From a virus, in IMG/VR virus record IMGVR_UViG_3300025913_000030, positions 1 to 64,000 of that record: a stretch of DNA of 64,000 bases. One strand, 5' to 3'. Shown here piece by piece: positions 1 through 64,000 of the stretch (positions are counted from its first letter, which is position 1; every line of letters starts with the position of its first letter). Both the position numbers and the translations under genes were made by a program. The notes under the pieces were generated by a model. It did not search any database. It was not told where the DNA came from and saw only the letters and a list, made by a program, of their open reading frames with translations.

Positions 1-264
1 CGAGGCGCGGACGCTCGCGGTGTCCCAGGCGGTGACGCTCGCGCTGCCCGAGGCGGTGACGCTCGCGCTGCCCGAGGCGCGGACGCTCGCGGTGTCCCAG
101 GCGGTGACGCTCGCGCTGCCCGAGGCGCGGACGCTCGCGGTGTCCCAGGCGGTGACGCTCGCGCTGCCCCAGGCGGTGACGCTCGCGCTGCCCGAGGCGG
201 TGACGCTCGCGGTGTCCCAGGCGGTGACGCTCGCGGTGTCCCAGGCGGTGACGCTCGCGCTGCC
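1..264. repeat. Tandem 24-bp coding repeat (about 11 units)
   Basis: Variants of GGCGGTGACGCTCGCG(CTGCCCGA/GTGTCCCA) repeated head to tail with no spacers. Confidence 0.9.
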
Positions 265-366
265 TTTCAGAGTGAACTCTCCGTCACCGACGAGGTGGAT
301 GCAGGCGCCGGCCGACTTCAACGCGTCGTCGAGTTCCTGCTGGGTGCGCACATCAATGCACTGCAC
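1..366 (-). CDS. Octapeptide-repeat protein (probable beta-helix), runs off the left edge
   Basis: GTG at 366 with AAGGA upstream. Translates VQCIDVRTQQELDDALK...KGSASVTAWDTASVTAWDTASVTASGSASV... with no stop before base 1. Absent from the ORF track because it is truncated. Confidence 0.75.
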   Translation of the reverse strand, partial: MQCIDVRTQQELDDALKSAGACIHLVGDGEFTLKGSASVTAWDTASVTAWDTASVTASGSASVTAWGSASVTAWDTASVRASGSASVTAWDTASVRASGSASVTASGSASVTAWDTASVRAS

Positions 367-403
367 GGTTTACGTGTCCTTTGATAGATGGGGGTGGCGG
401 AGG

Positions 404-754
404 TTAGAAAAGGTCCCAGGCGGCCCAGACGATGTGGTGCCCGGTCGGGGTGGTCCACTCCCCCGTGCGGTCGGACAGCTCCTCGACCAGGTTCAGGCCC
501 CACCCGTGCTCGTCGTCCGGGCGATCGTCGGGGAGGGCGGCCGATCCGGGGTCGGCGACCACGAGTCGCGCACTGCGCCGGTCGCGCTGCGCGATCACGC
601 GCACGTCCCCGGGCAGCGTGTACAGCAGGGCGTTGGTCACCAGCTCGGAGAGGACCAGCGCGGCGTTGTCGGCGATCTCGGGCGGGAAGCCGGCCGCGAC
701 CGTGCGCCGGGCGTCGGACAGAGTCGTCGCCTCGCGGTTGAGGAGGAGGGTCAT
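404..754 (-). CDS. HATPase_c-type ATP-binding protein (RsbW/anti-sigma-like)
   Basis: N-box LVLSELVTNAL, a DxG motif (VADPG), G-box DEHGWGL, and C-terminal VW. Confidence 0.8.
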   Translation of the reverse strand: MTLLLNREATTLSDARRTVAAGFPPEIADNAALVLSELVTNALLYTLPGDVRVIAQRDRRSARLVVADPGSAALPDDRPDDEHGWGLNLVEELSDRTGEWTTPTGHHIVWAAWDLF

Positions 755-1290
755 CAGCCCTCCCCCGCACAGGATGCAGCGGTCCCGTCGGCGATCGAGC
801 TCCTGACCGCGGCGCGGACCATCGGGTCGTCCCAGGCACCGCGGTCGCCCTGCGGTCCACCGTGGTCGACGCGGGTCGCCGGAGCGGAGGATTCGGGGGA
901 GGAACCCCCGATCGCGAGCGTCACCACGGCGATCGCCTTGCTCAGGCCGAATCGCACGGCGTCGGGGTAGAGGCCGTCGCCCATGTCGCGGGCTTCCTCC
1001 CGCAGCTGGACCAGTGCGGCCTGCAGCCTCTCGGCCGGGATCAGGGACTTCCAGCCGATCGGGCGCTCGGATTCGGGCAGTGTGTCCACGGCCAGGGCGA
1101 AGTCTCGGGCGGCGGTCGCCATGCGCAGGCCGGCGCCGGTCTGCTTCACCCCGAGGTCCGGCGTGTCGGCCGGCGCGATCGACAGCCCGATCACCGCGAC
1201 CGCGGACCGGATCAGCTCGTTGAACGCCTGGTCATGGACGGTGTGCGCCGAGCACGCGACGTCGACGCGTTCCTGCAGGGTCTCGGCCAT
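754..1290 (-). CDS. Hypothetical protein
   Basis: ATG at 1290 overlaps the upstream stop, and its own stop overlaps the 754 start. Confidence 0.55.
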   Translation of the reverse strand: MAETLQERVDVACSAHTVHDQAFNELIRSAVAVIGLSIAPADTPDLGVKQTGAGLRMATAARDFALAVDTLPESERPIGWKSLIPAERLQAALVQLREEARDMGDGLYPDAVRFGLSKAIAVVTLAIGGSSPESSAPATRVDHGGPQGDRGAWDDPMVRAAVRSSIADGTAASCAGEG

Positions 1291-1517
1291 CACTCGGCGT
1301 CCGTGTCCTCGATCAGGGCGAGCACGGTCAGGGCGTCGCGGCCCTTGTCGGTCAACTGCAGGCAGATGGCGTGGTCCTGCGCGCGGTGCGCCGTCAGCAG
1401 TTCGGTCTGCAGCAGGTCGATCACGGTCAGGTCGAAGTTCGGGTCGTTCGCGTTGTCCTCGGGGTGGTCCCCGCTGACGATCGCGAAGACGGCCTCCTCC
1501 ACAGGCATGGGGGACAC
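1290..1517 (-). CDS. Hypothetical protein
   Basis: GGAAGGAG RBS; first gene after the 1571-1585 promoter. Confidence 0.55.
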   Translation of the reverse strand: MSPMPVEEAVFAIVSGDHPEDNANDPNFDLTVIDLLQTELLTAHRAQDHAICLQLTDKGRDALTVLALIEDTDAE

Positions 1518-1570
1518 GCGGGCTCCTTCCGCAAGTCGTGAGGGGTTTGCCGGACAAGCGTCCCACCCGT

Positions 1571-1598
1571 GTGACTATCCGTCAAGACAAATAGTCAC
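1571..1598. promoter_or_regulatory. Back-to-back copies of the 15-bp TTGACnnATAGTCAC motif
   Basis: Minus strand TTGACGGATAGTCAC (1585-1571) and plus strand AAGACAAATAGTCAC (1584-1598). Confidence 0.75.
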
Positions 1599-1894
1599 GT
1601 TAGTGGCCACTTACTTACTGGCGGGTAACAACGGGCCGGTTCAGGCGCAGAATCCGAACCGAGGGCCGGTTCCGGGAGGAGGTGGAGGTACCTCCTACAC
1701 CCTTATATGAGCGAGAACTTTTTGTATAAGTACGTACTTACACGCGACATACGACCTACGTACGTATTCACGTGTTTTGCGAAACGGCTATAGGAGAGAG
1801 GAACCCATCCCCCGAATCCGCCTGTTTCCTCCCCGCGCGCCGGAAACGGGTCCCGGTTTGGTCGAAGGTGCCGGACTTGCCCGGATCGTGACTG

Positions 1895-1909
1895 TTGACA
1901 TATAGTCAC
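1895..1909 (+). promoter_or_regulatory. 15-bp operator motif
   Basis: TTGACATATAGTCAC lies 4 bp before the ATG at 1914. Confidence 0.75.
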
Positions 1910-1913
1910 GCGT

Positions 1914-2141
1914 ATGTCTAACCAGATCATCTACAAGAAGGACTCTGACGCCGATCTGTGGGCGGAGGCCAAGCAACTGGCGAAGGACTCGCGCCAGTCA
2001 CTCTCCGAGCTGGTGACCGACGCACTACGCGCGTATCTGGGTGGCCCCCACCGCCCTGAACCGGTGCGGCGGACCGCGGTGCCCTACACCCCTTCCCCGC
2101 TGCCTGCGCCCGTCCCGAACCCGTTCGCCGCGAAGGACTGA
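1914..2141 (+). CDS. Ribbon-helix-helix DNA-binding protein
   Basis: NQIIY beta strand, then DLWAEAKQLAK and SLSELVTDALRAYL helices. Confidence 0.7.
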   Translation: MSNQIIYKKDSDADLWAEAKQLAKDSRQSLSELVTDALRAYLGGPHRPEPVRRTAVPYTPSPLPAPVPNPFAAKD

Positions 2142-2145
2142 GCAC

Positions 2146-2316
2146 GTGCCCAACAGGACTATCTACGTCAAACAATCCGACCAGGACCTCTGGTCAGCCA
2201 TCGAAGAGTTCGCCAAGCAGGAGAAGCGCTCGGTCTCCGACGTCATCGCGCAGGGAATGCGCCTGGTCGTGGACAAGTACGGGCCGGCTCCGCTCCCGGA
2301 CGAGCCGAACCGGTAA
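2146..2316 (+). CDS. Second ribbon-helix-helix protein (paralog)
   Basis: VPNRTIYVKQSDQDLWSAIEEFAKQEKRSVSDVIAQGMR aligns with 1914-2141; AAGGA RBS. Confidence 0.7.
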   Translation: MPNRTIYVKQSDQDLWSAIEEFAKQEKRSVSDVIAQGMRLVVDKYGPAPLPDEPNR

Positions 2317-2350
2317 CGCCTCAGCCGAGCCCACGTCTACACTCCTTGAC

Positions 2351-2635
2351 ATGGACACCGCGCAGTCACGGATGTACGACGCGGACTCGGGGACGATGAA
2401 CTCGGGCGCCTGGTACGAGCGCCCGAACGACACCCCGGCCGACATGCCGCTGCCGGTCGGCTCGGCCGTCACGCACCGGCTGTCCGGAGAGAGCGGCACG
2501 GTGACCGGCTACCTGGATCATCCGCACTCCGGCGAGCGGCTGCCGACCGTGCGCTGGGCCGGCCAGGAGGCCGCGGGCGCCGCGCCGGACCAGGGCTACT
2601 CGCTCACCTCCCTGACCGGGCCGGCGACCGCGTGA
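2351..2635 (+). CDS. Small SH3/KOW-like barrel protein (paralog of 43358-43585 and 43582-43986)
   Basis: VGSAVTHRLSGESGTVTG...PTVRWAG...QGYS; TACACT -10 element 7 nt before the ATG (leaderless). Confidence 0.6.
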   Translation: MDTAQSRMYDADSGTMNSGAWYERPNDTPADMPLPVGSAVTHRLSGESGTVTGYLDHPHSGERLPTVRWAGQEAAGAAPDQGYSLTSLTGPATA

Positions 2636-2904
2636 CGTCAGAGCAGAAGGCCGCGGCCGAGCGGCTCGAGGCGGCCGTGCGCGAAGCCCTGGAAGCACAA
2701 GGCCTCGGTGTCGGCGTGCTGACCGAGTTCGTGGTCGTCGCCGCCCAGGCCCGGTTCGAGGACGACGGCTGCGGGTCGACAGGGGTCTACTACCTGACCA
2801 GCGGTGACGGAGTGCCCTACTACCGACTGCTCGGCCTGTTGGACTTCGCCCGTGTCGCCTTGCGCGGCGAGGTGCACCGACAGCTGTCCGAGGACGAGGA
2901 ATGA
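2632..2904 (+). CDS. Hypothetical protein
   Basis: GTGA overlap with the previous gene; high-GC3 codon pattern. Confidence 0.6.
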   Translation: MTSEQKAAAERLEAAVREALEAQGLGVGVLTEFVVVAAQARFEDDGCGSTGVYYLTSGDGVPYYRLLGLLDFARVALRGEVHRQLSEDEE

Positions 2905-2953
2905 CGGAGGAATCGGGAAACCTCCCGATCCCTGCCGACGCGATGAAGGATGG

Positions 2954-3238
2954 ATGATGACGGAAACCTCCCGGCCCTCGGTGGGCCGGATCGTGCACTA
3001 CGTCTCGTACGGGACGCCCGGCGGCGAGTACGGCAAGGAGTGCCGCGCCGCGATCGTGACGGAGGTTTCGGCTGATGATCCCTCCATCGTCGGTCTATGC
3101 GTGCTCAATCCGACCGGACTCTTCCTGAACCAGGGCTGCAAGCAGGACGAGGGAAGTCTCACGCCGATCTCGATCAACGGCGGCCCGGCCTCGCTGCCGT
3201 ATCCGGGCGGTACCTGGCACTGGCCCGAGCGGGTCTGA
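2954..3238 (+). CDS. Phage hypothetical protein
   Basis: PSVGRIVHYV...RAAIVTEV...GTWHWPER, a pattern I recall from other phages; AAGGA RBS. Confidence 0.65.
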   Translation: MMTETSRPSVGRIVHYVSYGTPGGEYGKECRAAIVTEVSADDPSIVGLCVLNPTGLFLNQGCKQDEGSLTPISINGGPASLPYPGGTWHWPERV

Positions 3239-3409
3239 ACCGATCGGAGGATGTGGGAAACCTCCCGCATCGCGCTACGCTGGCGGCTCAGGTTTCAGGG
3301 CGGTGCGAAGCGTCGCGGCATGCCTCGCGGTGGCGGGGTCGCGCGACCGGGCGTCAGAGCCGTCTGTGTCCGACGGGACCGAGCCTGACGTGACGGCGAG
3401 GCCGTAAGT

Positions 3410-3444
3410 CGAGACCCCCGGTGGCCGAAAGCACGGGGGTCTCG
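3410..3444 (+). terminator. GC-rich hairpin, possible terminator
   Basis: CGAGACCCCCG...CGGGGGTCTCG stem with no U-tract. Confidence 0.45.
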
Positions 3445-3469
3445 GCGTCTGCGCGTGCCCGTGCCTCAT

Positions 3470-3485
3470 TCGAACACTCGTTCTA
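3470..3485 (+). promoter_or_regulatory. Actinobacterial LexA (SOS) box
   Basis: TCGAAC-ACTC-GTTCTA, one mismatch to TCGAAC-N4-GTTCGA; overlaps the -10 TAAGCT of the leaderless ATG at 3496. Confidence 0.75.
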
Positions 3486-3495
3486 AGCTGTCGCC

Positions 3496-3798
3496 ATGGC
3501 GCAGGATCTTCCGCAGGCGCTGACCCGGATCACGCGCAGCGAGTGGTCGCGCTTTCCTCCCGAGCGCGTTCGCCGTGTACGGACCCCGGCGGTTTACTGG
3601 ACCGGATCAGGGTTCGCCCCCGCCCTGGTGACCGGTTGGTGCCGGTACTACGGCGAGTGGTTCGTGCGCCTTCGCGTGCGCCGCGACATCTGGCGCGACC
3701 GCGAGGACTGGTACTCCTACACCCCGGGCCGGCTGCTGCCGGTCGAGCTCGACGCGCGGGACCTGCAGGACTGGCTGCCGCGCCGCCAAGGGAATTGA
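3496..3798 (+). CDS. Trp/Arg-rich hypothetical protein, predicted SOS-inducible
   Basis: ORF directly downstream of the LexA box. Confidence 0.65.
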   Translation: MAQDLPQALTRITRSEWSRFPPERVRRVRTPAVYWTGSGFAPALVTGWCRYYGEWFVRLRVRRDIWRDREDWYSYTPGRLLPVELDARDLQDWLPRRQGN

Positions 3799-3824
3799 CG
3801 TATTGTCATGGTTTTGACGACAAT
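3795..3824 (+). promoter_or_regulatory. Promoter carrying a degenerate copy of the 15-bp motif
   Basis: TTGACGTATTGTCAT; TTGACG-N18-GACAAT upstream of the ATG at 3834. Confidence 0.45.
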
Positions 3825-3833
3825 GTCCGTATC

Positions 3834-4190
3834 ATGCAATACCGCTGGGACGAGCTGCTGGACGGCGAGCCGCACATCTACCGTGCCGGCCGCGACTTCG
3901 ACGGTTCCCCGGACCAGTTCGCGAAGCTGATCGAGAAGACCGCAGCCGCTTTCGGCCTGACCGCTCTCGTCAAGGTCGACGGGCAGTTCGTCGCCTTCCG
4001 CGCAGGCAAGGCGCAGCATCAGAGCGCCCCGGCCCTGTCCTACGGCAACGAGGATCAGGCCGCGCATTGGGCCGCGCTGCACGCGCAGGGCAGCACCTAC
4101 AAGCAGATCGCGCAGGAGGCCGGCGTCTCGTACCAAGCGGTCTACCGTGCGATCAGCCGGCACACCCTGGAGCTGGCCGATGCCCGGTAA
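3834..4190 (+). CDS. HTH-domain protein
   Basis: C-terminal GSTYKQIAQEAGVSYQAVYRAI helix-turn-helix. Confidence 0.65.
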   Translation: MQYRWDELLDGEPHIYRAGRDFDGSPDQFAKLIEKTAAAFGLTALVKVDGQFVAFRAGKAQHQSAPALSYGNEDQAAHWAALHAQGSTYKQIAQEAGVSYQAVYRAISRHTLELADAR

Positions 4191-4683
4191 GGCGGTCGAG
4201 CCGGCCTTCACCGCCCCTGACCCAGGGGACCTGAAGGCACGCCAGCGCTACGCGATGGAGCTGCGCACCCGGGCCTACAACGTGCGCGAGATCGCCGACG
4301 AGATGGGCACCACGCCCTCGGTCGTCAACGTCTGGATCACCAGCGCGCTGCGCGAGTACATCCCGGCCGAGCTGCGCGAGGACGTGCGCGCCCTGCAGCT
4401 GGACCGCTACGAGCGCATGCTCAAGATCTACCTGGCCCTGCTGCCCAATTGCCGCAAGGTCGAAGAGGTCGAGAAGGTCGGCCGCCTGGTCACGCAGGTG
4501 ATGCAGCGCATCGACGTCCTGTGCGGTACCGAGCGGCCGAGGGAGCTGAACGTGTCCGGCGAGATCACCCCGGTCACGCAGCTCGACCTGGAACTGCAGG
4601 AGATGATCCGGGAGGCCAAGGCGCGCGCCGCCGCCGAGGAGGTCGAGATCCTCGCCGAGGAGGAAGAAGCCATCGATGGCTGA
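4180..4683 (+). CDS. HTH protein, probable terminase small subunit
   Basis: AMELRTRAYNVREIADEMG HTH, a helical core ending in RIDVLCG, and a position upstream of terL. Confidence 0.55.
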   Translation: MPGKAVEPAFTAPDPGDLKARQRYAMELRTRAYNVREIADEMGTTPSVVNVWITSALREYIPAELREDVRALQLDRYERMLKIYLALLPNCRKVEEVEKVGRLVTQVMQRIDVLCGTERPRELNVSGEITPVTQLDLELQEMIREAKARAAAEEVEILAEEEEAIDG

Positions 4684-4954
4684 TCAAAGCTACTACTTTC
4701 AGCAGATCGTCACCGAGAAGGACGCCGACTCGCCGGTCTACCGGCGCGGCATGAAGGACCTGCTCGCCAACATCGTCGAGGCCAACGACGCCGTCCTGAC
4801 CGACGTCGAGGTCGTGCGCTGGGACCACGACGAGCAGATCAACAAGCTGATCCCGCCCGGTTTCGTCCTGCTACGCGCACAAGGCTGGGCCAGGGAGTTC
4901 GACGTCGACCTCGCCGAGGCCGGCGAACAGTCCGCAGTGGAGAACCTGGGATGA
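4676..4954 (+). CDS. Hypothetical protein
   Basis: Overlapping chain of genes; codon bias. Confidence 0.55.
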   Translation: MADQSYYFQQIVTEKDADSPVYRRGMKDLLANIVEANDAVLTDVEVVRWDHDEQINKLIPPGFVLLRAQGWAREFDVDLAEAGEQSAVENLG

Positions 4955-5181
4955 CGGCACGAGGCAGAGCCGACGGGACGGCGGCACCGACCGCTCCCGC
5001 GGCGCACACGATCCAGGTCGTACGGGCCCAGGACGGCGCGATCGAGCTGGAGCACGACGCGTGCGGCGGCCGGTGGGCGGTCCCCGTGGAGACCGTCGTT
5101 CCGGTCACGATGCTCGACGTCATCCACACCGTGATCGACCACCAGTGCGCGGCTGCTGCCCCGGCCGCATTGGCGGCCTGA
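4951..5181 (+). CDS. Hypothetical protein
   Basis: ATGA overlap; HxxC...HxC pattern. Confidence 0.5.
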   Translation: MTARGRADGTAAPTAPAAHTIQVVRAQDGAIELEHDACGGRWAVPVETVVPVTMLDVIHTVIDHQCAAAAPAALAA

Positions 5182-5337
5182 GATGGGCGACAAGAAGGCG
5201 TGGCAGGCATCGGTCATCGTTGAGCACGCACCCGTCAGACAGGACCCTGTGATCCGCTACGGCGTTGCGCGGGCGTGGGCTATGACGGTCGACGATCGGG
5301 AGGTTCTGATCAACCTCCCATACGGCGTGGTGATCTG

Positions 5338-5703
5338 GTGAGCTTCGACAACCAGACCCCGCTGCCCGGCTGGCCCATGGACACCGGCGGCGTCACCGGC
5401 AACGGCAGCGCTCGCAACACTGTCAGCCAGCCCAGCTCGCTGAGGTTCGACGTGCACGCCGTCAGCCCCGCCCAGGCGCACGTCAAGCTCGGCAGCGCCG
5501 TCGTCGGCTACGTCAACCGGTACCAGGATCCGCAGCACGGCGACCTGTACTCGGCCACATTCCACGACGCCGTCCTCGCCATGGCGCCGCAGCTGCGCAA
5601 GACGCAGACCGGCTTCCACACCCCGGCCGACGCCGCGAACCACATCGCGGACAACACCCGGGACATCGCGCAGATCGAGAACATCGGGAGCTGGCGGTCT
5701 TGA
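5338..5703 (+). CDS. Hypothetical protein
   Basis: Coding-like codon usage from GTG 5338; start uncertain. Confidence 0.5.
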   Translation: MSFDNQTPLPGWPMDTGGVTGNGSARNTVSQPSSLRFDVHAVSPAQAHVKLGSAVVGYVNRYQDPQHGDLYSATFHDAVLAMAPQLRKTQTGFHTPADAANHIADNTRDIAQIENIGSWRS

Positions 5704-5882
5704 TCAGAGTTCGAGTGGGGCCCGACCACCTCAGCGGCGGTGTCATCGTCGCGATCACGCAGCTTGAGGAGGGCGTGGACGACCAGCGCGCGCTGCGCAA
5801 GGACTACGACGACGAGCGCAGGCGCGTCGACAAGCTGACGGACGCTCTGGTCGGCATCGCGCAGAAGGCGACAGGTGCCTGA
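5700..5882 (+). CDS. Small coiled-coil hypothetical protein
   Basis: Overlaps the previous stop codon. Confidence 0.4.
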   Translation: MIRVRVGPDHLSGGVIVAITQLEEGVDDQRALRKDYDDERRRVDKLTDALVGIAQKATGA

Positions 5883-6060
5883 GTGGTCACCGAGGTCGGC
5901 GGGATCACCTTCCTCCCGATGGACGACCCGGCTGACTGGGAGCCCGGCGGCGCGGCCTGGGACCGGTCGGCGTCCCTGTTCGAGGACGTCGGCGCACTGA
6001 TCCGCAGCACGGGCCCGGACCACACCGCGCAACGGGACGAAGACCGAGAGGAAGGCGTCG

Positions 6061-6255
6061 ATGGCCGAGAAAGGTAAGGCAGCGTCCGGACCCCGCAAGT
6101 CGCCCGGCCCGAACCACAGCAAGGCCCAGTGGCGATTCCTGTTCGCCACCCACAAGCCGTTCGCCCATGAATGGGCCGAGCGCAACGTCGCCGAAGGCGG
6201 CAAGAAGACCGCTTTCCGGGCGCTGCCCGAACGCAAGGGAGCCCGTAAACGATGA
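6061..6255 (+). CDS. Small basic hypothetical protein
   Basis: SKAQWRFLFATHKPFAHEWA core, Lys/Arg-rich; GAGGAAGG RBS. Confidence 0.55.
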   Translation: MAEKGKAASGPRKSPGPNHSKAQWRFLFATHKPFAHEWAERNVAEGGKKTAFRALPERKGARKR

Positions 6256-6698
6256 GACCGTCCGACCGCATCTCGCACATCCGAGACCACGCGAAGTGCC
6301 ATCGGCACCGCGATCTGGACATCGAGCTGCGCGAGCTCGAAGCCGAGCTGCTGCAGCTCGAGGCAATCGTCCGGGCGTTCGTCCCGGCGCACGTCACTGT
6401 AACCACCCTGGAGGATTCCGTGTCCAACACCTACCCGCTCGGTTCCAGCCCGAGGCTCGCCGCGGCCGTGGCCAACGCCGAGGGCGTGCCGCTTCCCGGC
6501 ACTCCGGTCTCCTGGACCGCGAGCGCGGGCACGCTGGTGACCGACCCGTCCAACCCGGACGTGCGGCTCCTGACGAACGCGCCGCTCGGCGACGTCACCG
6601 TGACCGCCACCACGGACAACGGCGTGTCCGGCTCCGACACGATCACGATCGTCGACAACACCCCGGCGTCGGTCACCGTCACCGACTCCGCTTCGTAG
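6252..6698 (+). CDS. Ig-like domain protein
   Basis: VSWTAS...GDVTVTAT...SGSDTITIV beta-sandwich pattern; possible internal start at 6420. Confidence 0.55.
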   Translation: MRPSDRISHIRDHAKCHRHRDLDIELRELEAELLQLEAIVRAFVPAHVTVTTLEDSVSNTYPLGSSPRLAAAVANAEGVPLPGTPVSWTASAGTLVTDPSNPDVRLLTNAPLGDVTVTATTDNGVSGSDTITIVDNTPASVTVTDSAS

Positions 6699-6777
6699 CA
6701 GGACCCGGACGGCCGCGTCTGCCCAGGGGCGCGGCCGTCTTGCTCTACCACCGTCCCCACATGAGAGAAGACCCCTG

Positions 6778-7440
6778 ATGAGCACCGACACCGAGACCCC
6801 GTCCGTCCCGCCGGCCACGAAGCCGCCCTACCTCGGCCGGATCGTCTACGTCGAGCGCGCCGAGCCGAGTCAAGAGAACACCACCTACTACGACGGCTCC
6901 TACCTGATCTACCAGGAGACCTCGGCCGAACTGTCCGGCCTCGCGGTGTCCAAGATCAGTGTCTATGACCTGGGCAGCGGCGGTCAGCACCTCCCCCTCG
7001 TCGGTTCCCGTGCGTACAAGGTGCTGGCGGTCGACGACGCGGGCGAGGACATCCTCGACGCCGTTGACCAGGCCGTGACGAACGCGGTCGACGTCCTGAC
7101 CGGGAAGGTTAAGGGGAACTGGATCCTGTCCGTGTACGAGCAAGCGCTCTCGCGGGCGATCAGGATTCGCCGGATCGTGCGCAAGCAGCTGGGCCTGCCC
7201 GACGTGCCTGTCAGCGCCGAGGTGAGCGCGCCCGCGGAAGCCGATCAGGGCGACGCGACGGACGTTTCCACACTGCTCGCCCCACTCACCGAACTGTTGC
7301 GGCCTCTGAGCATTGCGGGCGCCTCGGCGGAGTTGCACGTCGTCTTCCCGCCGGCCAGCGAGCAGGAGCGCAAGGACGAGACGGCCCGACGCAGTTCGGC
7401 GCAGCGGATCGCTGACCAGATCGCCAAGAGCCGGGCGTAA
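6778..7440 (+). CDS. Hypothetical protein
   Basis: 220-aa ORF with codon bias. Confidence 0.6.
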   Translation: MSTDTETPSVPPATKPPYLGRIVYVERAEPSQENTTYYDGSYLIYQETSAELSGLAVSKISVYDLGSGGQHLPLVGSRAYKVLAVDDAGEDILDAVDQAVTNAVDVLTGKVKGNWILSVYEQALSRAIRIRRIVRKQLGLPDVPVSAEVSAPAEADQGDATDVSTLLAPLTELLRPLSIAGASAELHVVFPPASEQERKDETARRSSAQRIADQIAKSRA

Positions 7441-7450
7441 GGAGGCTGGG

Positions 7451-7759
7451 ATGCCGGACGCGGCCGAGCTCGACCGTCACTTCGCCGGCCTGTTCACCGA
7501 GCAGGCGGCCGACTACAGCACGGCTGCGTCCGGCGGCACGCTGACTCTGGACATGATGCGCGAGGCGCTGGACAAGGTCTACAACGCGCCGGTCGTCTGG
7601 CACGGCTCGCAGCAGGATCCGCACCTGTATTCACCGAACCCGCGCAGCTTCTACCACCGATTCTGTGTCGAGTGCGGGATGCCGCGTGATCAGGAGGCTG
7701 CGGAGGCTGTGATCGAGGTCCTGCGCGCGGGACTGGCGCGCAACGATATCAATACCTGA
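7451..7759 (+). CDS. Hypothetical protein (CxxC)
   Basis: GGAGG RBS and a CVEC motif. Confidence 0.55.
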   Translation: MPDAAELDRHFAGLFTEQAADYSTAASGGTLTLDMMREALDKVYNAPVVWHGSQQDPHLYSPNPRSFYHRFCVECGMPRDQEAAEAVIEVLRAGLARNDINT

Positions 7760-7769
7760 TCATTAGACC

Positions 7770-9521
7770 GTGACAGCAGTCGGCACCGTCCCACCGTCTG
7801 CCCGCGCCGAGGTCTCCGCCCCCGCAACCGGCTACCTCGCCGGGCAGAGCGCGGAAAACTTCGACCTCGAGGCCTACCTCGCCCGGTTCGACCCGAGGAT
7901 GCTCGCCACCCCCGAGGGCCGGCGCACCCTCACGCGCCTGGACCCGCTGCTCTGGGCCGTCATCTACTTCCGGCACCACCTCGTCGGCGAAGCGACCGGC
8001 GGCACGGTCGACTACGAGGAAGAAGACCTCGACTTCGACCCCGATCCTCTGGTTCCCGTCTCCCTCGAGGTCGCCCGCCACGCTGCGAAGCAGTGGCTTG
8101 ACAAGGTCACCTTCGCGGACGCGCACCTGGACTGGTGCCGGCAGGCGCGGCGCTGGATCATCAAGTCCAAGCGGCCCCGCCAGCACCGCGACGCCTACGT
8201 CGCGCCCCGCGAGATGGGCAAGTCCACCTGGTTCTTCCTGATCCTGCCGATGTGGGCCGCCGCCCACGGCCACAAGAAGTTCATCGCGGCCTTCTCCGAC
8301 TCCTCCGGCCAGGCCGAGACCCACCTGCAGACCTTCAAACACGAGCTCGACAACAACAAGCACCTGCGCAACGACTTCCCGAAGCTGTGCCAGCCGGCCG
8401 TCCGCAACCGCGGCGTCACCGCCTCGGACACCAAGGGCATGTACATCGCCGCATCCGGGTTCGTGTTCGCCGCCAAGGGCATCGACACCAGCTCGCTCGG
8501 CCTGAAGGTCGGCCGGCAGCGACCGGACCTCCTGCTGCTCGACGACATCGAGCCGGGCGAGGACAAATACTCCGAGTACCAGGTCGAGGGACGTCTCAAG
8601 ACCGTCACCGACGTCATCTTCCCGCTCTCCGAGTACGCCCGCGTCGTGATCGTCGGCACGGTCACCATGCCCGGCTCGATCGTCCACCAGCTCGTCAAGT
8701 CGGTGACCGAGGAACGGGAGGAGGCCGAGTCCTGGATCGCCGAGCAGAACATCCGCGTCCACTACTACCCGCCGATCGTCACCCGGGCCGACGGCACCGA
8801 GCGCTCGATCTGGCCGGCCAAGTGGTCGTTCGCGTTCCTCAGCGCGATCCGGCACACGCGCTCGTACCTGAAGAACTTCGCCAACTCGCCGCTCGGCGCC
8901 GACGGCGACTACTGGACGCTGGACGACTTCGCCTACGGCACGCTGCCCGCCACGACCAAGGTCCTGCTCTCCGTCGACCCGGCGGTCTCCACTGGCAAGA
9001 ACTCCGACTACACCGGATTGGCGATCGTGGCCTGGCAGCCGCCGGCCCAGCGCGCAGGCGCCCCGGCCGGGGACGCCGAGACGGTGCGCCGCCAGGTGGT
9101 CGGCAATCTCGGCCTGTGCGAAGTGCGCTACGCCGCCCAGGTCAAGCTGACCGGAGCGGCGCTGCGCACGAAGATCCTGCAGCTGCTCGAACAGCACCCC
9201 GAGATCGGCCTGGTCATCGTCGAGGACAACCAGGGCAAGGAGCTCTGGCTCGACATCCTGCACCATCTGCCGGTCAAGCTGCAGTGTTTCGAGCAGAGCG
9301 TGAAGAAGGAGGTGCGCGCGGCCGAGCTGCTCGCGCACTACCAGCGCGGCCGGGTCAAGCACGTCAAGCGCCTCGGCGCGCTGGAGGAGCAGATGGTCGC
9401 CTTCCCGAAGGCGAGCCATGACGACATGGTCGACGCGGTCGGCTCGGCGGTGTGCCGGTTCCTGCGACGCAAGCAGGCGAGCGGCCAGAAGGCATCCGGT
9501 CGCTCGCACTCCTACGCGTGA
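7770..9521 (+). CDS. terL: Terminase large subunit
   Basis: Walker A APREMGKS, Walker B LLLLDDIE, nuclease motifs SVDPA and HDDMVDA. Confidence 0.93.
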   Translation: MTAVGTVPPSARAEVSAPATGYLAGQSAENFDLEAYLARFDPRMLATPEGRRTLTRLDPLLWAVIYFRHHLVGEATGGTVDYEEEDLDFDPDPLVPVSLEVARHAAKQWLDKVTFADAHLDWCRQARRWIIKSKRPRQHRDAYVAPREMGKSTWFFLILPMWAAAHGHKKFIAAFSDSSGQAETHLQTFKHELDNNKHLRNDFPKLCQPAVRNRGVTASDTKGMYIAASGFVFAAKGIDTSSLGLKVGRQRPDLLLLDDIEPGEDKYSEYQVEGRLKTVTDVIFPLSEYARVVIVGTVTMPGSIVHQLVKSVTEEREEAESWIAEQNIRVHYYPPIVTRADGTERSIWPAKWSFAFLSAIRHTRSYLKNFANSPLGADGDYWTLDDFAYGTLPATTKVLLSVDPAVSTGKNSDYTGLAIVAWQPPAQRAGAPAGDAETVRRQVVGNLGLCEVRYAAQVKLTGAALRTKILQLLEQHPEIGLVIVEDNQGKELWLDILHHLPVKLQCFEQSVKKEVRAAELLAHYQRGRVKHVKRLGALEEQMVAFPKASHDDMVDAVGSAVCRFLRRKQASGQKASGRSHSYA

Positions 9522-9544
9522 CCTCAGCCGTTAGCCAGTCCTGG

Positions 9545-9931
9545 TCAGGCGGAGGACTTGGTCGAACGTCGGACGATCTTCGGCGGAGGTGGCGGAGTGT
9601 ACGGCGGCGCGTGCCGGCATTTGTCCCGACCCTTGTCACAGTCCTTGAGGTGGTTCTCGCGCAGTACGTCGACCACGGTCAGGAAGGCGCCCTCGGCCGC
9701 CCGGAACGTGCCGAAGACCTGGTGGGTGTCGGCGAACGCGAAGTCGTTGAAGACCAGCACGAATGGGAACTCGTGCCCACCCATCGGAATCAGGCGGTAA
9801 AGCGTGGCGAACGACTCGTCCGCGATCTGGTACTCGGCCTCGACGCGGTGCGTCGCCTCGTTGTCGAGCAGGTGCTGCAGCACTTCCTCGTCTGCAGGCG
9901 CTTCGGTTTCCGGGTAGTGGGCGACGATCAC
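9545..9931 (-). CDS. Hypothetical protein
   Basis: GTGA overlap with the upstream minus-strand gene. Confidence 0.5.
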   Translation of the reverse strand: MIVAHYPETEAPADEEVLQHLLDNEATHRVEAEYQIADESFATLYRLIPMGGHEFPFVLVFNDFAFADTHQVFGTFRAAEGAFLTVVDVLRENHLKDCDKGRDKCRHAPPYTPPPPPKIVRRSTKSSA

Positions 9932-10767
9932 TTCCCGGCCGCCTTCGGCTTGCGCAGCACGCGAGCCGACCAGGAGGCAGTCGGCACGGTCGCGTACTCG
10001 GGAAGCGAACCGGTCGCGTCGCCGTTGTCGTCGAACCAGGACACGCTCTCGGCCGTGAACCGTAAGCCGTCCATGAGCTCGTCGTAGTTGTTGCCGTGCC
10101 GGGTCATCAGCTTGCCCTCGTCGAGCACGCGGGCGCGGATCGTGATGCTGGCCCAGTTGCGATCGGTGTGGATTCCCAGACCCCGCCAGGCATAGGGGAG
10201 GTTGTTCGAGTACGCGAACGAGATCTCGTCGCCCGGCTTGATTTCCGAGGTCTGAATCCGCTCGGTGTAGCCGGCCGTCGTCTCTCGGGCCAGGATCCGT
10301 TCCTGCCTGGCGCGGCTCGCGTCCTGAGCGGCGACCTCGGCCGCGATCATGTCCTTCGGGTCCAGCTTGTCGTTGCCGGCGACGATGCGCATGATCGCTT
10401 GTGGCAGCGACTCGCCGTGCGTGTCCGGGAAGGCGAACATGGCATCGATCACGTCGTCGCCGTCCCAGGGCATGTCGATGCCCTCTTCCAGGATCTGGGC
10501 GAACAGCAGGGCCTTGGTCTTGCTGCGCACGTCGATGAACGGCACGGGGATGTGTCGGATGACGCCGGGAACGGCGACGCGCCAGTCTCCGTCGTCCTTG
10601 TAGCAGACCAGCCGGCCGCCGCGGCTGAGCATCAGCGTCGGATTGTCGGCGATGGCCTTGATCTGCGCCTCCCGGCTTTCGCGCTCCTCCCGGCCGCCCC
10701 TGAACATGGCCTCGGTCGGGTTACGCAGGTGCTCGCGGACGGCTTCGACGGTCGGGAACCGGTTCAC
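9928..10767 (-). CDS. Hypothetical protein (moron-like)
   Basis: GTG at 10767 with GGGGAG RBS, downstream of two motif copies. Confidence 0.65.
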   Translation of the reverse strand: MNRFPTVEAVREHLRNPTEAMFRGGREERESREAQIKAIADNPTLMLSRGGRLVCYKDDGDWRVAVPGVIRHIPVPFIDVRSKTKALLFAQILEEGIDMPWDGDDVIDAMFAFPDTHGESLPQAIMRIVAGNDKLDPKDMIAAEVAAQDASRARQERILARETTAGYTERIQTSEIKPGDEISFAYSNNLPYAWRGLGIHTDRNWASITIRARVLDEGKLMTRHGNNYDELMDGLRFTAESVSWFDDNGDATGSLPEYATVPTASWSARVLRKPKAAGK

Positions 10768-10788
10768 TGCTGCTCTCCCCTGGTCTTT

Positions 10789-10831
10789 GTGACTATGTGT
10801 CAATCATTCCGACCACGTGACTATTTGTCAA
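10789..10831 (-). promoter_or_regulatory. Promoter with two tandem 15-bp motifs
   Basis: TTGACAAATAGTCAC (10831-10817) forming TTGACA-N17-AATGAT, then TTGACACATAGTCAC (10803-10789). Confidence 0.75.
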
Positions 10832-10890
10832 GACAGGGCACAGACATGAAAGTCGGCGCAATCCCGGGGAGGAGGGACTGCGCCGACCGG

Positions 10891-10963
10891 TAGCGGGAAC
10901 GGGACTTGAACCCGTGACACAGCGATTATGAGCCGCCTGCTCTGCCGTCTGAGCTACCCCGCC
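10891..10963 (-). tRNA. tRNA-Met(CAT), probably elongator
   Basis: GGCGGGGTAGCTCAGACGGCAGAGCAGGCGGCTCATAATCGCTGTGTCACGGGTTCAAGTCCCGTTCCCGCTA forms a full cloverleaf with loop CTCATAA; CCA not encoded. Confidence 0.9.
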
Positions 10964-10965
10964 GG

Positions 10966-11053
10966 GTGCGGCTGGTGCCGTCTTCACGCGCCTCGCGGTA
11001 GCGCACTGAAGAGACCTGCGCCCAGACGAGGCGTCATCAGACACCAGCCGCGC
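10966..11053 (-). ncRNA. Candidate structured RNA upstream of tRNA-Met
   Basis: 12-bp closing stem GCGGCUGGUGUC/GGCACCAGCCGC encloses two hairpins; begins at the predicted TSS. Confidence 0.4.
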
Positions 11054-11057
11054 AACC

Positions 11058-11087
11058 ATCATCCGATGCGACGTGACTATTTGTCAA
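11058..11087 (-). promoter_or_regulatory. Promoter with the 15-bp motif
   Basis: TTGACAAATAGTCAC (11087-11073); TTGACA-N18-GATGAT. Confidence 0.7.
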
Positions 11088-11169
11088 CCTTGGTACCGGT
11101 TATGTCCGGTGATCGCCGCTCATGTCCGCTTTCGCTACCATGTCCACTGTCGTATGACAACAGGAGGAT

Positions 11170-12816
11170 ATGACCGTGGCCAGCCGAGCGGCGCGCGCTG
11201 CCAACCCGGACCTGATGGTCGGGCTGCAGCAGCTGGCCAACTCCCTGCCCGACTACCACCGCGCCGAAATGTATTACGAATGTACGATGCCTGAGTTCTT
11301 CGCGAGCATCAGGCTTCGACGGGCCCTGGAGCGCACAGGTGTCTCCTTCCGCTTCAACCTCGCCAGCACCCCGGTCGACACCATGGCCGACCGTTTGGAG
11401 ATCGCCTCCCTCACCTGCGCCGACCAGCATGTCGACGACGTACTGCAGGAGATCTGGGCGCACAACCTGATGGACCTGACGGCCGGAAGCCTGCACCTGC
11501 GCACAGGCGAATTCGGCGACGCGTACGTCATCGTCTGGCCCTCGGCCGCGGACAGCGACGACGATCCGGAGCTGGCCAACGACACCAACGACGCCGAGAT
11601 CCAACACAGCCGCAAGGAGCTGGCGACCCGCCGCCCGGACGGCGCCGCGGACGATGTCAACACCAAGGTAGACATCTTCTACAACTCGCCGAAGACGACC
11701 CGGATCATCTACGACGCGGAGAACCCACGCGTCAAGCGGTTCGCGATCAAGAAGTGGACCGAGCCCGGACCGCTGGGCACCGCGTCCAAGCCGCGCAACC
11801 GGGTCAACCTGTACTACCGGGACCGGATCGAGAAGTACATCTCGGCGCCCAACTCCAAGGGAAACCAGCTCAAGGACTGGCTGCTGTACGAGGACGACGG
11901 CGACGAGGGCTGGCCGATCGAGAACCCGTACGGCCAGATCCCCGTGTTCCACTTCAGGACCGACCTGCCCTACGGCACGCCCGAGCACCGCGCCGCCTAC
12001 GGGCCGCAGGACGCCATCAACAAACTGATCATCACGCACACCGCGACGATCGACTACCACGGCTTCCCGCAGCGCTACGTCCTGTCCGAGGCCGGCAACC
12101 AGTCCGACGAGCTGGCCGACTTCGACGCCGACGACGACATCAACCGGTTCGAGGACACCGGCCACGACTCGACACTGCGCAGCGGCCCCGGCGAGGTGTG
12201 GTGGCTCAACGGGGTCAAGCAGGCCGGCCAGTTCACACCACCGAACCCTGAGATCTTCCTCGCCCCGCTCGACACCTACATCCGGATGATGGCCCAGGTC
12301 ACCCGGACGCCGCTGCACTACTTCGACCCGCAGGTCTACTCCCGCCTGGCCCCGTCCGGAGAGTCGATCCGGGCCAGCGAGGTCCCGCTGCTGAAGAAGG
12401 TGCGCAAGCGCCAGATTAGCTACGGCTCGACCTGGCTGGAGGTCTTCGACTTCGCCCTGAAGGTCGCGGGCGTGGACAGCGACCCGGACATCGCGCTGCG
12501 CTGGATCCCGGCCGCCACGATCGACGACGCCGCCGGCTGGTCGATGATCCAGGCCAAACAGCAGGCCGGCGTCCCTGTGCGCCAGACCCTGCTCGAGGCC
12601 GGCTACGACCCGGACATGGTCGATTCCTGGCTGGTGAACGGTGAAGGCCTCGAGCAGCGCGTCGACCTGCTCGTCAAGATCGCCGCAGCGGCCCAGCAGC
12701 TGGGCACCGCGACCGGCTTCGGCGTCTTGGACGCGGCCGACGTCAACAAGGTGATCATGACCGTGCTGAACCTGAGCGACAGCTCCCACGAGGAACTCAC
12801 AGTAGGGACCGCCTGA
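11170..12816 (+). CDS. Portal protein (SPP1 gp6-like)
   Basis: Follows terL; RFNLA..VDT.ADRL, GDAYVIVW, NPYGQIPVFHF and QDAINK motifs; AGGAGG RBS. Confidence 0.9.
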   Translation: MTVASRAARAANPDLMVGLQQLANSLPDYHRAEMYYECTMPEFFASIRLRRALERTGVSFRFNLASTPVDTMADRLEIASLTCADQHVDDVLQEIWAHNLMDLTAGSLHLRTGEFGDAYVIVWPSAADSDDDPELANDTNDAEIQHSRKELATRRPDGAADDVNTKVDIFYNSPKTTRIIYDAENPRVKRFAIKKWTEPGPLGTASKPRNRVNLYYRDRIEKYISAPNSKGNQLKDWLLYEDDGDEGWPIENPYGQIPVFHFRTDLPYGTPEHRAAYGPQDAINKLIITHTATIDYHGFPQRYVLSEAGNQSDELADFDADDDINRFEDTGHDSTLRSGPGEVWWLNGVKQAGQFTPPNPEIFLAPLDTYIRMMAQVTRTPLHYFDPQVYSRLAPSGESIRASEVPLLKKVRKRQISYGSTWLEVFDFALKVAGVDSDPDIALRWIPAATIDDAAGWSMIQAKQQAGVPVRQTLLEAGYDPDMVDSWLVNGEGLEQRVDLLVKIAAAAQQLGTATGFGVLDAADVNKVIMTVLNLSDSSHEELTVGTA

Positions 12817-13007
12817 TGGCCGCAGCGAAGAAGAGCCCTGCCAAGAAGGTCGCCAAGGGCGCGAAGGTGGTCGATCCGAAGGGCAAGCCCGGGACCGTCG
12901 TCGGCACCGCGGGAATGATCGCCAAGGTCCGGCACACCGATGGCAGCACCGACACTCACCCGATGGGCGCGCTGAAGAAGTCCGCCGCCAAGAAGAAGGG
13001 CAAGTGA
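12816..13007 (+). CDS. Small Lys/Ala-rich protein
   Basis: TGATG overlap; AAKKSPAKK and SAAKKKGK tails. Confidence 0.6.
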   Translation: MAAAKKSPAKKVAKGAKVVDPKGKPGTVVGTAGMIAKVRHTDGSTDTHPMGALKKSAAKKKGK

Positions 13008-13204
13008 CCATGACCCGCAAGGCGCCTGCGCACGCATACGGCAACGTCAAGGGAGCGCGCTCCGTCCCGGCGATGAAGACCGACGCCCTCGGGCGCGCCA
13101 AGGCGAAGGCGCCCTCGGCCGCCGAGCCCGCCGGGCACGTCGTCGCACCGGCCGCGCCCGTGCGCCGGGTCACCGCCAAGACCATGGGCAAGCGCCTGAA
13201 GTGA
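13004..13204 (+). CDS. Small basic protein
   Basis: GTGA overlaps on both sides. Confidence 0.5.
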   Translation: MTMTRKAPAHAYGNVKGARSVPAMKTDALGRAKAKAPSAAEPAGHVVAPAAPVRRVTAKTMGKRLK

Positions 13205-14292
13205 CCTCCGACCCGACCGGGGGATCGGGCGCGCCTGAGTCCCCCGGTCCCGTCACCGGGGCCGTGTTCGCGGCAACCGCCGGCTATTCGGCCGCTCTGA
13301 TCGACCTGGAGGAGCAGGCGGCGCAAGTCGCCTCTGCTCCGCTGCGCGCCCGGATCGCCGAGATCCTGCGCCGCCTCACCGCGCTCTACACCTCTCTGGC
13401 CGGCTCCCCCGACGCACCGCTTCCGCCGCAGCACGCGGCGCAGCTGCTGACCGAGCTCGCTTCCGAACTGGGCTCGCTGCGCGGCATCGACCCCTCGCCG
13501 GTCGTCGCCGACTTCGCCTCCCGCGCCTATCACGCGGCCGTCGCCTTTTCCCAGGAGCAGCTCGGGCTGCTGGCCGTCGACCGCCTGCCCGGCGCGCTCG
13601 CCGACGACGCTCTGAACCAGGCCCTGGACTCGCTGCCCGGCAGCGTGGCCGAACGCATCGACGACGCGTTGCACTTCGCGCAGCAGTCCCTGGCCACGGA
13701 CCTGCGTTCCGCGGTCCTGCAGCCGGTCGCGAAGGCGAACCAGGCTGCGAACACAGCCGAAGCGGCGGCGCGCTGGGCGGTCAACCGGGCCGCCAACAGC
13801 GGCGCCGCCGACAGCGCGGCGCAGGCCGGGGCGTTCCTGCTCTGGGCCGGCGAGCCGACCGCGTGTGTCCACTGTGCCGCCCATATCGGCCACTACGTGC
13901 GCCCTGGCGACTCCTTCCCGCTCGGTCTCACCTTCGGTGACAGTGCCCTGACGCCGTGGCCGGACCCCGAGCGGCTCGACGGGCCGCCACTGCACCCGAA
14001 CTGCCGGTGCAGACTGATCCCGTGGCTCGGCCCGGTGGCGCTGCACCCCGTCGACACTGCGATCTACAACCGCCCCGGCCTGCAGAACCAGGTCGACCTC
14101 GCGGCGGCGATGCGCCGGGAGGCCAAGCGCGCGATCCTGCGCGGCTGGTCGCTGCCCAGCGAGTCGGAAAAGGTGCGGCTGCGCGCGGCGGACCGGCTGC
14201 TGCGCAAGGGGGCGGGGCTGCCGAAGACGGTCGAGGCACGGGCGCGCAAAGCGGTGCACGCCAAGCACTTCCCTGACAGACACATAAGATAA
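13201..14292 (+). CDS. MuF/SPP1 gp7-like head morphogenesis protein
   Basis: ACVHC and PPLHPNCRC motifs; follows the portal. Confidence 0.85.
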   Translation: MTSDPTGGSGAPESPGPVTGAVFAATAGYSAALIDLEEQAAQVASAPLRARIAEILRRLTALYTSLAGSPDAPLPPQHAAQLLTELASELGSLRGIDPSPVVADFASRAYHAAVAFSQEQLGLLAVDRLPGALADDALNQALDSLPGSVAERIDDALHFAQQSLATDLRSAVLQPVAKANQAANTAEAAARWAVNRAANSGAADSAAQAGAFLLWAGEPTACVHCAAHIGHYVRPGDSFPLGLTFGDSALTPWPDPERLDGPPLHPNCRCRLIPWLGPVALHPVDTAIYNRPGLQNQVDLAAAMRREAKRAILRGWSLPSESEKVRLRAADRLLRKGAGLPKTVEARARKAVHAKHFPDRHIR

Positions 14293-14350
14293 GCACTTTT
14301 GTGTACAGTTCTTGACAACGTCCCCGCTCTCCGTGATGGAGGAAACGAAC

Positions 14351-15076
14351 ATGCGCGACTGCCTCTTCGGCGACGCACCCCTGACCCTGCTCGGCGTGAC
14401 CGGTTCCGGGTTCCCCGTCTACGCCCTGGCCGGCGCCGAGCCGGACGACGAGATCGAGGTCGAGCCCGACGACGAGGGCGCTGAGACCGAGGTCGAGGAG
14501 GAGGGCGACGGCGGCGAATCCGGCTCGGGTGACGACGAGAAGGAGAAGCTGCGCGCCCAGTTGAAGAAGGCCAACGGCGAGGCGGCCAGGTACCGCCGCG
14601 AGCTGCGCGAGCTGAAGAAGCAGGCCACGGAGGAGGCGACCGAGGAGGTCGAGACCGCCGCGGAGGAGAAGGGCAGCGAGCTCACCCCCGCCCAGCTCAA
14701 GCGCGCCGTCGACAAGGCCGTGAAGGCAGCCACCGAGGCGGCCGAGACCAAGTACCGCAAGGTGGCGGTCAACGCCGCGGCGCAGTCCGCCTTCGTCAAG
14801 GCCGGCGCGAAGGCCGCGTCCGTCGGCAAGCTGGTGCGCCTGCTGGACACCGAGGACGTGGAGATCGACGCCGAGACCGGCGAGGTCACGTCAGGACTCG
14901 ACGACCAGATCGAAGCCCTCAAGGACGAGTTCCCCGAGCTGTTCGGTCCGGTCGAGGCGGCCAAGCCGAAGCCAAAGCCGAAGCGCGCCGCCGCCGCTCC
15001 CCGCCCCGAGGCCGAGCCGCAGCCCTTGAGCTCGGCCGAGAAGATCGCCGCGCAGCTCGGCATCGGCGCTCGCTGA
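14351..15076 (+). CDS. Capsid scaffolding protein
   Basis: Acidic N-terminal part, coiled coil ANGEAARYR, LKDEFPELF; GGAGG RBS. Confidence 0.85.
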   Translation: MRDCLFGDAPLTLLGVTGSGFPVYALAGAEPDDEIEVEPDDEGAETEVEEEGDGGESGSGDDEKEKLRAQLKKANGEAARYRRELRELKKQATEEATEEVETAAEEKGSELTPAQLKRAVDKAVKAATEAAETKYRKVAVNAAAQSAFVKAGAKAASVGKLVRLLDTEDVEIDAETGEVTSGLDDQIEALKDEFPELFGPVEAAKPKPKPKRAAAAPRPEAEPQPLSSAEKIAAQLGIGAR

Positions 15077-15077
15077 G

Positions 15078-15608
15078 ATGGACACCTCGGACAAGGTCGG
15101 GCAGTACGTCCTCGTCCGCACACGGGGCTTCTACCCGTCCGTCATCCGCTTCTTCTGCCTCAAGCGGCGCGGCTGGAAGGCCTTCTTCAGCCGCGCGTCG
15201 CGCTCCCGCTTCGACCACGTCGCCGTGGTCGTCGGGCCCGGCGGACAGATCGTCGAGGCCGAACCGGGCGGCGCGCGCCGATCCAACCTGTCCGAATATG
15301 ACGGGTACGAGCTCCGCTTCTCCAGCGACCCGCTCACCGACGATCAGCGCGCGAAGATCGTGGAGAAGGCCGACTGGTACGTCGACAACCACATCCCATA
15401 CGGCTGGACGGACATCGCCGGGCTCGCCGTCCGCTGCCTGGACTCGGACGACTACGTCCTGATCCGCCGGGCCGACCAACAGCGCGCCGCGATCTGCTCC
15501 CAGTTGGCCGCGGTGTGCGGCGAGTACGCGGGCGTGACGGCGTGGATGTGCGGGCAGCAGCTCGCGGCCGGGGTCACGCCCGCGATGATGGACGCGCGCC
15601 TCGGATGA
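15078..15608 (+). CDS. Permuted papain-like (NlpC/P60, YiiX/YebB-type) cysteine hydrolase
   Basis: His precedes Cys: FDHVAVV...IVEA...PYG...ICSQLA...VTP. Confidence 0.8.
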   Translation: MDTSDKVGQYVLVRTRGFYPSVIRFFCLKRRGWKAFFSRASRSRFDHVAVVVGPGGQIVEAEPGGARRSNLSEYDGYELRFSSDPLTDDQRAKIVEKADWYVDNHIPYGWTDIAGLAVRCLDSDDYVLIRRADQQRAAICSQLAAVCGEYAGVTAWMCGQQLAAGVTPAMMDARLG

Positions 15609-15997
15609 CGCTGCGCATCTCAACCCAGCTGCGGGGCCGGATCGTGCGCGACTGCCTGACACGGCGCCCGATCGAGGCCTGCGGCGTGGTCTCGGCCAAG
15701 GGGCGGTTCATCCCGCTGGCCAACGCCTCCGACGACCCGTCGCTGTTCTCCTTCCACCCCGAAGAACAGCTGCGCGTCTGGCAGGAGCTCGACGCGGCCG
15801 GCGACCGCGTGGACGTGGTCTACCACTCCCACCCCCGCACGCCGGCCGCCCCCTCCCGGACCGACATCGCATTCGCCGCGTACCCGGACGTGCACTACGT
15901 CATCGTCGGCCTGGCCGATCCGGACAACCCCGAGTTCCGGTCCTGGCACATCGAGGACGGCCAGGCGGACGAGGAAACCGTCTTATTCTGGTGTTGA
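15605..15997 (+). CDS. JAB/MPN+ (M67, Mec-like) metalloprotease
   Basis: EACG plus a complete JAMM motif YHSHPRTPAAPSRTD. Confidence 0.9.
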   Translation: MTLRISTQLRGRIVRDCLTRRPIEACGVVSAKGRFIPLANASDDPSLFSFHPEEQLRVWQELDAAGDRVDVVYHSHPRTPAAPSRTDIAFAAYPDVHYVIVGLADPDNPEFRSWHIEDGQADEETVLFWC

Positions 15998-16125
15998 CAA
16001 AAGAGCAGTGATACCTTAATACCGGCGCGGACAGGTATCCGCAGCCACGCTGGGTCCGAGATGGGCCGACCGCTTGGCCCGCGATGGGCCGAAACCCCAT
16101 CCGAACCCAGCGAAAAGGCCACTCA

Positions 16126-17157
16126 GTGTTCTGCGCCATTTCCGAGGCGCCGCTCAAGGCGCCGCGCACTGTCATCGGCTTCACCTCCCTCGGCCCCGTC
16201 TACGCCCTCGCGGGCGGCGCACGCGACGTGATGGACGCGTGGATCCCCGAGGAGTTCGACTCGCAGGTCATCATGCGGGTCAACCAGATCAGCGGCGTCG
16301 AGGCCCTCGGCTCGCCGGTCCCCATGAACTCCGACACCCGCTCCGTCCCGCGCTCCGCGGGCATCGGCGTCGACCTGGTCGCCAAGGGCGGCACCTACGC
16401 CGAGGACGTCTCCACCAACGACGCCGTCGTCCTGACCGCGCAGAAGTTCGGCAAGGCCGTCCGGATCGCGGAAGAGGACATCGACGACGCGATCGCCGAC
16501 GTCATCGCGACCAAGCAGAAGGACTGGGCGACCAGCTACGGCAAGGCGTTCGACAACGCCTGCCTCGCGATCACCGCCGCGCCCGGTGCCAACGTCCCGT
16601 TCGCCTCGGTGTACTACTCGCTGACCCAGAGCGACAGCGCGACCGGCTACACCGCGAACAGCAACCTGGTGCAGACCGGGACCGGCGGCACCACGTACAC
16701 CACGCTGTCGACCGCTCTGTCCAAGGTCGAGCAGGGCAACTACTTCGACATCTCGGAGATGGTGTGCATCGCGCACCCCACCTACCGCAACCTGCTGCGC
16801 GGCATCAAGGACAACAACGGCCGGCCGATCTTCCAGGAGAGCAACGCCGGATTCCCGGGCGGCGGCACCGCGTCCTCGCCGGACACGATCTTCGGCATCC
16901 AGATCCACTGGTCGCTCGGCGCGCGCACCTCGGGCGTCGTCAACTCGGCGCCGACCGGCAACGGCCTGCTGATCTTCGCCAACCGCAACTACATGATCGT
17001 CGGCCGGCGCTCGGGCCCCGAGTCCGTGTTCATCGACGGTCGCAACGGTCTCGCGGCCCTGACCGACGAGTCGATCCTCAAGATGCGCGCCCGGCGCGCG
17101 TTCGCGGTCGGCCACGAGATGGCCTTCTCGGTGCACGAGGACACCACCGGCGTCTGA
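16126..17157 (+). CDS. Major capsid protein (HK97 fold)
   Basis: WIPEEF, IKDNNGRPIF, TIFGIQI and LKMRARRAFAV motifs; genomic position. Alternative start at 16084. Confidence 0.9.
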   Translation: MFCAISEAPLKAPRTVIGFTSLGPVYALAGGARDVMDAWIPEEFDSQVIMRVNQISGVEALGSPVPMNSDTRSVPRSAGIGVDLVAKGGTYAEDVSTNDAVVLTAQKFGKAVRIAEEDIDDAIADVIATKQKDWATSYGKAFDNACLAITAAPGANVPFASVYYSLTQSDSATGYTANSNLVQTGTGGTTYTTLSTALSKVEQGNYFDISEMVCIAHPTYRNLLRGIKDNNGRPIFQESNAGFPGGGTASSPDTIFGIQIHWSLGARTSGVVNSAPTGNGLLIFANRNYMIVGRRSGPESVFIDGRNGLAALTDESILKMRARRAFAVGHEMAFSVHEDTTGV

Positions 17158-17171
17158 TCCGCCCCCTGATC

Positions 17172-17207
17172 GAGGCCGGCGCGTACTGGGACGGGCGCGC
17201 CGGCCTC
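17172..17207 (+). terminator. Hairpin after the capsid gene
   Basis: GAGGCCGGCGCG...CGCGCCGGCCTC stem. Confidence 0.5.
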
Positions 17208-17237
17208 ACAGCAGACCCCTGACTGAAAGAAGCACCC

Positions 17238-17711
17238 GTGAGCGAGCAGCACCCTGCCCTGGACGGCGACATCGAAGCCGAGATCGCCCGCCGGTCCCCG
17301 GACGGCGGCGAGGGCCACCACTGGCTGCGCGAGCTGGTGCACCGGATCCTGCCGGGCCACCACTTCGACCCGGACACGATGGACCACACCGCGAACCTCG
17401 CGGGCGCGGCCCAGGCCGCGATCCAGGCCGGTGTGCACCCGAAGGGGCTTCCGTTCTTCGCCGGTTGCCGCCCGCACGAGAGCGCCCCGGACAACGTCGT
17501 GCTCACCTACGCCGTGCCGGTCGTGCCCTCGATCACGGACAACGAACCGGCGAGCACCGTCACCCCGACGATGATCACGCTCGCCGCCCAGGCGCCGCAG
17601 GCGCCTGACGAGACGGAACTGACAGCCGATCCCGTCCTGGTTCCCGCAGCCGAGCAGACCGCTGAGCCTGCATCCGCTGCGGAGCCGGAAGCACAGCCCG
17701 AAACCACCTGA
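17238..17711 (+). CDS. Hypothetical head-region protein
   Basis: ORF between the capsid and fibre genes. Confidence 0.6.
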   Translation: MSEQHPALDGDIEAEIARRSPDGGEGHHWLRELVHRILPGHHFDPDTMDHTANLAGAAQAAIQAGVHPKGLPFFAGCRPHESAPDNVVLTYAVPVVPSITDNEPASTVTPTMITLAAQAPQAPDETELTADPVLVPAAEQTAEPASAAEPEAQPETT

Positions 17712-17739
17712 GCAACCACATCCACGGGAAGGCGGGACG

Positions 17740-20700
17740 GTGACCGCGAACGGCGTCACCGGGGGCGACCCGACTAAGGTCAGCACGACCGGCGGCACCG
17801 TGACCGGCACGCTTGACCTCGCCGCGGCGTCCAACCCGTTGCAGATCCCTCACGGCGCACAGGCCGGCTACGTCTGGACCGACACCGACGGCTCCGGCAA
17901 CGGCGCCTGGCAGCCGTCACCCGGCGGCACGCCCGCCACCACCGTCCAGGCCGGAACCTCGTACGGGACGGCCAGCGCGGTCGGAACCCTCGGCTCCTTC
18001 GCCCGGGAAGACCACCAGCACGGAACACCGGGCCTCACCTCGGTCGCCCCCGCGACGACACTCGGCATCGGCACCGCGGCGGCAGCGGGGACCGCGACCT
18101 TGCCGGCTCGAGCTGACCACGTCCATCCGACAGCGGCGGCTGGCGTGCCCGGCTCATCGGCGGTCGGGGATGTGGCAGCAACCGGCAGCGCGAGCACCTT
18201 CGCGGCCAGCGACCACAAGCACGGGCGCGAGTCATTTGGTGCGGTCGCTGGTCAGACCGTTTACGGCGCCGCGTCCGCGAACGGTGTCGCAGCCACGCTC
18301 GCGCGCAGCGACCACACCCACGGCACGCCGTCCCTGACGACTACCGCGCCTGCGACGACGCTCGGCATCGGAACCGCTGCGGCGCTTGGTACGGCTACTC
18401 TTCCCGCGCTCGCCGATCACGTCCACCCGATGGCCGCAGCCGGGGCACCGGCCGCCTCCGCCGTCGGCGACGCGGGCGTGACCGGGGTCGCGGTCACCTT
18501 CGCGGCCAGCGACCACAAGCACGCACGGGAGGCCTTCGGCGCACCCGGCAATTCGGCGGTCGGAGACGCCTCGGCGGCAGGTGTCGCGGTCAGCATCGCC
18601 CGATCCGACCACACCCACGGACGCGAGTCCTTCGGCCCCGCCCCTGCCACCACCCTGGGCATCGGCCAGGCCGCTGTCGCGGGCACTGCGGCGACCCCTG
18701 CGCGCTCCGACCACGCCCACCCCCTGGCGGCGGCCGGCGCTCCCGCCTCCTCCGCGGTGGGCGACACCGGAGTGACGGGAGTCGCGGTCACTTTCGCGGC
18801 CAGCGACCACAAGCACGCACGGGAGTCTTTCGGTACGCCGGGTGCGTCAGCCGTTGGCGACGCGGCAGGAGCCGGCGTAGCGACCTCTGTCGCCCGATCC
18901 GATCACACCCACGGACGCGAGGCCTTCGGCAACGTCACCGCACTGGCCGCGTTCGGCACCGCGAGCAGCAACGGCACCGCGGCCACCGTCGCGCACAGCG
19001 ACCACGTTCACGGCGCGCCCTCGCTTCCCACCGGAAACACCTCCACCGCGGGCATCGTCCAGATCGACAACACGGCCGCCGACTACCAGCCCCTCGGCCC
19101 GGCCGCCCCCGGGTCCATCGGCAAGGTCGCTGACGCCGGCCACGTCCACCCGATGCAGCCGCACATCTTCCCGGTCAGCGCCTACGGCGCCAAGGGCGAC
19201 GGACAGCTGGACAACACCGGGTCGATGACCAGCGGCTCGGGCGCGCTCACCCTGACCAACGCGAAGTTCGCCGCGGGCGACGTCGGCAAGCTCATCGCGG
19301 TCAAGGGAGCCAAGAGCACCGGGGACACCAGCCTGGTCGGCACGATCACTGCGTTCACCAGCAGCACCCAGGTGACGGTGTCCGTCAACGCCACGGCCAC
19401 GGTCACCGGAGCCCAGGTGATGTGGGCCACCGACGACACGTCCGCGATCCAGTCCGCGATCGCCGCCGCGAACTCCTACGCCGTCACCCACAACCTCGCC
19501 GAGATCTACTTCCCGCTGCCCGCAGGCCTGTTCTACGGCGTCGGCGGCGCGCTGAAGAACTCCGACGGGACCAACTCGGTCTTCAACAGCCAACTGACCG
19601 TCCCCGTCAACTCCGAGCAGAACAACGGCGTCACGCTCGTCTTCCGCGGCGCCGGAGACTCCGGCCAGACCAGGTACTGGAACTCCGACTACCCCGTGTG
19701 GTCCGGCAGCGCGATCCAGTCCTTCGGCGTCTTCACCACCGCGCTCAACCAGTCCAACAACATCGCCGCGGGCGGCAACCCGAGTGTCCTGGGAGGACCG
19801 ACCGGGAAGTTCAACTACGGCGTCCTGCAGGGTGCCAACACGACGCCGACGTACTCGAACACCGCCCTCGTTCTGCAGGACATCACGATCCTGACGACGC
19901 ACTCCGCTTCCGGCTGGACGTACTCGGCCGTGAACGCGTTCGGGGTGGCGCGGTTCCACGCGAGGAATTTCTGCTACGGCACCAACGGCGTGGTCCAGTT
20001 CTACAAGAACTCCCCCGGACTCGGGGACTACTCCACCGTCTCCACCCTCTCCGGCGGCCTGTCCATCGGTGTGTTGATGCCGAGCAACGGCAACAACGCG
20101 TCGAACTACCTGCAGAACGTCGTGTGCAATGGCGGGTACACCTACGCGTTGTACGCGACCGAGCACACGGTCGGCAACGACGTCACGCTCCTGTACTCCT
20201 GGAGCGGCCTGTGCCCGGTCGGCAACTACTCGGACTCCGCCTCGGGCGGCGCCGTCTCCGCGCTACATGCCATGTACTTCGACCAGATCTGCGTGGAGTC
20301 ATGCACATACCACCTCAACATCATCGGTACCGGGCAGTCCGCCACCGGACCGATCATTCATGCGGTGCTGGACACCGAGGGCACGGTGCAGTTCCGCGAC
20401 GCGCAGTCGGCCGGCGCGAACACGGGCGCAGGCCTGGCCGCTGCTCTCGGTGAGATCAGGCTCGTCGGCTCGCCGTCGACCATCACGATCCAGACCGGTA
20501 CGGGCGCGGGAGGCCTGGGCACGGGGCTGCGCATCATCAAGGAGCAGAACCTGCCCGGCGTGCCGAGCTCCGGTATTCCGGCGTTGGTCGACGGGACGGC
20601 GGTATGCAACACGTTGTGGCGCCCGGCGACGGTCTACCTCTCCGGTGGCACCAACGTCACGACGGTGGCCGTCTCCCGTCTCGCGGGCGGCGTGAACACC

Positions 20701-20838
20701 GTTGCCGTGAGCAACGTCATCAGCCAGGCCGCCGGTCCGATCCCCGCGAACACACCGGTCAGGTTGGGCCCAGGCCAGTGGATCAAGGTGACGACCTCGG
20801 CGGGCACGCTCCCCACCGCCGTCTGGGTCCTGGACTAA
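17740..20838 (+). CDS. Fibre/spike protein with DHxH repeats and a pectate-lyase-like beta-helix
   Basis: 12 (D/G)HxH repeats in an Ala/Thr/Gly-rich stalk, then VSAYGAKGDG...DDTSAIQSAI...IYFP. Confidence 0.75.
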   Translation: MTANGVTGGDPTKVSTTGGTVTGTLDLAAASNPLQIPHGAQAGYVWTDTDGSGNGAWQPSPGGTPATTVQAGTSYGTASAVGTLGSFAREDHQHGTPGLTSVAPATTLGIGTAAAAGTATLPARADHVHPTAAAGVPGSSAVGDVAATGSASTFAASDHKHGRESFGAVAGQTVYGAASANGVAATLARSDHTHGTPSLTTTAPATTLGIGTAAALGTATLPALADHVHPMAAAGAPAASAVGDAGVTGVAVTFAASDHKHAREAFGAPGNSAVGDASAAGVAVSIARSDHTHGRESFGPAPATTLGIGQAAVAGTAATPARSDHAHPLAAAGAPASSAVGDTGVTGVAVTFAASDHKHARESFGTPGASAVGDAAGAGVATSVARSDHTHGREAFGNVTALAAFGTASSNGTAATVAHSDHVHGAPSLPTGNTSTAGIVQIDNTAADYQPLGPAAPGSIGKVADAGHVHPMQPHIFPVSAYGAKGDGQLDNTGSMTSGSGALTLTNAKFAAGDVGKLIAVKGAKSTGDTSLVGTITAFTSSTQVTVSVNATATVTGAQVMWATDDTSAIQSAIAAANSYAVTHNLAEIYFPLPAGLFYGVGGALKNSDGTNSVFNSQLTVPVNSEQNNGVTLVFRGAGDSGQTRYWNSDYPVWSGSAIQSFGVFTTALNQSNNIAAGGNPSVLGGPTGKFNYGVLQGANTTPTYSNTALVLQDITILTTHSASGWTYSAVNAFGVARFHARNFCYGTNGVVQFYKNSPGLGDYSTVSTLSGGLSIGVLMPSNGNNASNYLQNVVCNGGYTYALYATEHTVGNDVTLLYSWSGLCPVGNYSDSASGGAVSALHAMYFDQICVESCTYHLNIIGTGQSATGPIIHAVLDTEGTVQFRDAQSAGANTGAGLAAALGEIRLVGSPSTITIQTGTGAGGLGTGLRIIKEQNLPGVPSSGIPALVDGTAVCNTLWRPATVYLSGGTNVTTVAVSRLAGGVNTVAVSNVISQAAGPIPANTPVRLGPGQWIKVTTSAGTLPTAVWVLD

Positions 20839-20848
20839 GGCGGCTGAC

Positions 20849-21691
20849 ATGACCACTTACTACCAGGGCAAGACCGCGACCCTCGAATCCTCGTGGAGCC
20901 AGTACGGGGGCGGTCCGCCGGCCGATGTGTACAACCCGACGATCACGATCGAGTCAGCCGGTACCGGTTCCATCGTCCTCGGTCCGACCTCGTCCGGGAT
21001 TCTGCACCTGGCCACCGGCCTGTACTCGTACCAGTGGGCGATCTCGGCCTCCCAGGCGGCCGGTGACTACGCCGTCATCTGGAACGCGAGCACCGCCGCG
21101 ACCGGCGGCTCACCGCTACAGGCCAGTGAGATCGTCACCGTCTCGGCGATCGCGTCGACCATGTTCTCCACCTGGTGCGACGTCACGATCCCGCAAACGC
21201 TGTTGTCAATTGGTGCTGTCGAGGCTGTCGACCCGGTCGACTACGTGCTCGCGGTGACCGGCACGACCTACACCACGGGCCAGATCATGTCGGCGCAGCA
21301 GGTCCTGAACCTGCACACCAACTACACGCCCGAGGTCTCCGGCGCGAACATGCAGCCGCAGGACCTGTTCTGGCTGCGCTACGCCCTGGCGTATCAGACC
21401 GCATGGATGGCCAGCCAGCCGGGGCTGTTCGCCCGCAACGCGGTCGAGGAGGTGAGCCAGGACGGTGTGGGCGCGAAGTACGTGGACGAGAACGCGTTGA
21501 CGCTCAGTCCGCTCGCCCGGCGCAGCATCAAGCAGTTGTCCTGGAAGAAGTCCCGCTCGCTGCGCGTGCGCACGCCGTTCATCGACGACCAGACGCCGCT
21601 GTCCTCCGACCCGGACTCCGAGGCCAACGACCTGTACGAGCGTTGGGTGGACATGTACTCGTTCGGCGGCCGGTCCTCGACCGTGCCGTGA
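20849..21691 (+). CDS. Head-tail connector-like virion protein
   Basis: Beta-rich N-terminal domain; LRYALAYQTAWM...LSPLARRSIKQL adaptor-like C-terminal domain. Confidence 0.6.
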   Translation: MTTYYQGKTATLESSWSQYGGGPPADVYNPTITIESAGTGSIVLGPTSSGILHLATGLYSYQWAISASQAAGDYAVIWNASTAATGGSPLQASEIVTVSAIASTMFSTWCDVTIPQTLLSIGAVEAVDPVDYVLAVTGTTYTTGQIMSAQQVLNLHTNYTPEVSGANMQPQDLFWLRYALAYQTAWMASQPGLFARNAVEEVSQDGVGAKYVDENALTLSPLARRSIKQLSWKKSRSLRVRTPFIDDQTPLSSDPDSEANDLYERWVDMYSFGGRSSTVP

Positions 21692-21754
21692 TCAAGGGCC
21701 TAGTACACGACCTAGTACAGCCTCGATGAGACCTAGATGACGGGAGGAGGAGCG

Positions 21755-22192
21755 GTGGCCGGCAAGAAGCAGCTGCTCTCCAGCAAGTCCGCGGACCAGC
21801 TCGCGGCGCGGCAATACGTCTACGACCAGCTCCTCGACGACTACCCGCCGAAGGCCGTGAACTGGGTCAAGACGGTGCAGTGGGACGGCCCGAAGGTCGT
21901 GCCGCTCTCAGACCTCGACTTCTCCAACGCGGACAGCTGGAACGCGACGGGTGAGCCGGCCAAGGTCGCCAAGTTCGCGGACAAGATCAGCGCCGGACAG
22001 CTCAAGCCGATCCTGGTCGTGCAGAAGCCGGGCAACGACAAACTCGTCATCATCGACGGGCACCACCGCTCGCTGGCGTACAAGAAGCTCGACCGCGACC
22101 CGCTCGCCTGGGTCGGCACCGTTCCCGCCGGAACCGGTCCCTGGGACGAGATGCACGCGAGCCAGCACAGCAGCATCGGGAAGAAGTCCTGA
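21755..22192 (+). CDS. ParB/Srx N-terminal-domain protein
   Basis: PILVV...IIDGHHR motif with no HTH; GGAGGAGG RBS. Confidence 0.75.
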   Translation: MAGKKQLLSSKSADQLAARQYVYDQLLDDYPPKAVNWVKTVQWDGPKVVPLSDLDFSNADSWNATGEPAKVAKFADKISAGQLKPILVVQKPGNDKLVIIDGHHRSLAYKKLDRDPLAWVGTVPAGTGPWDEMHASQHSSIGKKS

Positions 22193-22521
22193 TGATCGCC
22201 ATGGCGACGACCACCGTGTCGGTACTCCGCGGCACGGCCACGACCGAATTCGGGGACACCGTCGCGTCCCTGACGCCCTATCTGACCGGCATCCCGGCCT
22301 CGCTGATCGAGAAGACGCGGACCGGGATCAGCCAGAGCGACCAGTCGTTCCGCGTGTACCGGTACGTCGTCGCGCGCCTGCCTTACGGCACGGACGTCAG
22401 GGACACCGACCAGATCAAGGACGAGAGCACCGGCACCGTCTACTCGATCGCCTCGGTCAGCGTCAACGCGAACCCCGTCGTCCAGCAGGACCTGCGGCTG
22501 GATCTGCAGAGGACGAACTAA
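22192..22521 (+). CDS. Head closure/stopper protein
   Basis: Size, position and GTDVRDTDQIKDE pattern. Confidence 0.6.
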   Translation: MIAMATTTVSVLRGTATTEFGDTVASLTPYLTGIPASLIEKTRTGISQSDQSFRVYRYVVARLPYGTDVRDTDQIKDESTGTVYSIASVSVNANPVVQQDLRLDLQRTN

Positions 22522-22532
22522 ACCGCTATCCT

Positions 22533-22570
22533 CTTATGACAAGACATTACTAGTAATCACTTGTCATAAG
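22533..22570. repeat. AT-rich 38-bp near-perfect palindrome
   Basis: CTTATGACAAG-AC-ATTACTAGTAAT-CA-CTTGTCATAAG. Confidence 0.85.
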
Positions 22571-22580
22571 GAGCACAGCG

Positions 22581-22796
22581 ATGAGCGCTAGCAACGGCGT
22601 CCAGCCCGGCAGCTCCGGCCGTCTCCTGCGCGGCCAGGGCAAGATCGGCGGCGCCCAGGAGGCCGGCGACCGTCCGGCCGTGCACTCCGACCCGCACGGG
22701 CCCTACGTGGGCCGCGGCGGCAACCGCTACTGCGTCGGCTCCGAGTCCGGTTCCGTCGCCCCGCGCGACGGCCAGATGACCCAGCTCGAGGCCTGA
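22581..22796 (+). CDS. Small Gly-rich hypothetical protein
   Basis: AAGGAG RBS. Confidence 0.55.
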   Translation: MSASNGVQPGSSGRLLRGQGKIGGAQEAGDRPAVHSDPHGPYVGRGGNRYCVGSESGSVAPRDGQMTQLEA

Positions 22797-22890
22797 CACC
22801 CACCGCCTCGAACGCCGCCTGACGAGGGGTAGACCCGGATCTTCCGGCGCGACAACTTCACGACCCGCTACCTCGTAGAGAGACGGCGAC

Positions 22891-23238
22891 ATGGCACGCG
22901 TCGAGTTGAGCGACGGCTGGGAGGGCAACCTCCAGGCCGGAATCAACGCTCTGCTCGACAAGATCGCCGTCGACATCGAGGCGGACGCCAAGGCCATCTG
23001 CCCGGTCGACACCGGGGACCTGAAGGCCTCGATCGGGCACGAGGTGCGCGAAAACGAGGCCCGCATCGGCAGCAACCTCGACTACGCCGCCGCGGTCGAG
23101 ATGGGCTTCCACGGCACCGAGCACGTGCGCGCCTACGAGCGCGCGGACGGAACCCGGGTGCGGGCACACGAGCGGCACGCGAACCAGCCCTCCGAGCCCT
23201 ACCTTCGCCCGGCACTCTACCGCCGCCGGAGCGGCTGA
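22891..23238 (+). CDS. HK97 gp10-like neck protein
   Basis: AKAICPVDTGDLKASI, YAAAVEMG and PYLRPAL motifs. Confidence 0.85.
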   Translation: MARVELSDGWEGNLQAGINALLDKIAVDIEADAKAICPVDTGDLKASIGHEVRENEARIGSNLDYAAAVEMGFHGTEHVRAYERADGTRVRAHERHANQPSEPYLRPALYRRRSG

Positions 23239-23531
23239 TGCCCCGATTCCTCTCCCACGTCCTGGGCCTCGACAACTTGTCAGGACCCTGGTACGGCTTC
23301 TGGTCCGGATTCGGCTCGGACATCGGCGAACTGGCAATCGTCGGCGGACTGCTGGCCACTGTGCGCAGGCACAACTGCCACATGCACGGCTGCTGGCGCA
23401 TCGGGCACCACCCGACGACCGTCAACGGGGTCGAATTCGTCGTCTGCCGCAAGCACCATCCGAAGTCTCCGGACCGGCTGACCGCAGCGCACATCGCGGA
23501 CGCCGCCTCGAACGAGGCGAGCGCGCCGTGA
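23238..23531 (+). CDS. Small membrane/Cys-His protein
   Basis: Coupled to both neighbours; CHMHGC...CRKHH. Confidence 0.55.
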   Translation: MPRFLSHVLGLDNLSGPWYGFWSGFGSDIGELAIVGGLLATVRRHNCHMHGCWRIGHHPTTVNGVEFVVCRKHHPKSPDRLTAAHIADAASNEASAP

Positions 23532-23998
23532 CCACGACCAAGTACGCGAACACAGACCTCGCCGCGACCGCCTGGATCGGCTCCCTGCCGGGCCTGACCC
23601 CCGGCATGGTCGCCACCGCATTGCCCGAGCCCGATGAGGCCACCGGGAACCTGTCCTGGGCGGCGAGCGGCTTCGTCACCGTGCGCACCGTCGGCGGCAC
23701 GCCCGAGATGTACGTCCCGTTGCGCGAACCGGTCGTCTCCGTGGACTGCTACGCCGCACCGCCGCCCGGCACCAACAAGGCTCCCTGGGCGCAAGCCAAC
23801 AACCTCGCCGAGATGATCGTCACCGCCTGCCAGAACACCGCGAACTTCGGCGCGACCCTCGCCGGCCCGGCCGGCTACCCGAACATGCGCGTCCTGCAAG
23901 CCCATGCGCTGCAGGAACCGCGCCGCATCTTCGGCGACAAGTCCTTCTACGCCCATTACCAGTTCGACCTGCAGATGTATTGGACCCAGCTGCCATGA
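23528..23998 (+). CDS. Tail terminator
   Basis: Position; REPVVSVDCYA...AHYQFDLQMYW. Confidence 0.65.
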   Translation: MTTTKYANTDLAATAWIGSLPGLTPGMVATALPEPDEATGNLSWAASGFVTVRTVGGTPEMYVPLREPVVSVDCYAAPPPGTNKAPWAQANNLAEMIVTACQNTANFGATLAGPAGYPNMRVLQAHALQEPRRIFGDKSFYAHYQFDLQMYWTQLP

Positions 23999-24222
23999 AC
24001 GGGAACTGCTACGCGATCCACGGCGAAGCCAGCGGCAGCCCGCTGACCTACGGCGGCCGGGTCATCACGCACAACAGCCGGGAGGAGATGGAGTTCCTCT
24101 TCCCCGGCGCGCGCATCGTCGAGATCGGCTCCCTCATCCCGCCGCAGGACCGCATCGCGCTGTCCCAGCACCCGGACATGGCCGCCGTCTCCTTCCCGCT
24201 GCGCCGAGAGGACTTCCGCTGA
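23995..24222 (+). CDS. Hypothetical protein
   Basis: ATGA overlap. Confidence 0.55.
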   Translation: MNGNCYAIHGEASGSPLTYGGRVITHNSREEMEFLFPGARIVEIGSLIPPQDRIALSQHPDMAAVSFPLRREDFR

Positions 24223-24482
24223 TGGGCGAGCCTCTGCGCACCGTCTACGTCCGGATGACCCCGGCCGTGCCGCATCTGGTCGACGAGGAGGAATACCTCG
24301 ACCTGCAGCGGCAGGGCCTGCTGATTCCCGGACTGGGCGACGTGCCCGCCGATCCCCCGGCCGTGCCGACCCCGGCCACACAGACCGTCCCCCCAACCTC
24401 GACCGAAAAGGAGGTGCCGGATGGCAGCGCCGAAGAAGAGCCCGAAGCTCACCGCGGCCACGACCCGCAAGCTCCCGCCTAG
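24222..24482 (+). CDS. Hypothetical protein
   Basis: TGATG overlap; VDEEEYLDLQRQGLL. Confidence 0.5.
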   Translation: MGEPLRTVYVRMTPAVPHLVDEEEYLDLQRQGLLIPGLGDVPADPPAVPTPATQTVPPTSTEKEVPDGSAEEEPEAHRGHDPQAPA

Positions 24483-24690
24483 CTCCTTCGCCCTGCCGGG
24501 CAAGGGCAACGCCACGGTCAAGGGCGCCAAGGGGGCGTACCCGATGGACACCCCCGGCCGCGCCCGCGACGCCCTCGGGCGCGCCAAGGCGAACGCGACC
24601 CCTGCCCAGCAGGCCACGATCCGCAGCCGGGTGGCGAAGAAGTACGCCGCCATCAAGGTGTCCACTCCGAACAAGAAGGCAGCACGCTGA
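24421..24690 (+). CDS. Small basic protein
   Basis: AAGGAGG RBS; RKLPPSSFALPG...YPMDTPGRARDAL. Confidence 0.6.
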   Translation: MAAPKKSPKLTAATTRKLPPSSFALPGKGNATVKGAKGAYPMDTPGRARDALGRAKANATPAQQATIRSRVAKKYAAIKVSTPNKKAAR

Positions 24691-24691
24691 C

Positions 24692-25267
24692 ATGACCGTC
24701 ACCACGACCAACCTGGTGCTCGGGCCCGCCACCCTCTACACCGGCCTGTTCGGCGCCGTCGAGCCGCTCGACGCCAGCGTCAACTCCGCTCCCGGCGCCT
24801 CCGCCTGGACCGACATCGGCGGCACGCTCGGCGGCGTCACCGTCTCCATCGACCAGACCTACACCGAGCTGCAGGTCGACCAGCTCGTCGACTCCGTCGG
24901 CCGGCGCCTGACCAAGCGCGAGTTCACCGTCGCCACACAGATGGCGGAGGCGACACTCAACAACCTGTCGGTCTCGCTCAACGGCTCGACCGCGACCTCG
25001 GGCGCGACCCAGAACGGCGGCACCTACTCCACCCTGGAGCCGCTGTTCGCCACCTCGGCGACGCAGCCCACGTACATCGCTCTGCTCGCGGACGGTTTCA
25101 GTCCCAACCAGCTGCGGCGTAGATCGATCTTCCGCAAGTGCCTGTCCACGGCGAAGGTCGACACGGTCAACGCCAAGGACAAGCAGACCGCGTTCACGGT
25201 GACCTTCAACGGCCACTACGTCTCCCCCTCCATCGCGCCGATCCACGTCGTCGACCAGACGAGCTGA
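24692..25267 (+). CDS. Major tail tube protein
   Basis: NLVLGPATLY, WTDIGGTLGGV and VDQLVD motifs; upstream of the chaperones and tape measure. Confidence 0.85.
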   Translation: MTVTTTNLVLGPATLYTGLFGAVEPLDASVNSAPGASAWTDIGGTLGGVTVSIDQTYTELQVDQLVDSVGRRLTKREFTVATQMAEATLNNLSVSLNGSTATSGATQNGGTYSTLEPLFATSATQPTYIALLADGFSPNQLRRRSIFRKCLSTAKVDTVNAKDKQTAFTVTFNGHYVSPSIAPIHVVDQTS

Positions 25268-25305
25268 CCGGCGCTTCCTCCCGTCCCGAAGGAAGAACCC
25301 TGACC

Positions 25306-25722
25306 ATGCCCGCCGCCAACCCGACGCGCACCCGGGCCAAGGCCCCGGCGCGCAAGACCGCAGCCCGCAAGTCCGCCGCCAAGCGACAGAACATCGAGCC
25401 TCTGGCGGCGGACTTCGAGCCCATCGAGCTGAGCACCGAGGCCGACAGCAACGAGGAGCAGCTCGTCCACCTCTTCTCGGTCGACGGCAAGGCCTATTAC
25501 GTCTCCGCCGCCCAGGACATCGGCCTGGCGCTGCGCTACGTGAAGGTCGCCACGACCAAGGGCGAGAACCTCGCCATCCTCTGGCTCCTGGAGAACGTGC
25601 TCACCCCCGAGGCGTTCGAGGCGCTGACCGCGATCCCGCGCCTGAAGCCCGAATCCCTGGCCAAGGTCGCCGCCGCCGTTCAGAAGCTGCTACTCGGAGG
25701 GATGGAGGCCCCAAAAGCCTGA
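25306..25722 (+). CDS. Tail assembly chaperone (gpG-like)
   Basis: Position; ends at a slippery site. Confidence 0.8.
   Translation: MPAANPTRTRAKAPARKTAARKSAAKRQNIEPLAADFEPIELSTEADSNEEQLVHLFSVDGKAYYVSAAQDIGLALRYVKVATTKGENLAILWLLENVLTPEAFEALTAIPRLKPESLAKVAAAVQKLLLGGMEAPKA
25710..25716 (+). other. -1 programmed frameshift site
   Basis: C-CCA-AAA heptamer; the -1 frame is open into the ORF ending at 26033. Confidence 0.75.
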
Positions 25723-26033
25723 CACGCCCCCGGCTGGCCGAGGTCGCCTGGGTGCTGTTCGCCCTCGACGACGTCGAATCCGATCTGAGCCGATTCCACC
25801 GCATCGACGACATGTACGCCGTGCCGTCGGTCAGGTTCTTCCGCTTCGCCAACAGGTTGATCTACTACGAGGGAGCAGTGAGGGCAGCGATGATGCGCTA
25901 CGCCGCGACACTGCAGGAGGAAGCGGTCGATGCGCCGGTTGTTCCTGCTGCGGCTTCTGGCGATGTCGTCGTGCCGTCTTCGCGTGCCGCCCTCGCGGTC
26001 TCCGACCTCGGCCCGCTCCTGAGTTGGGGGTGA
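25710..26033 (+). CDS. Tail assembly chaperone frameshift extension (gpGT-like)
   Basis: -1 frame reads SLTRPRLAEVAWVLFALDDVESDLSRFH... Confidence 0.7.
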   Translation, partial: PKSLTRPRLAEVAWVLFALDDVESDLSRFHRIDDMYAVPSVRFFRFANRLIYYEGAVRAAMMRYAATLQEEAVDAPVVPAAASGDVVVPSSRAALAVSDLGPLLSWG

Positions 26034-26037
26034 TCGC

Positions 26038-28893
26038 GTGTCCGAGGACGGATTCGAGATCGCCAAGGCGTTCGTCACCCTGGAAGCGGACGACACCGAT
26101 CTGCGTGGCAAGGTCGCCGCGAAGATCAAGGAGGCGACCGAGGGGCAGAACCTCGACGTACCGCTCGGCGTGGACCAGGACGGCTTGCGCGAGAAGGTGG
26201 CCGCGGCCGTCGCCGAAGCCGGCGCCGGAGAAGACGTCAAGGTCAAAGTCAAGGTCGATGAGGACTCCGGCCAGCAACTGAAGCAGGGCCTGGAGGACGT
26301 CGCGGACGCGACGGTGCCCGAGGCGGACAGAGCCGGTTCCAAGATCGGTGAAGCGCTCGGCAACGGCCTGTACCGGGACGCGGCCGGGCGGATCCGCAAC
26401 GCGAGCGGCCAGTTCGCATCCGACCTGGAGAAGCTGGCGGCGGGACTCGACGACGTCGGCACGAAGGCGGACGGCGCGGGCGGAAAGCTCGGCGGTCTGG
26501 GCGGCAGTGCTTCCAGCGCCGGCAATGCTGCTAGCGGGGCGAGCCAGGGATTTCTCGGGCTGGGCGGCGGGATCTGGGCCGCGGTCGCTGCGGCCCTCGC
26601 CCTTGGACCGGCCCTGGCCGCCCTGCCCGGGATCCTGTCCGGGCTCGCGCTCGGCGGCGGCGTGCTGGCCCTGGCGTTCAAGGGCGTCTTCTCCGCGCTC
26701 AGCGCCGCCGGCCAGGCCGCGGGCAGCACCGGGCAGTCCGCCGCCCAGGCGGCGATGACCGCGTTCCAGAACGCCCAGCAGCTCGCGCAGGCCGAGCAGC
26801 AGCTCAAGAACGCCGAACAGCAGGAGCAGTACGCCCAGGAGGCTCTGACCCAGGCACGCCAGCAGGCCGCGAACACCCTGGTCGACCTGAACAACGCCGC
26901 CGCTGACGCTTCGCTGTCCGTGCAGGCCGCCCAGCTCGGAGTGGAGCAGGCGCAGCAGAACTACAACGCGGTCATGGAGAACAGCCTCTCGACTGACCTC
27001 CAGAAGAAGGAAGCCGCCCTTCAGCTCGCCCAGGCGCAGCAGGCCCTGATCGACGCCCAGCAGCGGGCGAAGGAAGCCACACAGGCGGCGAACACCGCAA
27101 ACCAGGAAGGCGTGGACGGCCTTCCCTCCGTCGTGCAGGCGCAGCGAGCCCAGCAGCAGGCCGCGCAGCAGGTCGCCGACGCCCAGCGCAACCTCAGCAA
27201 CATCCTGATCCAGCAGAAGCTCGCGGCCGAGGCCGCGGCCTCCAGCGGATCGAGCGGTGCGAACCAGTTCGCGCAGGCGATGGCCAAGCTCACCCCGATC
27301 GGGCGCGAGGTCGTCGACCAGCTGCTCGCCATGAAGAGCGGCTTCGGCCAGCTCTCGGCCACCGCCCAGAACACGGTGCTGCCCGGGGTCCTGACCTTCC
27401 TCAAGGACGCCGCTCCGCTCCTTCCCCAGATCAACTCGCTGGTCGGCGAGATGGGCAAGATCATCGGAGGTCTCTTCGCCCAGCTCGGCGGACTGCTGAA
27501 GAACCCGCAGTTCGTCAAGGACTTCTTCTCCGTCCTGCAGCAGGGCGTCGGGTTCGTCTCGCAGATCGGCGGCGGGGTGATCCAGATGTTCGAGGGGATC
27601 ACGCATGCCGCGGTCGCGGCCGGACCGATCGTCTCGGCCATCGGGACCGTGATCACCCAGATCCTCGGCACCAACCTGCCGCAGTTCCTGGCCGGCCTGA
27701 CCGTCAACGCGGGCGGCGCGGCGCAGACGATCCAGGCCGTGCTCGGCTTCGCCGGAGACCTGCTCGGCCCGCTCGGCACCTTGTCGGGCATGATCTCCGG
27801 CGCCCTCGGCCCGGCCCTCTCCGACCTGCGTCCGATCCTCGACGAGCTGGTCAACGTCGCCCTGCAGGCCCTCGCTCCGATGATCCAGGCCGCGGGCCCG
27901 GTGCTCGACGTGCTGGTCAAGGCGATCGGCGCGCTGATGCCGGTCGTGACTCCGGTGATCTCCATCATCGGCAAGCTGGCGACGATCCTTATCAGTGCCC
28001 TGCTTCCCATCCTGCAGCCGCTGATCCCGATCATCGCGCAACTGGCCGACACGGTCGGCAACATCCTGATGCAGGCCTTCACCTCGATGGAGCCGGTCGC
28101 CGAGCTGCTGATCTCCTCCCTGGTCAAGCTGCTGCCGGTCATCCTCCCGCTGATCCAGGACGCGGTGAAGCTGGTCGAGGCGGTCCTGCCGATCATCCCG
28201 GTCCTGGAACAGCTGGTCGCCGTGATCCTCTCGGCGCTGCTGCCGGTGCTGACCTGGCTGCTGACCTGGCTGGGCAAACTGCTGGACTACGTCGTCGGCG
28301 AAATGACCAAGGGAATCAGCCGGTTCCTGTCCGACGTGGTGCAGTGGACGAAGGACGCCGCGCAGGGCATCGAGGACGCGATCAACTGGGTGCGCAGCCA
28401 CTGGGACGGGTTCATCTCGTTCCTGGAGGGACTGCCGGGACGGCTGGCCAACCTGCGTCTATGGGACTGGATCGGCACAGGTCTGAAGGACGCCGCCAAC
28501 GGGGCGATCTACGGCCTGAACGAGATGATCAGCTCTATCAACGCCCTGCTCCACGGGGTGTCGGACAGCTGGAGCTGGGCGGGCATCCCGGCGATCCCGA
28601 GCATCCCGTTCATTCCCTACCTCGCGGACGGTGGCACAGCCACCGAGGGCGGTTGGGTCACGGTCGGCGACCGCGGCGCCGAGCGGATGTTCATGCCGGC
28701 CGGAGCTCGCGTCGAGCCGCTCAAGCACCACACGACAGCCTCCACCGGGCCGTCGATCGGCGAGCTTCACATCCACATGCTGATCACCGCGATCGCAGAC
28801 TTCTCCAACCCCAACGCCCTGACGGCCTCGGCCCGCAAGTACGCGGTCCAGATCCGCGACGCTCTCAATCAGCTGCAGGCGGCCAACACATGA
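26038..28893 (+). CDS. Tape measure protein
   Basis: 951 aa; Ala/Gln coiled coil, 11-residue amphipathic Pro repeats, and IPYLADGG. Confidence 0.92.
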   Translation: MSEDGFEIAKAFVTLEADDTDLRGKVAAKIKEATEGQNLDVPLGVDQDGLREKVAAAVAEAGAGEDVKVKVKVDEDSGQQLKQGLEDVADATVPEADRAGSKIGEALGNGLYRDAAGRIRNASGQFASDLEKLAAGLDDVGTKADGAGGKLGGLGGSASSAGNAASGASQGFLGLGGGIWAAVAAALALGPALAALPGILSGLALGGGVLALAFKGVFSALSAAGQAAGSTGQSAAQAAMTAFQNAQQLAQAEQQLKNAEQQEQYAQEALTQARQQAANTLVDLNNAAADASLSVQAAQLGVEQAQQNYNAVMENSLSTDLQKKEAALQLAQAQQALIDAQQRAKEATQAANTANQEGVDGLPSVVQAQRAQQQAAQQVADAQRNLSNILIQQKLAAEAAASSGSSGANQFAQAMAKLTPIGREVVDQLLAMKSGFGQLSATAQNTVLPGVLTFLKDAAPLLPQINSLVGEMGKIIGGLFAQLGGLLKNPQFVKDFFSVLQQGVGFVSQIGGGVIQMFEGITHAAVAAGPIVSAIGTVITQILGTNLPQFLAGLTVNAGGAAQTIQAVLGFAGDLLGPLGTLSGMISGALGPALSDLRPILDELVNVALQALAPMIQAAGPVLDVLVKAIGALMPVVTPVISIIGKLATILISALLPILQPLIPIIAQLADTVGNILMQAFTSMEPVAELLISSLVKLLPVILPLIQDAVKLVEAVLPIIPVLEQLVAVILSALLPVLTWLLTWLGKLLDYVVGEMTKGISRFLSDVVQWTKDAAQGIEDAINWVRSHWDGFISFLEGLPGRLANLRLWDWIGTGLKDAANGAIYGLNEMISSINALLHGVSDSWSWAGIPAIPSIPFIPYLADGGTATEGGWVTVGDRGAERMFMPAGARVEPLKHHTTASTGPSIGELHIHMLITAIADFSNPNALTASARKYAVQIRDALNQLQAANT

Positions 28894-30152
28894 CCCAGTT
28901 CGGCACGATCAGCCTCGGGCGCCTGCAGTTGGTCGAGTTCCCAACCCAGGTCGCCTCGATCGCGGCCGGCGCCCCGAGCAGCAACGCGCCGACCGGCCGC
29001 ACACTCGCCCTGGCCGGCCAGGAATCCACTCCGGCCGCCTCCACTGTCGGCACCACCACGGCCCAGTTGAGGGCCATGGAAGCCGACCTACACGGCCTGG
29101 CCAACGCCCTGGTGCCCGTCATCTTCACCGACAAGGCCCAGCTCAACGGTTACTACATCGTCGCCGACGCCTCGGCCGACCTGCAGAACTGGGAGGGCGA
29201 AGCCGCCACCCTGGCGTGGAAGGCCGACCTCACGCGCCTGGGCACCGACTTCGAAGTCGACCTCGAATCGCGGCTGACCGGCGGTGTGCGCAACTCCTCG
29301 TTCGCAGCCTCGGCCAACGCCGTACGCTGGCACGCCCCCTCGCTCGGACACCAGGCCTACTACTCCGCGTCCGGCAACACCCCATCCGTGGTCGTGCGCA
29401 CTGGGGCGGACGGCGCCATGAACGTCTACACCGGCCTCCCCCTGACCGGCAGCGTCATCCCCCGCTGGTTCTGCGCGGTCGGCAACTACCTCGGCGGCCG
29501 GGTGCGCTTCCTCGACGACAACGGCATCGAACGCAGCGGGATCCTGTTCGCCAACGGCAGCCCCTCGAGCTGGACCCTTTCCAACGCGCTGCTCCAGATC
29601 ACGCCCCTGTCCTCGGGCGGCGTGCTGAACGTCGCCGGCTACTCGGGCGGCGCGTTCCAGGCCAAGAACTGGGACCTGCAGTTCGGCGGGACCTCGCTCG
29701 GCGTCCCGCTCGGAATCAGCCTGCTGCGCAACGAGCCGGAGATCGTCGTCGTCCGGCTGCTCTGGTCGGCCGCCGGGCCCAACCGCGTCACCGTTGACCT
29801 GACCCTGCGCCGCGGCAGCCGGTTCGTCGAGCTGTATCTGCAGAGCCAGGTCGCCGGAACCTTCAAGGTCGTGCGCTCCTCCGCGGAGGCTGGCACCAAC
29901 GGCGCCAGTGGCGCGTACCTGACCGCCACCGTCAACGACGGCGCCGGCAACCGCTACTTCGTCGGCAGCGCGCTGACCAACACGCAGGACACCGTCAACG
30001 GCGGGATCTCGCTGGCCGCCACAACCGCGATGGACGTCGTGCTCGGCACGGTCATCGGCGGCAGCGGCGCCGTGACCGGAGACCAAGCCTCAGACCTCTA
30101 CAACCAGTACCTCGCCGCTCCTTCCGAGCTCGTCGCCGGCATCAGGCGGTAA
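28890..30152 (+). CDS. Minor tail protein (distal-tail position)
   Basis: ATGA overlap with the tape measure gene; beta-rich. Confidence 0.7.
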   Translation: MTQFGTISLGRLQLVEFPTQVASIAAGAPSSNAPTGRTLALAGQESTPAASTVGTTTAQLRAMEADLHGLANALVPVIFTDKAQLNGYYIVADASADLQNWEGEAATLAWKADLTRLGTDFEVDLESRLTGGVRNSSFAASANAVRWHAPSLGHQAYYSASGNTPSVVVRTGADGAMNVYTGLPLTGSVIPRWFCAVGNYLGGRVRFLDDNGIERSGILFANGSPSSWTLSNALLQITPLSSGGVLNVAGYSGGAFQAKNWDLQFGGTSLGVPLGISLLRNEPEIVVVRLLWSAAGPNRVTVDLTLRRGSRFVELYLQSQVAGTFKVVRSSAEAGTNGASGAYLTATVNDGAGNRYFVGSALTNTQDTVNGGISLAATTAMDVVLGTVIGGSGAVTGDQASDLYNQYLAAPSELVAGIRR

Positions 30153-30154
30153 CC

Positions 30155-33007
30155 GTGCCGGTCACCGAATCGCTGATGGCTGTGGGCCAGTGGTCGCTCA
30201 CGCTCTCCCCCGACACCCCGCGCTCGATCATCGACGCGCTGCAGTACTACCAGCACATCGCCATCTCCACCGGCCGCCCGGATCCGCGCGTTGCGGGCAA
30301 CAGCCTGTTCACCTCGGCCCGGTACGCGGGCGTGGTCACGAGCCTGGACTTCCAGAGCCTCAAGCAGGGGCGCGGCCCGGTCATCTCCGGCGACGGCATG
30401 GCGACCTGGCTGGGCACGCCGCAGGGCGTCGGCCCGGTGATCGAGAACAACACGCTGTTCACCACGGCCGGTATCTCCTCCGTCGTCAACGCCCTGCGCC
30501 CGTCCTGTGTTGGAGCCGGAACGCTTTACACCATCCCCGGCGTGGGCACCTACACGGGCGGCTTCGTCTGGAAGACACCGCGTGACGCGCTGACCTCCTT
30601 CGCCCAGCAGGTGACGCGGGGCCCGCTGCCCACCCAGATCGTCGAGTGGCGCGTCAACAACAACTGCACCCTGGACTTCGGGCCGGTCGCCAGTCTGTAT
30701 CGCACGACACCGGTCTGCGCCATCGTGTCCAAGGATTCCGGCGTCGACATGGCGGTGCGCGGTCTCGACGGTGTCGCGCAGCTGATCGAGGACGTCAAGG
30801 ACTACACGACCCGGGTCGTCGTGCTCGCCTCGGGCAGCGGCTCGTCGACCGCGGTCGGGGCGGCGAACGCCGCCGATGTCGGCGCGAGCAACCCCTACAC
30901 CGACTTCTTCGGCAACCCCGTCCAGATGACCCGCATGGTCTCGGCCAGCTCGGTGTCCTCGTACAACGCCACGGCCGCCGCCCAGGCCGCCCTCATCCCC
31001 TACACCACGCCCGCCGACCAGGTACGCCTGTCCAGCTCCGAGTACGACATCAAGGGCGATCTGCAGGTCGGTGACTACGTCTGGCTCTACGACCCGGACG
31101 CCGGCTTCGTCGACTACGGCAACCAGCTGGTCTACCGCGGACAGCGGATCAATCCGACCAAGCAGCGCGTCATCGAGGCCACGTGGCCGATCGTGCAGGG
31201 GATGTCGGTCGCCTACCGGGACCAGTCAGGGGTCTGGCACGACCTGACCGACTACGTCGCCTGGGAGACAGGGGACACCAACCTGACGGTCGGCGGCTAC
31301 AACCGCAACCTGGTGCCCACCAGTGAACCGGTCGGCCCGCGCCCGCAGCCGGACACCACGATCCCGGGCGTGCCCGCGTTCAACACGCCGTTCACCACCT
31401 CGACATACCTGTCCTCCTCCGACGGCTCGGTCAAGGCACAGATCCAGCTGACCTGGGCGACGCCGAACAACACCGACGGCACGACGATGACGGACCTGGA
31501 TCACTACGAGATCCAGTACCGTCCCGACCTTACGATCAGCTCGGTCAACCCGTCGTGGCAGGGCCTGAACTCCGGCGGCTACACCTGGGCGCAGTTGCAG
31601 TCCACGGGCGCGCAGTGGAACCAGATCTTCCCGATCACGCAGACCGACTGGAAGGTCACCTTCGTCGCGGGCGCGGTCAACCAGCTGTTGATCCAGGAGC
31701 TGACACCCGGGGTCACCTACGACTTCCAGATCCGCGCGGTCGACACCGCCCAGCCCCCGAACCGCGGTGCGTGGTCGACGACCACGACCTTCCAGGCTGC
31801 CGTCGACACGCAGCCTCCGCCCACCCCGGACGCGCCGACCGTCGCCGCGAACATGGCCTCGGTCCAAGTGACCTGGGACTGCGGACGGGCCGACGGCGGC
31901 ACCTATAACCAGGCTTCCGACCTGCACCACATCGAGGTGCACGGCTCCTACGACCCGCTCTTCCAGCCGTCGAACGCGACGAAGCTCGGCAACCTGCCCG
32001 CGTCGGTCGCCAACATCACCGGGCAGATCCCGGTCGTCGGCTCGTTCACGATCCCGCCCGGCCAGCCGCCGGCCCAGAGCATGTTCATCAAGATCATCGC
32101 TGTGGACTCGACCGGCAACAAGTCCAACCCGTCCGCCTCGGCCGGGGCGAGCGCGATCCTCTGGTCCAACGCCTACATCTCTGACCTGAGCGTCAGCAAG
32201 CTGACAGCAGGGACGATCACCGCCTCGGTCGTGGTCGGTGGCGTGATCGGTACCGCTCTATCCGGGCAGCGGGTCGTCATGGACTCCACCGGAGTGCACG
32301 CCTATGACGCATCCGGGAGCAAGATCTTCGATGTCAGCAGCGCTTCTCCCATCCTGACACTGGGCCGCAATTCCGTGTCTGGAGCCTCTATCACTTTGGA
32401 CACCAGCAAGAACTACCCCGTCATTACTATGAGTGACGGGGTCAACACCCCTGGAAACATCTCCTTCGCCGGCAACGCCAGTTACGGCACGGTCGGCATG
32501 GAGATGAACGGCGGATCGTTCTTCGCCGAGAGCCCGATCTCTGCCGTGGGCAATATGCAGTTGGCGCTGGTCGGCGAGGGCGGGACGACGGGCCTGCAGT
32601 ACGTGGACCGGGACACGGGACTGGCCGTGTCACTGTTCGAGCTGAAGTCGGACCAGACCCGCATGTTGCAGAGCGATCTGTCCGGCAACACTCTGTCCGC
32701 TTACCGGGTAGGGCAGGACGCACACCACTACGGCACAGGGTTCTACTACAACAACTTCCTACTGGCAGGCACCGATCTCTTCGGCGCGGGCGAAGCAGCC
32801 GTGTCCGGGTTCTCCTCCGCCACCGTCAGCTACGGCGTGACCATGGCCAGCTTCGCTGCAGTCGTGCCCAGCGTGTTCGACTCGACAGGCGGCACCTCTA
32901 CCCAGGGCGCGTACATCAGCTCCAGCTCCAGCACCTCGTTCACGGCGGCCTGGCACACCACCACCCCCAACCACTTCTGGTACTGGCTCATGAGGCTGGA
33001 CGCATGA
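30155..33007 (+). CDS. Large minor tail protein with FN3-like domains
   Basis: ELTPGVTYDFQIRAVD FN3 signature; VSKLTAGTITA. Confidence 0.8.
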   Translation: MPVTESLMAVGQWSLTLSPDTPRSIIDALQYYQHIAISTGRPDPRVAGNSLFTSARYAGVVTSLDFQSLKQGRGPVISGDGMATWLGTPQGVGPVIENNTLFTTAGISSVVNALRPSCVGAGTLYTIPGVGTYTGGFVWKTPRDALTSFAQQVTRGPLPTQIVEWRVNNNCTLDFGPVASLYRTTPVCAIVSKDSGVDMAVRGLDGVAQLIEDVKDYTTRVVVLASGSGSSTAVGAANAADVGASNPYTDFFGNPVQMTRMVSASSVSSYNATAAAQAALIPYTTPADQVRLSSSEYDIKGDLQVGDYVWLYDPDAGFVDYGNQLVYRGQRINPTKQRVIEATWPIVQGMSVAYRDQSGVWHDLTDYVAWETGDTNLTVGGYNRNLVPTSEPVGPRPQPDTTIPGVPAFNTPFTTSTYLSSSDGSVKAQIQLTWATPNNTDGTTMTDLDHYEIQYRPDLTISSVNPSWQGLNSGGYTWAQLQSTGAQWNQIFPITQTDWKVTFVAGAVNQLLIQELTPGVTYDFQIRAVDTAQPPNRGAWSTTTTFQAAVDTQPPPTPDAPTVAANMASVQVTWDCGRADGGTYNQASDLHHIEVHGSYDPLFQPSNATKLGNLPASVANITGQIPVVGSFTIPPGQPPAQSMFIKIIAVDSTGNKSNPSASAGASAILWSNAYISDLSVSKLTAGTITASVVVGGVIGTALSGQRVVMDSTGVHAYDASGSKIFDVSSASPILTLGRNSVSGASITLDTSKNYPVITMSDGVNTPGNISFAGNASYGTVGMEMNGGSFFAESPISAVGNMQLALVGEGGTTGLQYVDRDTGLAVSLFELKSDQTRMLQSDLSGNTLSAYRVGQDAHHYGTGFYYNNFLLAGTDLFGAGEAAVSGFSSATVSYGVTMASFAAVVPSVFDSTGGTSTQGAYISSSSSTSFTAAWHTTTPNHFWYWLMRLDA

Positions 33008-33468
33008 TCAACATCAGGATCCTCATGGCGGATCAGGACCCCAGGACAGGGCACTGGCGCATCGGTCAGGAAGTGGACGACGGATCCGGAACGATCACCC
33101 GCCACCTGCACCTGATCCCTCTGCACGCTTTCGTTCAGCACCCCGCCGAGTTCGGGCTCGACCCAGCAGACAGCCGCACCGTCCTGGACTGGCTGCTGCA
33201 CGAACGGTTCGTCCCGCGCCCGGATCCTCGCAACCCGGGCCCCTTCTGCCCGTATCGCAATCCGCCGGCCGCAGCGTGGGGCGCCCACCAGCGCGCCATC
33301 GCGCAGGTGAAGACCACCGTGACGATCACCGATCCGGACGGCCATCTGGAGAAGATCCACCAGGCCCACGATCCGCACCCGATCCGCGTCTGGGAAGCGC
33401 AAGAGCGGGCCGCCCGCGACCGAGCCCATGTCCAGCATTTCGAGAGAAGGCGTCGCAGCCATGGCTGA
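33004..33468 (+). CDS. Hypothetical tail-region protein
   Basis: ATGA overlap. Confidence 0.55.
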   Translation: MINIRILMADQDPRTGHWRIGQEVDDGSGTITRHLHLIPLHAFVQHPAEFGLDPADSRTVLDWLLHERFVPRPDPRNPGPFCPYRNPPAAAWGAHQRAIAQVKTTVTITDPDGHLEKIHQAHDPHPIRVWEAQERAARDRAHVQHFERRRRSHG

Positions 33469-34561
33469 CTCAAATACACCGAACATCGGGCTGCTGATCG
33501 CCGACACCGCCGACGTCGTCCAGTACCCGGCGCACATCGGCAATAACCTGACGACGATCGACGGCCTCATGGGCGCGGTCGACTGCACTTCCGTTACGCG
33601 GCCCACGAACACGTACAAGGGCCAGATCATCTACGAGCACGACACCGGCCGCTACGTCCAGAACACCGGAACGAAGGCCGCGCCGGTCTGGTCGTACATG
33701 TCGCATCAGGCGCTCGTGGAGAACAGCAGCGCTCTGCCGACCGGCGGCCTCACCGCCGGGGAGCTGATCTATCTCTCCGACCTCGGCGCGCTCGCCTACT
33801 ACAGCGGGTCGGCGTGGCATTACTGCACCCTGATCGTCTGTTCGTCCACCACCCGGCCGACCGGCGCCGCTCTGCAGACCGGAACGTTCATCTACGAGAC
33901 CGATACACAGACCCTGCTGGTGTGGACCGGTAGCGGCTGGGCGCACCGATCGTTCAACAACTTCGTCTGCACGAGCAGCACCCATCCTTCGTGGGCGTTC
34001 CAGGGCCTGGAGATCTACGAGACCGACACCGGACTGGCCGCCGTCTACAGCGGGTCGAACTACCTCTACGGGTTGCAGCAGCTCGCGCCGACACAGAGTG
34101 TCAGCGCCGCGGCCAATGTCACGTTCAGCGGACTGCCCGCGGTGAACCGCCTGCTCGTGGTCTGGCGGTTGCGCAGTTCCACGTCGGGAACTCCGCTCGG
34201 GTTGCAGATCGACGGCGACAGCACCAGCGGGCACTATATCTGGGCGAAGATGACGGCACGCGCCGCGGCGACCTCCGCGTCCGGGAACACCGGGGACGTC
34301 AACGCACAGATCGGCACCGTCGCAGGCAGCAGTACAGCCAACTACTTCAGCTCGGGCGAGACGTTTATCAACGGCTGGAACTCCACCAACGGCTACTGCA
34401 ACATGGATTCCGTCAGCAGCTGCTGGGACACCACCTCGTCCTACTGGATCGACAAGATGGGCAGCCTCTACGTCGGCACTGCCGCCGCGCACACTTCGCT
34501 GAAGATCGCTCCCGGCAGCGGAACGCTGACAGGAGAAGTCACCGTCTATGGAGGGCCCTGA
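33461..34561 (+). CDS. Tail fibre-like protein
   Basis: Four repeats of CTS.TRP....G.IYETDT.....GS.W type. Confidence 0.7.
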   Translation: MADSNTPNIGLLIADTADVVQYPAHIGNNLTTIDGLMGAVDCTSVTRPTNTYKGQIIYEHDTGRYVQNTGTKAAPVWSYMSHQALVENSSALPTGGLTAGELIYLSDLGALAYYSGSAWHYCTLIVCSSTTRPTGAALQTGTFIYETDTQTLLVWTGSGWAHRSFNNFVCTSSTHPSWAFQGLEIYETDTGLAAVYSGSNYLYGLQQLAPTQSVSAAANVTFSGLPAVNRLLVVWRLRSSTSGTPLGLQIDGDSTSGHYIWAKMTARAAATSASGNTGDVNAQIGTVAGSSTANYFSSGETFINGWNSTNGYCNMDSVSSCWDTTSSYWIDKMGSLYVGTAAAHTSLKIAPGSGTLTGEVTVYGGP

Positions 34562-34797
34562 TGACTGAGGAGCAGCGACCGGTTCACGTGTCCTTTGACT
34601 GCTCAACCGGCGAGCGCGTCGACACGCCTCTCACAGACGAGGAATGGGAGGAGCACAAGGCCCGCGAATCGGCAGCGGAGGAGGAACACCTGCGCCGAAC
34701 GCGGGACCGCGAGGCGGCCCTCGCCGTTGTCCAGACCAAGGCCGCGCAGGACCCCGCGTTCGCGGCCCTCGCAACTCTGACAGGAGTGACCCTTTGA
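34561..34797 (+). CDS. Small fibre-associated protein
   Basis: TGATG overlap; DCSTGERVDTPLTDEE. Confidence 0.55.
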   Translation: MTEEQRPVHVSFDCSTGERVDTPLTDEEWEEHKARESAAEEEHLRRTRDREAALAVVQTKAAQDPAFAALATLTGVTL

Positions 34798-35132
34798 CCG
34801 TCCCCGACCAGAACCAGGAAATCGTCCCCTACGACGTCCTGCTGCCCCAACTGGAAACCGAGCTGCACGTCCGTGACAGCCAGATGACGATGCTCAAGGC
34901 CCGCATCACCGTCCGCGACCGCAGGATTGCCCAGCACGAGCAGACGATCACGCAGCAGGCACAGATGATCGAACAGCAGGCCCGCGTGATCGAGGGACTG
35001 CGCGGGCACCTAGCGGCGACGCAGCGGCCGGAACAGCAGCTTGAACAAGCCGAGGTACAGCTCCCACCACCAGCCGATCAGCAGTCAGTACCAGAAGTAG
35101 GACCGCAAGGGTCTGCCGTAGCGTCGCCGTGA
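34794..35132 (+). CDS. Coiled-coil hypothetical protein
   Basis: TTGA overlap; AGGAG RBS. Confidence 0.5.
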   Translation: MTVPDQNQEIVPYDVLLPQLETELHVRDSQMTMLKARITVRDRRIAQHEQTITQQAQMIEQQARVIEGLRGHLAATQRPEQQLEQAEVQLPPPADQQSVPEVGPQGSAVASP

Positions 35133-35139
35133 CACCGGA

Positions 35140-35532
35140 TCACGCCCTCGGCAGTTGATCGCCGTCGGTCGCCGTCAGCGTCCACTGACACGCCGTCGAC
35201 ACCACCAGCCAGTGCCGGCCGGCAGCGTCGTGCGAGTACATCGTGCCGCTGCCGGCCGGTCCGCTGTCGTCGGCCAGCGCAACGCCGTTTTCGGCGTCAC
35301 CCCGCTCGACTGCGCGGAAGCTGCCCGAGCCCGGGCACGCGAACGTGTAACGGAGCGACCAATCCGAACCGGTCGTGAACGTCGCCGTGGTCGTGTTGCC
35401 GCCCCCGGACGTCTGCAGCACGATGGACGTGCTCGCATGCGCCGGAGCACGGCCGGCCAGAGCCCATCCCGCCGCCCCGAGCGCGACAACCGCGCCCGCG
35501 AGGACGCCGGCCCACCCCCTGTATCTCGTCAT
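35140..35532 (-). CDS. Secreted or membrane-anchored beta protein
   Basis: N-terminal signal-like segment followed by a beta-rich domain with two Cys. Confidence 0.55.
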   Translation of the reverse strand: MTRYRGWAGVLAGAVVALGAAGWALAGRAPAHASTSIVLQTSGGGNTTTATFTTGSDWSLRYTFACPGSGSFRAVERGDAENGVALADDSGPAGSGTMYSHDAAGRHWLVVSTACQWTLTATDGDQLPRA

Positions 35533-35569
35533 GCACCCAGTGAAGGACTTCGTATGACGATGTGTCAAG

Positions 35570-36148
35570 TCACCAGCGTGCGGGGTCGCCTGACGTGTTG
35601 CCCTCCCAGTGGTTCCACAGGAAGGTCTGCGCGTCGACATGGCAGAACGAGGCGCCCGCGTCCAGCATCGCGAGCCAGCAGCCCCAGTCGTCGTACTGCG
35701 ATCCGGCCGGCCTCTGGAAGCCGCCGGCCTCGCGCATGAGTTCCGTGCGGGCCAGAGCGCTGGTGTGGATGTACGAACGCTGGCGCAGGATGTCCGCGTC
35801 GAACGGGAGCCCGTAACGGTGCTCCGGCCCGGTCGGCGGGCCGCCGAGCTGCGGGACGAACGGCGTCGAGTAGACGACGTCGGCACCTGACTGCGCCTGC
35901 GCCTGGAAGAGTGTGACCAGGTGGTTCGGCAGCATCGTGTCATCGTCGTCGAGGAAGGTGACCCAGTGCGTGTCCACCCTGGCCAGTGCGCGGTTCTTGG
36001 TCGCCGCGGCGCCGGTCCGCGTGAAGTCGAACTCGACCGTGATCGCGTCCGGCTGCATGTCCTGCAGCGCGACCGAGGCCAGGGCGCGGGCGAGCAGCCG
36101 GGCGCGCGGCGGGATGCTCGTGACGCAGACCGTGATGCCAGGCCTCAC
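35570..36148 (-). CDS. Glycosyltransferase, GT2 (GT-A fold)
   Basis: GAAATKNRAL, WVTFLDDDD and YDDW motifs. Confidence 0.85.
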   Translation of the reverse strand: MRPGITVCVTSIPPRARLLARALASVALQDMQPDAITVEFDFTRTGAAATKNRALARVDTHWVTFLDDDDTMLPNHLVTLFQAQAQSGADVVYSTPFVPQLGGPPTGPEHRYGLPFDADILRQRSYIHTSALARTELMREAGGFQRPAGSQYDDWGCWLAMLDAGASFCHVDAQTFLWNHWEGNTSGDPARW

Positions 36149-36726
36149 CAGCGGTCGCTCCGCCCCGAGGTGTTCGCGCCGTGGTGGTTCCACACCCAGG
36201 TACGGCACGGCACGTGCATCACGGTGGCGCCCTGGGCGAGGCAGCCGAGCAGGAACCGCCGGTCCTCCCCCATCACGTCCCCAGGCCGCAGCGGCGCGGC
36301 CGGATCGGTGAACCCGACCGACTTCGCCAGCTCGGTCCGGACCATAATCGTGATCGTCGTGTCCTGCGGATTGGCGGGATCGAACGGCTTGCCGAAGTGG
36401 CCGAGCGGGTCCTGCTCGCTCAGCTTGCCGTTCTGCTCCAGGTAGAAGTACGAGTAGACGTAGTCGGCTCCCGAGTCCCACGCCGCGTCGCGGAGCACCT
36501 GCAGGTGCTCGGGCAAGAGGCGGTCATCGTCGTCGAGGAATGCGACCCAGTCCGTAACCACGAGGTCCAGTGCCCTCTGCCGTGTTCGTGCGGCTCCTTC
36601 GCGGTCGAAGTCGATGGCCGTGGCGATGCACTCAGGTTTCAGGGTCTGGTTTTCCGCCGACTCGCAGGCCTGACGGAAGAGTTGCCTGCGCGGTGGGATC
36701 GTGGGGATGGCCACCGTGATGTTCAC
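36145..36726 (-). CDS. Glycosyltransferase, GT2 (paralog)
   Basis: ITVAIPT, WVAFLDDDD, GED, and an NTSG..RW end shared with its neighbour. Confidence 0.85.
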   Translation of the reverse strand: MNITVAIPTIPPRRQLFRQACESAENQTLKPECIATAIDFDREGAARTRQRALDLVVTDWVAFLDDDDRLLPEHLQVLRDAAWDSGADYVYSYFYLEQNGKLSEQDPLGHFGKPFDPANPQDTTITIMVRTELAKSVGFTDPAAPLRPGDVMGEDRRFLLGCLAQGATVMHVPCRTWVWNHHGANTSGRSDRW

Positions 36727-37649
36727 GACGCGACCACCCCGGTCCAGCGTGTCGAGCGCAGCGCCTGTTCGATGCCTTGTTCGAGCGAGATCCGCGGCTG
36801 GTAGACCTTGCGCAGCTTGGTCGTGTCCGCCACCCGGTAGCGCACCCCGACCGGCTTGGCCGGCAGGTGCTCGATCTGCGGCCGGTAGCCTCCCCCGACC
36901 TTGTCGATTACCATCTCGGCGAGCTGGTTGAACGAAGTCGGCCGCCCGGTGCCGATGTTCAGCCGGCCCTGCACACCTTGTCCGAGCATGGCGAAGACCG
37001 CGCCGACGACATCGTCGATGTGCACGAAGTCGCGCACCTGCTCGCCGTCGCCCCAGATCTCGAACGGATCGGCGCGCCGCGCCGCGCGGGCGATGAACGA
37101 GGGGAAGGGATAGTCCAGCGGCTGGTCCTCGCCGTAACCGGAGAACGGGCGCACGACGAAGACCCGGTGGCCTTTCTCCTGGGCGTGCCTGACGAGCCGT
37201 TCGCCGGTCAGTTTCGCCCAGCCGTACGTGGCATCCGGCTCGCCGAAGAACTGGTCCACGGGCTCGGCCATGTCCTCGGACAGGTCGATGCGGTAGCCGC
37301 TGTTCTGGGTGGCGACAGGGTAGGCGGCCGAGCTGGAGAAGTAGATCGCGTCCGGGACGTTCGCGAGTTCCAGCCAGCGGAAGAAGATCGAGTCCAGGGC
37401 GAGGTTGGTCGCCACGGCGAGTGGCGAGCCGTCGATCTCCTCGCGTCCCTTGACGTGCGCTGCGCAGTGCACCGCGAGGTCGACCGTGCCGCGCACGTGC
37501 TCGCTGGTCCAGGCCGGGTTACGCAGGACGTCGAGCATGTCGTGACCATTGGCTAGGTCAATGCCATGAACCGTGTGACCTTGCCTGCGGAATTCGTCGG
37601 CCATGTGCCGACCAACGAACCCGGCGTGACCGGTGATCAGGACTCTCAT
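36723..37649 (-). CDS. NAD-dependent nucleotide-sugar epimerase/dehydratase
   Basis: TGHAGFVG, FSSSAAY, YGWAK (YxxxK) and GDGEQVRDFVHIDD motifs. Confidence 0.92.
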   Translation of the reverse strand: MRVLITGHAGFVGRHMADEFRRQGHTVHGIDLANGHDMLDVLRNPAWTSEHVRGTVDLAVHCAAHVKGREEIDGSPLAVATNLALDSIFFRWLELANVPDAIYFSSSAAYPVATQNSGYRIDLSEDMAEPVDQFFGEPDATYGWAKLTGERLVRHAQEKGHRVFVVRPFSGYGEDQPLDYPFPSFIARAARRADPFEIWGDGEQVRDFVHIDDVVGAVFAMLGQGVQGRLNIGTGRPTSFNQLAEMVIDKVGGGYRPQIEHLPAKPVGVRYRVADTTKLRKVYQPRISLEQGIEQALRSTRWTGVVAS

Positions 37650-38263
37650 CCGCGTACTCCCGTCAGGATCTGGAACATCCCGCGCAGCTCCTGCCGGACC
37701 ACCCGGTATCCGCCCTGCTCGAGCAACGCGCGGTAGCCATCCGGATCCCAGGCCCAGGTGTGAAATTCGTAGGCGCTGCCCGGACGCTCGGTCCACGGGG
37801 AGGAGGCGACCAGGACCCTGCTCTGGACGAGGGACTTGACGAACCAGTGCGGGTCGATCAGGTGCTCGAGCATCTCGGTGCACACGGAGATGTCCCCGAA
37901 CCGGATCGGATGCATCGGGCCGTCCGGCTCCAGACGGAGCCAGCCCTCGACGACGTCACCCAGCGAGACACTGACACCGCGCTCGTTGCGGGCCGCGTCC
38001 ACGTTCGTCTGCTGAAGGTCGTACCCCCACGCCGCGAGGCTCGGGTCGAGGATCGAGAGCAGTCCACCGTCGCCGGCTCCGAGGTCGGAGACTGTGGTCA
38101 GGCCGTAAGCCTCGGCGGCGAAGTGCACCTGGGCGGCAGCCTCGATCAGCCGCTCTCGGTGCGCGCCCTGCTCCAGGTGCGGCGCGCGGTCGCGGCCCGC
38201 GTACCAGGACGGCTTCGTGTACTCGGGGACGGTGCCCTCGGGGAAGAGACGCCACTCGCCCAT
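37646..38263 (-). CDS. Class I SAM-dependent methyltransferase
   Basis: DLGAGDG motif I; CTEMLEHL. Confidence 0.85.
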   Translation of the reverse strand: MGEWRLFPEGTVPEYTKPSWYAGRDRAPHLEQGAHRERLIEAAAQVHFAAEAYGLTTVSDLGAGDGGLLSILDPSLAAWGYDLQQTNVDAARNERGVSVSLGDVVEGWLRLEPDGPMHPIRFGDISVCTEMLEHLIDPHWFVKSLVQSRVLVASSPWTERPGSAYEFHTWAWDPDGYRALLEQGGYRVVRQELRGMFQILTGVRG

Positions 38264-38943
38264 CAGCACAGCCCCGCCGTGTGCAGCTTCTCCAGCGCGG
38301 CCGGCAGCCCGGCCCGCTTGAACTCCTCGAACACCGCGCCGTCGCTCGCGTACTGCTCGGCGCTGTTGACTTCGGCGTACCGCTCGTCCATCGGCGCCTT
38401 GCCCGCGGTGGGGTGCAGGTGCTCGATCACGACGTTGGGCAGGTAGCGCAGCCTCCCCATGCCCTCCCCGAGCGCCTTCCAGGCGTCGTCGAGGTAGAGG
38501 TGCACCATCCCGGGCGGGCACATCCACCCGAGCGCGGCCGGGATGTTCGAGGTCATGAACACCGCCGTGGGGAGCCGTTCGTGCTGCAGCAGGTCGTCGC
38601 CGTAAACGATGGCCGCGCCCATCCCGTCGAGGACCTTGCAGACCATCTCGTCCCAGCGCGGCGTGCGCGGGCGGTGGTCGTCGCCCATGAACCCGATCGC
38701 GTCGTAATCGGGGAAGCTCTCGGCCAGCCAGTTGAGCGTCGGTCCGAGCCGGCGGCGCGGGCCGACCACGTTGCTCGCCCAGGTGCCGTTCCACACGTCC
38801 AGGGCCAGGTACTCGGGCAGGGCCGGATCGTCCTCGTCGAGGGCGACGAGTAGATCGGCGTACCAGGAGAAGGTCTCCTGCCAGCTCTCGGCGAGCTGTG
38901 CGATGTTGCCGGGCCGTCCCCGGGACGGGACGAAGACCACCAT
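38263..38943 (-). CDS. Glycosyltransferase (GT-A fold)
   Basis: VPSRGRP, FMGDDH, HLYLDD and IEHLHP motifs. Confidence 0.75.
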   Translation of the reverse strand: MVVFVPSRGRPGNIAQLAESWQETFSWYADLLVALDEDDPALPEYLALDVWNGTWASNVVGPRRRLGPTLNWLAESFPDYDAIGFMGDDHRPRTPRWDEMVCKVLDGMGAAIVYGDDLLQHERLPTAVFMTSNIPAALGWMCPPGMVHLYLDDAWKALGEGMGRLRYLPNVVIEHLHPTAGKAPMDERYAEVNSAEQYASDGAVFEEFKRAGLPAALEKLHTAGLC

Positions 38944-38986
38944 GGGGGCCAAAGGGATACTCCTCGCGTATCGGGGCGAAGCGAGC

Positions 38987-40024
38987 CTAGCTTGACCGAT
39001 AGTCACGCGGCCAGTAGGCGGCGCGCCAGCTGCCGAGGTGCCTGTCGATCGTGTAGTTGCGTGCGTGTTCACGCGCTGCCCTGCCCATGCGCTCGCGCAG
39101 GCCGTCGTCGGTGACCAGCTCGTGCAGGTAGCGCTCCCACTCGTGCTCGCGCCGCACGAGAAATCCGGTCTCCCCATGCTTGACGAAGTCCCGGTAGGCC
39201 GGCGAATCCGAGGCCACCACGGGGATTCCCATCGCCGCGTATTCCAGGGCCTTGAGATGCGACTTCGACCGGTTGAACGGGTGATCGCTCAACGGTGCGA
39301 TGCCGACGTCGAAGCGCAGCATGCCGTAGTAGGCGGACGGGTTGGAGAAGATCGGCGTCCACGGGGCGAAGTCCGCGACCGGCGCGCGCACCAGGGCTTG
39401 GTGCTCCGTGCCCGTGTACCGCATGCGGATCTCGGGGTGACGGCTGAAGAACCTGCGCAGGTGCCGTGCTGCGACTTCGAAGTCGCCGAGATGGGTTGCC
39501 GACCCACCCCACCCGATCGTCAGCCGGTCCGTGACGGGAACCGGCAGGTCGAACACCGCCGGGTCGAGACAGTTCGGCACGATGTGCACGAGCGAGGGAT
39601 CGGCGCCGTAGTCGGCGGCGCGCTGTGCCAGGTACGGGGTGGAGACGGTGATCGCGTCCGCGGAGCGCAGGTTGGCCAGGATGTTGGCGCGCCGCTGGTC
39701 GTTGTCGAAGTAGGCGCGCGCCTGCAGGTTCTTCTCGTCGATGCCGAGCAGGTCGTCATCGATCTCGTAGACGCGGCGCACCTGGCCGCGCAGGTTGCGC
39801 CAGATCTCCGTGGGACCGGTGTGGCACGAGCGCTGCCCGACCACGACCTGGCCGGCGGTCAGTGTGCGCACGTCGAGCTTGTCGCTGTAGGAGACGTCCG
39901 CCTCTCCCGTTCGGGCGAGGGCGTCGAGCGGGACCTTGATCCGGTAGTAGCCGCAGCCCTGCCGATCTGCGAGCCAGCCGTGGATCCGGCCGCGGTGAAA
40001 AGGGGACGGATGACAAATAGTCAC
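38987..40024 (-). CDS. Glycosyltransferase, GT4-like (GT-B fold)
   Basis: YEIDDDL, ADAITVSTPYL and KSHLKALEYAAMGIPVVASD motifs; start uncertain. Confidence 0.88.
   Translation of the reverse strand: MTICHPSPFHRGRIHGWLADRQGCGYYRIKVPLDALARTGEADVSYSDKLDVRTLTAGQVVVGQRSCHTGPTEIWRNLRGQVRRVYEIDDDLLGIDEKNLQARAYFDNDQRRANILANLRSADAITVSTPYLAQRAADYGADPSLVHIVPNCLDPAVFDLPVPVTDRLTIGWGGSATHLGDFEVAARHLRRFFSRHPEIRMRYTGTEHQALVRAPVADFAPWTPIFSNPSAYYGMLRFDVGIAPLSDHPFNRSKSHLKALEYAAMGIPVVASDSPAYRDFVKHGETGFLVRREHEWERYLHELVTDDGLRERMGRAAREHARNYTIDRHLGSWRAAYWPRDYRSS
38992..39006 (+). promoter_or_regulatory. 15-bp motif
   Basis: TTGACCGATAGTCAC. Confidence 0.65.
40010..40024 (+). promoter_or_regulatory. 15-bp motif (1 mismatch)
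   Basis: ATGACAAATAGTCAC in the divergent gap between the GT and lysis genes. Confidence 0.6.
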
Positions 40025-40085
40025 AGTTAGACATTAGCAGGTTTATACCAGGACAATGAGGTCTGACGAGGGAGGAGGACCAGGG

Positions 40086-40388
40086 GTGATCGCGTGGCTG
40101 CATTCGCTTCCCTGGGCCCCGATTACGGCCGCCAGCCTTGTCGGTACTTTCGTCCTGATGGTGTGGCGCGGTACTTTGGTGCCGAAAGCCACTTTTGATG
40201 CGGTTTGCCGGATTCAGGAGTCGCGCCTGGCTGACAAGAGCCGGGAGAGCGACGACTGGAGGAACGCCTATCTGAACTCTGAGAAGGCGCGCTCACTGAC
40301 CGACCAACAACTGGCCCGGATGCTGGAGCTGTTGCAGAGTACCGACCTGTTCATCAGGTCGTTACCGAGGAGCGGTGATCCCGATTAA
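40086..40388 (+). CDS. Holin-like membrane protein
   Basis: One transmembrane helix plus a coiled coil, upstream of the lysin; GGAGGAGG RBS. Confidence 0.6.
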   Translation: MIAWLHSLPWAPITAASLVGTFVLMVWRGTLVPKATFDAVCRIQESRLADKSRESDDWRNAYLNSEKARSLTDQQLARMLELLQSTDLFIRSLPRSGDPD

Positions 40389-40575
40389 GCGCTTGAGACG
40401 GCGCCGTAAGGCGCGCCAGGACGAGGAGACGCGCTCCTTCGGTTGCGAGAAGGCAGCCGCAGCGAAGGATGCGAGCGCCCGCGAGCTGGAAGCCGTCATA
40501 CAGCGCGACAAGGTGATCCGAGCCCTGCCGGGACTGCTGCTTGCCCACGCCCATCACCGGGAGCCTGTCCGATGA
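40375..40575 (+). CDS. Small lysis-cassette protein
   Basis: Overlaps both neighbours. Confidence 0.45.
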   Translation: MIPIKRLRRRRKARQDEETRSFGCEKAAAAKDASARELEAVIQRDKVIRALPGLLLAHAHHREPVR

Positions 40576-41372
40576 CACGCACGATGATCGACGGCGTCAA
40601 CACCGACGCCCCACGGATGCCGACGACCGGCATCCAACTGGTCGCAGGGTACGTAGACGGACTGTACGCCTGGTCCCAGGAAGACTGGGACCGCTTCCCG
40701 CCCGGTGTCATCCGCGTCCGCATCGCAGTGTTCAGCACCACCAACGACGGCCACATCCTGGACGTCGAGCCCGGCAACGCGACCCCCGCACAGGCGGTCG
40801 ACTGGGTGCTGATGCGCCGCAGGGCCGGCGCCGATCCGACCATCTACTGCAGCGTCTCCAACTGGCCGGCGCTGCGCGCCGCGTTCGCCGCCCGCAGCGT
40901 CGCCGAACCGCACTGGTGGCTCGCCGCCTACGACGACGTCGCCGTCATCCCGGCCGGGACGGTCGCCAAGCAGTACAACGACGACCTGCATCTGCACCAG
41001 CCTTACGACATCTCGGTCGTCGCGGACTACTGGCCCGGCGTCGACCCCGCCGACCCGCCCTCGAACCATGGCTCCGTCAGGAGAAACGACATGCACATCC
41101 CCTTGAAGCCGGGAGACCCGGTGGTCTTCACCAACCCGGCCGCAGCCCTCGGCGGGACTTCCCGCATGCTGGTCGCGAGCGATTTCGGAGACCTGAAGAT
41201 CCGGATCGCCACCTACAGCTGGGCGACGAAGGGCTGGACGGTCCACGACGAGGTGTCCGTCGACTCGAAGGGCCCGGCGTACGCGCTCGACCTGCCGCCG
41301 GACACCAACAAGGTCTCGGTCGGCGTGGACGCCGACTCGACCGGTATCGGCGGTCTGGTCGTTCTCGCCTGA
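40572..41372 (+). CDS. Endolysin (GH25-like TIM-barrel muramidase)
   Basis: LDVEPG, PTIYCS, WWLAAY, VAKQY and YDISVV motifs. Confidence 0.78.
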   Translation: MTRTMIDGVNTDAPRMPTTGIQLVAGYVDGLYAWSQEDWDRFPPGVIRVRIAVFSTTNDGHILDVEPGNATPAQAVDWVLMRRRAGADPTIYCSVSNWPALRAAFAARSVAEPHWWLAAYDDVAVIPAGTVAKQYNDDLHLHQPYDISVVADYWPGVDPADPPSNHGSVRRNDMHIPLKPGDPVVFTNPAAALGGTSRMLVASDFGDLKIRIATYSWATKGWTVHDEVSVDSKGPAYALDLPPDTNKVSVGVDADSTGIGGLVVLA

Positions 41373-41587
41373 TGGGCGAGAAGACGAAGCACGCGCTGCG
41401 CGCCGCGCTCTCTGCCCTGGTCGCCATCTGCGGCGTGGTCCCGCTGGTTCTCGGGACCGGCAGCCCAGGCTCGCAGGCCGGCTGGGCGGCGGGAGCCGTC
41501 GCCGCGGCCGGTCTCGTCAACCGGTTGCTCGCGGCAGCCGACCCCTACCTGCCCGCGTGGCTGAGGGTAGGGCCGCCGCGCCCGTGA
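41372..41587 (+). CDS. Holin
   Basis: Two hydrophobic helices and LPAWLR; follows the lysin. Confidence 0.65.
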   Translation: MGEKTKHALRAALSALVAICGVVPLVLGTGSPGSQAGWAAGAVAAAGLVNRLLAAADPYLPAWLRVGPPRP

Positions 41588-41597
41588 TCTCGCCTGA

Positions 41598-41626
41598 TTG
41601 ACGGAAAGTCACGATCTGGCTAAGAT
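41598..41626 (+). promoter_or_regulatory. Promoter with the 15-bp motif (leaderless)
   Basis: TTGACGGAAAGTCAC; TTGACG-N17-TAAGAT, with ATG 6 nt later. Confidence 0.75.
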
Positions 41627-41632
41627 CACCGT

Positions 41633-41917
41633 ATGAGTGTGCAGCGTCCTGTCTCCCAGATGCAGTTCGCCGCGGACGTAGGGTGCCACTACACCCTGGT
41701 CACGCGGTACCGCAACGGCGAGAGACTGCCCACGGTCGAGCACCTCGCCAAGATGATCGAGACGTACGACCTCGATCCCATGGAGGCGATCAAGGCCGTG
41801 AACAAGGCGAACGAGCGTGACGCTCAGGGTGAGAAGAAGTACCCGAAGGCGTTCGCGACCTACCTGCGGGACAACATCTTCACCGCCCCGCCCGCGGCGA
41901 AGAAGAAGGCGAAGTAA
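41633..41917 (+). CDS. XRE-family HTH regulator
   Basis: SQMQFAADVGCHYTLVTRYRNGERLP. Confidence 0.8.
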   Translation: MSVQRPVSQMQFAADVGCHYTLVTRYRNGERLPTVEHLAKMIETYDLDPMEAIKAVNKANERDAQGEKKYPKAFATYLRDNIFTAPPAAKKKAK

Positions 41918-41950
41918 GGGAGCCCGGCTCATCGAGCCGGGCTCCCTTTT
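41916..41950 (+). terminator. Intrinsic terminator
   Basis: 15-bp stem AAGGGAGCCCGGCTC/GAGCCGGGCTCCCTT ending in TTTT. Confidence 0.8.
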
Positions 41951-41960
41951 CCTCGTAGTA

Positions 41961-42009
41961 TTGACAGATAGTCACATCAGCGGCAGACTCTTCTTTGACA
42001 GATAGTCAC
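41961..42009 (+). promoter_or_regulatory. Promoter with two tandem 15-bp motifs
   Basis: TTGACAGATAGTCAC at 41961 and 41995; TTGACA-N17-CAGACT. Confidence 0.8.
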
Positions 42010-42025
42010 AGGGGAGGAGCTACCG

Positions 42026-42376
42026 ATGACCCAGTCCCAGATCCGCGCCCGTGTCACCGCACTGCGCATGCGCCGGCTGGCCCGCGTCGCTCGTGTCTAC
42101 GCCCTCTTCGCACGGCTGGTCCAGAAGCCGGTCACGGTCGAGTCCTTCCTGCGTTCTCGCGGCCTGTCCGGCGGCGTGCTGCGCTCGGTCTGGGGCACCT
42201 TCGGCGAGCGCGTCAAGGCGCTGTACAGCGAACTGCGTGGCGGCCGGAAGCCCACGAGCATCTGGCAGACCATCACCTCCCCGTCAGGCAAGGTGCGCGA
42301 GGTCGAGGTGGCCGCGTACCGCGTCAGCGACCTGCCGCTGCTGCAGGCCGTCTGGAACCAGTTCTACGCGATCTGA
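42026..42376 (+). CDS. Basic hypothetical protein
   Basis: GGAGGAG RBS. Confidence 0.65.
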   Translation: MTQSQIRARVTALRMRRLARVARVYALFARLVQKPVTVESFLRSRGLSGGVLRSVWGTFGERVKALYSELRGGRKPTSIWQTITSPSGKVREVEVAAYRVSDLPLLQAVWNQFYAI

Positions 42377-42385
42377 GAGGTACAC

Positions 42386-42910
42386 ATGGCCACTGCTACA
42401 CCCCGCGATGACGCCGCCGACGCTGCCGAGATCCTGCACGAGGACAAGGTCTCCGAGGTCGTGCAACACGCACTCAAGCAGCTCGAGGGCAAGCGCTGGG
42501 TTCTCTTCCACGCGAAGGACTACCTGCTCGGCGTGCTGCAGTTGCTCGAGGCGCGCAACCTGCTGCGCGACGTCAAGCGCGAGGCGGAGATGGACAAGGT
42601 CGTCCGGGAGACGCGCGCTGCCTTGGAGGCACGTGTGAAGGGGTACTTCCGTCTCGCGCGCATCGCCGCCGAGATCCTGCCGGCCAGTTACCGTGCCGAG
42701 GTGGATCGCATCTACAACGTGCGCACCATGGAGGAGCTGGACAACACTGCTGTGACCAAGATCGAGGCCGCCGGCTGGGCGCACGCCGGGTCCGGTCCGG
42801 ACGCCATCGCCCTGGCGAAGGTCCGCAAGTTGGCGCGTGAGAGCTACAAGCGCCAGACGATCAAGCGCGCCGACCTGCTCGAGGCGCTGGGCATCAGCGA
42901 CGGTAGATAA
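42386..42910 (+). CDS. Hypothetical protein
   Basis: GAGG RBS; helical. Confidence 0.65.
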   Translation: MATATPRDDAADAAEILHEDKVSEVVQHALKQLEGKRWVLFHAKDYLLGVLQLLEARNLLRDVKREAEMDKVVRETRAALEARVKGYFRLARIAAEILPASYRAEVDRIYNVRTMEELDNTAVTKIEAAGWAHAGSGPDAIALAKVRKLARESYKRQTIKRADLLEALGISDGR

Positions 42911-42926
42911 GGAAGCTGATACGCAA

Positions 42927-42957
42927 GAAGGGCCCGGCTCGTTGAGCCGGGCCCTTC
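42927..42957. terminator. Terminator hairpin between convergent genes
   Basis: 14-bp stem GAAGGGCCCGGCTC/GAGCCGGGCCCTTC. Confidence 0.75.
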
Positions 42958-42958
42958 G

Positions 42959-43192
42959 TCATGCGCGCACCCAGACACCGGGTGCGCGCCAGAAACCGTG
43001 CGTGCCGCACTCCCGGCACTCGATGGAAGGACTCAGCGATCCGTCGGGCAGCCACTGCCAGCCTTCGGGACCGAGCGGGAGTTTGCCGCCGATGTCGTCC
43101 CACCCGGCGTGGACCCCGGTACAGGCATGGAAGAAGACAGGATGGTTATCGACCGGATCGCGCTCGACACGCGGCAGAGCCTTGTCAGGCAC
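42959..43192 (-). CDS. Small Cys/His protein
   Basis: LSPSIECRECGTHGFW. Confidence 0.55.
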   Translation of the reverse strand: MPDKALPRVERDPVDNHPVFFHACTGVHAGWDDIGGKLPLGPEGWQWLPDGSLSPSIECRECGTHGFWRAPGVWVRA

Positions 43193-43357
43193 TGTGCGTC
43201 AGCGGATGCCGGAAGGCGGGCGTACAGTCCGGGCAGACGCACCTCTGGGTCGCTGGATCCCAGCAGTGGGGACAGGAACAGACACATGAGCGGGACTCGC
43301 CGAGGTGCTGGTGTGCGGTCTCGGGCTCGGTCTGCGAGGCCGACTGGAGCGCCGGCA

Positions 43358-43585
43358 TCAGAACTTCACCAGTTGCGTTGAGCTGTAGCCTTGGCCGAAC
43401 CCGTCACCGTCCCCGGTCCACTCCACGATCGGGTGCGCGGTGTCCTGGGCGAACGGGTCCATGTGCACGCCCGTGACGACGCCCTCCTGCCCCGACAGGC
43501 GGTGCTGGACGCGGTCCCCCGGCGTGTAGGCCGGGTTGCCGCTGCGGTCCCCGGGCGGCTGGTCGGTGGCGACCTCGAGCGTCAT
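43358..43585 (-). CDS. SH3/KOW-like paralog
   Basis: PGDRVQHRLSGQEGVVTG...PIVEW...QGYS. Confidence 0.65.
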   Translation of the reverse strand: MTLEVATDQPPGDRSGNPAYTPGDRVQHRLSGQEGVVTGVHMDPFAQDTAHPIVEWTGDGDGFGQGYSSTQLVKF

Positions 43586-43986
43586 CGCGCCCTCCTGGGA
43601 GCATCAGAAACAGCGTCCTGAGTACCGCTGTACAAGTCGACCGGTGTGGCGCCGACCGGGCGGATCGAGTTCGGCGCGATGCCCTGGGCGAGTGAGGCGT
43701 CCTCGCCCGCGAAGGCTACGCGCGGCATCACGCGAGCGGTGTGCGGATCACGGTGGTGGCCGACCACGGTGCCCTCGCCGAGCGTGCGGTGCACGACCCG
43801 GTCGCCGACCTGATGCGCCGGAGTCGGCTCCATGCGCTGATCCTGATTCATCTCGGCCGCGCCCCGCGGATGATGGGTGTTGGCGAGTTCCTGCGGGATG
43901 ACCGTGCCGAGATCGGGTCCGCCGGCCGACGGGCCGCCGTCCCCTGTGCTCTGATACGGGCCGCCGCCCTCGAACTGAGCCCTCAT
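43582..43986 (-). CDS. SH3/KOW-like paralog
   Basis: VGDRVVHRTLGEGTVVG...PRVAF...QGIA; TACTCT 7 nt before the ATG. Confidence 0.6.
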   Translation of the reverse strand: MRAQFEGGGPYQSTGDGGPSAGGPDLGTVIPQELANTHHPRGAAEMNQDQRMEPTPAHQVGDRVVHRTLGEGTVVGHHRDPHTARVMPRVAFAGEDASLAQGIAPNSIRPVGATPVDLYSGTQDAVSDAPRRAR

Positions 43987-44012
43987 GTCAACCAGAGTAC
44001 ATCGGGGCACTG

Positions 44013-44053
44013 AAAAGAGAACCGCCCCAGTCGGCCTCGACGACTGGGGCGGT
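44013..44053 (-). terminator. Intrinsic terminator ending the Y RNA/Ro60/tRNA unit
   Basis: 13-bp stem followed by UCUCUUUU on the minus strand. Confidence 0.8.
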
Positions 44054-44247
44054 CCAAGTCTGGCTGATCAACTGCCTGCCGTGTCCTAGCAGATCCTCGC
44101 GGATGGCGCGCGCACCGTCCTTGAATCAACTACCCGGAGCTGACGAGGCTCCTTGAACCACTGCAAACAGGCGGGGGAAGACCGCAGCAACCTTACTCCC
44201 GCTTTGACCCGCGCCCCTCACCGGTCAAGGCTACTCACGCGGATATG

Positions 44248-44321
<74 letters not shown>

Positions 44322-44429
44322 GTGAACCGGATTGCCGCCCCCGGCTCTGCTGGCCCATACACCTCAGCACGGTCCGGCTTCCCGGACTTACCTAGCCAGC
44401 CCCGCACATCCGAGGATGCGTCCACCACC

Positions 44430-46157
44430 TTACATCGAGCGGCGCGCCTCGTGCAGCAGCTCCTGCACGTTGTCGTCCGTGCGCGGCGAGCGCAGGAACC
44501 CGGAGACCAGCTGCGGCAGCGCCGCGTCGAATCCAGCCACCTGCAGCACACCCTGCTGCTTCGGGTCGGCGATCGAGTGGCCGGCCGCGGTCATCGACGC
44601 GACGATGACGCGCGCCTGCGGATTCACCGACGAACGGTAGCCGTCCAGAGCCTGGCTCGGGTGCTGGTACCGGCCGGCCCACGTCTCGTTGTCCGTCAGC
44701 ACCAGGAACCCGTCGACCGCGATCCGCTGGGAAGCGGCCCACTCGAACGGGAGTGACAGGTCCGTCCCGCCGCCGCTCGGCTGCCAGGACGCGATCTCGC
44801 GCAGGTTGGTGCGCGGCGTGACCCGCGACCTGCGCACGGCGGTGTCGACGTCGATGACGTGGACGTTGCCCTTCTCGATCCGGGACATCGCCGCCGCCAT
44901 CCCGCACGCGATCTCGTACGGGGAGCCCAGGGGCGAGCCGCCGAGCACGACCCGGCCGCCGAAGCCGTTGGACATCGACCCGGACGAGTCGACCGCGACC
45001 AGCAGCCGCTTCCCCGAAGGCTCGACGTAGCCGAAGGAGAGCTCGTAGGCCTCCTCCAGCGCATCGGAGATCGCCGCGAGCGGTGTCCAGGTGCGCAGCG
45101 GCGCCTTCGGGTTGGGCTGCGCTGCCCCCGAGTTGTAGACCTTCAGGGCGAGGTAGACGTCGAGGGGGTGGATGCGCGCCTTCTTCAACGCCTCGCCGTC
45201 GGTCAGCCGGCGTACGACCGTCGAAACGGCCTCGCCTCCATAGGGCTTGAGAGCCGCGATCCTGGTCATCCGCGCGAGATTGCGGATCAGGGCCGTCATG
45301 CCGACCGTCTCGGTCAGCGCTTCCCAGACCTCGGGCGAGTCGAGTACCGCGTCCGGCAGGAACTCCCACGGCACGCGCAGGGTCCGCACCGCGGTGACCG
45401 CCTCCTTCGGACCTGTGACCGCCTTGGCGATCCGGTACTTCTCCACGCTCGGCAGCACCAGGGCCGCCTGCTCGTCCGGAACGTTGCCCGCGAGCCAGCC
45501 GAACAGGGCGTCGGTCGCCGGGTCCATCTTGATCAGCGATGGCTTCGCGAGGCGCAGCATGTCCCGCAGGGCGAAGGGCTCGCCGCTGCCGGTCTTGCGC
45601 GAGCGGGCCTTGCACGCCCGGAACGCGATGCGGTCCGCGTCGTCGGCCAAGAACCAGTCGGCCAGAGCGCCGCGCATCAGCCGGTTCATGACCGGCGCGA
45701 TGCCCTTCCCCGAGGGCTTGCCCTTGAGGTTCTTGTAGTAGCCCCAGAAATGCGCGAAGTGGTCGGTGGTGCGCGCGATCGATGGCAGCGCACCACGCGC
45801 CGCGCGGCGCGCGTCCAGGTCGCCTCGGGCGAAGGCCGCGGCGAGGACGAAGAGGGCCGGGAAATTCTTCGGCGCGCGGCCGGCGGTGCTGACCTCGGTG
45901 GCCAGCTGGACCGCGCGGCAGCCATCAGCCCCGATCGCGTCGAAGACCACCTGCGCGTTGGCGAAGGTGTGCTCCTTCTCCCCGACGTAGTAGGTGCCGC
46001 CGGTCGTGCCGAGGATCAGGAAGTCCTCAAGCTTCGTCCAGAGGTCCTTGCCGAAGGTGAAGCCGCCCGCGTTGTTGCGGACCATCTCGGCCTGGCGGCC
46101 GGGGATCGGCTCGGTCTGCGGCGTGCGCACGGTGCTGACCATGGACAGGGCGTCCAT
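44430..46157 (-). CDS. rsr: Ro60/Rsr TROVE + vWA RNA-binding protein
   Basis: NNAGGFTF..LEDFLILGTTGGTYY, MTALIRNLARMT and KARIHP motifs; MIDAS VDSSGSM and LTDNETW; GAAAGGA RBS. Confidence 0.95.
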   Translation of the reverse strand: MDALSMVSTVRTPQTEPIPGRQAEMVRNNAGGFTFGKDLWTKLEDFLILGTTGGTYYVGEKEHTFANAQVVFDAIGADGCRAVQLATEVSTAGRAPKNFPALFVLAAAFARGDLDARRAARGALPSIARTTDHFAHFWGYYKNLKGKPSGKGIAPVMNRLMRGALADWFLADDADRIAFRACKARSRKTGSGEPFALRDMLRLAKPSLIKMDPATDALFGWLAGNVPDEQAALVLPSVEKYRIAKAVTGPKEAVTAVRTLRVPWEFLPDAVLDSPEVWEALTETVGMTALIRNLARMTRIAALKPYGGEAVSTVVRRLTDGEALKKARIHPLDVYLALKVYNSGAAQPNPKAPLRTWTPLAAISDALEEAYELSFGYVEPSGKRLLVAVDSSGSMSNGFGGRVVLGGSPLGSPYEIACGMAAAMSRIEKGNVHVIDVDTAVRRSRVTPRTNLREIASWQPSGGGTDLSLPFEWAASQRIAVDGFLVLTDNETWAGRYQHPSQALDGYRSSVNPQARVIVASMTAAGHSIADPKQQGVLQVAGFDAALPQLVSGFLRSPRTDDNVQELLHEARRSM

Positions 46158-46202
46158 CGTGGTTTCCTTTCGAGGATTCAACACGGCCGGGGCCGGACGC
46201 GA

Positions 46203-46237
46203 ACCGGCCCGCACGAGGGGGTGTCGTGCGGGCCGGT
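46203..46237. other. 14-bp perfect hairpin between the Y RNA array and Ro60
   Basis: ACCGGCCCGCACGA/TCGTGCGGGCCGGT with no U-tract; possible attenuator or processing element. Confidence 0.6.
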
Positions 46238-46242
46238 CAGGG

Positions 46243-46371
46243 GACGGATGCGGGAGTGACTACCGGGTTTAAGCGTCTTAGGCCGCTAGACAACCAATCC
46301 CGAGGGATTGGACGGGATTCGAACCCGCGTCTCTCCTTTGCAAGGGGTAACCGATAATCGTTCAACCCGTC
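46243..46371 (-). ncRNA. yrlA: YrlA-like Y RNA A with a permuted tRNA domain (loop UUGCAAA)
   Basis: Order: GACGGGUUGAA..UCGGUUA, anticodon-like hairpin, T arm GCGGG-UUCGAAU-CCCGU, closed 7-bp acceptor, D arm GUCUAGCGGCCUAAGAC, GCAUCCGUC. Confidence 0.85.
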
Positions 46372-46384
46372 GGTGGTGCGAGGT

Positions 46385-46515
46385 GAGCGGATACGGAGGG
46401 CGGCCACCGGTGTTAAGTGCTCTGCCAATTGAGCTACGCACCCGAAGGTGCGACGGGACTTGAACCCGCAACCACTCTCTTAACAGGAGATAACCGACGG
46501 CCTTTCAACCCGCTC
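46385..46515 (-). ncRNA. yrlA: YrlA-like Y RNA B with a permuted tRNA domain (loop CUGUUAA)
   Basis: UCUC-CUGUUAA-GAGA hairpin, T arm, CGCACC-UUCG-GGUGCG acceptor, D arm GCUCAAUUGGCAGAGC, terminal GAGCGG/CCGCUC stem. Confidence 0.88.
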
Positions 46516-46547
46516 GATCGAGCCGTCAGGCTCGGCGATTCACGAGT

Positions 46548-46684
46548 GTCCGGATGCGGTGTCGACCACCGGGTTTTAGCGCTCTACCAGTTGAGCTACC
46601 CATACGGATCTCTCCGTTTGGACGGGATTCGAACCCGCAACCTCTCGAACCAGAATCGATAACCGACGGTCATTCAACCCGGAC
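46548..46684 (-). ncRNA. yrlA: YrlA-like Y RNA C with a permuted tRNA domain (loop UUCUGGU)
   Basis: UCGA-UUCUGGU-UCGA hairpin, T arm, GAGA-capped acceptor, D arm GCUCAACUGGUAGAGC, terminal GUCCGG/CCGGAC stem. Confidence 0.88.
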
Positions 46685-46709
46685 CAGGCTCACTGTGTTC
46701 AGTTGTCAG

Positions 46710-46779
46710 CGGAGCAGATGCGCAAAGCTGGTCCCCGGAGTCATCAGCCAGATAACCGAGAGCCTTTCAACCCGCTCCG
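46710..46779 (-). ncRNA. Minimal Y RNA D (Ro-type stem only)
   Basis: Same GGGUUGAA...UCGGUUA and GCAUCUG boxes as A-C, with no tRNA domain. Confidence 0.75.
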
Positions 46780-46785
46780 AGAAAG

Positions 46786-46815
46786 ACAGTACAGGGCGAC
46801 GTGACTATCCGTCAA
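46786..46815 (-). promoter_or_regulatory. Promoter of the Y RNA/Ro60 unit, with the 15-bp motif
   Basis: TTGACGGATAGTCAC; TTGACG-N18-TACTGT, ending 6 nt before the 5' end of Y RNA D. Confidence 0.8.
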
Positions 46816-46828
46816 CCTGATTTCAGCG

Positions 46829-47191
46829 TCACCACCCGGCGCCCATCCGACCGAGCAGCCGGCGGCCCGCCTCGGGAGAGAGGCCGGCGAAGAACCTGCC
46901 GCCCAGCGACAGGATCCCCACGACGACCACATCGCCATGAACGGCGACGGACACCAGCTGCTCGGCGCGACGGTTGCGCTGTAGCGAGCACAGCTGGTCC
47001 GCGGCAAGGTCCGCCGCGAACACCCGGATCTCGGCTCCGTGGTCGTAACGCGGCACCGACAGCGTGTGCCGCCGCACGTCGTCGTAACCGATCAGCCGGC
47101 GGATCTTGCGCGACGTCGCGCCGTCGGACCACGGGACACGAACCTCCCGCACCGGCTTGTGCCCGTCGGCCGGGACCATGAGCATCTTCAC
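46829..47191 (-). CDS. Hypothetical protein
   Basis: GTGA overlap; NRRAEQL..VHGDVVVVG. Confidence 0.55.
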   Translation of the reverse strand: MKMLMVPADGHKPVREVRVPWSDGATSRKIRRLIGYDDVRRHTLSVPRYDHGAEIRVFAADLAADQLCSLQRNRRAEQLVSVAVHGDVVVVGILSLGGRFFAGLSPEAGRRLLGRMGAGW

Positions 47192-47370
47192 CGCCCGCGC
47201 TTCCTTCCCTTGCGCTTGCCGCCGGCCCGGGTCACCGGGGCCCGCGACAGGTCGATGACGCTGTTCGTGTCGTACGTCCACGGCAGCCAATCGGAAATGG
47301 TGTGCGCGGCGAACTGACTCGGATCGCCTCGTTCGGCGACCAGCTGGTCATAGATCGGTGTCGTTGTCAT
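47188..47370 (-). CDS. Hypothetical protein
   Basis: GGAGG RBS. Confidence 0.5.
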   Translation of the reverse strand: MTTTPIYDQLVAERGDPSQFAAHTISDWLPWTYDTNSVIDLSRAPVTRAGGKRKGRKRGR

Positions 47371-47623
47371 GGTTCTTCCTCCTCTCCTCGGCGTCGGGAT
47401 ACCGGCCGCGTACGCGCGCCGAGATCTCGTCCACCCGGTCCCAGTACTGCCGCGGCAGCGTGCACTTGTCGGCGCACCACGAGACCAGGGCGCAGACCAG
47501 GATGGCGGGGTCGGTGCGCACGACCCGGTGGTGCGTGGCGATGCTCTCGGGCAGGAACGCCTGGCGGACCGGCTTGTAGGCCTTGGCCAGCAGCGCGATC
47601 TGCTCCTCCAGGCTGCTGCTCAC
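47348..47623 (-). CDS. Hypothetical protein
   Basis: Part of an overlapping gene chain. Confidence 0.5.
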   Translation of the reverse strand: MSSSLEEQIALLAKAYKPVRQAFLPESIATHHRVVRTDPAILVCALVSWCADKCTLPRQYWDRVDEISARVRGRYPDAEERRKNHDNDTDL

Positions 47624-47871
47624 GCGGCTTGCGGTTCGAAGGCCGCGGCCAGCAGCTTGTACCAGTGCTCGATCTGGTCCTTGACCGTGCGCTCCTCCAG
47701 CCAGCCGTCCTTGGCCCAGCTCGCGCGCAGGGCGTAGAGCTCCTTGGCGGTCGCCCACGTCTTGAGGCACTGGTTGTGGTTGTAGTTGGTGGTCGGCGGC
47801 TCGGTCACGAGCGCGTGCAGCGCGCGGTGCAGGGCCGTAGAGGTCTCCGTGCGCAGGTCGGGCAGCGTCAT
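47620..47871 (-). CDS. Hypothetical protein
   Basis: ATGA and GTGA overlaps. Confidence 0.55.
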   Translation of the reverse strand: MTLPDLRTETSTALHRALHALVTEPPTTNYNHNQCLKTWATAKELYALRASWAKDGWLEERTVKDQIEHWYKLLAAAFEPQAA

Positions 47872-48155
47872 CCGGCGTTCACCCACTTCCTCAGCTCGTC
47901 CGTGGTCAGGGCGAGCCTGGCCTCCAGGTCCTTGTTCTTGCGCTCCAGTTCGGCGCAGTTGGCGCACACCGCCGGCTTGCGCACCTGGTCGAGTCGGTAG
48001 GTGCGCGGGAAGGCATCGCCCTTCACCTGCACCTGGTACAGCTCCCGGCCGGAACCGAGCGAGTTGGCGGTCAGCACCACACCGGTCTTCCAACCGGTCA
48101 GTTGCTTGACCTCGACCTGTTCGCCCGGCCGGAATGTCGTGGCAGGCTTAGGCAC
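47868..48155 (-). CDS. SH3-like plus CxxC/coiled-coil protein
   Basis: FRPGEQVEV..GVV..YQVQV and CANC. Confidence 0.55.
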   Translation of the reverse strand: MPKPATTFRPGEQVEVKQLTGWKTGVVLTANSLGSGRELYQVQVKGDAFPRTYRLDQVRKPAVCANCAELERKNKDLEARLALTTDELRKWVNAG

Positions 48156-48441
48156 CGCGCCTCCTGGGATCGCGCGTCATCTCGTCCAGCGTCAGCACGA
48201 AGCGCCCGGGCGGAGGGAAAACACCCGTCCGGAAACACAGCGCCACGGCGTGCGCGGCGTCATGCGCGCCCAGCCGTGCGAACGCCCGGCGCAGGTGCGA
48301 CTTAACCGTCAGGTTACTGATACCGACTCTGTTGCCAGTGTCCTCGTAGGTCAGTCCGTGTGCCTTGCACCAGAGCACTTGCACCTCACGGGACGTCAGC
48401 GGGCTGCCGTGCGGCGGCTTCGGCGCCTTGCTGTCGCTCAT
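48148..48441 (-). CDS. LuxR-type HTH regulator
   Basis: LTSREVQVL..AHGLTYEDTG..TVKSHL..LGA. Confidence 0.85.
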   Translation of the reverse strand: MSDSKAPKPPHGSPLTSREVQVLWCKAHGLTYEDTGNRVGISNLTVKSHLRRAFARLGAHDAAHAVALCFRTGVFPPPGRFVLTLDEMTRDPRRRGA

Positions 48442-48668
48442 GCGGTCTCCCTCCAGTGGTCCCGGGCGAAGATGAGCTTCTCGGCCAGGGACGTCAGCCG
48501 CTCGAAATACACGGGGCTCACGGTCTCCAGGCCCGGCTGCTCGGGTAGGGAGGTGACCGAGGTCAGCCGCGCCGCGGCCAGGCCGCAGAGCAGGTCTACG
48601 TCGTCCCGGTCCAGTTCCCGGCTGCGTCGCTCGGCGATCCGGCGCAGCGTGCGTTCCCGTCGGCTCAT
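48438..48668 (-). CDS. Hypothetical protein
   Basis: ATGA overlaps. Confidence 0.45.
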   Translation of the reverse strand: MSRRERTLRRIAERRSRELDRDDVDLLCGLAAARLTSVTSLPEQPGLETVSPVYFERLTSLAEKLIFARDHWRETA

Positions 48669-49039
48669 GCCAGAGCCTGTTCCAGCATCTGGCACAGCGC
48701 CTCGGACAGCGGACCGCCGCTGAACTCGTTGATCACGGTCAGCAGCCCCAGCGCCTCGTTGTTCAGCTGCGGGTCGCCGGGCAGCACCCAGCGCAGTACG
48801 TCCGGGTCGTTCAGGTTCCACTCCTCCCGCGGTGCGGGCGTGACACCAGTACCGCTGCGGACGGCGACCAGGCCCTTGGCCCGCAACTCGGCGAGCGCAT
48901 CGCGCACGACGGTGCGGGAGACGGCGTACTGCTTCGCCAGGTCCTCGGTCGTCGTGGGGTTCGCCAGTTCGCCCGTGACAATGCGCGGGCCGAGGATGCC
49001 GGCCAGGGACTTGCCCATGGATCCTTGCGTCATGATCAT
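48665..49039 (-). CDS. GntR/FadR-type wHTH regulator (short)
   Basis: EDLAKQYAVSRTVVRDALAELRAKGLV..GTGV..WNLNDPDVLRW. Confidence 0.85.
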   Translation of the reverse strand: MIMTQGSMGKSLAGILGPRIVTGELANPTTTEDLAKQYAVSRTVVRDALAELRAKGLVAVRSGTGVTPAPREEWNLNDPDVLRWVLPGDPQLNNEALGLLTVINEFSGGPLSEALCQMLEQALA

Positions 49040-49545
49040 CGATAGGCTCCAGTCGTGATGCGGCAGCGGACCGCTTCCATGGCGCGCAGCTGCAGTTGTT
49101 TGGCCGCGCCGTCGCTGATGGCGAGCGCGGCCGAGGTCTCCTTGATCGACAGGTCACGCAGAAACCTCAGCTCCAGGCAGCGGCGCTGGTTGGGGACCAG
49201 GCCGCGCAGCGCCTGATTGACCGTGGTGCGGTACAGCGTCTGCTGGACCTGCTCCCACACGTCGGGGGCGACGCGGTCGGCGTCGTACATGTCTGCCGTG
49301 GGCACTTCGCAGCGCACGCGCGCCGACTTCAGATGGTCGGCGAGCAGGTTGCGCGCGATCGTGACCAGCCACGCCTGCCTGCAGCTGCCGCGCTCGGTGT
49401 AGCTGTCCCAGCGGGCCAGGGCACGGGCGAAGGTCTCCGCCGTCAGATCCTCGGCGGTCTCGTGGTGGCGCAGCCGCTTGTAGAGGAACTGGAAGACGAA
49501 CCGGTGACTCTCGCGGTAGGCCTGCTCGATCCCGTCAGCGTCCAC
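49036..49545 (-). CDS. ECF sigma factor, BldN/AdsA-like
   Basis: TAEDLTAETFARAL, AWLVTIARNLLADHLKSARVRCEV, LRFL..LS..ET and GAAKQLQLRA. Confidence 0.88.
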   Translation of the reverse strand: MDADGIEQAYRESHRFVFQFLYKRLRHHETAEDLTAETFARALARWDSYTERGSCRQAWLVTIARNLLADHLKSARVRCEVPTADMYDADRVAPDVWEQVQQTLYRTTVNQALRGLVPNQRRCLELRFLRDLSIKETSAALAISDGAAKQLQLRAMEAVRCRITTGAYR

Positions 49546-49786
49546 GGACCGACCTCGAGATCCGCACGAAGCGGGGCAGGGCGTACGCGGCGGCCACGGG
49601 AATGGCCAGGCCGGCGTAGATCAGCACGAGAGTGGCGCCGATCTGGGCCGACATCGTCCACTGGTGCACCATCCACTGCGCGGTCAACGTGCCGGCGACG
49701 AACAGGACCAGTCCAGTGGTGGCGAGAACGATGGCGGTGTCGGTCAGGTCCCGGAAGGTGCGAGAGCGCAGGATTCGGTGCAGCAT
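49535..49786 (-). CDS. Small membrane protein
   Basis: Two hydrophobic helices. Confidence 0.55.
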   Translation of the reverse strand: MLHRILRSRTFRDLTDTAIVLATTGLVLFVAGTLTAQWMVHQWTMSAQIGATLVLIYAGLAIPVAAAYALPRFVRISRSVRGR

Positions 49787-49822
49787 GGATCCCCCATTAC
49801 GCGGATAAATCAGTACAGTCAG

Positions 49823-49852
49823 ATCGTACGATGGTGTGTGACTATCTGTCAA
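49823..49852 (-). promoter_or_regulatory. Promoter with the 15-bp motif
   Basis: TTGACAGATAGTCAC; TTGACA-N18-TACGAT. Confidence 0.8.
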
Positions 49853-50011
49853 ACAAGAGGGTTGTCACTCAGTCATTTCGGTTGGGGAAGCAGCATTCGT
49901 CGAGCGTGCAGAAGAAACACGCCATGCAGCAACCGCACTCCGGGCAGAAGTCCTCACCGCAGACCGGCTCGCGCTCCTCGTCTTCCTGCGCGTCCTCGCC
50001 CGTCTCGCCGG

Positions 50012-50602
50012 TCACGGCGCGACGGGCGGATACAGGGCTGCGTACTCGTCCCAGATCCCGGCTTCCTTCAGCAGGGCGATGACGAGTTTCCCGGCCGGGG
50101 TGACTCCGTAGAAGTCGGAGAAGGGCCGCTTATCCGTCCGGCTGCCGTCGTACCGGTGCCAGATCAGGCCGCGGCGCTCCAGACCCGGTGCACCCGTCGC
50201 GAACATCGACGGGCTTCTCACCCAGGTAACGGGATCCAGGCGGTGGCCGCCGGCCGCCTCCAGGCGCAGCACCCAGTCGATGTGCACGAGCGCCTCGATC
50301 AGGGTCTTGCCGAGGTCGAGACGGAACGCCGAGCCTGTCACATAGGCACGGAAGGCCTGGTTCACTGCGGGCGCCCGGGCGGGCTCGGTCGCGGCCAGTG
50401 CCTCGTCGCAGTCCGGACAGGGTGAGTGGTCCCGCTCGATGTGCTCGCGCGCCGCGTCCTCGACGATCCGGCGAATACCGGTCGTCGACCAGCAGTCCAT
50501 GGTCGGGCCGGCGGTGCAGCGCGCCTCGTGCCAGTCGGTGCGGGCGCTCTCGATCTCCTGGATCTCGATGTGCTGGTCGAACTCACTCGTCAGCGTGGAC
50601 AC
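50012..50602 (-). CDS. Hypothetical protein (Cys motifs, wHTH-like C-terminus)
   Basis: AAGGAGG RBS; LERRGLI...YGVTPAG. Confidence 0.55.
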   Translation of the reverse strand: MSTLTSEFDQHIEIQEIESARTDWHEARCTAGPTMDCWSTTGIRRIVEDAAREHIERDHSPCPDCDEALAATEPARAPAVNQAFRAYVTGSAFRLDLGKTLIEALVHIDWVLRLEAAGGHRLDPVTWVRSPSMFATGAPGLERRGLIWHRYDGSRTDKRPFSDFYGVTPAGKLVIALLKEAGIWDEYAALYPPVAP

Positions 50603-50927
50603 AGAGATCCTCCTTGCAGTCGGCGTGCCGCTCCAACACCTTCACAACGCCGCACGGCCAGGTGTCGCCTGGGTAGCCGCGGTGCGGGCAGCCGCCACAC
50701 TCCAGCCACGCCTCGAGCCAGTGCAGAACAGGGAAGTGGCGATCGACCAGATCAGAGGAGAGGCAGTCGCCACGGGGCAGGATTTTCAAGCGCAGTGCCT
50801 GGTGCCGATCCTGGGCCATGGCCATGCGCTCAGTCCGGGCGGCAGCCAGCTGGAGAGCCTCCTGTGCCCGGTCTTCCTTGCGTTTCTGCCGGGCCGCGTA
50901 CCGTTCAGCGGCTGTAAGACGTGTCAC
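50583..50927 (-). CDS. Hypothetical protein (ECGGC...WPC)
   Basis: GGAGG RBS. Confidence 0.55.
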   Translation of the reverse strand: MTRLTAAERYAARQKRKEDRAQEALQLAAARTERMAMAQDRHQALRLKILPRGDCLSSDLVDRHFPVLHWLEAWLECGGCPHRGYPGDTWPCGVVKVLERHADCKEDLCVHADE

Positions 50928-51110
50928 TGCCCCACCTCCGCGTCAGTACCGAAGACGAGCTCGTAGAGCGCGTCCGCGATGTGGTCGGTCTCCTCGGCAA
51001 CTGCGAGTTCGAAGTCTGCGATTTTTTTTTTCCTCCCCGGCCCAACTGCACAGGCAGCGGGCCCGCACGGTGCCCTGGGAGGGGAGCAGGACGATATACG
51101 TCTCGTGCAT
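50924..51110 (-). pseudogene. Small gene frameshifted at an A10 tract
   Basis: 187 nt from ATG to the coupled TGA; removing one A from 51022-51031 restores a 61-aa ORF. Confidence 0.6.
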
Positions 51111-51613
51111 CAGGCGGTCCGAGACTCGATGTCCTCGATCCAGGCCGAGCACACCGCCATGACCTGAACCAGTTCGCCGACCAGCTTCTCGGGATCAGTC
51201 TCCGCGAAGGCCTCGGCGACTTCCTCGTTCAGGATCAGCCGCCAGCCGGGGCCGCCAGGCGTGTGCGCGGCTGCGCCCTGGCAGATGGTCCGGGCGAGGT
51301 CGGCGGCCCGTTGCAGGCCTTCGCCGCCCGTGTCGTCCGGGTGCTGCTGGTGGCCCCACTTCTCCATCTGGCGCTGCCGCTCGGCCGCGACGCGTTCGAG
51401 GACGGACAGCGTCTCGGGCGAGGTCTCGTAGTCGGGCAGCACGGGGACGCCCCGGTCCGGCTCGGCGGCCAACCGGTGCGCCGTCTTGGCGCTGGTGGCC
51501 AGCGCCCTGCCGATCAACGTGTCGGTGAACGTGCCGATCGCCTCGCCGCAGGCGCACTCGACGCGCAACCAGTCGCCGTCCAGGGCCCGGGTGTAGATCG
51601 TGTGCTCGGCCAT
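51110..51613 (-). CDS. Protein with a MazG-like helical C-terminal domain
   Basis: ILNEEVAEA...ELVQVMAVCSAWIE. Confidence 0.55.
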   Translation of the reverse strand: MAEHTIYTRALDGDWLRVECACGEAIGTFTDTLIGRALATSAKTAHRLAAEPDRGVPVLPDYETSPETLSVLERVAAERQRQMEKWGHQQHPDDTGGEGLQRAADLARTICQGAAAHTPGGPGWRLILNEEVAEAFAETDPEKLVGELVQVMAVCSAWIEDIESRTA

Positions 51614-51870
51614 CAGATCCGGACCTCCAGCCAGTGCTGCGAGCCGTCCGTCTCGGCGGCCAACACCGCAGTGCGCGGGGCGGCGTGAACGGACACGGTC
51701 TCCAGTGAGACCTGCCGGCCGCAGCGCGGGCACGCCATCATGATCGCTCCGTCGTCGATCTCGACCTTGACTTCGTCGCCGGCCGCGAGCGCGCAGGTGC
51801 AGTAGATCTCGTCGAGGTCTGGCGCCTCAGACGTCGATGTGGCGATCACCAGGTTCAGCATCCGCGCCAC
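51613..51870 (-). CDS. Cys-rich hypothetical protein
   Basis: CTC and CPRC motifs; GGAGG RBS. Confidence 0.5.
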   Translation of the reverse strand: MARMLNLVIATSTSEAPDLDEIYCTCALAAGDEVKVEIDDGAIMMACPRCGRQVSLETVSVHAAPRTAVLAAETDGSQHWLEVRI

Positions 51871-52133
51871 CTCCCCGGGCAGCGAAGGCCTGGGCCCAGG
51901 CGATGCCGACGAACATCACGCACACCGCGCCGACGACGATCGACAAAAACTGTTCGAACCCTGTCATGGAAGTCTGTCCAGCTCTCCTAGGTGGAAGGTC
52001 AGAGGCTCGGTGTCTCCGTCGAGCAGCACGCTGCACATCCGCGTCTGGATCGTGAGCACCTTGCCGGTCTCGCCCATCAGCGAACTCATGCGGTTGGAGA
52101 CCATCACCCGGTCTCCGGGCGTCAGTGGAGCTT

Positions 52134-52742
52134 TCACGCCAGCTGCTCGAGCAACTGGGTGAGGAAGGGCATGTACTTCTCGCCGAGCGGACCGTGCTGC
52201 GCCGATTCGAGCGCGACGCGCGTCAGATGGATCTTGCGCTCCAGGTCCTCGACCTTGATCTCCAGCTCGTCCCGTTCCCCGCAGTGATCGCCGCAGAGGT
52301 CGGTAGCCTTTTCGAGCTCTTCCTTCGCCGTGCTCAGCTCGTCCGTCTTGTCGGCCAGCCTGCGGGCACGCCGGTTGAGCTCTTCCAGCAGCTCAGCGAT
52401 GTACTGCGGCGCGTCCTTGAGAAACCGCGCGACCGGGTTGTCAATGTCCCGGAACGTCTTCGGGTCGTAGTCGGTCCGCGGGACGATCAGATCCTTGGCA
52501 TCCGTCATCAGCGACCAGCCGCTCGGCGCTTTCACAGGAAAGCGCGGCTGTGCTCCCTGCATGCCGCACCGGCTGAAGCCCATGACGTACAGCTGGCCGG
52601 AGTGTTGCGTGGCCAGGATCGGGCCGCCGCGCGTGTCGCCGATCCAGCCCCAGGGCGGCGCCGGAACAGCGCGCAGAGCGGTGAGGATCTCGTAGAGCCG
52701 CTGCGGTGTCATCCCGGGGCCCGACCCGTAGCGCTCGCTCAC
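52134..52742 (-). CDS. Hypothetical protein with a coiled coil
   Basis: GTGA overlap; PW..ARFLKDAP..LLEEL. Confidence 0.55.
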   Translation of the reverse strand: MSERYGSGPGMTPQRLYEILTALRAVPAPPWGWIGDTRGGPILATQHSGQLYVMGFSRCGMQGAQPRFPVKAPSGWSLMTDAKDLIVPRTDYDPKTFRDIDNPVARFLKDAPQYIAELLEELNRRARRLADKTDELSTAKEELEKATDLCGDHCGERDELEIKVEDLERKIHLTRVALESAQHGPLGEKYMPFLTQLLEQLA

Positions 52743-52939
52743 CGCTGCGCCGAGATGCTCGATCCGTCCCAGACCAGGGTGTCTCCGGCCTGGGCGAAGC
52801 ACGCCAGCGGGCTGTCCGGCTGGGTGTAGATCACGCCGGAGTGCGACGGGGCCTTGACCGGGGCGGCCTTGCAGCCCCGCTCCACGAGCCACGCCGCGGC
52901 CTGCTCGACGTCGTCAACCGTGATCTTCTCCACTGTCAC
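52739..52939 (-). CDS. Hypothetical protein
   Basis: GTGA overlaps. Confidence 0.5.
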   Translation of the reverse strand: MTVEKITVDDVEQAAAWLVERGCKAAPVKAPSHSGVIYTQPDSPLACFAQAGDTLVWDGSSISAQR

Positions 52940-53196
52940 TCCCCTGACTTCTCGTGCGTGTGCGTTTCGTCGAGCAGGCCGTCGACCGGCAGCTGCAACG
53001 CGTCCGCCAGCGACTTGAGGGCCGGCGCACTCGGCGGCCGATCTCCGGCCTCGTAGTGGCTGATCGAGCTGCGGTCCACCGGACAGGCGCTCTCCGACGT
53101 GCGTTTCGCCAGGTCCTCCTGTGTCAGTCCGGCGCGTTCACGCGCCTGACGCAGGCGCGCGGAGCTGAAGGGGAGTGAGAGGGAGGTGCGAGGCAT
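52936..53196 (-). CDS. XRE HTH regulator (Cro-like position)
   Basis: LRQARERAGLTQEDLA...SISHYEAGDRPP. Confidence 0.85.
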   Translation of the reverse strand: MPRTSLSLPFSSARLRQARERAGLTQEDLAKRTSESACPVDRSSISHYEAGDRPPSAPALKSLADALQLPVDGLLDETHTHEKSGE

Positions 53197-53326
53197 GGAC
53201 GAAAAACTACCGCACATCACCGCACATGACAAGAGAAGAACGGCCTTCAACCGACTTCGCTTGGCCTCCGTCTCTATGTGCGCTAACGTGCGCGTATGAG
53301 CGCCCCATCACGAAAGGGCAACGCTT

Positions 53327-53701
53327 ATGTCGACGGATCCCCCGCCCGTCATCTTGGAACGCGCCGTCGAGGACCGACGGCTGGAGCTCGGCATCCGCAA
53401 GCAGGAGGTCGCCGAGCGCGCAGGTGTCACCGCGTCGTACCTGCGCCGTGTCCTGTCCGGGAAGAATCCGCTCTCCCCGGATCTGAAGGCGGGACTCGAG
53501 CGGGCATTGCAGTGGCCGCGAGGCCATATCGACAGCCTGCGACCTTCCGGCGACAGCGACCGGCCGCCGCCCGGATCCCGCTACACGCAAGAGGAATGGG
53601 ACCGGCTCGATGCGACGGACCGGCAGTTGCTCATCGACATCCACCGAAAACTGACTGATCACCAGAATCACCCGGCTGTGCGACGCAGAGTAGCCAGGTG
53701 A
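53327..53701 (+). CDS. XRE HTH regulator (CI-like position)
   Basis: RRLELGIRKQEVAERAGVTASYLRRV...LERALQWPRG; divergent from 53196. Confidence 0.8.
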   Translation: MSTDPPPVILERAVEDRRLELGIRKQEVAERAGVTASYLRRVLSGKNPLSPDLKAGLERALQWPRGHIDSLRPSGDSDRPPPGSRYTQEEWDRLDATDRQLLIDIHRKLTDHQNHPAVRRRVAR

Positions 53702-54393
53702 TGAGTAGGCTTATCCGAATGACTGACGGTCTATTCATCATCTTGTGCGCTGTAGCCGTGGTCGGAACCAGTGTGATTTGGATTCAGGCCCGGCGTATCA
53801 GGCAACTGCAACGCAAGATCGACGTTCACGCCGAAGCGTTGCGGATGCTCGCTCAGCCGATCCACGTCGAACTGCCGCCCGAGCCGCCGACGAAACCCGA
53901 TCTGCGAGTGATCAAGGGCGGCATGGTCGCGTTCAGCGCGGCGGCTTCGGGAACGATGGCCTTCCTGCACCGCCACGCGGGAGCGGTGAGCACGGTCGCG
54001 GCCGGACTCGTCGGCGGGATTCTCGCCGGGGCTCTGATCTTTACCAACCGCGGGATCCGCACGCCTTCAGTACTGCGCCCGTTGCCCGGGCCTGGGATCA
54101 CGCTGCCATCGTCTGCCGCGCCATCCGTCTCCACGAGCAGCGTTCCGCCCTCCACGACCGTCACGGAACCGATCACTTCTCCCCCGTCAGCCGCGGTAGT
54201 GCCGGCCGTCGTCGGGCGAAGGCCGTCCCCGATCCCCCGACCTGCAGTACCTTCCACACAGCGCACGACGGCCGTACCGTCTCCTGCGGGAAGCTCGGTC
54301 AGCTTCACGCCGTCGTCGGTACGGCCGTCGCCGTGTCCGGTCGGTCTGAAACTACGACTTGACCCGGTCCTGAGAATCGAGGTCTGCGCCTGA
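53698..54393 (+). CDS. Membrane protein with a Pro/Ser/Thr-rich tail
   Basis: Hydrophobic helices; overlaps the repressor stop codon. Confidence 0.55.
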   Translation: MMSRLIRMTDGLFIILCAVAVVGTSVIWIQARRIRQLQRKIDVHAEALRMLAQPIHVELPPEPPTKPDLRVIKGGMVAFSAAASGTMAFLHRHAGAVSTVAAGLVGGILAGALIFTNRGIRTPSVLRPLPGPGITLPSSAAPSVSTSSVPPSTTVTEPITSPPSAAVVPAVVGRRPSPIPRPAVPSTQRTTAVPSPAGSSVSFTPSSVRPSPCPVGLKLRLDPVLRIEVCA

Positions 54394-54714
54394 CTGGCGC
54401 TGCCCCTTGACCCGTCGTGTCTCGCCAATCGACGCGGCAACGGTCAGTACCGTTGCGATACCGAGCAGGACCCACATAGCGATCTTCAAATGCGCGTATC
54501 CGAGAATGATCGACCCACCGAGCAGCATCATGGCTGCGGCGGCGAGCCTGTCCGAGTTCTTCTTCGTCGTCTCCGCTTCCCGTCGAATTCGATGACTTCG
54601 TGCCGACACCTCGGGCAGAACCGGGTGCGGTACATCGCCCGGCGCACGCCATTGGTCCAAGCACCCCATTCGCCCTGGTGACCGCGTACCAGGCACACCA
54701 GCCGCTTCACAGGG

Positions 54715-55314
54715 CTACTTCTGCAGCTGCGGGACGCTCGCGTACGTGGGGATCGGCGCGTTCGAGACCAGGAACGGAAGGTCGGTCTCGACGAGCGCGC
54801 CGCCGACGGTGCGGAAGAAGACGCCGAACTGTCCGCCTTCGTCAGGGCCGTAGGACCCGTCGTCGCCCGGAGCGTCGTTCGTGCACTCCGTGCCGCCGCA
54901 GCCGACATTGACCTGTGTGGAGGTCATCTGGCTGGCCGTGCTGCTGACCTTGCCCTGGATCACGTAGTAGCCGACGACCTGGCCGGAGAAAGTGAAGACG
55001 TAGACGTAGTTGGTATTGCCCTTGGAGTTGTACTGCTGCAGGCGGAAGGCGAGGTTCTTGCGCTCCAGCGGGTCGGAGGGCGACTGGGCGGTGCAGTTAC
55101 CGTTCTTGTCGCAGTTGGCGTAGGGGTAGGGCACCGCCTGGCTGAAGACCTGGCTGATGGCGCCGGACAGGTTGTTCTGGACGTGCTGGTTGGCGTCGGC
55201 GCTCTGGGTCGAGCGGCAGGCCGCCAGGCTGATCGTCAGCCCGAGGGCGACCAGCGCGCCGACGAGCAGGGTCCGTACGCGGCGTGTGTGTGCACGCGGG
55301 GAGCGGTTGTTCAC
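54715..55314 (-). CDS. Lipoprotein
   Basis: Lipobox LAAC; GKVSS..SQMT..DGSYG..GVFF. Confidence 0.7.
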   Translation of the reverse strand: MNNRSPRAHTRRVRTLLVGALVALGLTISLAACRSTQSADANQHVQNNLSGAISQVFSQAVPYPYANCDKNGNCTAQSPSDPLERKNLAFRLQQYNSKGNTNYVYVFTFSGQVVGYYVIQGKVSSTASQMTSTQVNVGCGGTECTNDAPGDDGSYGPDEGGQFGVFFRTVGGALVETDLPFLVSNAPIPTYASVPQLQK

Positions 55315-55760
55315 GGGGTCTGCAGTCCTGTCGTGTTGGCGGCGCACTGCGCCTGCGCGTCGAGATGGTCGGGGTATCCGTCTGGGATGACGGCCAGGGC
55401 GTTACCGGCGTCGGTGTTGTATTGAGCGACGTCGTTGCTGCAGGCCATCTCGACACCGGTCAGGTTGGTCGCGTCGATGGCGGTGGCGTGCGAACCGGCG
55501 GCAGCCTGCGCCGCGGTGCGGATGTTGCGCTGGTCGGCCTGGACGGTCTCGTAGTCGCCCTTGATCGTCGCCGACCAGTGCTCGCGGTTGGCGGCGGTGC
55601 CGCGCTGCTGCTGGATCTGCAGCGTGCCCTTCGCCCCGCTCGTGCTCGCGGACAACTCCCGCAATCCCCACACCAGAGCGAGCAAGGCGATGATCGCCAG
55701 TACGCAGTAGAACAGGACCCGGCCGAGACGGAAGTCGCCGCGGTCGTCATAGATGCTCAC
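55311..55760 (-). CDS. Membrane-anchored protein
   Basis: N-terminal transmembrane helix; C...VAQYN...C. Confidence 0.65.
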   Translation of the reverse strand: MSIYDDRGDFRLGRVLFYCVLAIIALLALVWGLRELSASTSGAKGTLQIQQQRGTAANREHWSATIKGDYETVQADQRNIRTAAQAAAGSHATAIDATNLTGVEMACSNDVAQYNTDAGNALAVIPDGYPDHLDAQAQCAANTTGLQTP

Positions 55761-55818
55761 ATCAGACCTCTGAGTCTGGTTAGCTTCGGGCGGAAATGCC
55801 CGATTTTCAGATGATGCG

Positions 55819-55848
55819 ATGCTAGGGAAGGGCGTGACTATCTGTCAA
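55819..55848 (-). promoter_or_regulatory. Promoter with the 15-bp motif
   Basis: TTGACAGATAGTCAC; TTGACA-N18-TAGCAT, inside the 3' end of the endonuclease VII gene. Confidence 0.75.
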
Positions 55849-56307
55849 TACAGCCCGTGCGGGCGGGTTGATCAGATACAGGCCGGCCCGGAAGAACGCT
55901 TCGGGGTCGTCGCGGCGCCTGCCGATGTCGCGGTTGCAGTTCGAGCAAATCAGTCCTCTTACACACTTGCCGCACGAGGTCTTTCCCGGGCAGCAGCGGT
56001 GGTCGTGGTCGACGGCCAGCTTCCGCGCCTTGCCCGTCGCGACCTGGCACACCGCGCACTTGCCGCCCTGAGCTTCGTACAGCCGCTTGTAGTCGCCGGG
56101 CTTCAACCCGAAGTTCGCACACACCTTGCGCTCGTGTTCACGCTCCCGGCGCTCGGCCACGACACGGCGATGGTGCGTCGCGCACCGCGGCCCGGGGTGC
56201 GGAACGGCCCGTTTCGTGGCCACCTCTTCGGCGGCGCAGTCCTTGCAGCGTCTCAGTTTCGCGCTGCCGCTGCCCGGATCTTTTCCGCGGTCTTCGACGT
56301 CATCCAC
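55822..56307 (-). CDS. Endonuclease VII
   Basis: QGGKCAVC, LAVDHDH and VRGLICSNCN motifs. Confidence 0.9.
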   Translation of the reverse strand: MDDVEDRGKDPGSGSAKLRRCKDCAAEEVATKRAVPHPGPRCATHHRRVVAERREREHERKVCANFGLKPGDYKRLYEAQGGKCAVCQVATGKARKLAVDHDHRCCPGKTSCGKCVRGLICSNCNRDIGRRRDDPEAFFRAGLYLINPPARAVLTDSHALP

Positions 56308-58133
56308 CGGCTCTCCCCCTTCTCGTCAATCAGGGGGACGGCCGAGGCGGAGATCGGCACGCCGAGGAAGTCGAAGGTCATCGACTTCTCAATGGCCTCT
56401 GAAACGACAGAGACCCGAGATTCGGGAACCTGGAGAATCAGTTCGTCGTGCACCGGGTACCAGACCATCTCGCTGTAGCCCAGCTCGGCCGCGAAGTAAA
56501 ACCAGGCGTCGACCAGGACCTCGCGGGCGCTGCTCTGGATCACGTAGTTCACGTTGGCGTACGTGGCCAGGTCGCCGTTCGCCCAGCGCTTGACCGGGAT
56601 GCTGCGCCGGCTGACGGTGCGCACCGCGTCACGGAAATTGCCGAGCTGGCGGGAGAAGTCGGCGACCGCCTGGTAGCGCTCGCGGTGCGCGGCGACGATC
56701 CGCTGGGCGGCCTCCAGCGGGATGTTCGCCTGCTGCGCCAGTGCCTTGCCGCCGCCGCCGTAGACGATCAGGAAGTTCGCCATCTTGCCGATGTCCCGCG
56801 AGATCTCGATGCCCATCTCGGCCAGCTCGTCGACCGTCAGCTGGTGCAGGTCGCCGCCGGCCAGGATGACGTCGATCATCTTGCGTTCCTGGGCGAGGGC
56901 CGCGGTCACGCGCAGTTCGATCTGGTCGAAGTCCGCGGTCAGCAGCACGTGCCCGGGCTCGGGAAGGAAGCAGCCGCGCATGCGCGGGTCCTTCTTGCTG
57001 AAGTTCTGGAAGTTCGGGCCGGCCGAGGACATGCGGCCGGTGACCGCGCCGATCGTGTTCAGGACCGGGTGCACGCAGCCGTCCGGCGCCAGGTGCTCCC
57101 AGACTCCCTTGGTCTTGTTCAGCATGTCCTGGTGGCCCTTGAACCGGATCAGCTGCTCGGCCACCGTCCGGCCGTCGTCGTCCAGCTCGTAGTCGAGCAG
57201 CAGCCTGACGTTCTCCTTGGCCAGCGACGGCGCGCCGCCTTCGGTCCTCGCCCCCGGCCACGTGCGCCAGTCGACGCCATGCTCGCCGAGCCAGCCCTGG
57301 ATCTTCGGCGAGCGCGCGAGAACGCCGCCGGTCAGCTCCTTGATGACCGCTTCGGCCTCGCCCGTCTCGCGGGCCGCTTCGTCGGTCAGCTCCTGCAGCA
57401 GTTCGCGGTCGACGCGCATGCCGCGCAACCGGATCCGCGCCGCCTGAGCAGTCAGCCAGTTCTCGATGCGCAGCAACTCCGGGGGCGCCTGGGTGAGGGG
57501 GACGAGGATCTCGGCGAGCCTGCGGCAAGCGATCGCGTCGAGGCCGGCGTAGATCAGGTAGGTCGGGTCGTCCTTCGGGATGTTCGCCCAGCCGAAGGCC
57601 TCGATGTCGGCCTTCTTCGCGTTCTTGCGCCCCGTCCACATTTCGCGGAACCGCGCGTGCAGCAGCTCCTCCCCGGCGAGCACCTGCGGCATCCCGTGCA
57701 CCGCCGCCAGCGTCTTGAGGTCCTTGCCGCCGAGGCGGTCATCGGGCGCGGCCATGGCCGCAAGGTTGCGCGTGTCGAGGTTGCGGCCGGTCAGGTCCAC
57801 GTTCAACTGCAGCGCGACCGAGATGACGTCCATGTCGGTGTGCGAGCAGAAGGACACGCTCTCGTCGCTGAGCAGGGCGATCGCGGCCTGTTTCTGCTCC
57901 TCGTCCTCCAGGTCCAGGACCCAGGCGTAGCCGGTGGTCGCGAACTGGATCAGGCGCAACCGGAAGCCGGGGTCCCATTGTCCGAGGTCGTTCATGTACG
58001 TGCCCTCGACGTCGAGCCCGTACAGCGCGCCGGCAGGGAACAGGGCCCGGAACACCTTGCGGTCGAACATGCCGGGCTGCGGCGCGTGGACGACGGCCTC
58101 GCCCGCGCCGAGGGGAACGGTGAAGTACTGCAT
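56253..58133 (-). CDS. polA: DNA polymerase I family (3'-5' exonuclease plus polymerase)
   Basis: LDVE exonuclease motif, YAGLD, TGRMSS, motif A ADFDQIELR, motif B RDIGKMANFLIVYG, motif C VHDE. Confidence 0.93.
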   Translation of the reverse strand: MQYFTVPLGAGEAVVHAPQPGMFDRKVFRALFPAGALYGLDVEGTYMNDLGQWDPGFRLRLIQFATTGYAWVLDLEDEEQKQAAIALLSDESVSFCSHTDMDVISVALQLNVDLTGRNLDTRNLAAMAAPDDRLGGKDLKTLAAVHGMPQVLAGEELLHARFREMWTGRKNAKKADIEAFGWANIPKDDPTYLIYAGLDAIACRRLAEILVPLTQAPPELLRIENWLTAQAARIRLRGMRVDRELLQELTDEAARETGEAEAVIKELTGGVLARSPKIQGWLGEHGVDWRTWPGARTEGGAPSLAKENVRLLLDYELDDDGRTVAEQLIRFKGHQDMLNKTKGVWEHLAPDGCVHPVLNTIGAVTGRMSSAGPNFQNFSKKDPRMRGCFLPEPGHVLLTADFDQIELRVTAALAQERKMIDVILAGGDLHQLTVDELAEMGIEISRDIGKMANFLIVYGGGGKALAQQANIPLEAAQRIVAAHRERYQAVADFSRQLGNFRDAVRTVSRRSIPVKRWANGDLATYANVNYVIQSSAREVLVDAWFYFAAELGYSEMVWYPVHDELILQVPESRVSVVSEAIEKSMTFDFLGVPISASAVPLIDEKGESRWMTSKTAEKIRAAAARN

Positions 58134-60802
58134 CACGGGCTCCGCATCAGCGTGTCGGGATGGCAGGTGGCGCAGCGGTAGATGATCCCGGCGGGCGGCA
58201 CGGGAGTCTCGACGCCGTCGCAGGTCTCGCATTCGATCGGCGGCAACTTCACGGCCAGGTGCGTGAGATGGTCAACGGGTACGAAGTCCGGTCCGGCCCG
58301 CGTCTGGTCTCCTAATCTGGGATCGGTTAGGAGGTCGCTGGGAGCTTGCGGGGTCTGTTCGATGGCGATCTGCGCGGTCGGTGTCTGCTCGAGCAGTTGG
58401 GTGACCGTCATCCCGGGTGCAACCGAGGGGCCTGTTTCGTTGGGATCAGCCGGCTCGGGTCCAACAGAACTTGCACCCGGTGCAGGTTCGGGCCCGGAGC
58501 CTGCAGTAGGTTCGGCGAACGGGTCGCTGTTCTGCTGCGGCCCGCTGATCGCCCACTTCGTGACGCGACCGTGCCCGGTCTCGTCGGTCTTGCGCAGCGT
58601 ATGTCCGTCCATCGACCGGTCGCGCATGCGGGCGTAGGCGAGGCCGAGCTGCCGCGGGTAGCTCTTGCCCGAGGTGTCCTCCAGGCCGGGCGGATGCTCG
58701 GCGACGGGGTCGCGGTCCAGGGCCTTGATGACATCCCCGGTCGTGAAGAACTTGTCCTTGAAGCTCTCGCGCAGCCACCGCAGGTGGTCGGTCCAGTGCG
58801 CCTTCTCGAAATCGGACTCGGAACGCCAGGCCTTGACGTTGGACAGGAACCCGGGGACGCCCGCGTGGGCGAGGATCCCGGCGACCATCTTCTGCCAGAG
58901 CTCGAAACTGCCCATGGACTCGATCGGCACGCGCGGGCAGCCGGCCGAGAACCAGGCCCGCACCAGTGTCAGGCAGGCGCTCACGAGCTGCGCGCGGTTG
59001 CCGGTCGCCCACTCGCGCAGGTCCGGGTGCTTGAACTCGGACTCCGGCCGGTTCTCCGGGTTCGAACCCGGATACGAGAGCGCGATCCGGTAGCAGCGCC
59101 GCCCCATGTCGCCCGCGATCTGCACCTGGTTGCCCAGGCTCATCCACGTGATCCTGTTGGGGAACTCCACCAGGTTGGAGACGCCCAGGACGCGGTCCTG
59201 GTAGGTGATCGAGGTCAGGGCCCGTGCGAACGACGGACCGTCGAGCTTGTGCGCCTCGTCGAACACGAACATCTCCGCTCCGGAGCGGAACGCGCTCGTG
59301 ATGACCTTGCGCTGCTCGGCGTCGTCGGTCGTGTATGGCAGCGGTTGCGCGGGCCGTCCCGTAGCGACGATCGAGACGACGTCGGCGAGCAGGTTCTTGC
59401 CCGATCCGGCTTCCTTCCCGTCGACCACGGCGAGCGGAACGAGCGGCACCAGGCCGCGGATGAACGGGGTGAGCAGCAGGGCGAGGGCGGCGGACCGGCT
59501 CGCGTCGTCGGGGAAGGGGAAGCCCTGCAGCAGGTCGCCGAAGATCAGTGACTTGGCCGCCTCGACCTGCTCTGCGGTCGGATCCTCGGGAACGCTCACG
59601 CCGCTCAGATCGTCGCCGAGGACCAGATAGGTGCTGGTGCGCTCGTCGTAGCCGGGCTCCTGCACTACGGAGCCGTCGGCGCGCAGGTACGGGACGCGGC
59701 TGATGCGCTCGAGCCTGGCGAACTCGCTGGGCTCCGACATCACCGCACCGATCGTGCGCTCGTCCGGCCACGCGTCCACGTCGGTGTACTCGCCCTCGCT
59801 CCCGCTGCGCGCGACGGTGCGCGCGGTCTCGGCGATCAGGCGGGCGAAGGCGTCCTTGGTCAGCGGATCGGTGCTCGCCTCCCGGCGCAGGGTCGGGATG
59901 CCGCCGTAGTTGAACAGCCGCGTCCCGCTCCAGCGGTCTTTCAGCGCGGCGGTCAGCTCCGTGATGACCTTGAGCTTGTCACCGTTGACGACGAGGACCG
60001 GACGGCCGTCGTCCGAGGCGACCGGGGAGGAGGCGCGGCGCAGCGCCTTCGGCTTGGCGTCGGCGGGCCGCGCGGCCTTCACCCCCGCCTTGGCCGTCTT
60101 CTCGATCATGTTGGCGAGCATCGCGGCGCGCCGCTCACGGGGCTGGGCGCCGAGCACGTCGTCGAGGCCGGCCTTCTTCCCGGCCGACAGGCGCACGAAC
60201 CTCACGCTCGCGGCGCCCTGGTCGGTTAGGGCGCCGAGCAGCGAGAGGCCGGCGTTGTAGACCTCGAGGTTGCTCGCGGCGTCGGCGTCGAGGATCACGA
60301 ACACGTCGCGGTCCTCGGCGACCGCCAGGTGCGGGGTGGGCACGCCGTCCTCGGACCACATGCGGCAGCCGCCGATGCCGTACACCGCGGTGTCCGGCGG
60401 CGCGTAGGAGGCCGCGGCGAGTGTCTGCTTCGTGCCTTCGACGATCAGCATGCGGGTCGCGCCCTCGACCGGGCGTGCGGCCCAGAGTTTCGCCGCGGCG
60501 TCCTTGCCCCACAGGTATTTGGCGGGCCGCCCGGACGCGTCCCTGATGCGGCCGTCGGGTACGCGCAACTGACGGCGCACGGTGCCGTCAGGCTCGGTCC
60601 AGGGGTAGAGGAGGGCGGGCAGCGCGTTCTCGCCGTGGTGGGCGAATTCCTCGGGCAACTCTTCGACAGCGCTGATGCTGCGTACGCCGTGCTGCGCCGC
60701 GACTGCGGGCTCGATGCCGTGTCCGTGCAGGTACGCAGCGTGTTCGGGAGCGATCGGCAGGGATTCCCAGCCTGGCTCGATCTCACCCGGAGACACTGGC
60801 AC
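58133..60802 (-). CDS. Primase (TOPRIM) fused to a P-loop helicase-like domain
   Basis: IVEGTK, ILDAD and GLDD TOPRIM motifs; Walker A GKEAGSGKN and Walker B FVFDE. Confidence 0.8.
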   Translation of the reverse strand: MPVSPGEIEPGWESLPIAPEHAAYLHGHGIEPAVAAQHGVRSISAVEELPEEFAHHGENALPALLYPWTEPDGTVRRQLRVPDGRIRDASGRPAKYLWGKDAAAKLWAARPVEGATRMLIVEGTKQTLAAASYAPPDTAVYGIGGCRMWSEDGVPTPHLAVAEDRDVFVILDADAASNLEVYNAGLSLLGALTDQGAASVRFVRLSAGKKAGLDDVLGAQPRERRAAMLANMIEKTAKAGVKAARPADAKPKALRRASSPVASDDGRPVLVVNGDKLKVITELTAALKDRWSGTRLFNYGGIPTLRREASTDPLTKDAFARLIAETARTVARSGSEGEYTDVDAWPDERTIGAVMSEPSEFARLERISRVPYLRADGSVVQEPGYDERTSTYLVLGDDLSGVSVPEDPTAEQVEAAKSLIFGDLLQGFPFPDDASRSAALALLLTPFIRGLVPLVPLAVVDGKEAGSGKNLLADVVSIVATGRPAQPLPYTTDDAEQRKVITSAFRSGAEMFVFDEAHKLDGPSFARALTSITYQDRVLGVSNLVEFPNRITWMSLGNQVQIAGDMGRRCYRIALSYPGSNPENRPESEFKHPDLREWATGNRAQLVSACLTLVRAWFSAGCPRVPIESMGSFELWQKMVAGILAHAGVPGFLSNVKAWRSESDFEKAHWTDHLRWLRESFKDKFFTTGDVIKALDRDPVAEHPPGLEDTSGKSYPRQLGLAYARMRDRSMDGHTLRKTDETGHGRVTKWAISGPQQNSDPFAEPTAGSGPEPAPGASSVGPEPADPNETGPSVAPGMTVTQLLEQTPTAQIAIEQTPQAPSDLLTDPRLGDQTRAGPDFVPVDHLTHLAVKLPPIECETCDGVETPVPPAGIIYRCATCHPDTLMRSP

Positions 60803-60913
60803 CTCGCATCACGCTGGCCCGGTGCTTGCGCTTCGGGCGGGGACGGTCTTGGATCGGATGCGGCACCCCCGCCCAGGTCAGATGGGCGGGGGTGCTTCAC
60901 GCGGGGGTGCCGA

Positions 60914-61315
60914 TCAGGCGAAGGGGTCCTTCGGCGCGGTCGCCTTGGCCAGGTAGTCGCGGGCGAGCTGCTTGTCCGCGTCGGTCGGGGCGTTGGGCAC
61001 CCACACCGGCTTGCCCTCCGCGTCCTTCTTGTTCGGCACGGTGCCGATGCGGGCGAGGAGCATGCCGCGCTCCTTGCCGATGCGGCTGCTGAGCTCGGAC
61101 ACGAAGATCTTCTGGAAGATCCTCACCGAGTCGTGCTTCTCTCCCGCGTTCGGGCCGTCGAGCACGACGACGTCGGTCGAGACCGCGTCGCTCTTGCCGT
61201 ACTTGGTCTCCACGTCCTTCAACAGCTCCTGGGGCGTGAAGAGCACCAGGCAGTCCTTGAAGTCCGCGAGCTTGGTCCCGCCCGACGGGGCGGCGAACGG
61301 GTCGGTGACGGTCAC
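60914..61315 (-). CDS. Probable ssDNA-binding protein
   Basis: ETKYG...DVVVLDG beta-rich core, acidic-aromatic DPFA tail, located in the replication module. Confidence 0.6.
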   Translation of the reverse strand: MTVTDPFAAPSGGTKLADFKDCLVLFTPQELLKDVETKYGKSDAVSTDVVVLDGPNAGEKHDSVRIFQKIFVSELSSRIGKERGMLLARIGTVPNKKDAEGKPVWVPNAPTDADKQLARDYLAKATAPKDPFA

Positions 61316-61395
61316 CGTGTGTCTCCTGTCTCTTGTATTCAGTACTGTATGTAAGTGTTATTACATACGGGCGATTGACTACGATATCGCCCGAT

Positions 61396-62454
61396 TCACA
61401 CCAGCGCCAGTTCCGCCTGTCGCTGCTTGCCGAGCTTCTCCAGCTCGGAAGTCCATTCGCCCTTCGCGTTCGCCTTCTGCCAGACCGCGGACAGGTCCGC
61501 CTTGCTGCGCGCGGCCGAGATCAGGTCCCTGTACGTCGGCTCGGCGACGGGCGCCGGGGACGGTCCGCCGAGAGCCACCGCACCGGCCAGCGCCCGGCGC
61601 TTACGCCATGCGCGCACCTGCTCGCACATCGCGGCGGCCTCCCAGCCGGCCTCGATGTCCACCGCGTAGAGCGTCGCCTTCGCCTGACCCACCGGCAGAT
61701 GGATGACCAGCGCGGTGCGCCGGTCGACTGGCGGCATCTGCTCCCAGGCTTGCGCCGAGCCGTTCCAGATCCCGTCGGCGTGCGCGTACAGCGCGAGCTG
61801 GATCGCGATCTCGTTCCAGCCGTACTGCAGGTCCTTGCCGGTCTTCAGGTCCGCGACCAGCCACGTCCCCACGGGCAGGTGCAGCGGGTCGCGGCCCGGG
61901 CGCTCCATCACCAGCGGCTTGGACAGGCAGGTGAGCCGGTCGAAGGTCCCTGCGACCTCGAACTGCTTGACGACGACGATCCGTTCGATGTGCGCGGGGT
62001 CGTAGGTCAGACCCGCCTCGACCACGGCCTGCTGGTAGGCGACGATGTCCCTGTCCCAGGGCTCGGGCACGCTCGGCGTCTCGCCCCGGTCGATCTGCTC
62101 GGTGAAGGCGTGCAGCGCGGTGCCGAGCGAGGCGCGCGACTTGCTGCCGGCCGCGGTCTTCGCGTCCTCGGCGATCTGGTTGAGCTTGTCCTTGTCCTCC
62201 AGCGGCGTTGCCGCGGCGAGGGCGTAGAGGTCCGGACGGATCGTCAGGCCCTTGGCGACCATGCGGTCGCCCCACTGGGAGAGGGCGAAGGTGTCGCTGA
62301 TCGACTTGGCGAAGGTGGTCGCCCGGGTGTGTCCGGTCTCCCTGCCCTTCGGATTGTCCAGCGGCGGCAGCAGGTAGCGGCCCCATCTGTCACGCTTCGG
62401 CTCGAACGGATCGACGGCCTTCTGCCCCTCGGCTGCGGTAAACGGATCGGTCAC
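61396..62454 (-). CDS. PD-(D/E)XK (RecB/Cas4-like) exonuclease
   Basis: GTALHA, AGTFDR, ADLKTG and QLALY motifs. Confidence 0.85.
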   Translation of the reverse strand: MTDPFTAAEGQKAVDPFEPKRDRWGRYLLPPLDNPKGRETGHTRATTFAKSISDTFALSQWGDRMVAKGLTIRPDLYALAAATPLEDKDKLNQIAEDAKTAAGSKSRASLGTALHAFTEQIDRGETPSVPEPWDRDIVAYQQAVVEAGLTYDPAHIERIVVVKQFEVAGTFDRLTCLSKPLVMERPGRDPLHLPVGTWLVADLKTGKDLQYGWNEIAIQLALYAHADGIWNGSAQAWEQMPPVDRRTALVIHLPVGQAKATLYAVDIEAGWEAAAMCEQVRAWRKRRALAGAVALGGPSPAPVAEPTYRDLISAARSKADLSAVWQKANAKGEWTSELEKLGKQRQAELALV

Positions 62455-62720
62455 AGTGTTCCCTTCTCAGCATTCTTCGACTTGCGTTTCGCGCAGAAGT
62501 CGGCGGTCGCCTGAAGCACCACGCGCACGTGGTCGTCGGCCGGGTTGTCGACCACGTCGGCGAGGAGCCAGACCAGGTGCTTGACGACGTAGGAGCGGTT
62601 TCGCCCACTGGAGTCGAGGACGACGGACGCGCCGACCGGCGGAACGGGGATGCCGTAGAAGTTGATCTCCCGCTGCGGCGTGGCCCCGGCCGCGGGAAGG
62701 AGCATCGCGACGCGCATCAC
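62451..62720 (-). CDS. Hypothetical protein
   Basis: GTGA overlaps. Confidence 0.5.
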   Translation of the reverse strand: MMRVAMLLPAAGATPQREINFYGIPVPPVGASVVLDSSGRNRSYVVKHLVWLLADVVDNPADDHVRVVLQATADFCAKRKSKNAEKGTL

Positions 62721-64000
62721 GCCGACACCGCCCGGTCAAGGATCTTCGATGCGTGATGGATCGAGATCTGATTCGACAGCTCGTTCTTGCTCAACGGTTG
62801 GCCGAGCGGGTCGTTGATCTGCAACCCGAGCCGCACCGCGTGACCGACCTGTGCCTCGCTCGGCCTGGCCTTCTTGGTGCGCCAGCTCGCGGTGCGGGAG
62901 GCCACCATCGGGTCCTCCTCCTCGGCGAACTGCTCGGCCCAGGACATCGCCAGGTCCAGCGGTAGCCCGTCCATCAGCCACTGGCCGCCCGAGGCGCTGT
63001 ACACCCCGCACTTGCCGATCTTGTAGGTGCCGTCCTCGCCGTCGGGCCAGAGGAAGTAGGTGTGCTCGCGGGTCGGGACGAACCACACCCCCTTGCGCGT
63101 CTGCAACCAGGCCGCGTGCGACTGCTGGAAGAGGTCGACCTCGCGGGTCGCCAGGTTCGCCAGCCTTATGAGGCTGGCCGTCTCGAGGTCCTTGCGTTCA
63201 CGCGCATCGCGCTCGATTGCCTCGGCCAGCGACTCCCCGTCGCCCGGCTGCACTCCGGTCTCGGTCAGGTCGACGATCGAGCGCAGCCCCATGCGCGAGG
63301 TGACGCCGACGACGTCGAGCAGCAGCGCGTCCTTCTTGCCGGGGTGGGTGCGCAGCACCCGGCCGGCCATCTGGATGTACAGGCCCTGCGACTGGGTGGG
63401 CCGGGCGATGACGCCGCAGGAGAGCTGCGGCATGTCGAAGCCCTCGGTTAGCACCATGCAGTTGGACAGGACCTGCGTGTCGCCGTGCCGGACCCGCTTG
63501 TAGATCAGCGCGCGGTCTTCCAACGGCGTCGAGCCGGTCACGGTCTCGGCCGGGATGCCGGCGGCCGTCAGCTCCTGCGCGAACGCCTCGGCGCTGGCCA
63601 CGGTCGGGGCAAACAGCACGCCCTGGCGGTCCGCGGCATGTTCCTTGTACGCCTGCGCGATCGCCTCCCCGGCGCCGCTGGCGAGCATCGCGTCGCCCAG
63701 GGCGCCGTCCTGGTAGTCGCCGCGCGTACGGGCGACCGAGGCGAGGTCGAGCCCTTCGACCTCGACGGCCTTGCCGCGCACGTCGACCAGGAAGCCCTCG
63801 CGGATGCCGAACAGGACATCGCGCTTGAACACGACGTCCTGCCACACATCGCCGAGCCCGCGCGTGTCCGAGCGCACCATCGTCGCGGTCACGCCCAGCG
63901 CCCGGGTGTCCCGGAAGCAGCCGTAGTGCTCCAGCACCTCGAGATACGAGCGGGCCGCGGCGTGGTGGCACTCGTCCACGATCACGAGCGTGACGCCGCG
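62717..64000 (-). CDS. SF2 DExH helicase, N-terminus outside the window
   Basis: DECHH, TAT, LTEGFD and QMAGRVLR motifs. Confidence 0.92.
   Translation of the reverse strand, partial: RGVTLVIVDECHHAAARSYLEVLEHYGCFRDTRALGVTATMVRSDTRGLGDVWQDVVFKRDVLFGIREGFLVDVRGKAVEVEGLDLASVARTRGDYQDGALGDAMLASGAGEAIAQAYKEHAADRQGVLFAPTVASAEAFAQELTAAGIPAETVTGSTPLEDRALIYKRVRHGDTQVLSNCMVLTEGFDMPQLSCGVIARPTQSQGLYIQMAGRVLRTHPGKKDALLLDVVGVTSRMGLRSIVDLTETGVQPGDGESLAEAIERDARERKDLETASLIRLANLATREVDLFQQSHAAWLQTRKGVWFVPTREHTYFLWPDGEDGTYKIGKCGVYSASGGQWLMDGLPLDLAMSWAEQFAEEEDPMVASRTASWRTKKARPSEAQVGHAVRLGLQINDPLGQPLSKNELSNQISIHHASKILDRAVSA

Follow-up and report, generated by a model that had tools for sequence, protein, structure and literature searches.

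The scaffolding protein and the major capsid protein of a Streptomyces-type phage begin with homologous N-terminal leaders of about 30 residues, and the two genes lying between them in the window (the whole 64-kb stretch of DNA analysed here) encode a Mec+-type JAMM zinc metalloprotease (JAB) and a second hydrolase. We propose tentatively, with a confidence that falls a little short of even, that the leader is a propeptide mimicking the tail of CysO, which would be cut by a Mec+-type JAMM enzyme, phage-borne in the present case and host-borne in relatives lacking the JAB gene. Both the scaffold and the capsid protein would be made with this propeptide, whose tail would imitate the last strand and the Gly-Gly tail of sulfur-carrier (ubiquitin-like, Ubl) proteins of the CysO/MoaD type. 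A JAMM zinc metalloprotease of the Mec+ family would bind the leader tail as it does its natural substrates and cut the ordinary peptide bond after G-[G/A], so that the mature capsid protein would begin with ARDVMDAWIPEE and the scaffold with EPDDE. In the window phage, the enzyme would be supplied by a captured mec gene in the scaffold operon, coupled to a permuted NlpC/P60 hydrolase. Leader-bearing relatives without JAB would depend on the Mec+ of the host, nearly universal in Actinomycetes, by analogy with phage 80alpha and the protease Prp. With slightly more reserve, we consider it possible that a lineage of actinobacteriophages matures its heads by clipping leaders carrying a miniature Ubl tail after Gly-Gly, employing either the sulfur-carrier JAMM of the host or a copy of it that some phages captured and built into the scaffold operon. 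Literature searches returned no report of a JAMM head protease, of this leader, or of proteomic data on leader removal.

Organization of the head module

The features of the head module are listed in Table 1. The capsid protein is 45-51% identical to those of the Streptomyces phages Zuko, Wentworth, Yara and others. The promoter-like element preceding the capsid gene was not called by a consensus promoter scanner, and an Rfam search of positions 14200-16400 gave zero matches. Pfam and PHROG scans of the head-module open reading frames revealed no protease domain of the HK97 (S78), S77, ClpP or S49 type, so that the absence of an HK97- or ClpP-type prohead protease, asserted in the original prediction, holds for this module.

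Table 1. Features of the head module and of the leaders within it (positions in the window)
Feature	Position	Strand	Evidence and remarks
MuF-like minor head protein	13201..14292	+	Weak PF04233 match (E value 0.0014), PHROG head-protein matches; kept in all relatives; upstream neighbour
Scaffolding protein, 241 aa	14351..15076	+	PF06810 (E value 1.4e-15); phrog_194; GGAGG 8 nt before ATG
Scaffold leader, 29 aa	14351..14437	+	MRDC...PVYALAGA, C-terminal end ...GSGFPVYALAGA, then acidic stretch from EPDDE; homologous to capsid leader
Permuted NlpC/P60-fold (YiiX/C92/LRAT-like) cysteine hydrolase (predicted), 176 aa	15078..15608	+	Starts 1 nt past scaffold stop
JAMM/MPN+ (Mec+-type) Zn-metalloprotease (JAB), 130 aa	15605..15997	+	PF14464; start overlaps hydrolase stop (ATGA)
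Promoter-like TTGACA-N17-TACCTT and 5'UTR before capsid gene	15990..16125	+	Conserved in alignment of 10 relatives
HK97-fold major capsid protein, 343 aa including leader	16126..17157	+	GTG start; PF05065 (E value 1.4e-15); phrog_10 (2e-24)
Capsid leader, 31 aa	16126..16218	+	VFCAIS...SLGPVYALAGG, then ARDVMDAW; predicted scissile bond between G31 and A32 (16218/16219)

The product of the gene adjoining JAB, a protein of 176 residues, has no Pfam match, and PF05708 was not detected in it at an E value of up to 10; this domain is carried by one distant homologue and by a minority of the members of its Atlas cluster. The alignment-based model has a pLDDT of 86.8 (38.8 from the single sequence), and a Foldseek search with it retrieved 3KW0 (TM 0.61, probability 1.0), YiiX (2IF6) and PLAAT (probability 0.99), with TM scores in the range 0.5-0.6. 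Across 33 homologues His47 and Cys140 do not vary, and the His precedes the Cys, as permuted NlpC/P60 hydrolases require. Judged by this model, the protein is a cysteine hydrolase of the permuted NlpC/P60 fold. The original prediction had called both intervening gene products peptidases, which stands for JAB; for the 176-residue protein the term is plausible, but the same fold includes amidases and acyltransferases as well.

Leaders of the scaffold and capsid proteins

The two parallel leaders and their common PVYALAG had been noticed previously and are confirmed, with the same coordinates and sequences. PVYALAG is encoded at 14414-14434 in the scaffold leader and at 16195-16215 in the capsid leader, the two stretches of DNA being identical at 19 of 21 nucleotides; since both differences are synonymous, the constraint is at the protein level. 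A degenerate pattern of the 8-residue core matched the two leader sites only in all six frames of the window. The profiles of the capsid and scaffold leaders align with their predicted cut sites in register (hhalign probability 98.2%, E value 6.3e-14), and by this profile match the two leaders are one homologous module. The GTG start of the capsid gene is supported by the relatives, in which a strong Shine-Dalgarno sequence (CCAGGAG or AGGAGG) is followed by a protein starting M-F-x with a leader of 33-34 residues.

In the alignments of capsid and scaffold leaders, the Gly at position -2 is invariant and position -1 is always Gly or Ala, the latter in the scaffold leader of the window and in both leaders of the relative L007. 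This pattern has the appearance of a cleavage-site signature, cleavage itself being predicted. We propose that the leader forms a short beta-hairpin followed by a tail h-x-A-h-A-G-[G/A]. With 29-34 residues, the leaders do not make up a complete beta-grasp fold (about 70-110 residues), and no Pfam ThiS match was found on the capsid or scaffold protein; what they share with ubiquitin-like proteins is the terminal strand and the Gly-Gly tail, in the form of the -2 Gly and the -1 Gly/Ala. A signal peptide or lipobox was also considered and rejected, given the charged hairpin turns (e.g., RKDGR) and the absence of a Cys at +1.

The leader and the head module are kept in about 20 relatives. The capsid leader is present in L005-L024, Wentworth, Yara and Dryad, and the scaffold leader in L007-L023 and L028-L030. 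The leaderless capsid homologues (Zuko, KimJongPhill, OscarSo and L025-L033) start with M/V-ARNT.EAWIPEE, each with its own Shine-Dalgarno sequence, and this start corresponds to the residue directly after the leader Gly-Gly. The capsid leader diverges much faster than the near-invariant mature N-terminus, a behaviour that resembles that of a propeptide.

Family and origin of the JAB enzyme

The original prediction placed a JAB enzyme with an intact JAMM motif between the scaffold and capsid genes, and this is borne out. The protein matches PF14464 (Prok-JAB, MEROPS M67) with an E value of 7.4e-21 and a score of 74.6 bits, the curated cut-off being 25; the scan of the genome gave 74.3 bits. 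None of the motif residues E24, H74-S75-H76, S84 and D87 varies among 7 phage and 45 cellular JAB sequences. Relatives of known structure include 2KKS and PfJAMM1 (5LDA). A search for homologous proteins with JAB as the query returned close relatives only, and its nearest phage matches are PHROG tail families.

The phage enzyme shares 35-52% identity with its cellular relatives. At 34 of the 45 cellular loci, the JAB gene is followed by a CysO-like open reading frame whose product ends ...GD.VTILPAVAGG, and about half of these carry an extension, such as AVAGG↓AKNCGAI, ↓ASK or ↓A (the arrow marks the bond after Gly-Gly), which has to be removed; such carriers are what the cellular JABs process. 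The closest relatives of the phage JAB thus adjoin a CysO-like carrier gene, as is characteristic of the Mec+ subfamily, and in the tree the phage JABs nest inside the actinobacterial Mec+ group. This placement makes the phage JAB a captured mec gene of actinobacterial origin. The free tree puts the phage JABs in three places; several independent captures cannot be claimed, a single grouping of the phage JABs not being rejected (AU p 0.68). The cysO/cysM partner of cellular Mec+ is absent from the phage. Because the complete 74.7-kb phage genome has no gene of the ThiS/MoaD family (no PF02597 match at an E value of up to 1), the phage encodes no conventional substrate for its JAB.

Similarity of the leader to the CysO tail and predicted complex with JAB

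The leader tail, A-[LIV]-A-G-G↓A, equals the CysO tails, and in L013 and L017 it reads AVAGG↓A exactly, as in CysO; the likeness spans about 5 residues, and the invariant Pro of CysO is absent. A weight matrix derived from CysO tails placed the capsid site 68th of 116,597 six-frame windows at k=6, and worse at k=8 and k=10, in a GC-rich genome. Because the rank is only 68th, sequence mimicry of the CysO tail is not significant on its own.

Modelling of the peptide-enzyme complex had been suggested as a check, and it placed the capsid leader tail in the JAB active site. The prediction for JAB with capsid residues 1-60 and Zn reached an ipSAE of 0.86 versus 0.00 for the best control; of 80 solved complexes, 58 attain the mark applied to this score, as do 2 of 110 mismatched pairs. 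Agreement between the runs is at least 91% of contacts, with a partner pLDDT of 56 or more. The predicted contacts link E24, H74, H76, S84-D87 and strand 46-50 of JAB with residues 25-36 of the capsid leader, so that VYALAGG↓ARD is predicted to sit in the catalytic groove with the scissile bond at the zinc site. The high score may derive from resemblance to JAMM-Ubl complexes of known structure, and this resemblance is the very thing under test. Natural JAMM substrates have Gly at -1, and their globular beta-grasp domain is usually contacted too; such a domain is absent from the leader. The groove residues are conserved in type.

Distribution of the leader, the phage JAB and host Mec+

A search of 50,697 phage records brought up a single stand-alone homologue of this JAB, in Dryad, a leader-bearing relative. 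The gene is carried by the window clade, L007, G002 and Dryad, and every leaderless relative examined lacks it; in G002 and Dryad it lies far from the head genes, amid small non-structural genes. Most leader-bearing relatives are without a phage JAB. No PF14464 gene was found in G003 (100% complete) or G004 (97%), both of which have leaders on capsid and scaffold, nor in the leader-bearing Wentworth, and tblastn with JAB gave zero matches in seven further cultured relatives of Wentworth.

Co-occurrence of leader and JAB gene, put forward with the original prediction as a check, is partial: the leader is common in phages lacking JAB (G003, G004, Wentworth and others), an outcome that the prediction itself had named as speaking against it and pointing to a host protease. 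Since the leader is kept in such relatives, the phage JAB is dispensable for whatever the leader does, and because complete JAB-less relatives keep both leaders, it cannot be the one protease that matures them; with so many relatives keeping the leader without the gene, JAB-based head maturation is unproven. Of the claim that the head is matured by a protease of deubiquitinase fold cutting after AG[G/A], the homologous leaders, the boundary, the Mec+-type JAMM and the complex model therefore stand, and JAB as the sole maturation protease does not. The most plausible host enzyme, by analogy, is the host's own Mec+ JAMM. A JAB homologue (E value of up to 1e-5) was found in 265 of 301 sampled Actinomycetes genomes, a tally that includes seven unpublished genomes (G022, G031, G037, G039, G043, G050 and G270).

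Alternative explanations

An alternative that we regard as unlikely is that the leader is a propeptide or tag for another protease, for example a non-JAMM enzyme of the host, and that the C92-like/JAB pair came to lie behind the scaffold gene by chance, as an accessory cassette. Such a cassette might reverse host defences based on ubiquitin-like conjugation or adjust CysO-dependent cysteine synthesis. The wide occurrence of the leader without JAB and the location of JAB in G002 and Dryad agree with this explanation, as do the presence of the C92-like gene in 63 other viral loci unlinked to this head module and the absence of the cassette from relatives with 80%-identical capsids, in which the capsid gene comes immediately after the scaffold gene. 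It sits less well with the controlled complex model, which sets the scissile bond at the JAB zinc site, and with the near confinement of this JAB type, among phages, to the leader-bearing group. Moreover, the phage has no Ubl gene, the PADLOC defence models gave only faint JAB matches (E value 0.011), and no alternative protease is visible in JAB-less head modules, that of L021 containing only proteins with ADP-ribosyltransferase domains.

Appreciably less probable is a leader that stays uncleaved as an assembly element of scaffold and capsid, acting, for example, by helping the two proteins to fold together, by letting their beta-strands pair or by binding a partner shared by both, such as the portal or MuF protein. 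The precise start of leaderless homologues at +1, the residues at -2 and -1 and the fast divergence of the leader relative to the mature N-terminus all argue for removal rather than retention. Retention would be in keeping with 80alpha, in which the scaffold N-terminus is needed for assembly and cleavage is dispensable (PMC5744158). It would also suit L028-L030, where the leader is on the scaffold only, and the likeness of capsid and scaffold leaders, which is slightly higher within genomes than between them (7.7 vs 6.8 of 18 positions; permutation p 0.05, marginal). Finally, we think it very improbable that the leaders are removed by the 176-residue hydrolase instead of JAB. L007 has JAB and both leaders without the hydrolase gene, homologues of the hydrolase are scattered over unrelated phage contexts, and most members of its fold family, which is not C39, are amidases and acyltransferases whose substrates are small molecules or lipids. 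What speaks for the hydrolase is its invariant His and Cys, the translational coupling of its gene between the scaffold and JAB genes, and the GG/GA ends of the leaders, which resemble double-glycine leaders; in bacteriocin systems these are cut by papain-like C39 peptidases.

Implications and comparison with known systems

If cleavage by a Mec+-type JAMM is true, head maturation would gain an enzyme class and a kind of substrate mimicry that are new to it, these being the first metalloprotease and the first mimicry of a Ubl tail to act in prohead processing. After 80alpha and Prp, this would be the second use of a housekeeping host protease by a phage, and the first in which the enzyme was then acquired. 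A function would be assigned to the stand-alone JAB genes that are annotated as 'metalloprotease' in Streptomyces phages, capsid starts and mature ends would be corrected for structural work on this phage group, and mec would become a predicted host dependency factor for many Streptomyces phages. Mec+-type JAMMs would then accept a 30-residue peptide instead of a folded carrier, which might make them a tool for tag removal.

The proteases so far known to mature phage heads belong, apart from one host cysteine protease (Prp), to a few folds of serine protease. The canonical prohead proteases (HK97 gp4/S78, T4 gp21/S77, lambda gpC/S49 and the ClpP-like enzymes) are serine enzymes that take out large delta domains or scaffolds from inside the prohead, into which they are packaged. 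The role proposed here is the same, i.e., N-terminal trimming of capsid and scaffold during head assembly. Lambda gpK is a tail-tip assembly protein in which an MPN/JAB domain is fused to a non-permuted NlpC/P60 domain. Both there and here, these two folds come together in a phage structural-gene region; here, however, two separate genes in reverse order encode them within the head module, and the JAB resembles cellular Mec+ more than it does gpK.

The leaders of the 80alpha capsid and scaffold are cut by the host protease Prp through mimicry of ribosomal protein L27 (PMC5744158). The original prediction had cited this phage for a shared N-terminal motif and a single protease, which is right, provided that the protease is taken as Prp of the host and not as a phage enzyme (PMC5744158). 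As in 80alpha, the capsid and scaffold proteins share a short N-terminal motif with one cut site, defined there and predicted here, in a head module without a dedicated prohead protease (PMC5744158), and the motif imitates, here as a proposal, what a housekeeping protease of the cell naturally cuts. Prp, a cysteine protease, cuts at FF↓A, whereas the candidate here is a JAMM enzyme and the imitated element a CysO/MoaD Gly-Gly tail. In addition, some of the present phages carry their own copy of the enzyme, and cleavage is proven for 80alpha, whereas it is predicted here from sequence and model.

Cleavage of linear bonds behind the GG of a carrier protein by JAMM enzymes is known from the pairs QbsD/QbsE and CxnF/CxnE (PMC5925218). 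DRJAMM cuts a MoaD-MoaE fusion. HvJAMM1 cuts linear fusions even without a di-Gly (PMC8832034). Mec+/CysO, QbsD/QbsE, CxnF/CxnE and DRJAMM involve the same family and catalytic motif as the phage JAB, and in the systems of the Mec+/CysO type a peptide bond after ...A-V/L-A-G-G is cut with release of the downstream part, as proposed for the phage leader. Their substrates are whole beta-grasp proteins of 90-110 residues, of which the upstream product is the useful one; in the phage, by contrast, the upstream part would be a leader of 30 residues, and it is the downstream part, the capsid or scaffold protein, that would be of use.

Organisation of the head module

The record is that of a complete phage of 74.7 kb with direct terminal repeats, the window (G+C ~68%) comprising its bases 1-64000. 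The head genes of the window are similar to those of Streptomyces and Microbacterium siphophages.

Head-module features and adjoining elements in the window
Feature	Position	Family or context
Terminase	7770-9521	
Portal	11170-12816	
Two small ORFs		between portal and MuF-like gene
MuF-like protein	13201-14292	
Scaffold	14351-15076	PF06810
176-aa ORF	15078-15608	
JAB	15605-15997	PF14464, E value 7e-21
Promoter-like and 5'UTR region	15990-16125	overlaps JAB stop codon
Capsid	16126-17157	PF05065
1032-aa ORF	17740-20838	directly after head genes

In the close relative G003 (locus L021), two proteins with C-terminal ADP-ribosyltransferase domains (42-1412 and 1549-3642; PF03496, E value ~1e-16) are encoded between the portal and MuF-like genes, where the window has only its two small ORFs; both proteins probably serve as ejected cargo that associates with MuF. 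The 1032-aa ORF contains many Gly/Ala-rich repeats with a recurring SDH(K/T)H, then a globular C-terminal part. It probably encodes a fibre or decoration protein, whose gene would then stand earlier than usual among the structural genes. Alignment with loci L006-L022 places a promoter-like TTGACA-N17-TACCTT at the end of the JAB gene and then a 5'UTR, the core of which (GCGGATGCGGGTGG ... GACCnGGATnGGTC, relatives) is kept before every capsid gene of the phage group. This region has no Rfam match and may represent a late promoter with a regulatory or processing element for the capsid mRNA.

A shared leader on scaffold and capsid

The scaffold, with GGAGG 8 nt upstream of its ATG (14351), begins MRDC...GSGFPVYALAGA/EPDDE, the slash marking the predicted cut site, and the capsid frame from GTG 16126 reads VFCAIS...SLGPVYALAGG/ARDVMDAWIPEE. 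PVYALAG is common to both leaders, exactly where the original prediction had placed it; its DNA copies show only two differences, both synonymous, and a degenerate form of the core has no further site in the six frames of the window. The profiles of capsid and scaffold leaders align over their full length (hhalign probability 98.2%, E value 6e-14), and the same module is found on the scaffolds of relatives, e.g., ...PTILGYRSDGHPIHQIAGG/SGD and ...PIGYLPSGKPVYPMIGG/SED. The IMG/VR and GenBank relatives show that the leader is translated and is conserved as a module.

It is also a separable one. The capsid genes of L009-L022 (~80% identical) have a strong SD and an M-F-x start leading into a leader of 33-34 aa. 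In the leaderless capsids (Zuko, KimJongPhill, OscarSo and L025-L033) the SD stands directly before M/V-ARNT.EAWIPEE, which corresponds to the residue right after the GG in leader-bearing capsids. Loci L028-L030 have the leader on the scaffold only, in Wentworth-like phages it is clear on the capsid, the scaffold showing no more than a vague ...ADGG/, and Zuko has it on neither.

The capsid leaders of the cultured phages Wentworth (L001), Dryad (L036) and Yara (L037) are longer (~45-50 aa), an extra N-terminal helix-like stretch (...WAARKAEFAAKRAATSVW...) preceding the hairpin and GG, and their scaffolds have a different N-terminal segment ending ...W[HY]ADGG/ before an acidic run. In the Wentworth record the capsid is labelled hypothetical, and "major capsid protein" stands in the note of the MuF gene.

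The genes between scaffold and capsid

Both intervening genes had been predicted to encode peptidases. JAB carries the full JAMM motif, invariant throughout its phage and cellular relatives, and the related PDB entries are stand-alone JAMMs, PfJAMM1 among them. For the 176-aa protein, which has no Pfam match, the assignment is reasonable but not certain: its model (pLDDT 86.8, folded from an alignment of 33 homologues) matches permuted NlpC/P60 hydrolases (the "cysteine peptidase" 3KW0, YiiX and PLAAT/LRAT), and His47 and Cys140 are invariant. The family has at least 63 other IMG/VR homologues (L086-L148, L126 being relative G004). Some homologues occur in 110-130-kb Streptomyces phages, annotated "peptidase" or "enoyl-CoA hydratase-like"; the latter label looks wrong because of the fold.

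In a controlled complex prediction with zinc, JAB and capsid residues 1-60 scored 0.86 against 0.00 for the best control. Of 80 solved complexes, 58 attain the mark, as do 2 of 110 mismatched pairs. Such a pass may stem from likeness to JAMM-Ubl complexes of solved structure, a likeness that is the hypothesis itself and not proof of binding. The model packs leader residues 25-36 (VYALAGG/ARDVM) alongside strand 46-50 of JAB and its catalytic residues E24, H74, H76 and S84-D87, with at least 91% of contacts agreeing between runs and a partner pLDDT of at least 56. This result counts in favour of the original proposal.

Distribution of JAB among leader-bearing phages

Both intervening genes are also present in L005 and L006, L007 has JAB only, and in L009-L022 the capsid gene directly follows the scaffold gene. 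Whole-record scans did not find PF14464 in the leader-bearing G003 (100% complete), G004 (97%), G001 (75%) and Wentworth, and tblastn with JAB gave no match in seven further Wentworth relatives. In G002 (100% complete) JAB lies ~25 kb from the head genes among small ORFs, and in Dryad it is gene 95, far from the leader-bearing capsid gene 16. The expected co-occurrence therefore does not hold: leader and cassette are uncoupled, and the phage JAB, originally proposed as the head-maturation protease, cannot be the obligatory leader protease. In favour of the proposal, a stand-alone gene of this type was found among 50,697 phage records in Dryad only, itself a member of the leader-bearing group.

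Cellular Mec+ enzymes and CysO tails

The proposal also gains support from the cellular relatives of JAB (35-52% identity, mostly Actinomycetota), which are Mec+-type enzymes. In 34 of 45 loci a CysO/MoaD-like ORF directly follows, ending ...GD.VTILPAVAGG and often extended past the GG (AVAGG/AKNCGAI, /ASK, /A, /QDPTAS). Enzymes of this type cut an ordinary peptide bond after the carrier Gly-Gly. Published cases of such cutting include QbsD/QbsE and CxnF/CxnE (PMC5925218), as well as DRJAMM, whose substrate is a MoaD-MoaE fusion, while HvJAMM1 cuts linear fusions even without di-Gly (PMC8832034).

Many freshwater actinobacterial (Nanopelagicaceae-like) CysO homologues (L046-L067) have a conserved AxNCGAI extension after Gly-Gly, implying obligatory trimming by the adjacent JAMM; the released heptapeptide possibly has a conserved function.

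The phage leaders end in A-[LIV]-A-G-G/A, in several exactly AVAGG/A, a mimicry of CysO tails that covers few residues and, given the high GC content of the genome, does not stand out statistically. Position -1 is Ala in some cases, and the leader has no beta-grasp body. The phage JABs nest within the actinobacterial Mec+ group, and an AU test does not reject one common capture (p 0.68). Phage and cellular enzymes share the type of residue at the groove positions. No ThiS/MoaD-family protein that might be a JAB substrate is encoded by the phage. A homologue of JAB (E value ≤1e-5) occurs, usually in single copy, in 265 of 301 sampled Actinomycetes genomes, a tally that takes in seven unpublished ones (G022, G031, G037, G039, G043, G050 and G270).

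Proposed mechanism and comparison with known systems

The simplest model fitting everything is that the leader would be a CysO-tail mimic clipped by host Mec+, a mec-type gene having been picked up by some phages and, in the clade of the window, wired directly behind the scaffold gene. That a JAMM enzyme cleaves the leaders is predicted tentatively, at slightly less than an even chance. It is rather unlikely that an unrelated protease handles the leader, JAB being an accessory gene; the distribution of JAB is consistent with such a role. Against an unrelated protease, the JAB-less G003 head module has no protease, only the two ADP-ribosyltransferase-domain proteins. An uncleaved leader acting as an assembly element is improbable, the capsid leader drifting while the mature N-terminus is near-invariant. 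Cleavage by the NlpC/P60-fold hydrolase, which has the invariant His and Cys and the position next to JAB, is most improbable; its homologues are scattered over many actinophage genomes in unrelated contexts.

Literature searches found neither a JAMM head protease nor any description of this leader. In phage 80alpha, an L27-like leader is present on both capsid and scaffold and is cut by the host Prp (PMC5744158). The parallel lies in clipping by a host enzyme of a leader common to capsid and scaffold, here proposed from sequence and model, and the new part is a variant on a known theme, the removal of a capsid and scaffold propeptide by a co-opted cellular protease.

What the first reader, a model, noticed from the sequence alone, without database searches (positions are those of the whole stretch)
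46243..46684. Y RNAs carrying complete circularly permuted tRNAs with different anticodon loops
Seen: three minus-strand units of 129-137 nt share one order. It runs 5' GGGUUGAA..UCGGUUA, anticodon hairpin, variable loop, T arm (GCGGG-UUCRARU-CCCGU), acceptor stem sealed by a tetraloop (CUCG, UUCG, GAGA), D arm, then a 3' strand pairing back to the 5' end. The 7-nt loops look like real anticodon loops with U33 and a purine at 37: CU-GUU-AA (Asn), UU-CUG-GU (Gln) and UU-GCA-AA (Cys; the stem is imperfect and an Ala UGC register is possible). In B and C the hairpin supplies only positions 28-42, while C27 after the D arm can pair with G43. The long stem therefore sits like an intron at 27/28 of an otherwise whole cloverleaf. 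Known: YrlA RNAs mimic tRNA with T, acceptor and D arms, and as I recall the Ro-binding stem takes the place of the anticodon arm. Mycobacterial VapC4 and VapC11 cut tRNA-Cys(GCA) and tRNA-Gln(CUG). Inference: these may be Ro60-protected, non-chargeable decoys for host anticodon nucleases. Alternatively they are precursors matured into tRNAs by excision and ligation at 27/28 plus acceptor opening, as in permuted tRNA genes.
Basis: partly seen in the sequence, partly recalled or inferred. Interest (0 to 1): 0.92.

Follow-up and report, generated by a model that had tools for sequence, protein, structure and literature searches.

The report
Phage Y RNAs keeping tRNA anticodon arms
Three small RNA genes in front of a phage's Ro60 gene are known-type "Y RNAs" that imitate a whole tRNA written in rotated order, including a real-looking anticodon hairpin that the literature had filed as a variable arm; what the hairpin is for is still untested.

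Summary
On the minus strand a complete 74.7-kb actinophage carries one short and three long (132-138 nt) Y RNAs, then a Ro60/TROVE gene. The long units are YrlA-class RNAs, below Rfam's cut-off. Their hairpin 5' of the T arm sits in exact tRNA anticodon-arm register. It has a 7-nt loop ending 10 nt (9 in unit C) before the T stem.

In 102 non-redundant homologues from phages and Streptosporangiales chromosomes the loop reads C32 U33 NNN R37 A38. There are 38 different triplets, and G37 occurs almost only after G36, as in host-clade tRNAs. Re-permuted units are called tRNAs by ARAGORN.

- Covariation shows that pairs 27:43 and 28:42 are made in trans, so the Ro60 stem branches between 28 and 29, not 27/28.
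- Unit C's loop, by homology and spacing, reads UGC (Ala-like), not GCA.

The hairpin is not new. M. smegmatis YrlA has it, and Chen et al. 2014 call it the variable arm "V". Reading it as an anticodon arm was absent from the papers I could search. This scan has reached the same reading before on other DNA. The decoy function remains untested, and maturation into tRNAs is unlikely.

The parts
46786..46815 (-). Putative promoter of the Y RNA array (TTGACG, 18 nt, TACTGT)
   Evidence: Read directly from the sequence. The consensus scan did not call it, so it is only a candidate. An RNA-library contig starts just downstream, at 46769.
46710..46779 (-). Short Y RNA (U0, YrlB-like): same 5' handle and 3' CAUCUG-CUCC end, no T, acceptor or D arms
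   Evidence: Sequence and fold (z = -2.9). Similar short units scored with model R1 in other loci, but this one did not reach E 0.01.
46548..46685 (-). Y RNA unit A, YrlA class with closed anticodon-like arm. Hairpin 46659-46645, loop UUCUGGU 46655-46649, triplet CUG 46653-46651. Nucleotides 26-28 lie at 46580-46578.
   Evidence: Rfam YrlA 36.1 bits, below the cut-off of 69. Model R1 125.9 bits. After re-permutation ARAGORN calls tRNA-Gln(CTG).
46385..46516 (-). Y RNA unit B. Hairpin 46490-46476, loop CUGUUAA 46486-46480, triplet GUU 46484-46482. Nucleotides 26-28 lie at 46418-46416.
   Evidence: Rfam YrlA 50.7 bits. R1 130.7 bits. Re-permuted: tRNA-Asn(GTT). The loop is identical to the tRNA-Asn loop of a Nonomuraea genome. 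Stem covariation against Microbacterium phage SM23: UCUC/GAGA versus UCGC/GCGG.
46242..46373 (-). Y RNA unit C, with a Glu-like D loop and a 4-nt variable loop. Stem 46347-46345 with 46337-46335 (C31.A39 mismatch), loop CUUGCAA 46344-46338, triplet UGC 46342-46340. Nucleotides 26-28 lie at 46274-46272. The acceptor stem has 7 bp.
   Evidence: Rfam YrlA 22.2 bits, partial. R1 108.4 bits. The register comes from homologues with CCU...AGG stems and 9-nt spacing and from the trans pairs A42:U28 and G43:C27 (logic). A variant with C46345 changed to U in an RNA-library contig restores 31:39. ARAGORN prefers the other register, GCA.
46202..46238 (-). G+C-rich hairpin after the array (terminator-like, no U run)
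   Evidence: Read from the sequence. Not called by the terminator scan. The RNA-library contig ends at 46234.
44430..46157 (-). Ro60/Rsr orthologue (TROVE + Ro60 vWA domain), 575 aa
   Evidence: Pfam PF25045 at 1.1e-37 and PF05731 at 2.5e-19. It is 60-66% identical to Streptosporangiales Ro60 proteins and up to 81% to other phage copies.

Best explanation
Shown.
The three units are Y RNAs of the YrlA class, encoded as an array in front of the phage's Ro60 gene. Each is a complete tRNA mimic in rotated order. The 5' and 3' ends form the handle stem that is homologous to the Ro60-binding module of characterised Y RNAs. Inside lie an anticodon-like arm, a variable loop, a T arm, a loop-closed acceptor stem and a D arm.

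The anticodon stem is built from three strands. Nucleotides 27 and 28, which follow the D arm, pair in trans with 43 and 42. A 3-bp hairpin supplies 29-31:39-41 and a 7-nt loop. The handle stem therefore branches off between 28 and 29.

The loops obey the anticodon-loop grammar of actinobacterial tRNAs: C/U32, U33, a free triplet, A37 (or G37 after G36), and A38. They read CUG, GUU and, most likely, UGC.

Inferred by homology.
The RNAs are bound by the phage Ro60. Those with a 7-bp acceptor stem, such as unit C, may be cut by RNase P and receive CCA, as M. smegmatis YrlA does.

Inferred, about 30% likely.
The anticodon arm is kept so that each Y RNA imitates one particular tRNA towards proteins that read anticodon loops, such as anticodon nucleases of host toxin or defence systems, modification enzymes or synthetases. 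In that role it would act as a Ro60-held bait, decoy or tether.
For: Family and context. Rfam YrlA matches lie below the cut-off. A Ro60 gene lies directly downstream. Arrays of 2-4 such RNAs precede Ro60 in 79 phage loci and 80 bacterial loci.

Register. A 7-nt loop ends 10 nt before the T stem in 53 of 86 segments, and 9 nt before it in 18, against about 5 in shuffles. That spacing equals tRNA positions 39-48.

Loop grammar. U33 in 93/102, R37 in 97/102, A38 in 87/102, 38 distinct triplets, A34 in only 8/102. G37 follows G36 in 24/30 cases and another base in 3/72 (Fisher 1e-14).

Same grammar in real tRNAs. In 36 tRNAs of a Nonomuraea genome, G36 is followed by G37 in 4/5, and otherwise 37 is not G in 30/31. 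41/102 Y loops are identical over all 7 nt to one of those tRNA loops.

Stem. The hairpin is 90% paired, with 22, 58 and 52 double changes in its three pairs.

Trans pairs. 42:28 shows G:C 63, A:U 33, C:G 6 and G:U 4, so 107/118 are paired. The shuffle mean is 75, and 0 of 10000 shuffles reach 107. 43:27 shows G:C 95, A:U 5 and G:U 8.

Re-permutation. About 50 units are called tRNAs by ARAGORN.

Sister class. In the same loci a class without the hairpin has all five pairs 27-31:39-43 in trans (24 of 46).

Experimental anchor. M. smegmatis YrlA carries the same hairpin, is bound by Rsr, is cut by RNase P and gets CCA (PMC4201824).

Weak expression hint. One 538-nt contig of a metatranscriptome run covers exactly 46234-46769.

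Context for the functional guess.
- The triplet changes between congeneric Herbidospora species on an unchanged stem.
- The phage has an Rnl2-type RNA ligase.
- Actinobacteria hold many tRNA-specific anticodon-loop nucleases (PMC5175351).
Against: No binding, processing, modification or cleavage data exist for these RNAs, and the RNA-library contig may be DNA carry-over.

The triplets are not more 'sense-like' than their own position frequencies predict (92/102 against 0.87 expected). Three of them read stop codons. Drift under a shape constraint would also fit this.

Sequences are related, so the Fisher and shuffle figures overstate independence.

The U just 5' of the hairpin could also pair with A42 or G42 in cis. 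It never varies, so the cis pair cannot be excluded in units A and B.

No nuclease or RNA-repair gene is conserved next to the arrays. The same arrays sit on bacterial chromosomes, so a purely anti-defence role for the phage cannot be the whole story.
Confidence: 0.55

Rival explanations
1. Generic module. The anticodon-arm shape is an inherited structural or protein-binding element of YrlA. Its loop frame (U33, R37, A38) is kept for folding or for one unknown effector. The triplet drifts neutrally, and no particular tRNA is being imitated.
For: Positions 34-36 show near-maximal variety, with 38 triplets in 102 loops. Three stop-reading and eight A34 triplets occur. The share of sense anticodons is no higher than the position frequencies predict. 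The arrays also sit in bacterial chromosomes with unrelated neighbours.
Against: The coupling of G37 to G36 (24/30 against 3/72) and the depletion of A34 copy rules of real tRNAs. A pure shape constraint does not predict either. 41/102 loops equal a host-clade tRNA loop at all seven positions.
Confidence: 0.3
2. Published reading. The hairpin is the counterpart of a tRNA variable arm ('V' of Chen et al. 2014), and the stem leading to the Ro60 module is the anticodon stem.
For: PMC4201824 draws YrlA this way. In S. Typhimurium YrlA the crystal structure shows the anticodon stem continuing to the Ro60 module (bioRxiv 10.1101/312249). Hairpin-less units in the same loci fit that picture.
Against: The hairpin is followed by 42, 43 and a normal 4-5 nt variable loop (consensus RGGUY). 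No unpaired nucleotide separates it from pairs 28:42 and 27:43. A class II variable arm lies after 44-45 and directly before 48 (established tRNA numbering, from my own knowledge). The loop is 7 nt with U33 and R37.
Confidence: 0.06
3. Permuted pre-tRNAs. The handle stem is excised, the ends are ligated, the acceptor loop is opened, and the products decode.
For: M. smegmatis YrlA is opened by RNase P and receives CCA in vivo. Re-permuted units pass ARAGORN. The phage has an RNA ligase.
Against: Both halves of M. smegmatis YrlA stay bound to Rsr. Stop-reading and A34 triplets occur. The triplet differs between close relatives. Acceptor stems are about 6 to 9 bp in these three units and vary in length among homologues. 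By inspection the junction has no bulge-helix-bulge. The conserved handle and the constant linkage to Ro60 are unexplained by this reading.
Confidence: 0.04
4. Alternative fold. The hairpin does not form. Its 5' half pairs with the 3' linker after the D arm, as the Rfam YrlA alignment of unit B implies (UGUUAAG with CUUAACA, 7 bp).
For: The cmscan alignment and the centroid fold of unit B use this pairing.
Against: The pairing is not general. The longest complementary run between a loop and its own linker averages 3.19. With permuted partners it averages 3.18, and 262 of 500 permutations are at least as high. The hairpin stem covaries.
Confidence: 0.03

Closest known systems
YrlA (Y RNA-like A; Rfam RF02553), especially M. 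smegmatis YrlA (Chen et al. 2014, PMC4201824)
   Same: It lies directly upstream of rsr/Ro60, often in arrays with a short YrlB-like RNA. It has a 5' handle of the GNCGAA type, T arm, closed acceptor stem and D arm in that order, and the Levitt 15:48 covariation. The M. smegmatis RNA carries the same hairpin (CCA-CUUCUAA-UGG).
   Different: The three units score below Rfam's gathering cut-off. The Rfam model has no hairpin. The handle reads GUUGAA instead of GNCGAA. The literature reads the hairpin as a variable arm, whereas register, loop grammar and trans covariation identify it as an anticodon arm.
S. Typhimurium YrlA crystal structure (Wang et al. 2018, bioRxiv 10.1101/312249, PDB 6cu1)
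   Same: L-shaped tRNA mimic with a closed acceptor stem. The anticodon stem is formed by the strands that lead to the Ro60 module.
   Different: According to that paper, this RNA 'lacks the anticodon loop'. It corresponds to the hairpin-less class seen here in the same loci. The units of this finding keep a closed loop, and the Ro60 stem leaves sideways between 28 and 29.
Circularly permuted tRNA genes of Cyanidioschyzon merolae and relatives (from my own knowledge)
   Same: The 3' half of the cloverleaf is encoded before the 5' half, and the acceptor ends are joined in the primary transcript.
   Different: Those are matured into decoding tRNAs through a bulge-helix-bulge junction and the splicing endonuclease. 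Here there is no such junction, the host is bacterial, the handle is conserved, and the gene is tied to Ro60.
Phage tRNAs that escape anticodon nucleases through loop changes (van den Berg et al. 2023, eLife 85183; seen only as a reference in PMC11482910)
   Same: Phage-encoded RNAs whose anticodon loops are the point of contact with host tRNA-cutting defences. This is the functional analogy behind the decoy idea.
   Different: Those are chargeable, decoding tRNAs that replace host tRNAs. The Y RNAs have a closed acceptor end and a Ro60 handle.
D. radiodurans Yrn1 (Chen et al. 2014)
   Same: A Y RNA that can be drawn with an 'anticodon arm' of 5 bp.
   Different: Its loop has 6 nt, its D arm is doubtful, and its arms are oriented differently relative to the ends.

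Membership tests
YrlA-class Y RNA | Encoded next to an rsr/Ro60 (TROVE) gene | tested here: met
   The Ro60 gene lies at 46157-44430, about 85 nt downstream of unit C.
YrlA-class Y RNA | T arm, loop-closed acceptor stem and D arm in this order, with tRNA-like conserved nucleotides | tested here: met
   cmscan alignments to RF02553 cover the T, acceptor and D arms in all three units. Read from the sequence, the Levitt pair is A15:U48 in A and B and G15:C48 in C.
YrlA-class Y RNA | Score at or above Rfam's gathering cut-off (69 bits) | tested here: not met
   Scores are 50.7, 36.1 and 22.2 bits. The model lacks the hairpin and forces another pairing, so the shortfall reflects the model's make-up.
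YrlA-class Y RNA | 5' strand motif GNCGAAN0-1G thought to contact Ro60 | tested here: inconclusive
   The units read GGGUUGAAUG, GGGUUGAAAG and GGGUUGAACG, with U where the motif has C. Relatives read GGUCGAA, GGCCGAA and GGCCGGA.
YrlA-class Y RNA | Bound by Rsr/Ro60 and carrying tRNA-type modifications | not testable with these tools
   Shown only for S. Typhimurium and M. smegmatis YrlA (PMC4201824).
tRNA (decoding) | Cloverleaf in linear order with free 5' and 3' acceptor ends | tested here: not met
   ARAGORN and the Rfam tRNA model do not call the native units (sub-threshold pieces). They are called only after re-permutation.
tRNA (decoding) | 5-bp anticodon stem and 7-nt loop with U33 and purine 37, 10 nt before the T stem | tested here: met
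   The stem is split, with 2 bp in trans and 3 bp in the hairpin. Unit C has a C.A mismatch at 31:39.
Permuted tRNA genes (C. merolae type) | Bulge-helix-bulge motif at the junction of leader and trailer, for the splicing endonuclease | tested here: not met
   By inspection, the junction is a 9-bp stem joined through UUA(U) and (U)AAAC linkers, without two 3-nt bulges spaced by 4 bp. Bacteria lack that endonuclease (my own knowledge).
Class II tRNA variable arm (published reading of the hairpin) | Hairpin placed after 44-45 and directly before 48, with a short loop | tested here: not met
   The hairpin is followed by 42, 43 and a full 4-5 nt variable loop, and its loop has 7 nt.

The most novel reading that the evidence does not exclude
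Ro60 loci of phages and actinobacteria carry panels of Y RNAs, each of which impersonates one specific tRNA down to its anticodon loop. The triplet is the variable 'address'. It would decide which anticodon-reading protein (toxin or defence nuclease, modification enzyme, synthetase) is baited, blocked or brought to Ro60 and its nuclease partners. This would make Ro60/Y RNA a programmable, tRNA-specific surveillance or counter-defence particle.
Probability: 0.2. Interest if true: 0.85.

Novelty: new variant of a known kind. Interest (0 to 1): 0.62.

Why it matters
The effector side of bacterial Y RNAs is an open question. YrlA's tRNA-like domain is known to be a close tRNA mimic, but nobody knows what it binds.

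In a large subclass, which includes the experimentally studied M. smegmatis YrlA, the mimic carries a full anticodon arm. That arm follows host tRNA loop rules and has a fast-changing triplet. This points the search towards proteins that read anticodon loops.

It also makes concrete experiments possible:
- mapping modifications at positions 34 and 37;
- cleavage and competition assays with anticodon nucleases;
- triplet swaps.

There is a practical side as well. These RNAs are mis-annotated as tRNAs in deposited phage genomes, and Rfam's model misses them.

Tried and rejected
- Rfam at gathering threshold gave no YrlA hit, only two tRNA-Met genes.
- The phage database holds no close relative of the locus. 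It returned only tRNA-like pieces.
- The alternative pairing of the loop with the 3' linker is rejected as a family feature.
- The exact probe-derived M. smegmatis pattern found nothing in genome contigs, so the M. smegmatis locus itself was not inspected. A sample of 151 Mycobacteriales genomes gave hits in only 9.
- The promoter and terminator consensus scans called nothing in 46000-47000.
- Conserved neighbours were sought without result, in the phage and in six bacterial loci.
- RtcB, a CCA-adding enzyme and a PNK-type kinase were not found in the phage genome.
- tRNA genes downstream of Ro60 are not a conserved feature.
- Enrichment of sense anticodons beyond position-specific composition was not found.
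- The second RNA run of the same sample (X24) laid nothing. Small-share runs were not interpreted.
- The review PMC10870794 is not held.

Full report
**What is there**

The window is 64 kb of a complete 74.7-kb virus record with terminal repeats and 68% G+C. On the minus strand a Ro60/Rsr orthologue (46157-44430) carries a TROVE domain and a Ro60 vWA domain. Four small-RNA units precede it:
- a short unit at about 46779-46710, with no tRNA domain;
- three long units: A (46685-46548), B (46516-46385) and C (46373-46242).

A G+C-rich hairpin (46238-46202) follows unit C. An initiator-like tRNA-Met follows the Ro60 gene.

The closest cellular Ro60 proteins, at 60-66% identity, are from Streptosporangiales such as Nonomuraea, Streptosporangium and Actinomadura. 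This suggests the host clade.

**Family**

At gathering threshold Rfam reports nothing here. At E-value threshold all three long units hit YrlA (RF02553) at 50.7, 36.1 and 22.2 bits against a cut-off of 69.

The Rfam model has no hairpin between the 5' strand and the T arm. For unit B it instead pairs the hairpin's 5' half with the linker after the D arm.

Chen et al. [quoted passage not shown] Their 5' probe shows that M. smegmatis YrlA contains UUA-CCA-CUUCUAA-UGG. That is the same hairpin as in many homologues found here.

That RNA is bound by Rsr, cut by RNase P in the acceptor loop, and given CCA in vivo.

So the RNAs are members of a known family, and the hairpin as such is known. What is at stake is what the hairpin is.

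**Homologues**

I built a covariance model from the three units plus three units of Gordonia phage Boopy and Microbacterium phage SM23. In those phages they are annotated as tRNA-Ile, tRNA-Leu and tRNA-Asn.

The model found 141 matches in the window and 81 phage loci, 79 of them fetched through Ro60. It found 188 matches in 80 bacterial Ro60 loci. Arrays of two to four units upstream of Ro60 are the rule in both.

**The hairpin is in anticodon-arm register**

I took the segment between the invariant GGUUA and the T stem and made no assumption about its fold.
- A 7-nt loop closed by at least three pairs and ending exactly 10 nt before the T stem occurs in 53 of 86 non-redundant segments.
- A loop ending 9 nt before the T stem occurs in 18.
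- Every other combination of loop length and distance is near the shuffle expectation of about 5. The one exception is the same hairpin counted one pair short.

Ten nucleotides is what a tRNA has between position 38 and the T stem (39-43 plus a 5-nt variable loop). Nine fits the units with a Glu-like D loop and a 4-nt variable loop.

The segment is 19-22 nt long in 130 of 183 parsed Y RNAs.

**The loop obeys tRNA grammar**

In 102 non-redundant hairpins:
- position 32 is C in 74 and U in 18;
- position 33 is U in 93;
- position 37 is a purine in 97 (A 70, G 27);
- position 38 is A in 87;
- positions 34-36 carry 38 different triplets;
- A34 is rare (8);
- G37 occurs after G36 in 24 of 30 cases and otherwise in 3 of 72 (Fisher 1e-14; the sequences are related, so this overstates independence).

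The same rule holds in 36 tRNAs taken from one Nonomuraea genome. There G36 is followed by G37 in 4 of 5, and otherwise 37 is not G in 30 of 31. 41 of the 102 Y loops are identical at all seven positions to one of those tRNA loops. Unit B's CUGUUAA is that genome's tRNA-Asn loop.

Real tRNAs in the same loci have a similar loop profile.

The share of sense anticodons (92/102) is not above what the position frequencies predict (0.87), and three triplets would read stop codons. The imitation therefore concerns the loop frame and the 36/37 rule, not a working decoding set.

**Re-permutation**

I joined the D-arm half to the hairpin half and opened the acceptor loop. ARAGORN then called about 50 units tRNAs, with the triplet as anticodon. 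Unit B became Asn(GTT), unit A Gln(CTG) and unit C Cys(GCA).

**Where the Ro60 stem branches**

Across 118 hairpin-class RNAs, the nucleotide after the 3-bp hairpin stem (42) covaries with the third nucleotide after the D stem:
- G:C 63, A:U 33, C:G 6 and G:U 4, so 107 are paired;
- the shuffle mean is 75, and none of 10000 shuffles reaches 107.

Position 43 pairs with the second nucleotide after the D stem (G:C 95, A:U 5, G:U 8).

The U that precedes the hairpin in cis never varies and gives no information. When 42 is C, only the trans partner fits.

The anticodon stem is thus made of 27-28:42-43 in trans and 29-31:39-41 in the hairpin. The handle stem leaves between 28 and 29.

On the mixed alignment the tool counts 90% pairing, with 22, 58 and 52 double changes for the three hairpin pairs, and 77.5% pairing for the trans helix.

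In the same loci a second class of Y RNA has a short segment (15-18 nt) and no hairpin. In 24 of 46 of these, all five pairs 27-31:39-43 are formed in trans. This is the S. Typhimurium design, which 'lacks the anticodon loop' (bioRxiv 10.1101/312249).

The two classes differ only in where the Ro60 module is attached: at the loop, or at 28/29.

**Unit C**

Its relatives with the same body type have CCU-(7 nt)-AGG followed by A, G and a 4-nt variable loop. In that register unit C reads CCC-CUUGCAA-AGG, which gives:
- triplet UGC;
- a C.A mismatch at 31:39;
- trans pairs A42:U28 and G43:C27.

A near-identical phage in a rhizosphere metatranscriptome has U instead of C at 46345, which restores 31:39. 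In the other register that change would only turn a C-G pair into U.G.

CUUGCAA is the tRNA-Ala(UGC) loop of the Nonomuraea genome.

**Alternative fold**

The 7-bp pairing between unit B's loop and its 3' linker is a peculiarity of that lineage. Over the family, complementarity between a loop and its own linker equals that with permuted partners (3.19 against 3.18).

**Turnover of the triplet**

- Seven Herbidospora species keep the stem UCGA/UCGA but read UUCUGGA, CUUCGGA or CUCCGGA.
- Boopy's unit has the same stem as unit A but the loop AUUGGGA.
- The two closest phages (Ro60 81% and 75% identical) share CUG and GUU with units A and B. At the position of unit C they read GAA and UCC.

**Expression**

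A metatranscriptomic run holds 73% of the sampled words. Its longest and best-matching contig is 538 nt with 3 differences. It spans 46234-46769, from just inside the short first unit to just past the end of unit C. Neighbouring pieces are shorter, more divergent and shallower.

Contigs cannot show ends, strand or level, and DNA can contaminate RNA libraries. This is only a weak hint of one precursor for the four RNAs.

**Function**

Nothing here tests function.
- The neighbours of the arrays are not conserved.
- The phage lacks RtcB, a CCA-adding enzyme and a PNK-type kinase.
- It has an Rnl2-type RNA ligase outside the window.
- Actinobacteria carry many toxins that cut specific tRNAs in the anticodon loop. 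VapC4 cuts Cys-GCA; VapC11 cuts Leu-CAG and, weakly, Gln-CUG (PMC5175351).
- In E. coli phage Bas63 a Ro60-like protein counters the Ppl defence system (PMC11482910).

The 36/37 coupling and the A34 depletion argue that each loop is kept like that of a real tRNA, not merely loop-shaped. That is what a mimic aimed at anticodon-reading proteins needs. I therefore rank the bait, decoy or tether reading first, at about 30%. The neutral shape reading is close behind.

Maturation into decoding tRNAs is unlikely for the reasons listed under the rivals.

**Relation to earlier notes of this scan**

Notes on other genomes (e1-5694908, e1-3496498, e1-5825729) reached the same 'YrlA keeps an anticodon arm' reading. 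I reached it from my own tests.

New here:
- the three-strand anticodon stem with the branch at 28/29;
- the 36/37 rule matched to host-clade tRNAs;
- the two attachment classes;
- the presence of the same arrays on Streptosporangiales chromosomes.

I found no paper that reads the hairpin as an anticodon arm.

Noticed in passing
window 44247-44321 (-) and 10889-10963 (-): There are two tRNA-Met(CAT) genes. The one directly after Ro60 has three G:C pairs at the foot of the anticodon stem and a mismatched 1:72 pair (A.C in the Rfam alignment), so it looks like an initiator. A tRNA after Ro60 is not a conserved feature of related loci.
   Followed up: partly
G000:C1 about 71428-72333 (outside the window; L214:1444-2349, minus strand): The phage encodes a 301-aa Rnl2-type RNA ligase (Pfam PF09414 2.4e-12; phrog_548). 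RtcB, a CCA-adding enzyme and a PNK-type kinase were not found in the genome.
   Followed up: partly
L001:2985-3051 (Microbacterium phage SM23); L002:2779-2846 and 2965-3053 (Gordonia phage Boopy): Deposited annotations 'tRNA-Asn', 'tRNA-Ile' and 'tRNA-Leu' are parts of Y RNAs (5' handle, anticodon-like hairpin and T arm). ARAGORN makes the same kind of call at some Y RNAs of other loci, for example L052, L078 and L006.
   Followed up: partly
window 46710-46779 (-): A fourth, short Y RNA heads the array. It has the same handle but no tRNA-like domain. Similar 65-95 nt units are common in related arrays.
   Followed up: partly
L085-L164 (for example L100:869-1442): Streptosporangiales chromosomes and plasmids carry the same layout: a short unit, one or two hairpin-class units, a hairpin-less unit, then rsr. 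Flanking genes are unrelated between genera (serpin, glycosyl hydrolase, DUF2252, GyrI-like). The module therefore looks self-contained and mobile.
   Followed up: partly
window 48148-48441 (-) and 49036-49545 (-): Two sigma-factor-like genes (phrog_3282, phrog_1740) lie upstream of the Y RNA and Ro60 module on the same strand.
   Followed up: no
window 46234-46769: A rhizosphere metatranscriptome run holds a 538-nt contig that coincides with the four-RNA array and differs at only 3 positions. One difference is C46345 to U, which repairs the 31:39 pair of unit C.
   Followed up: yes
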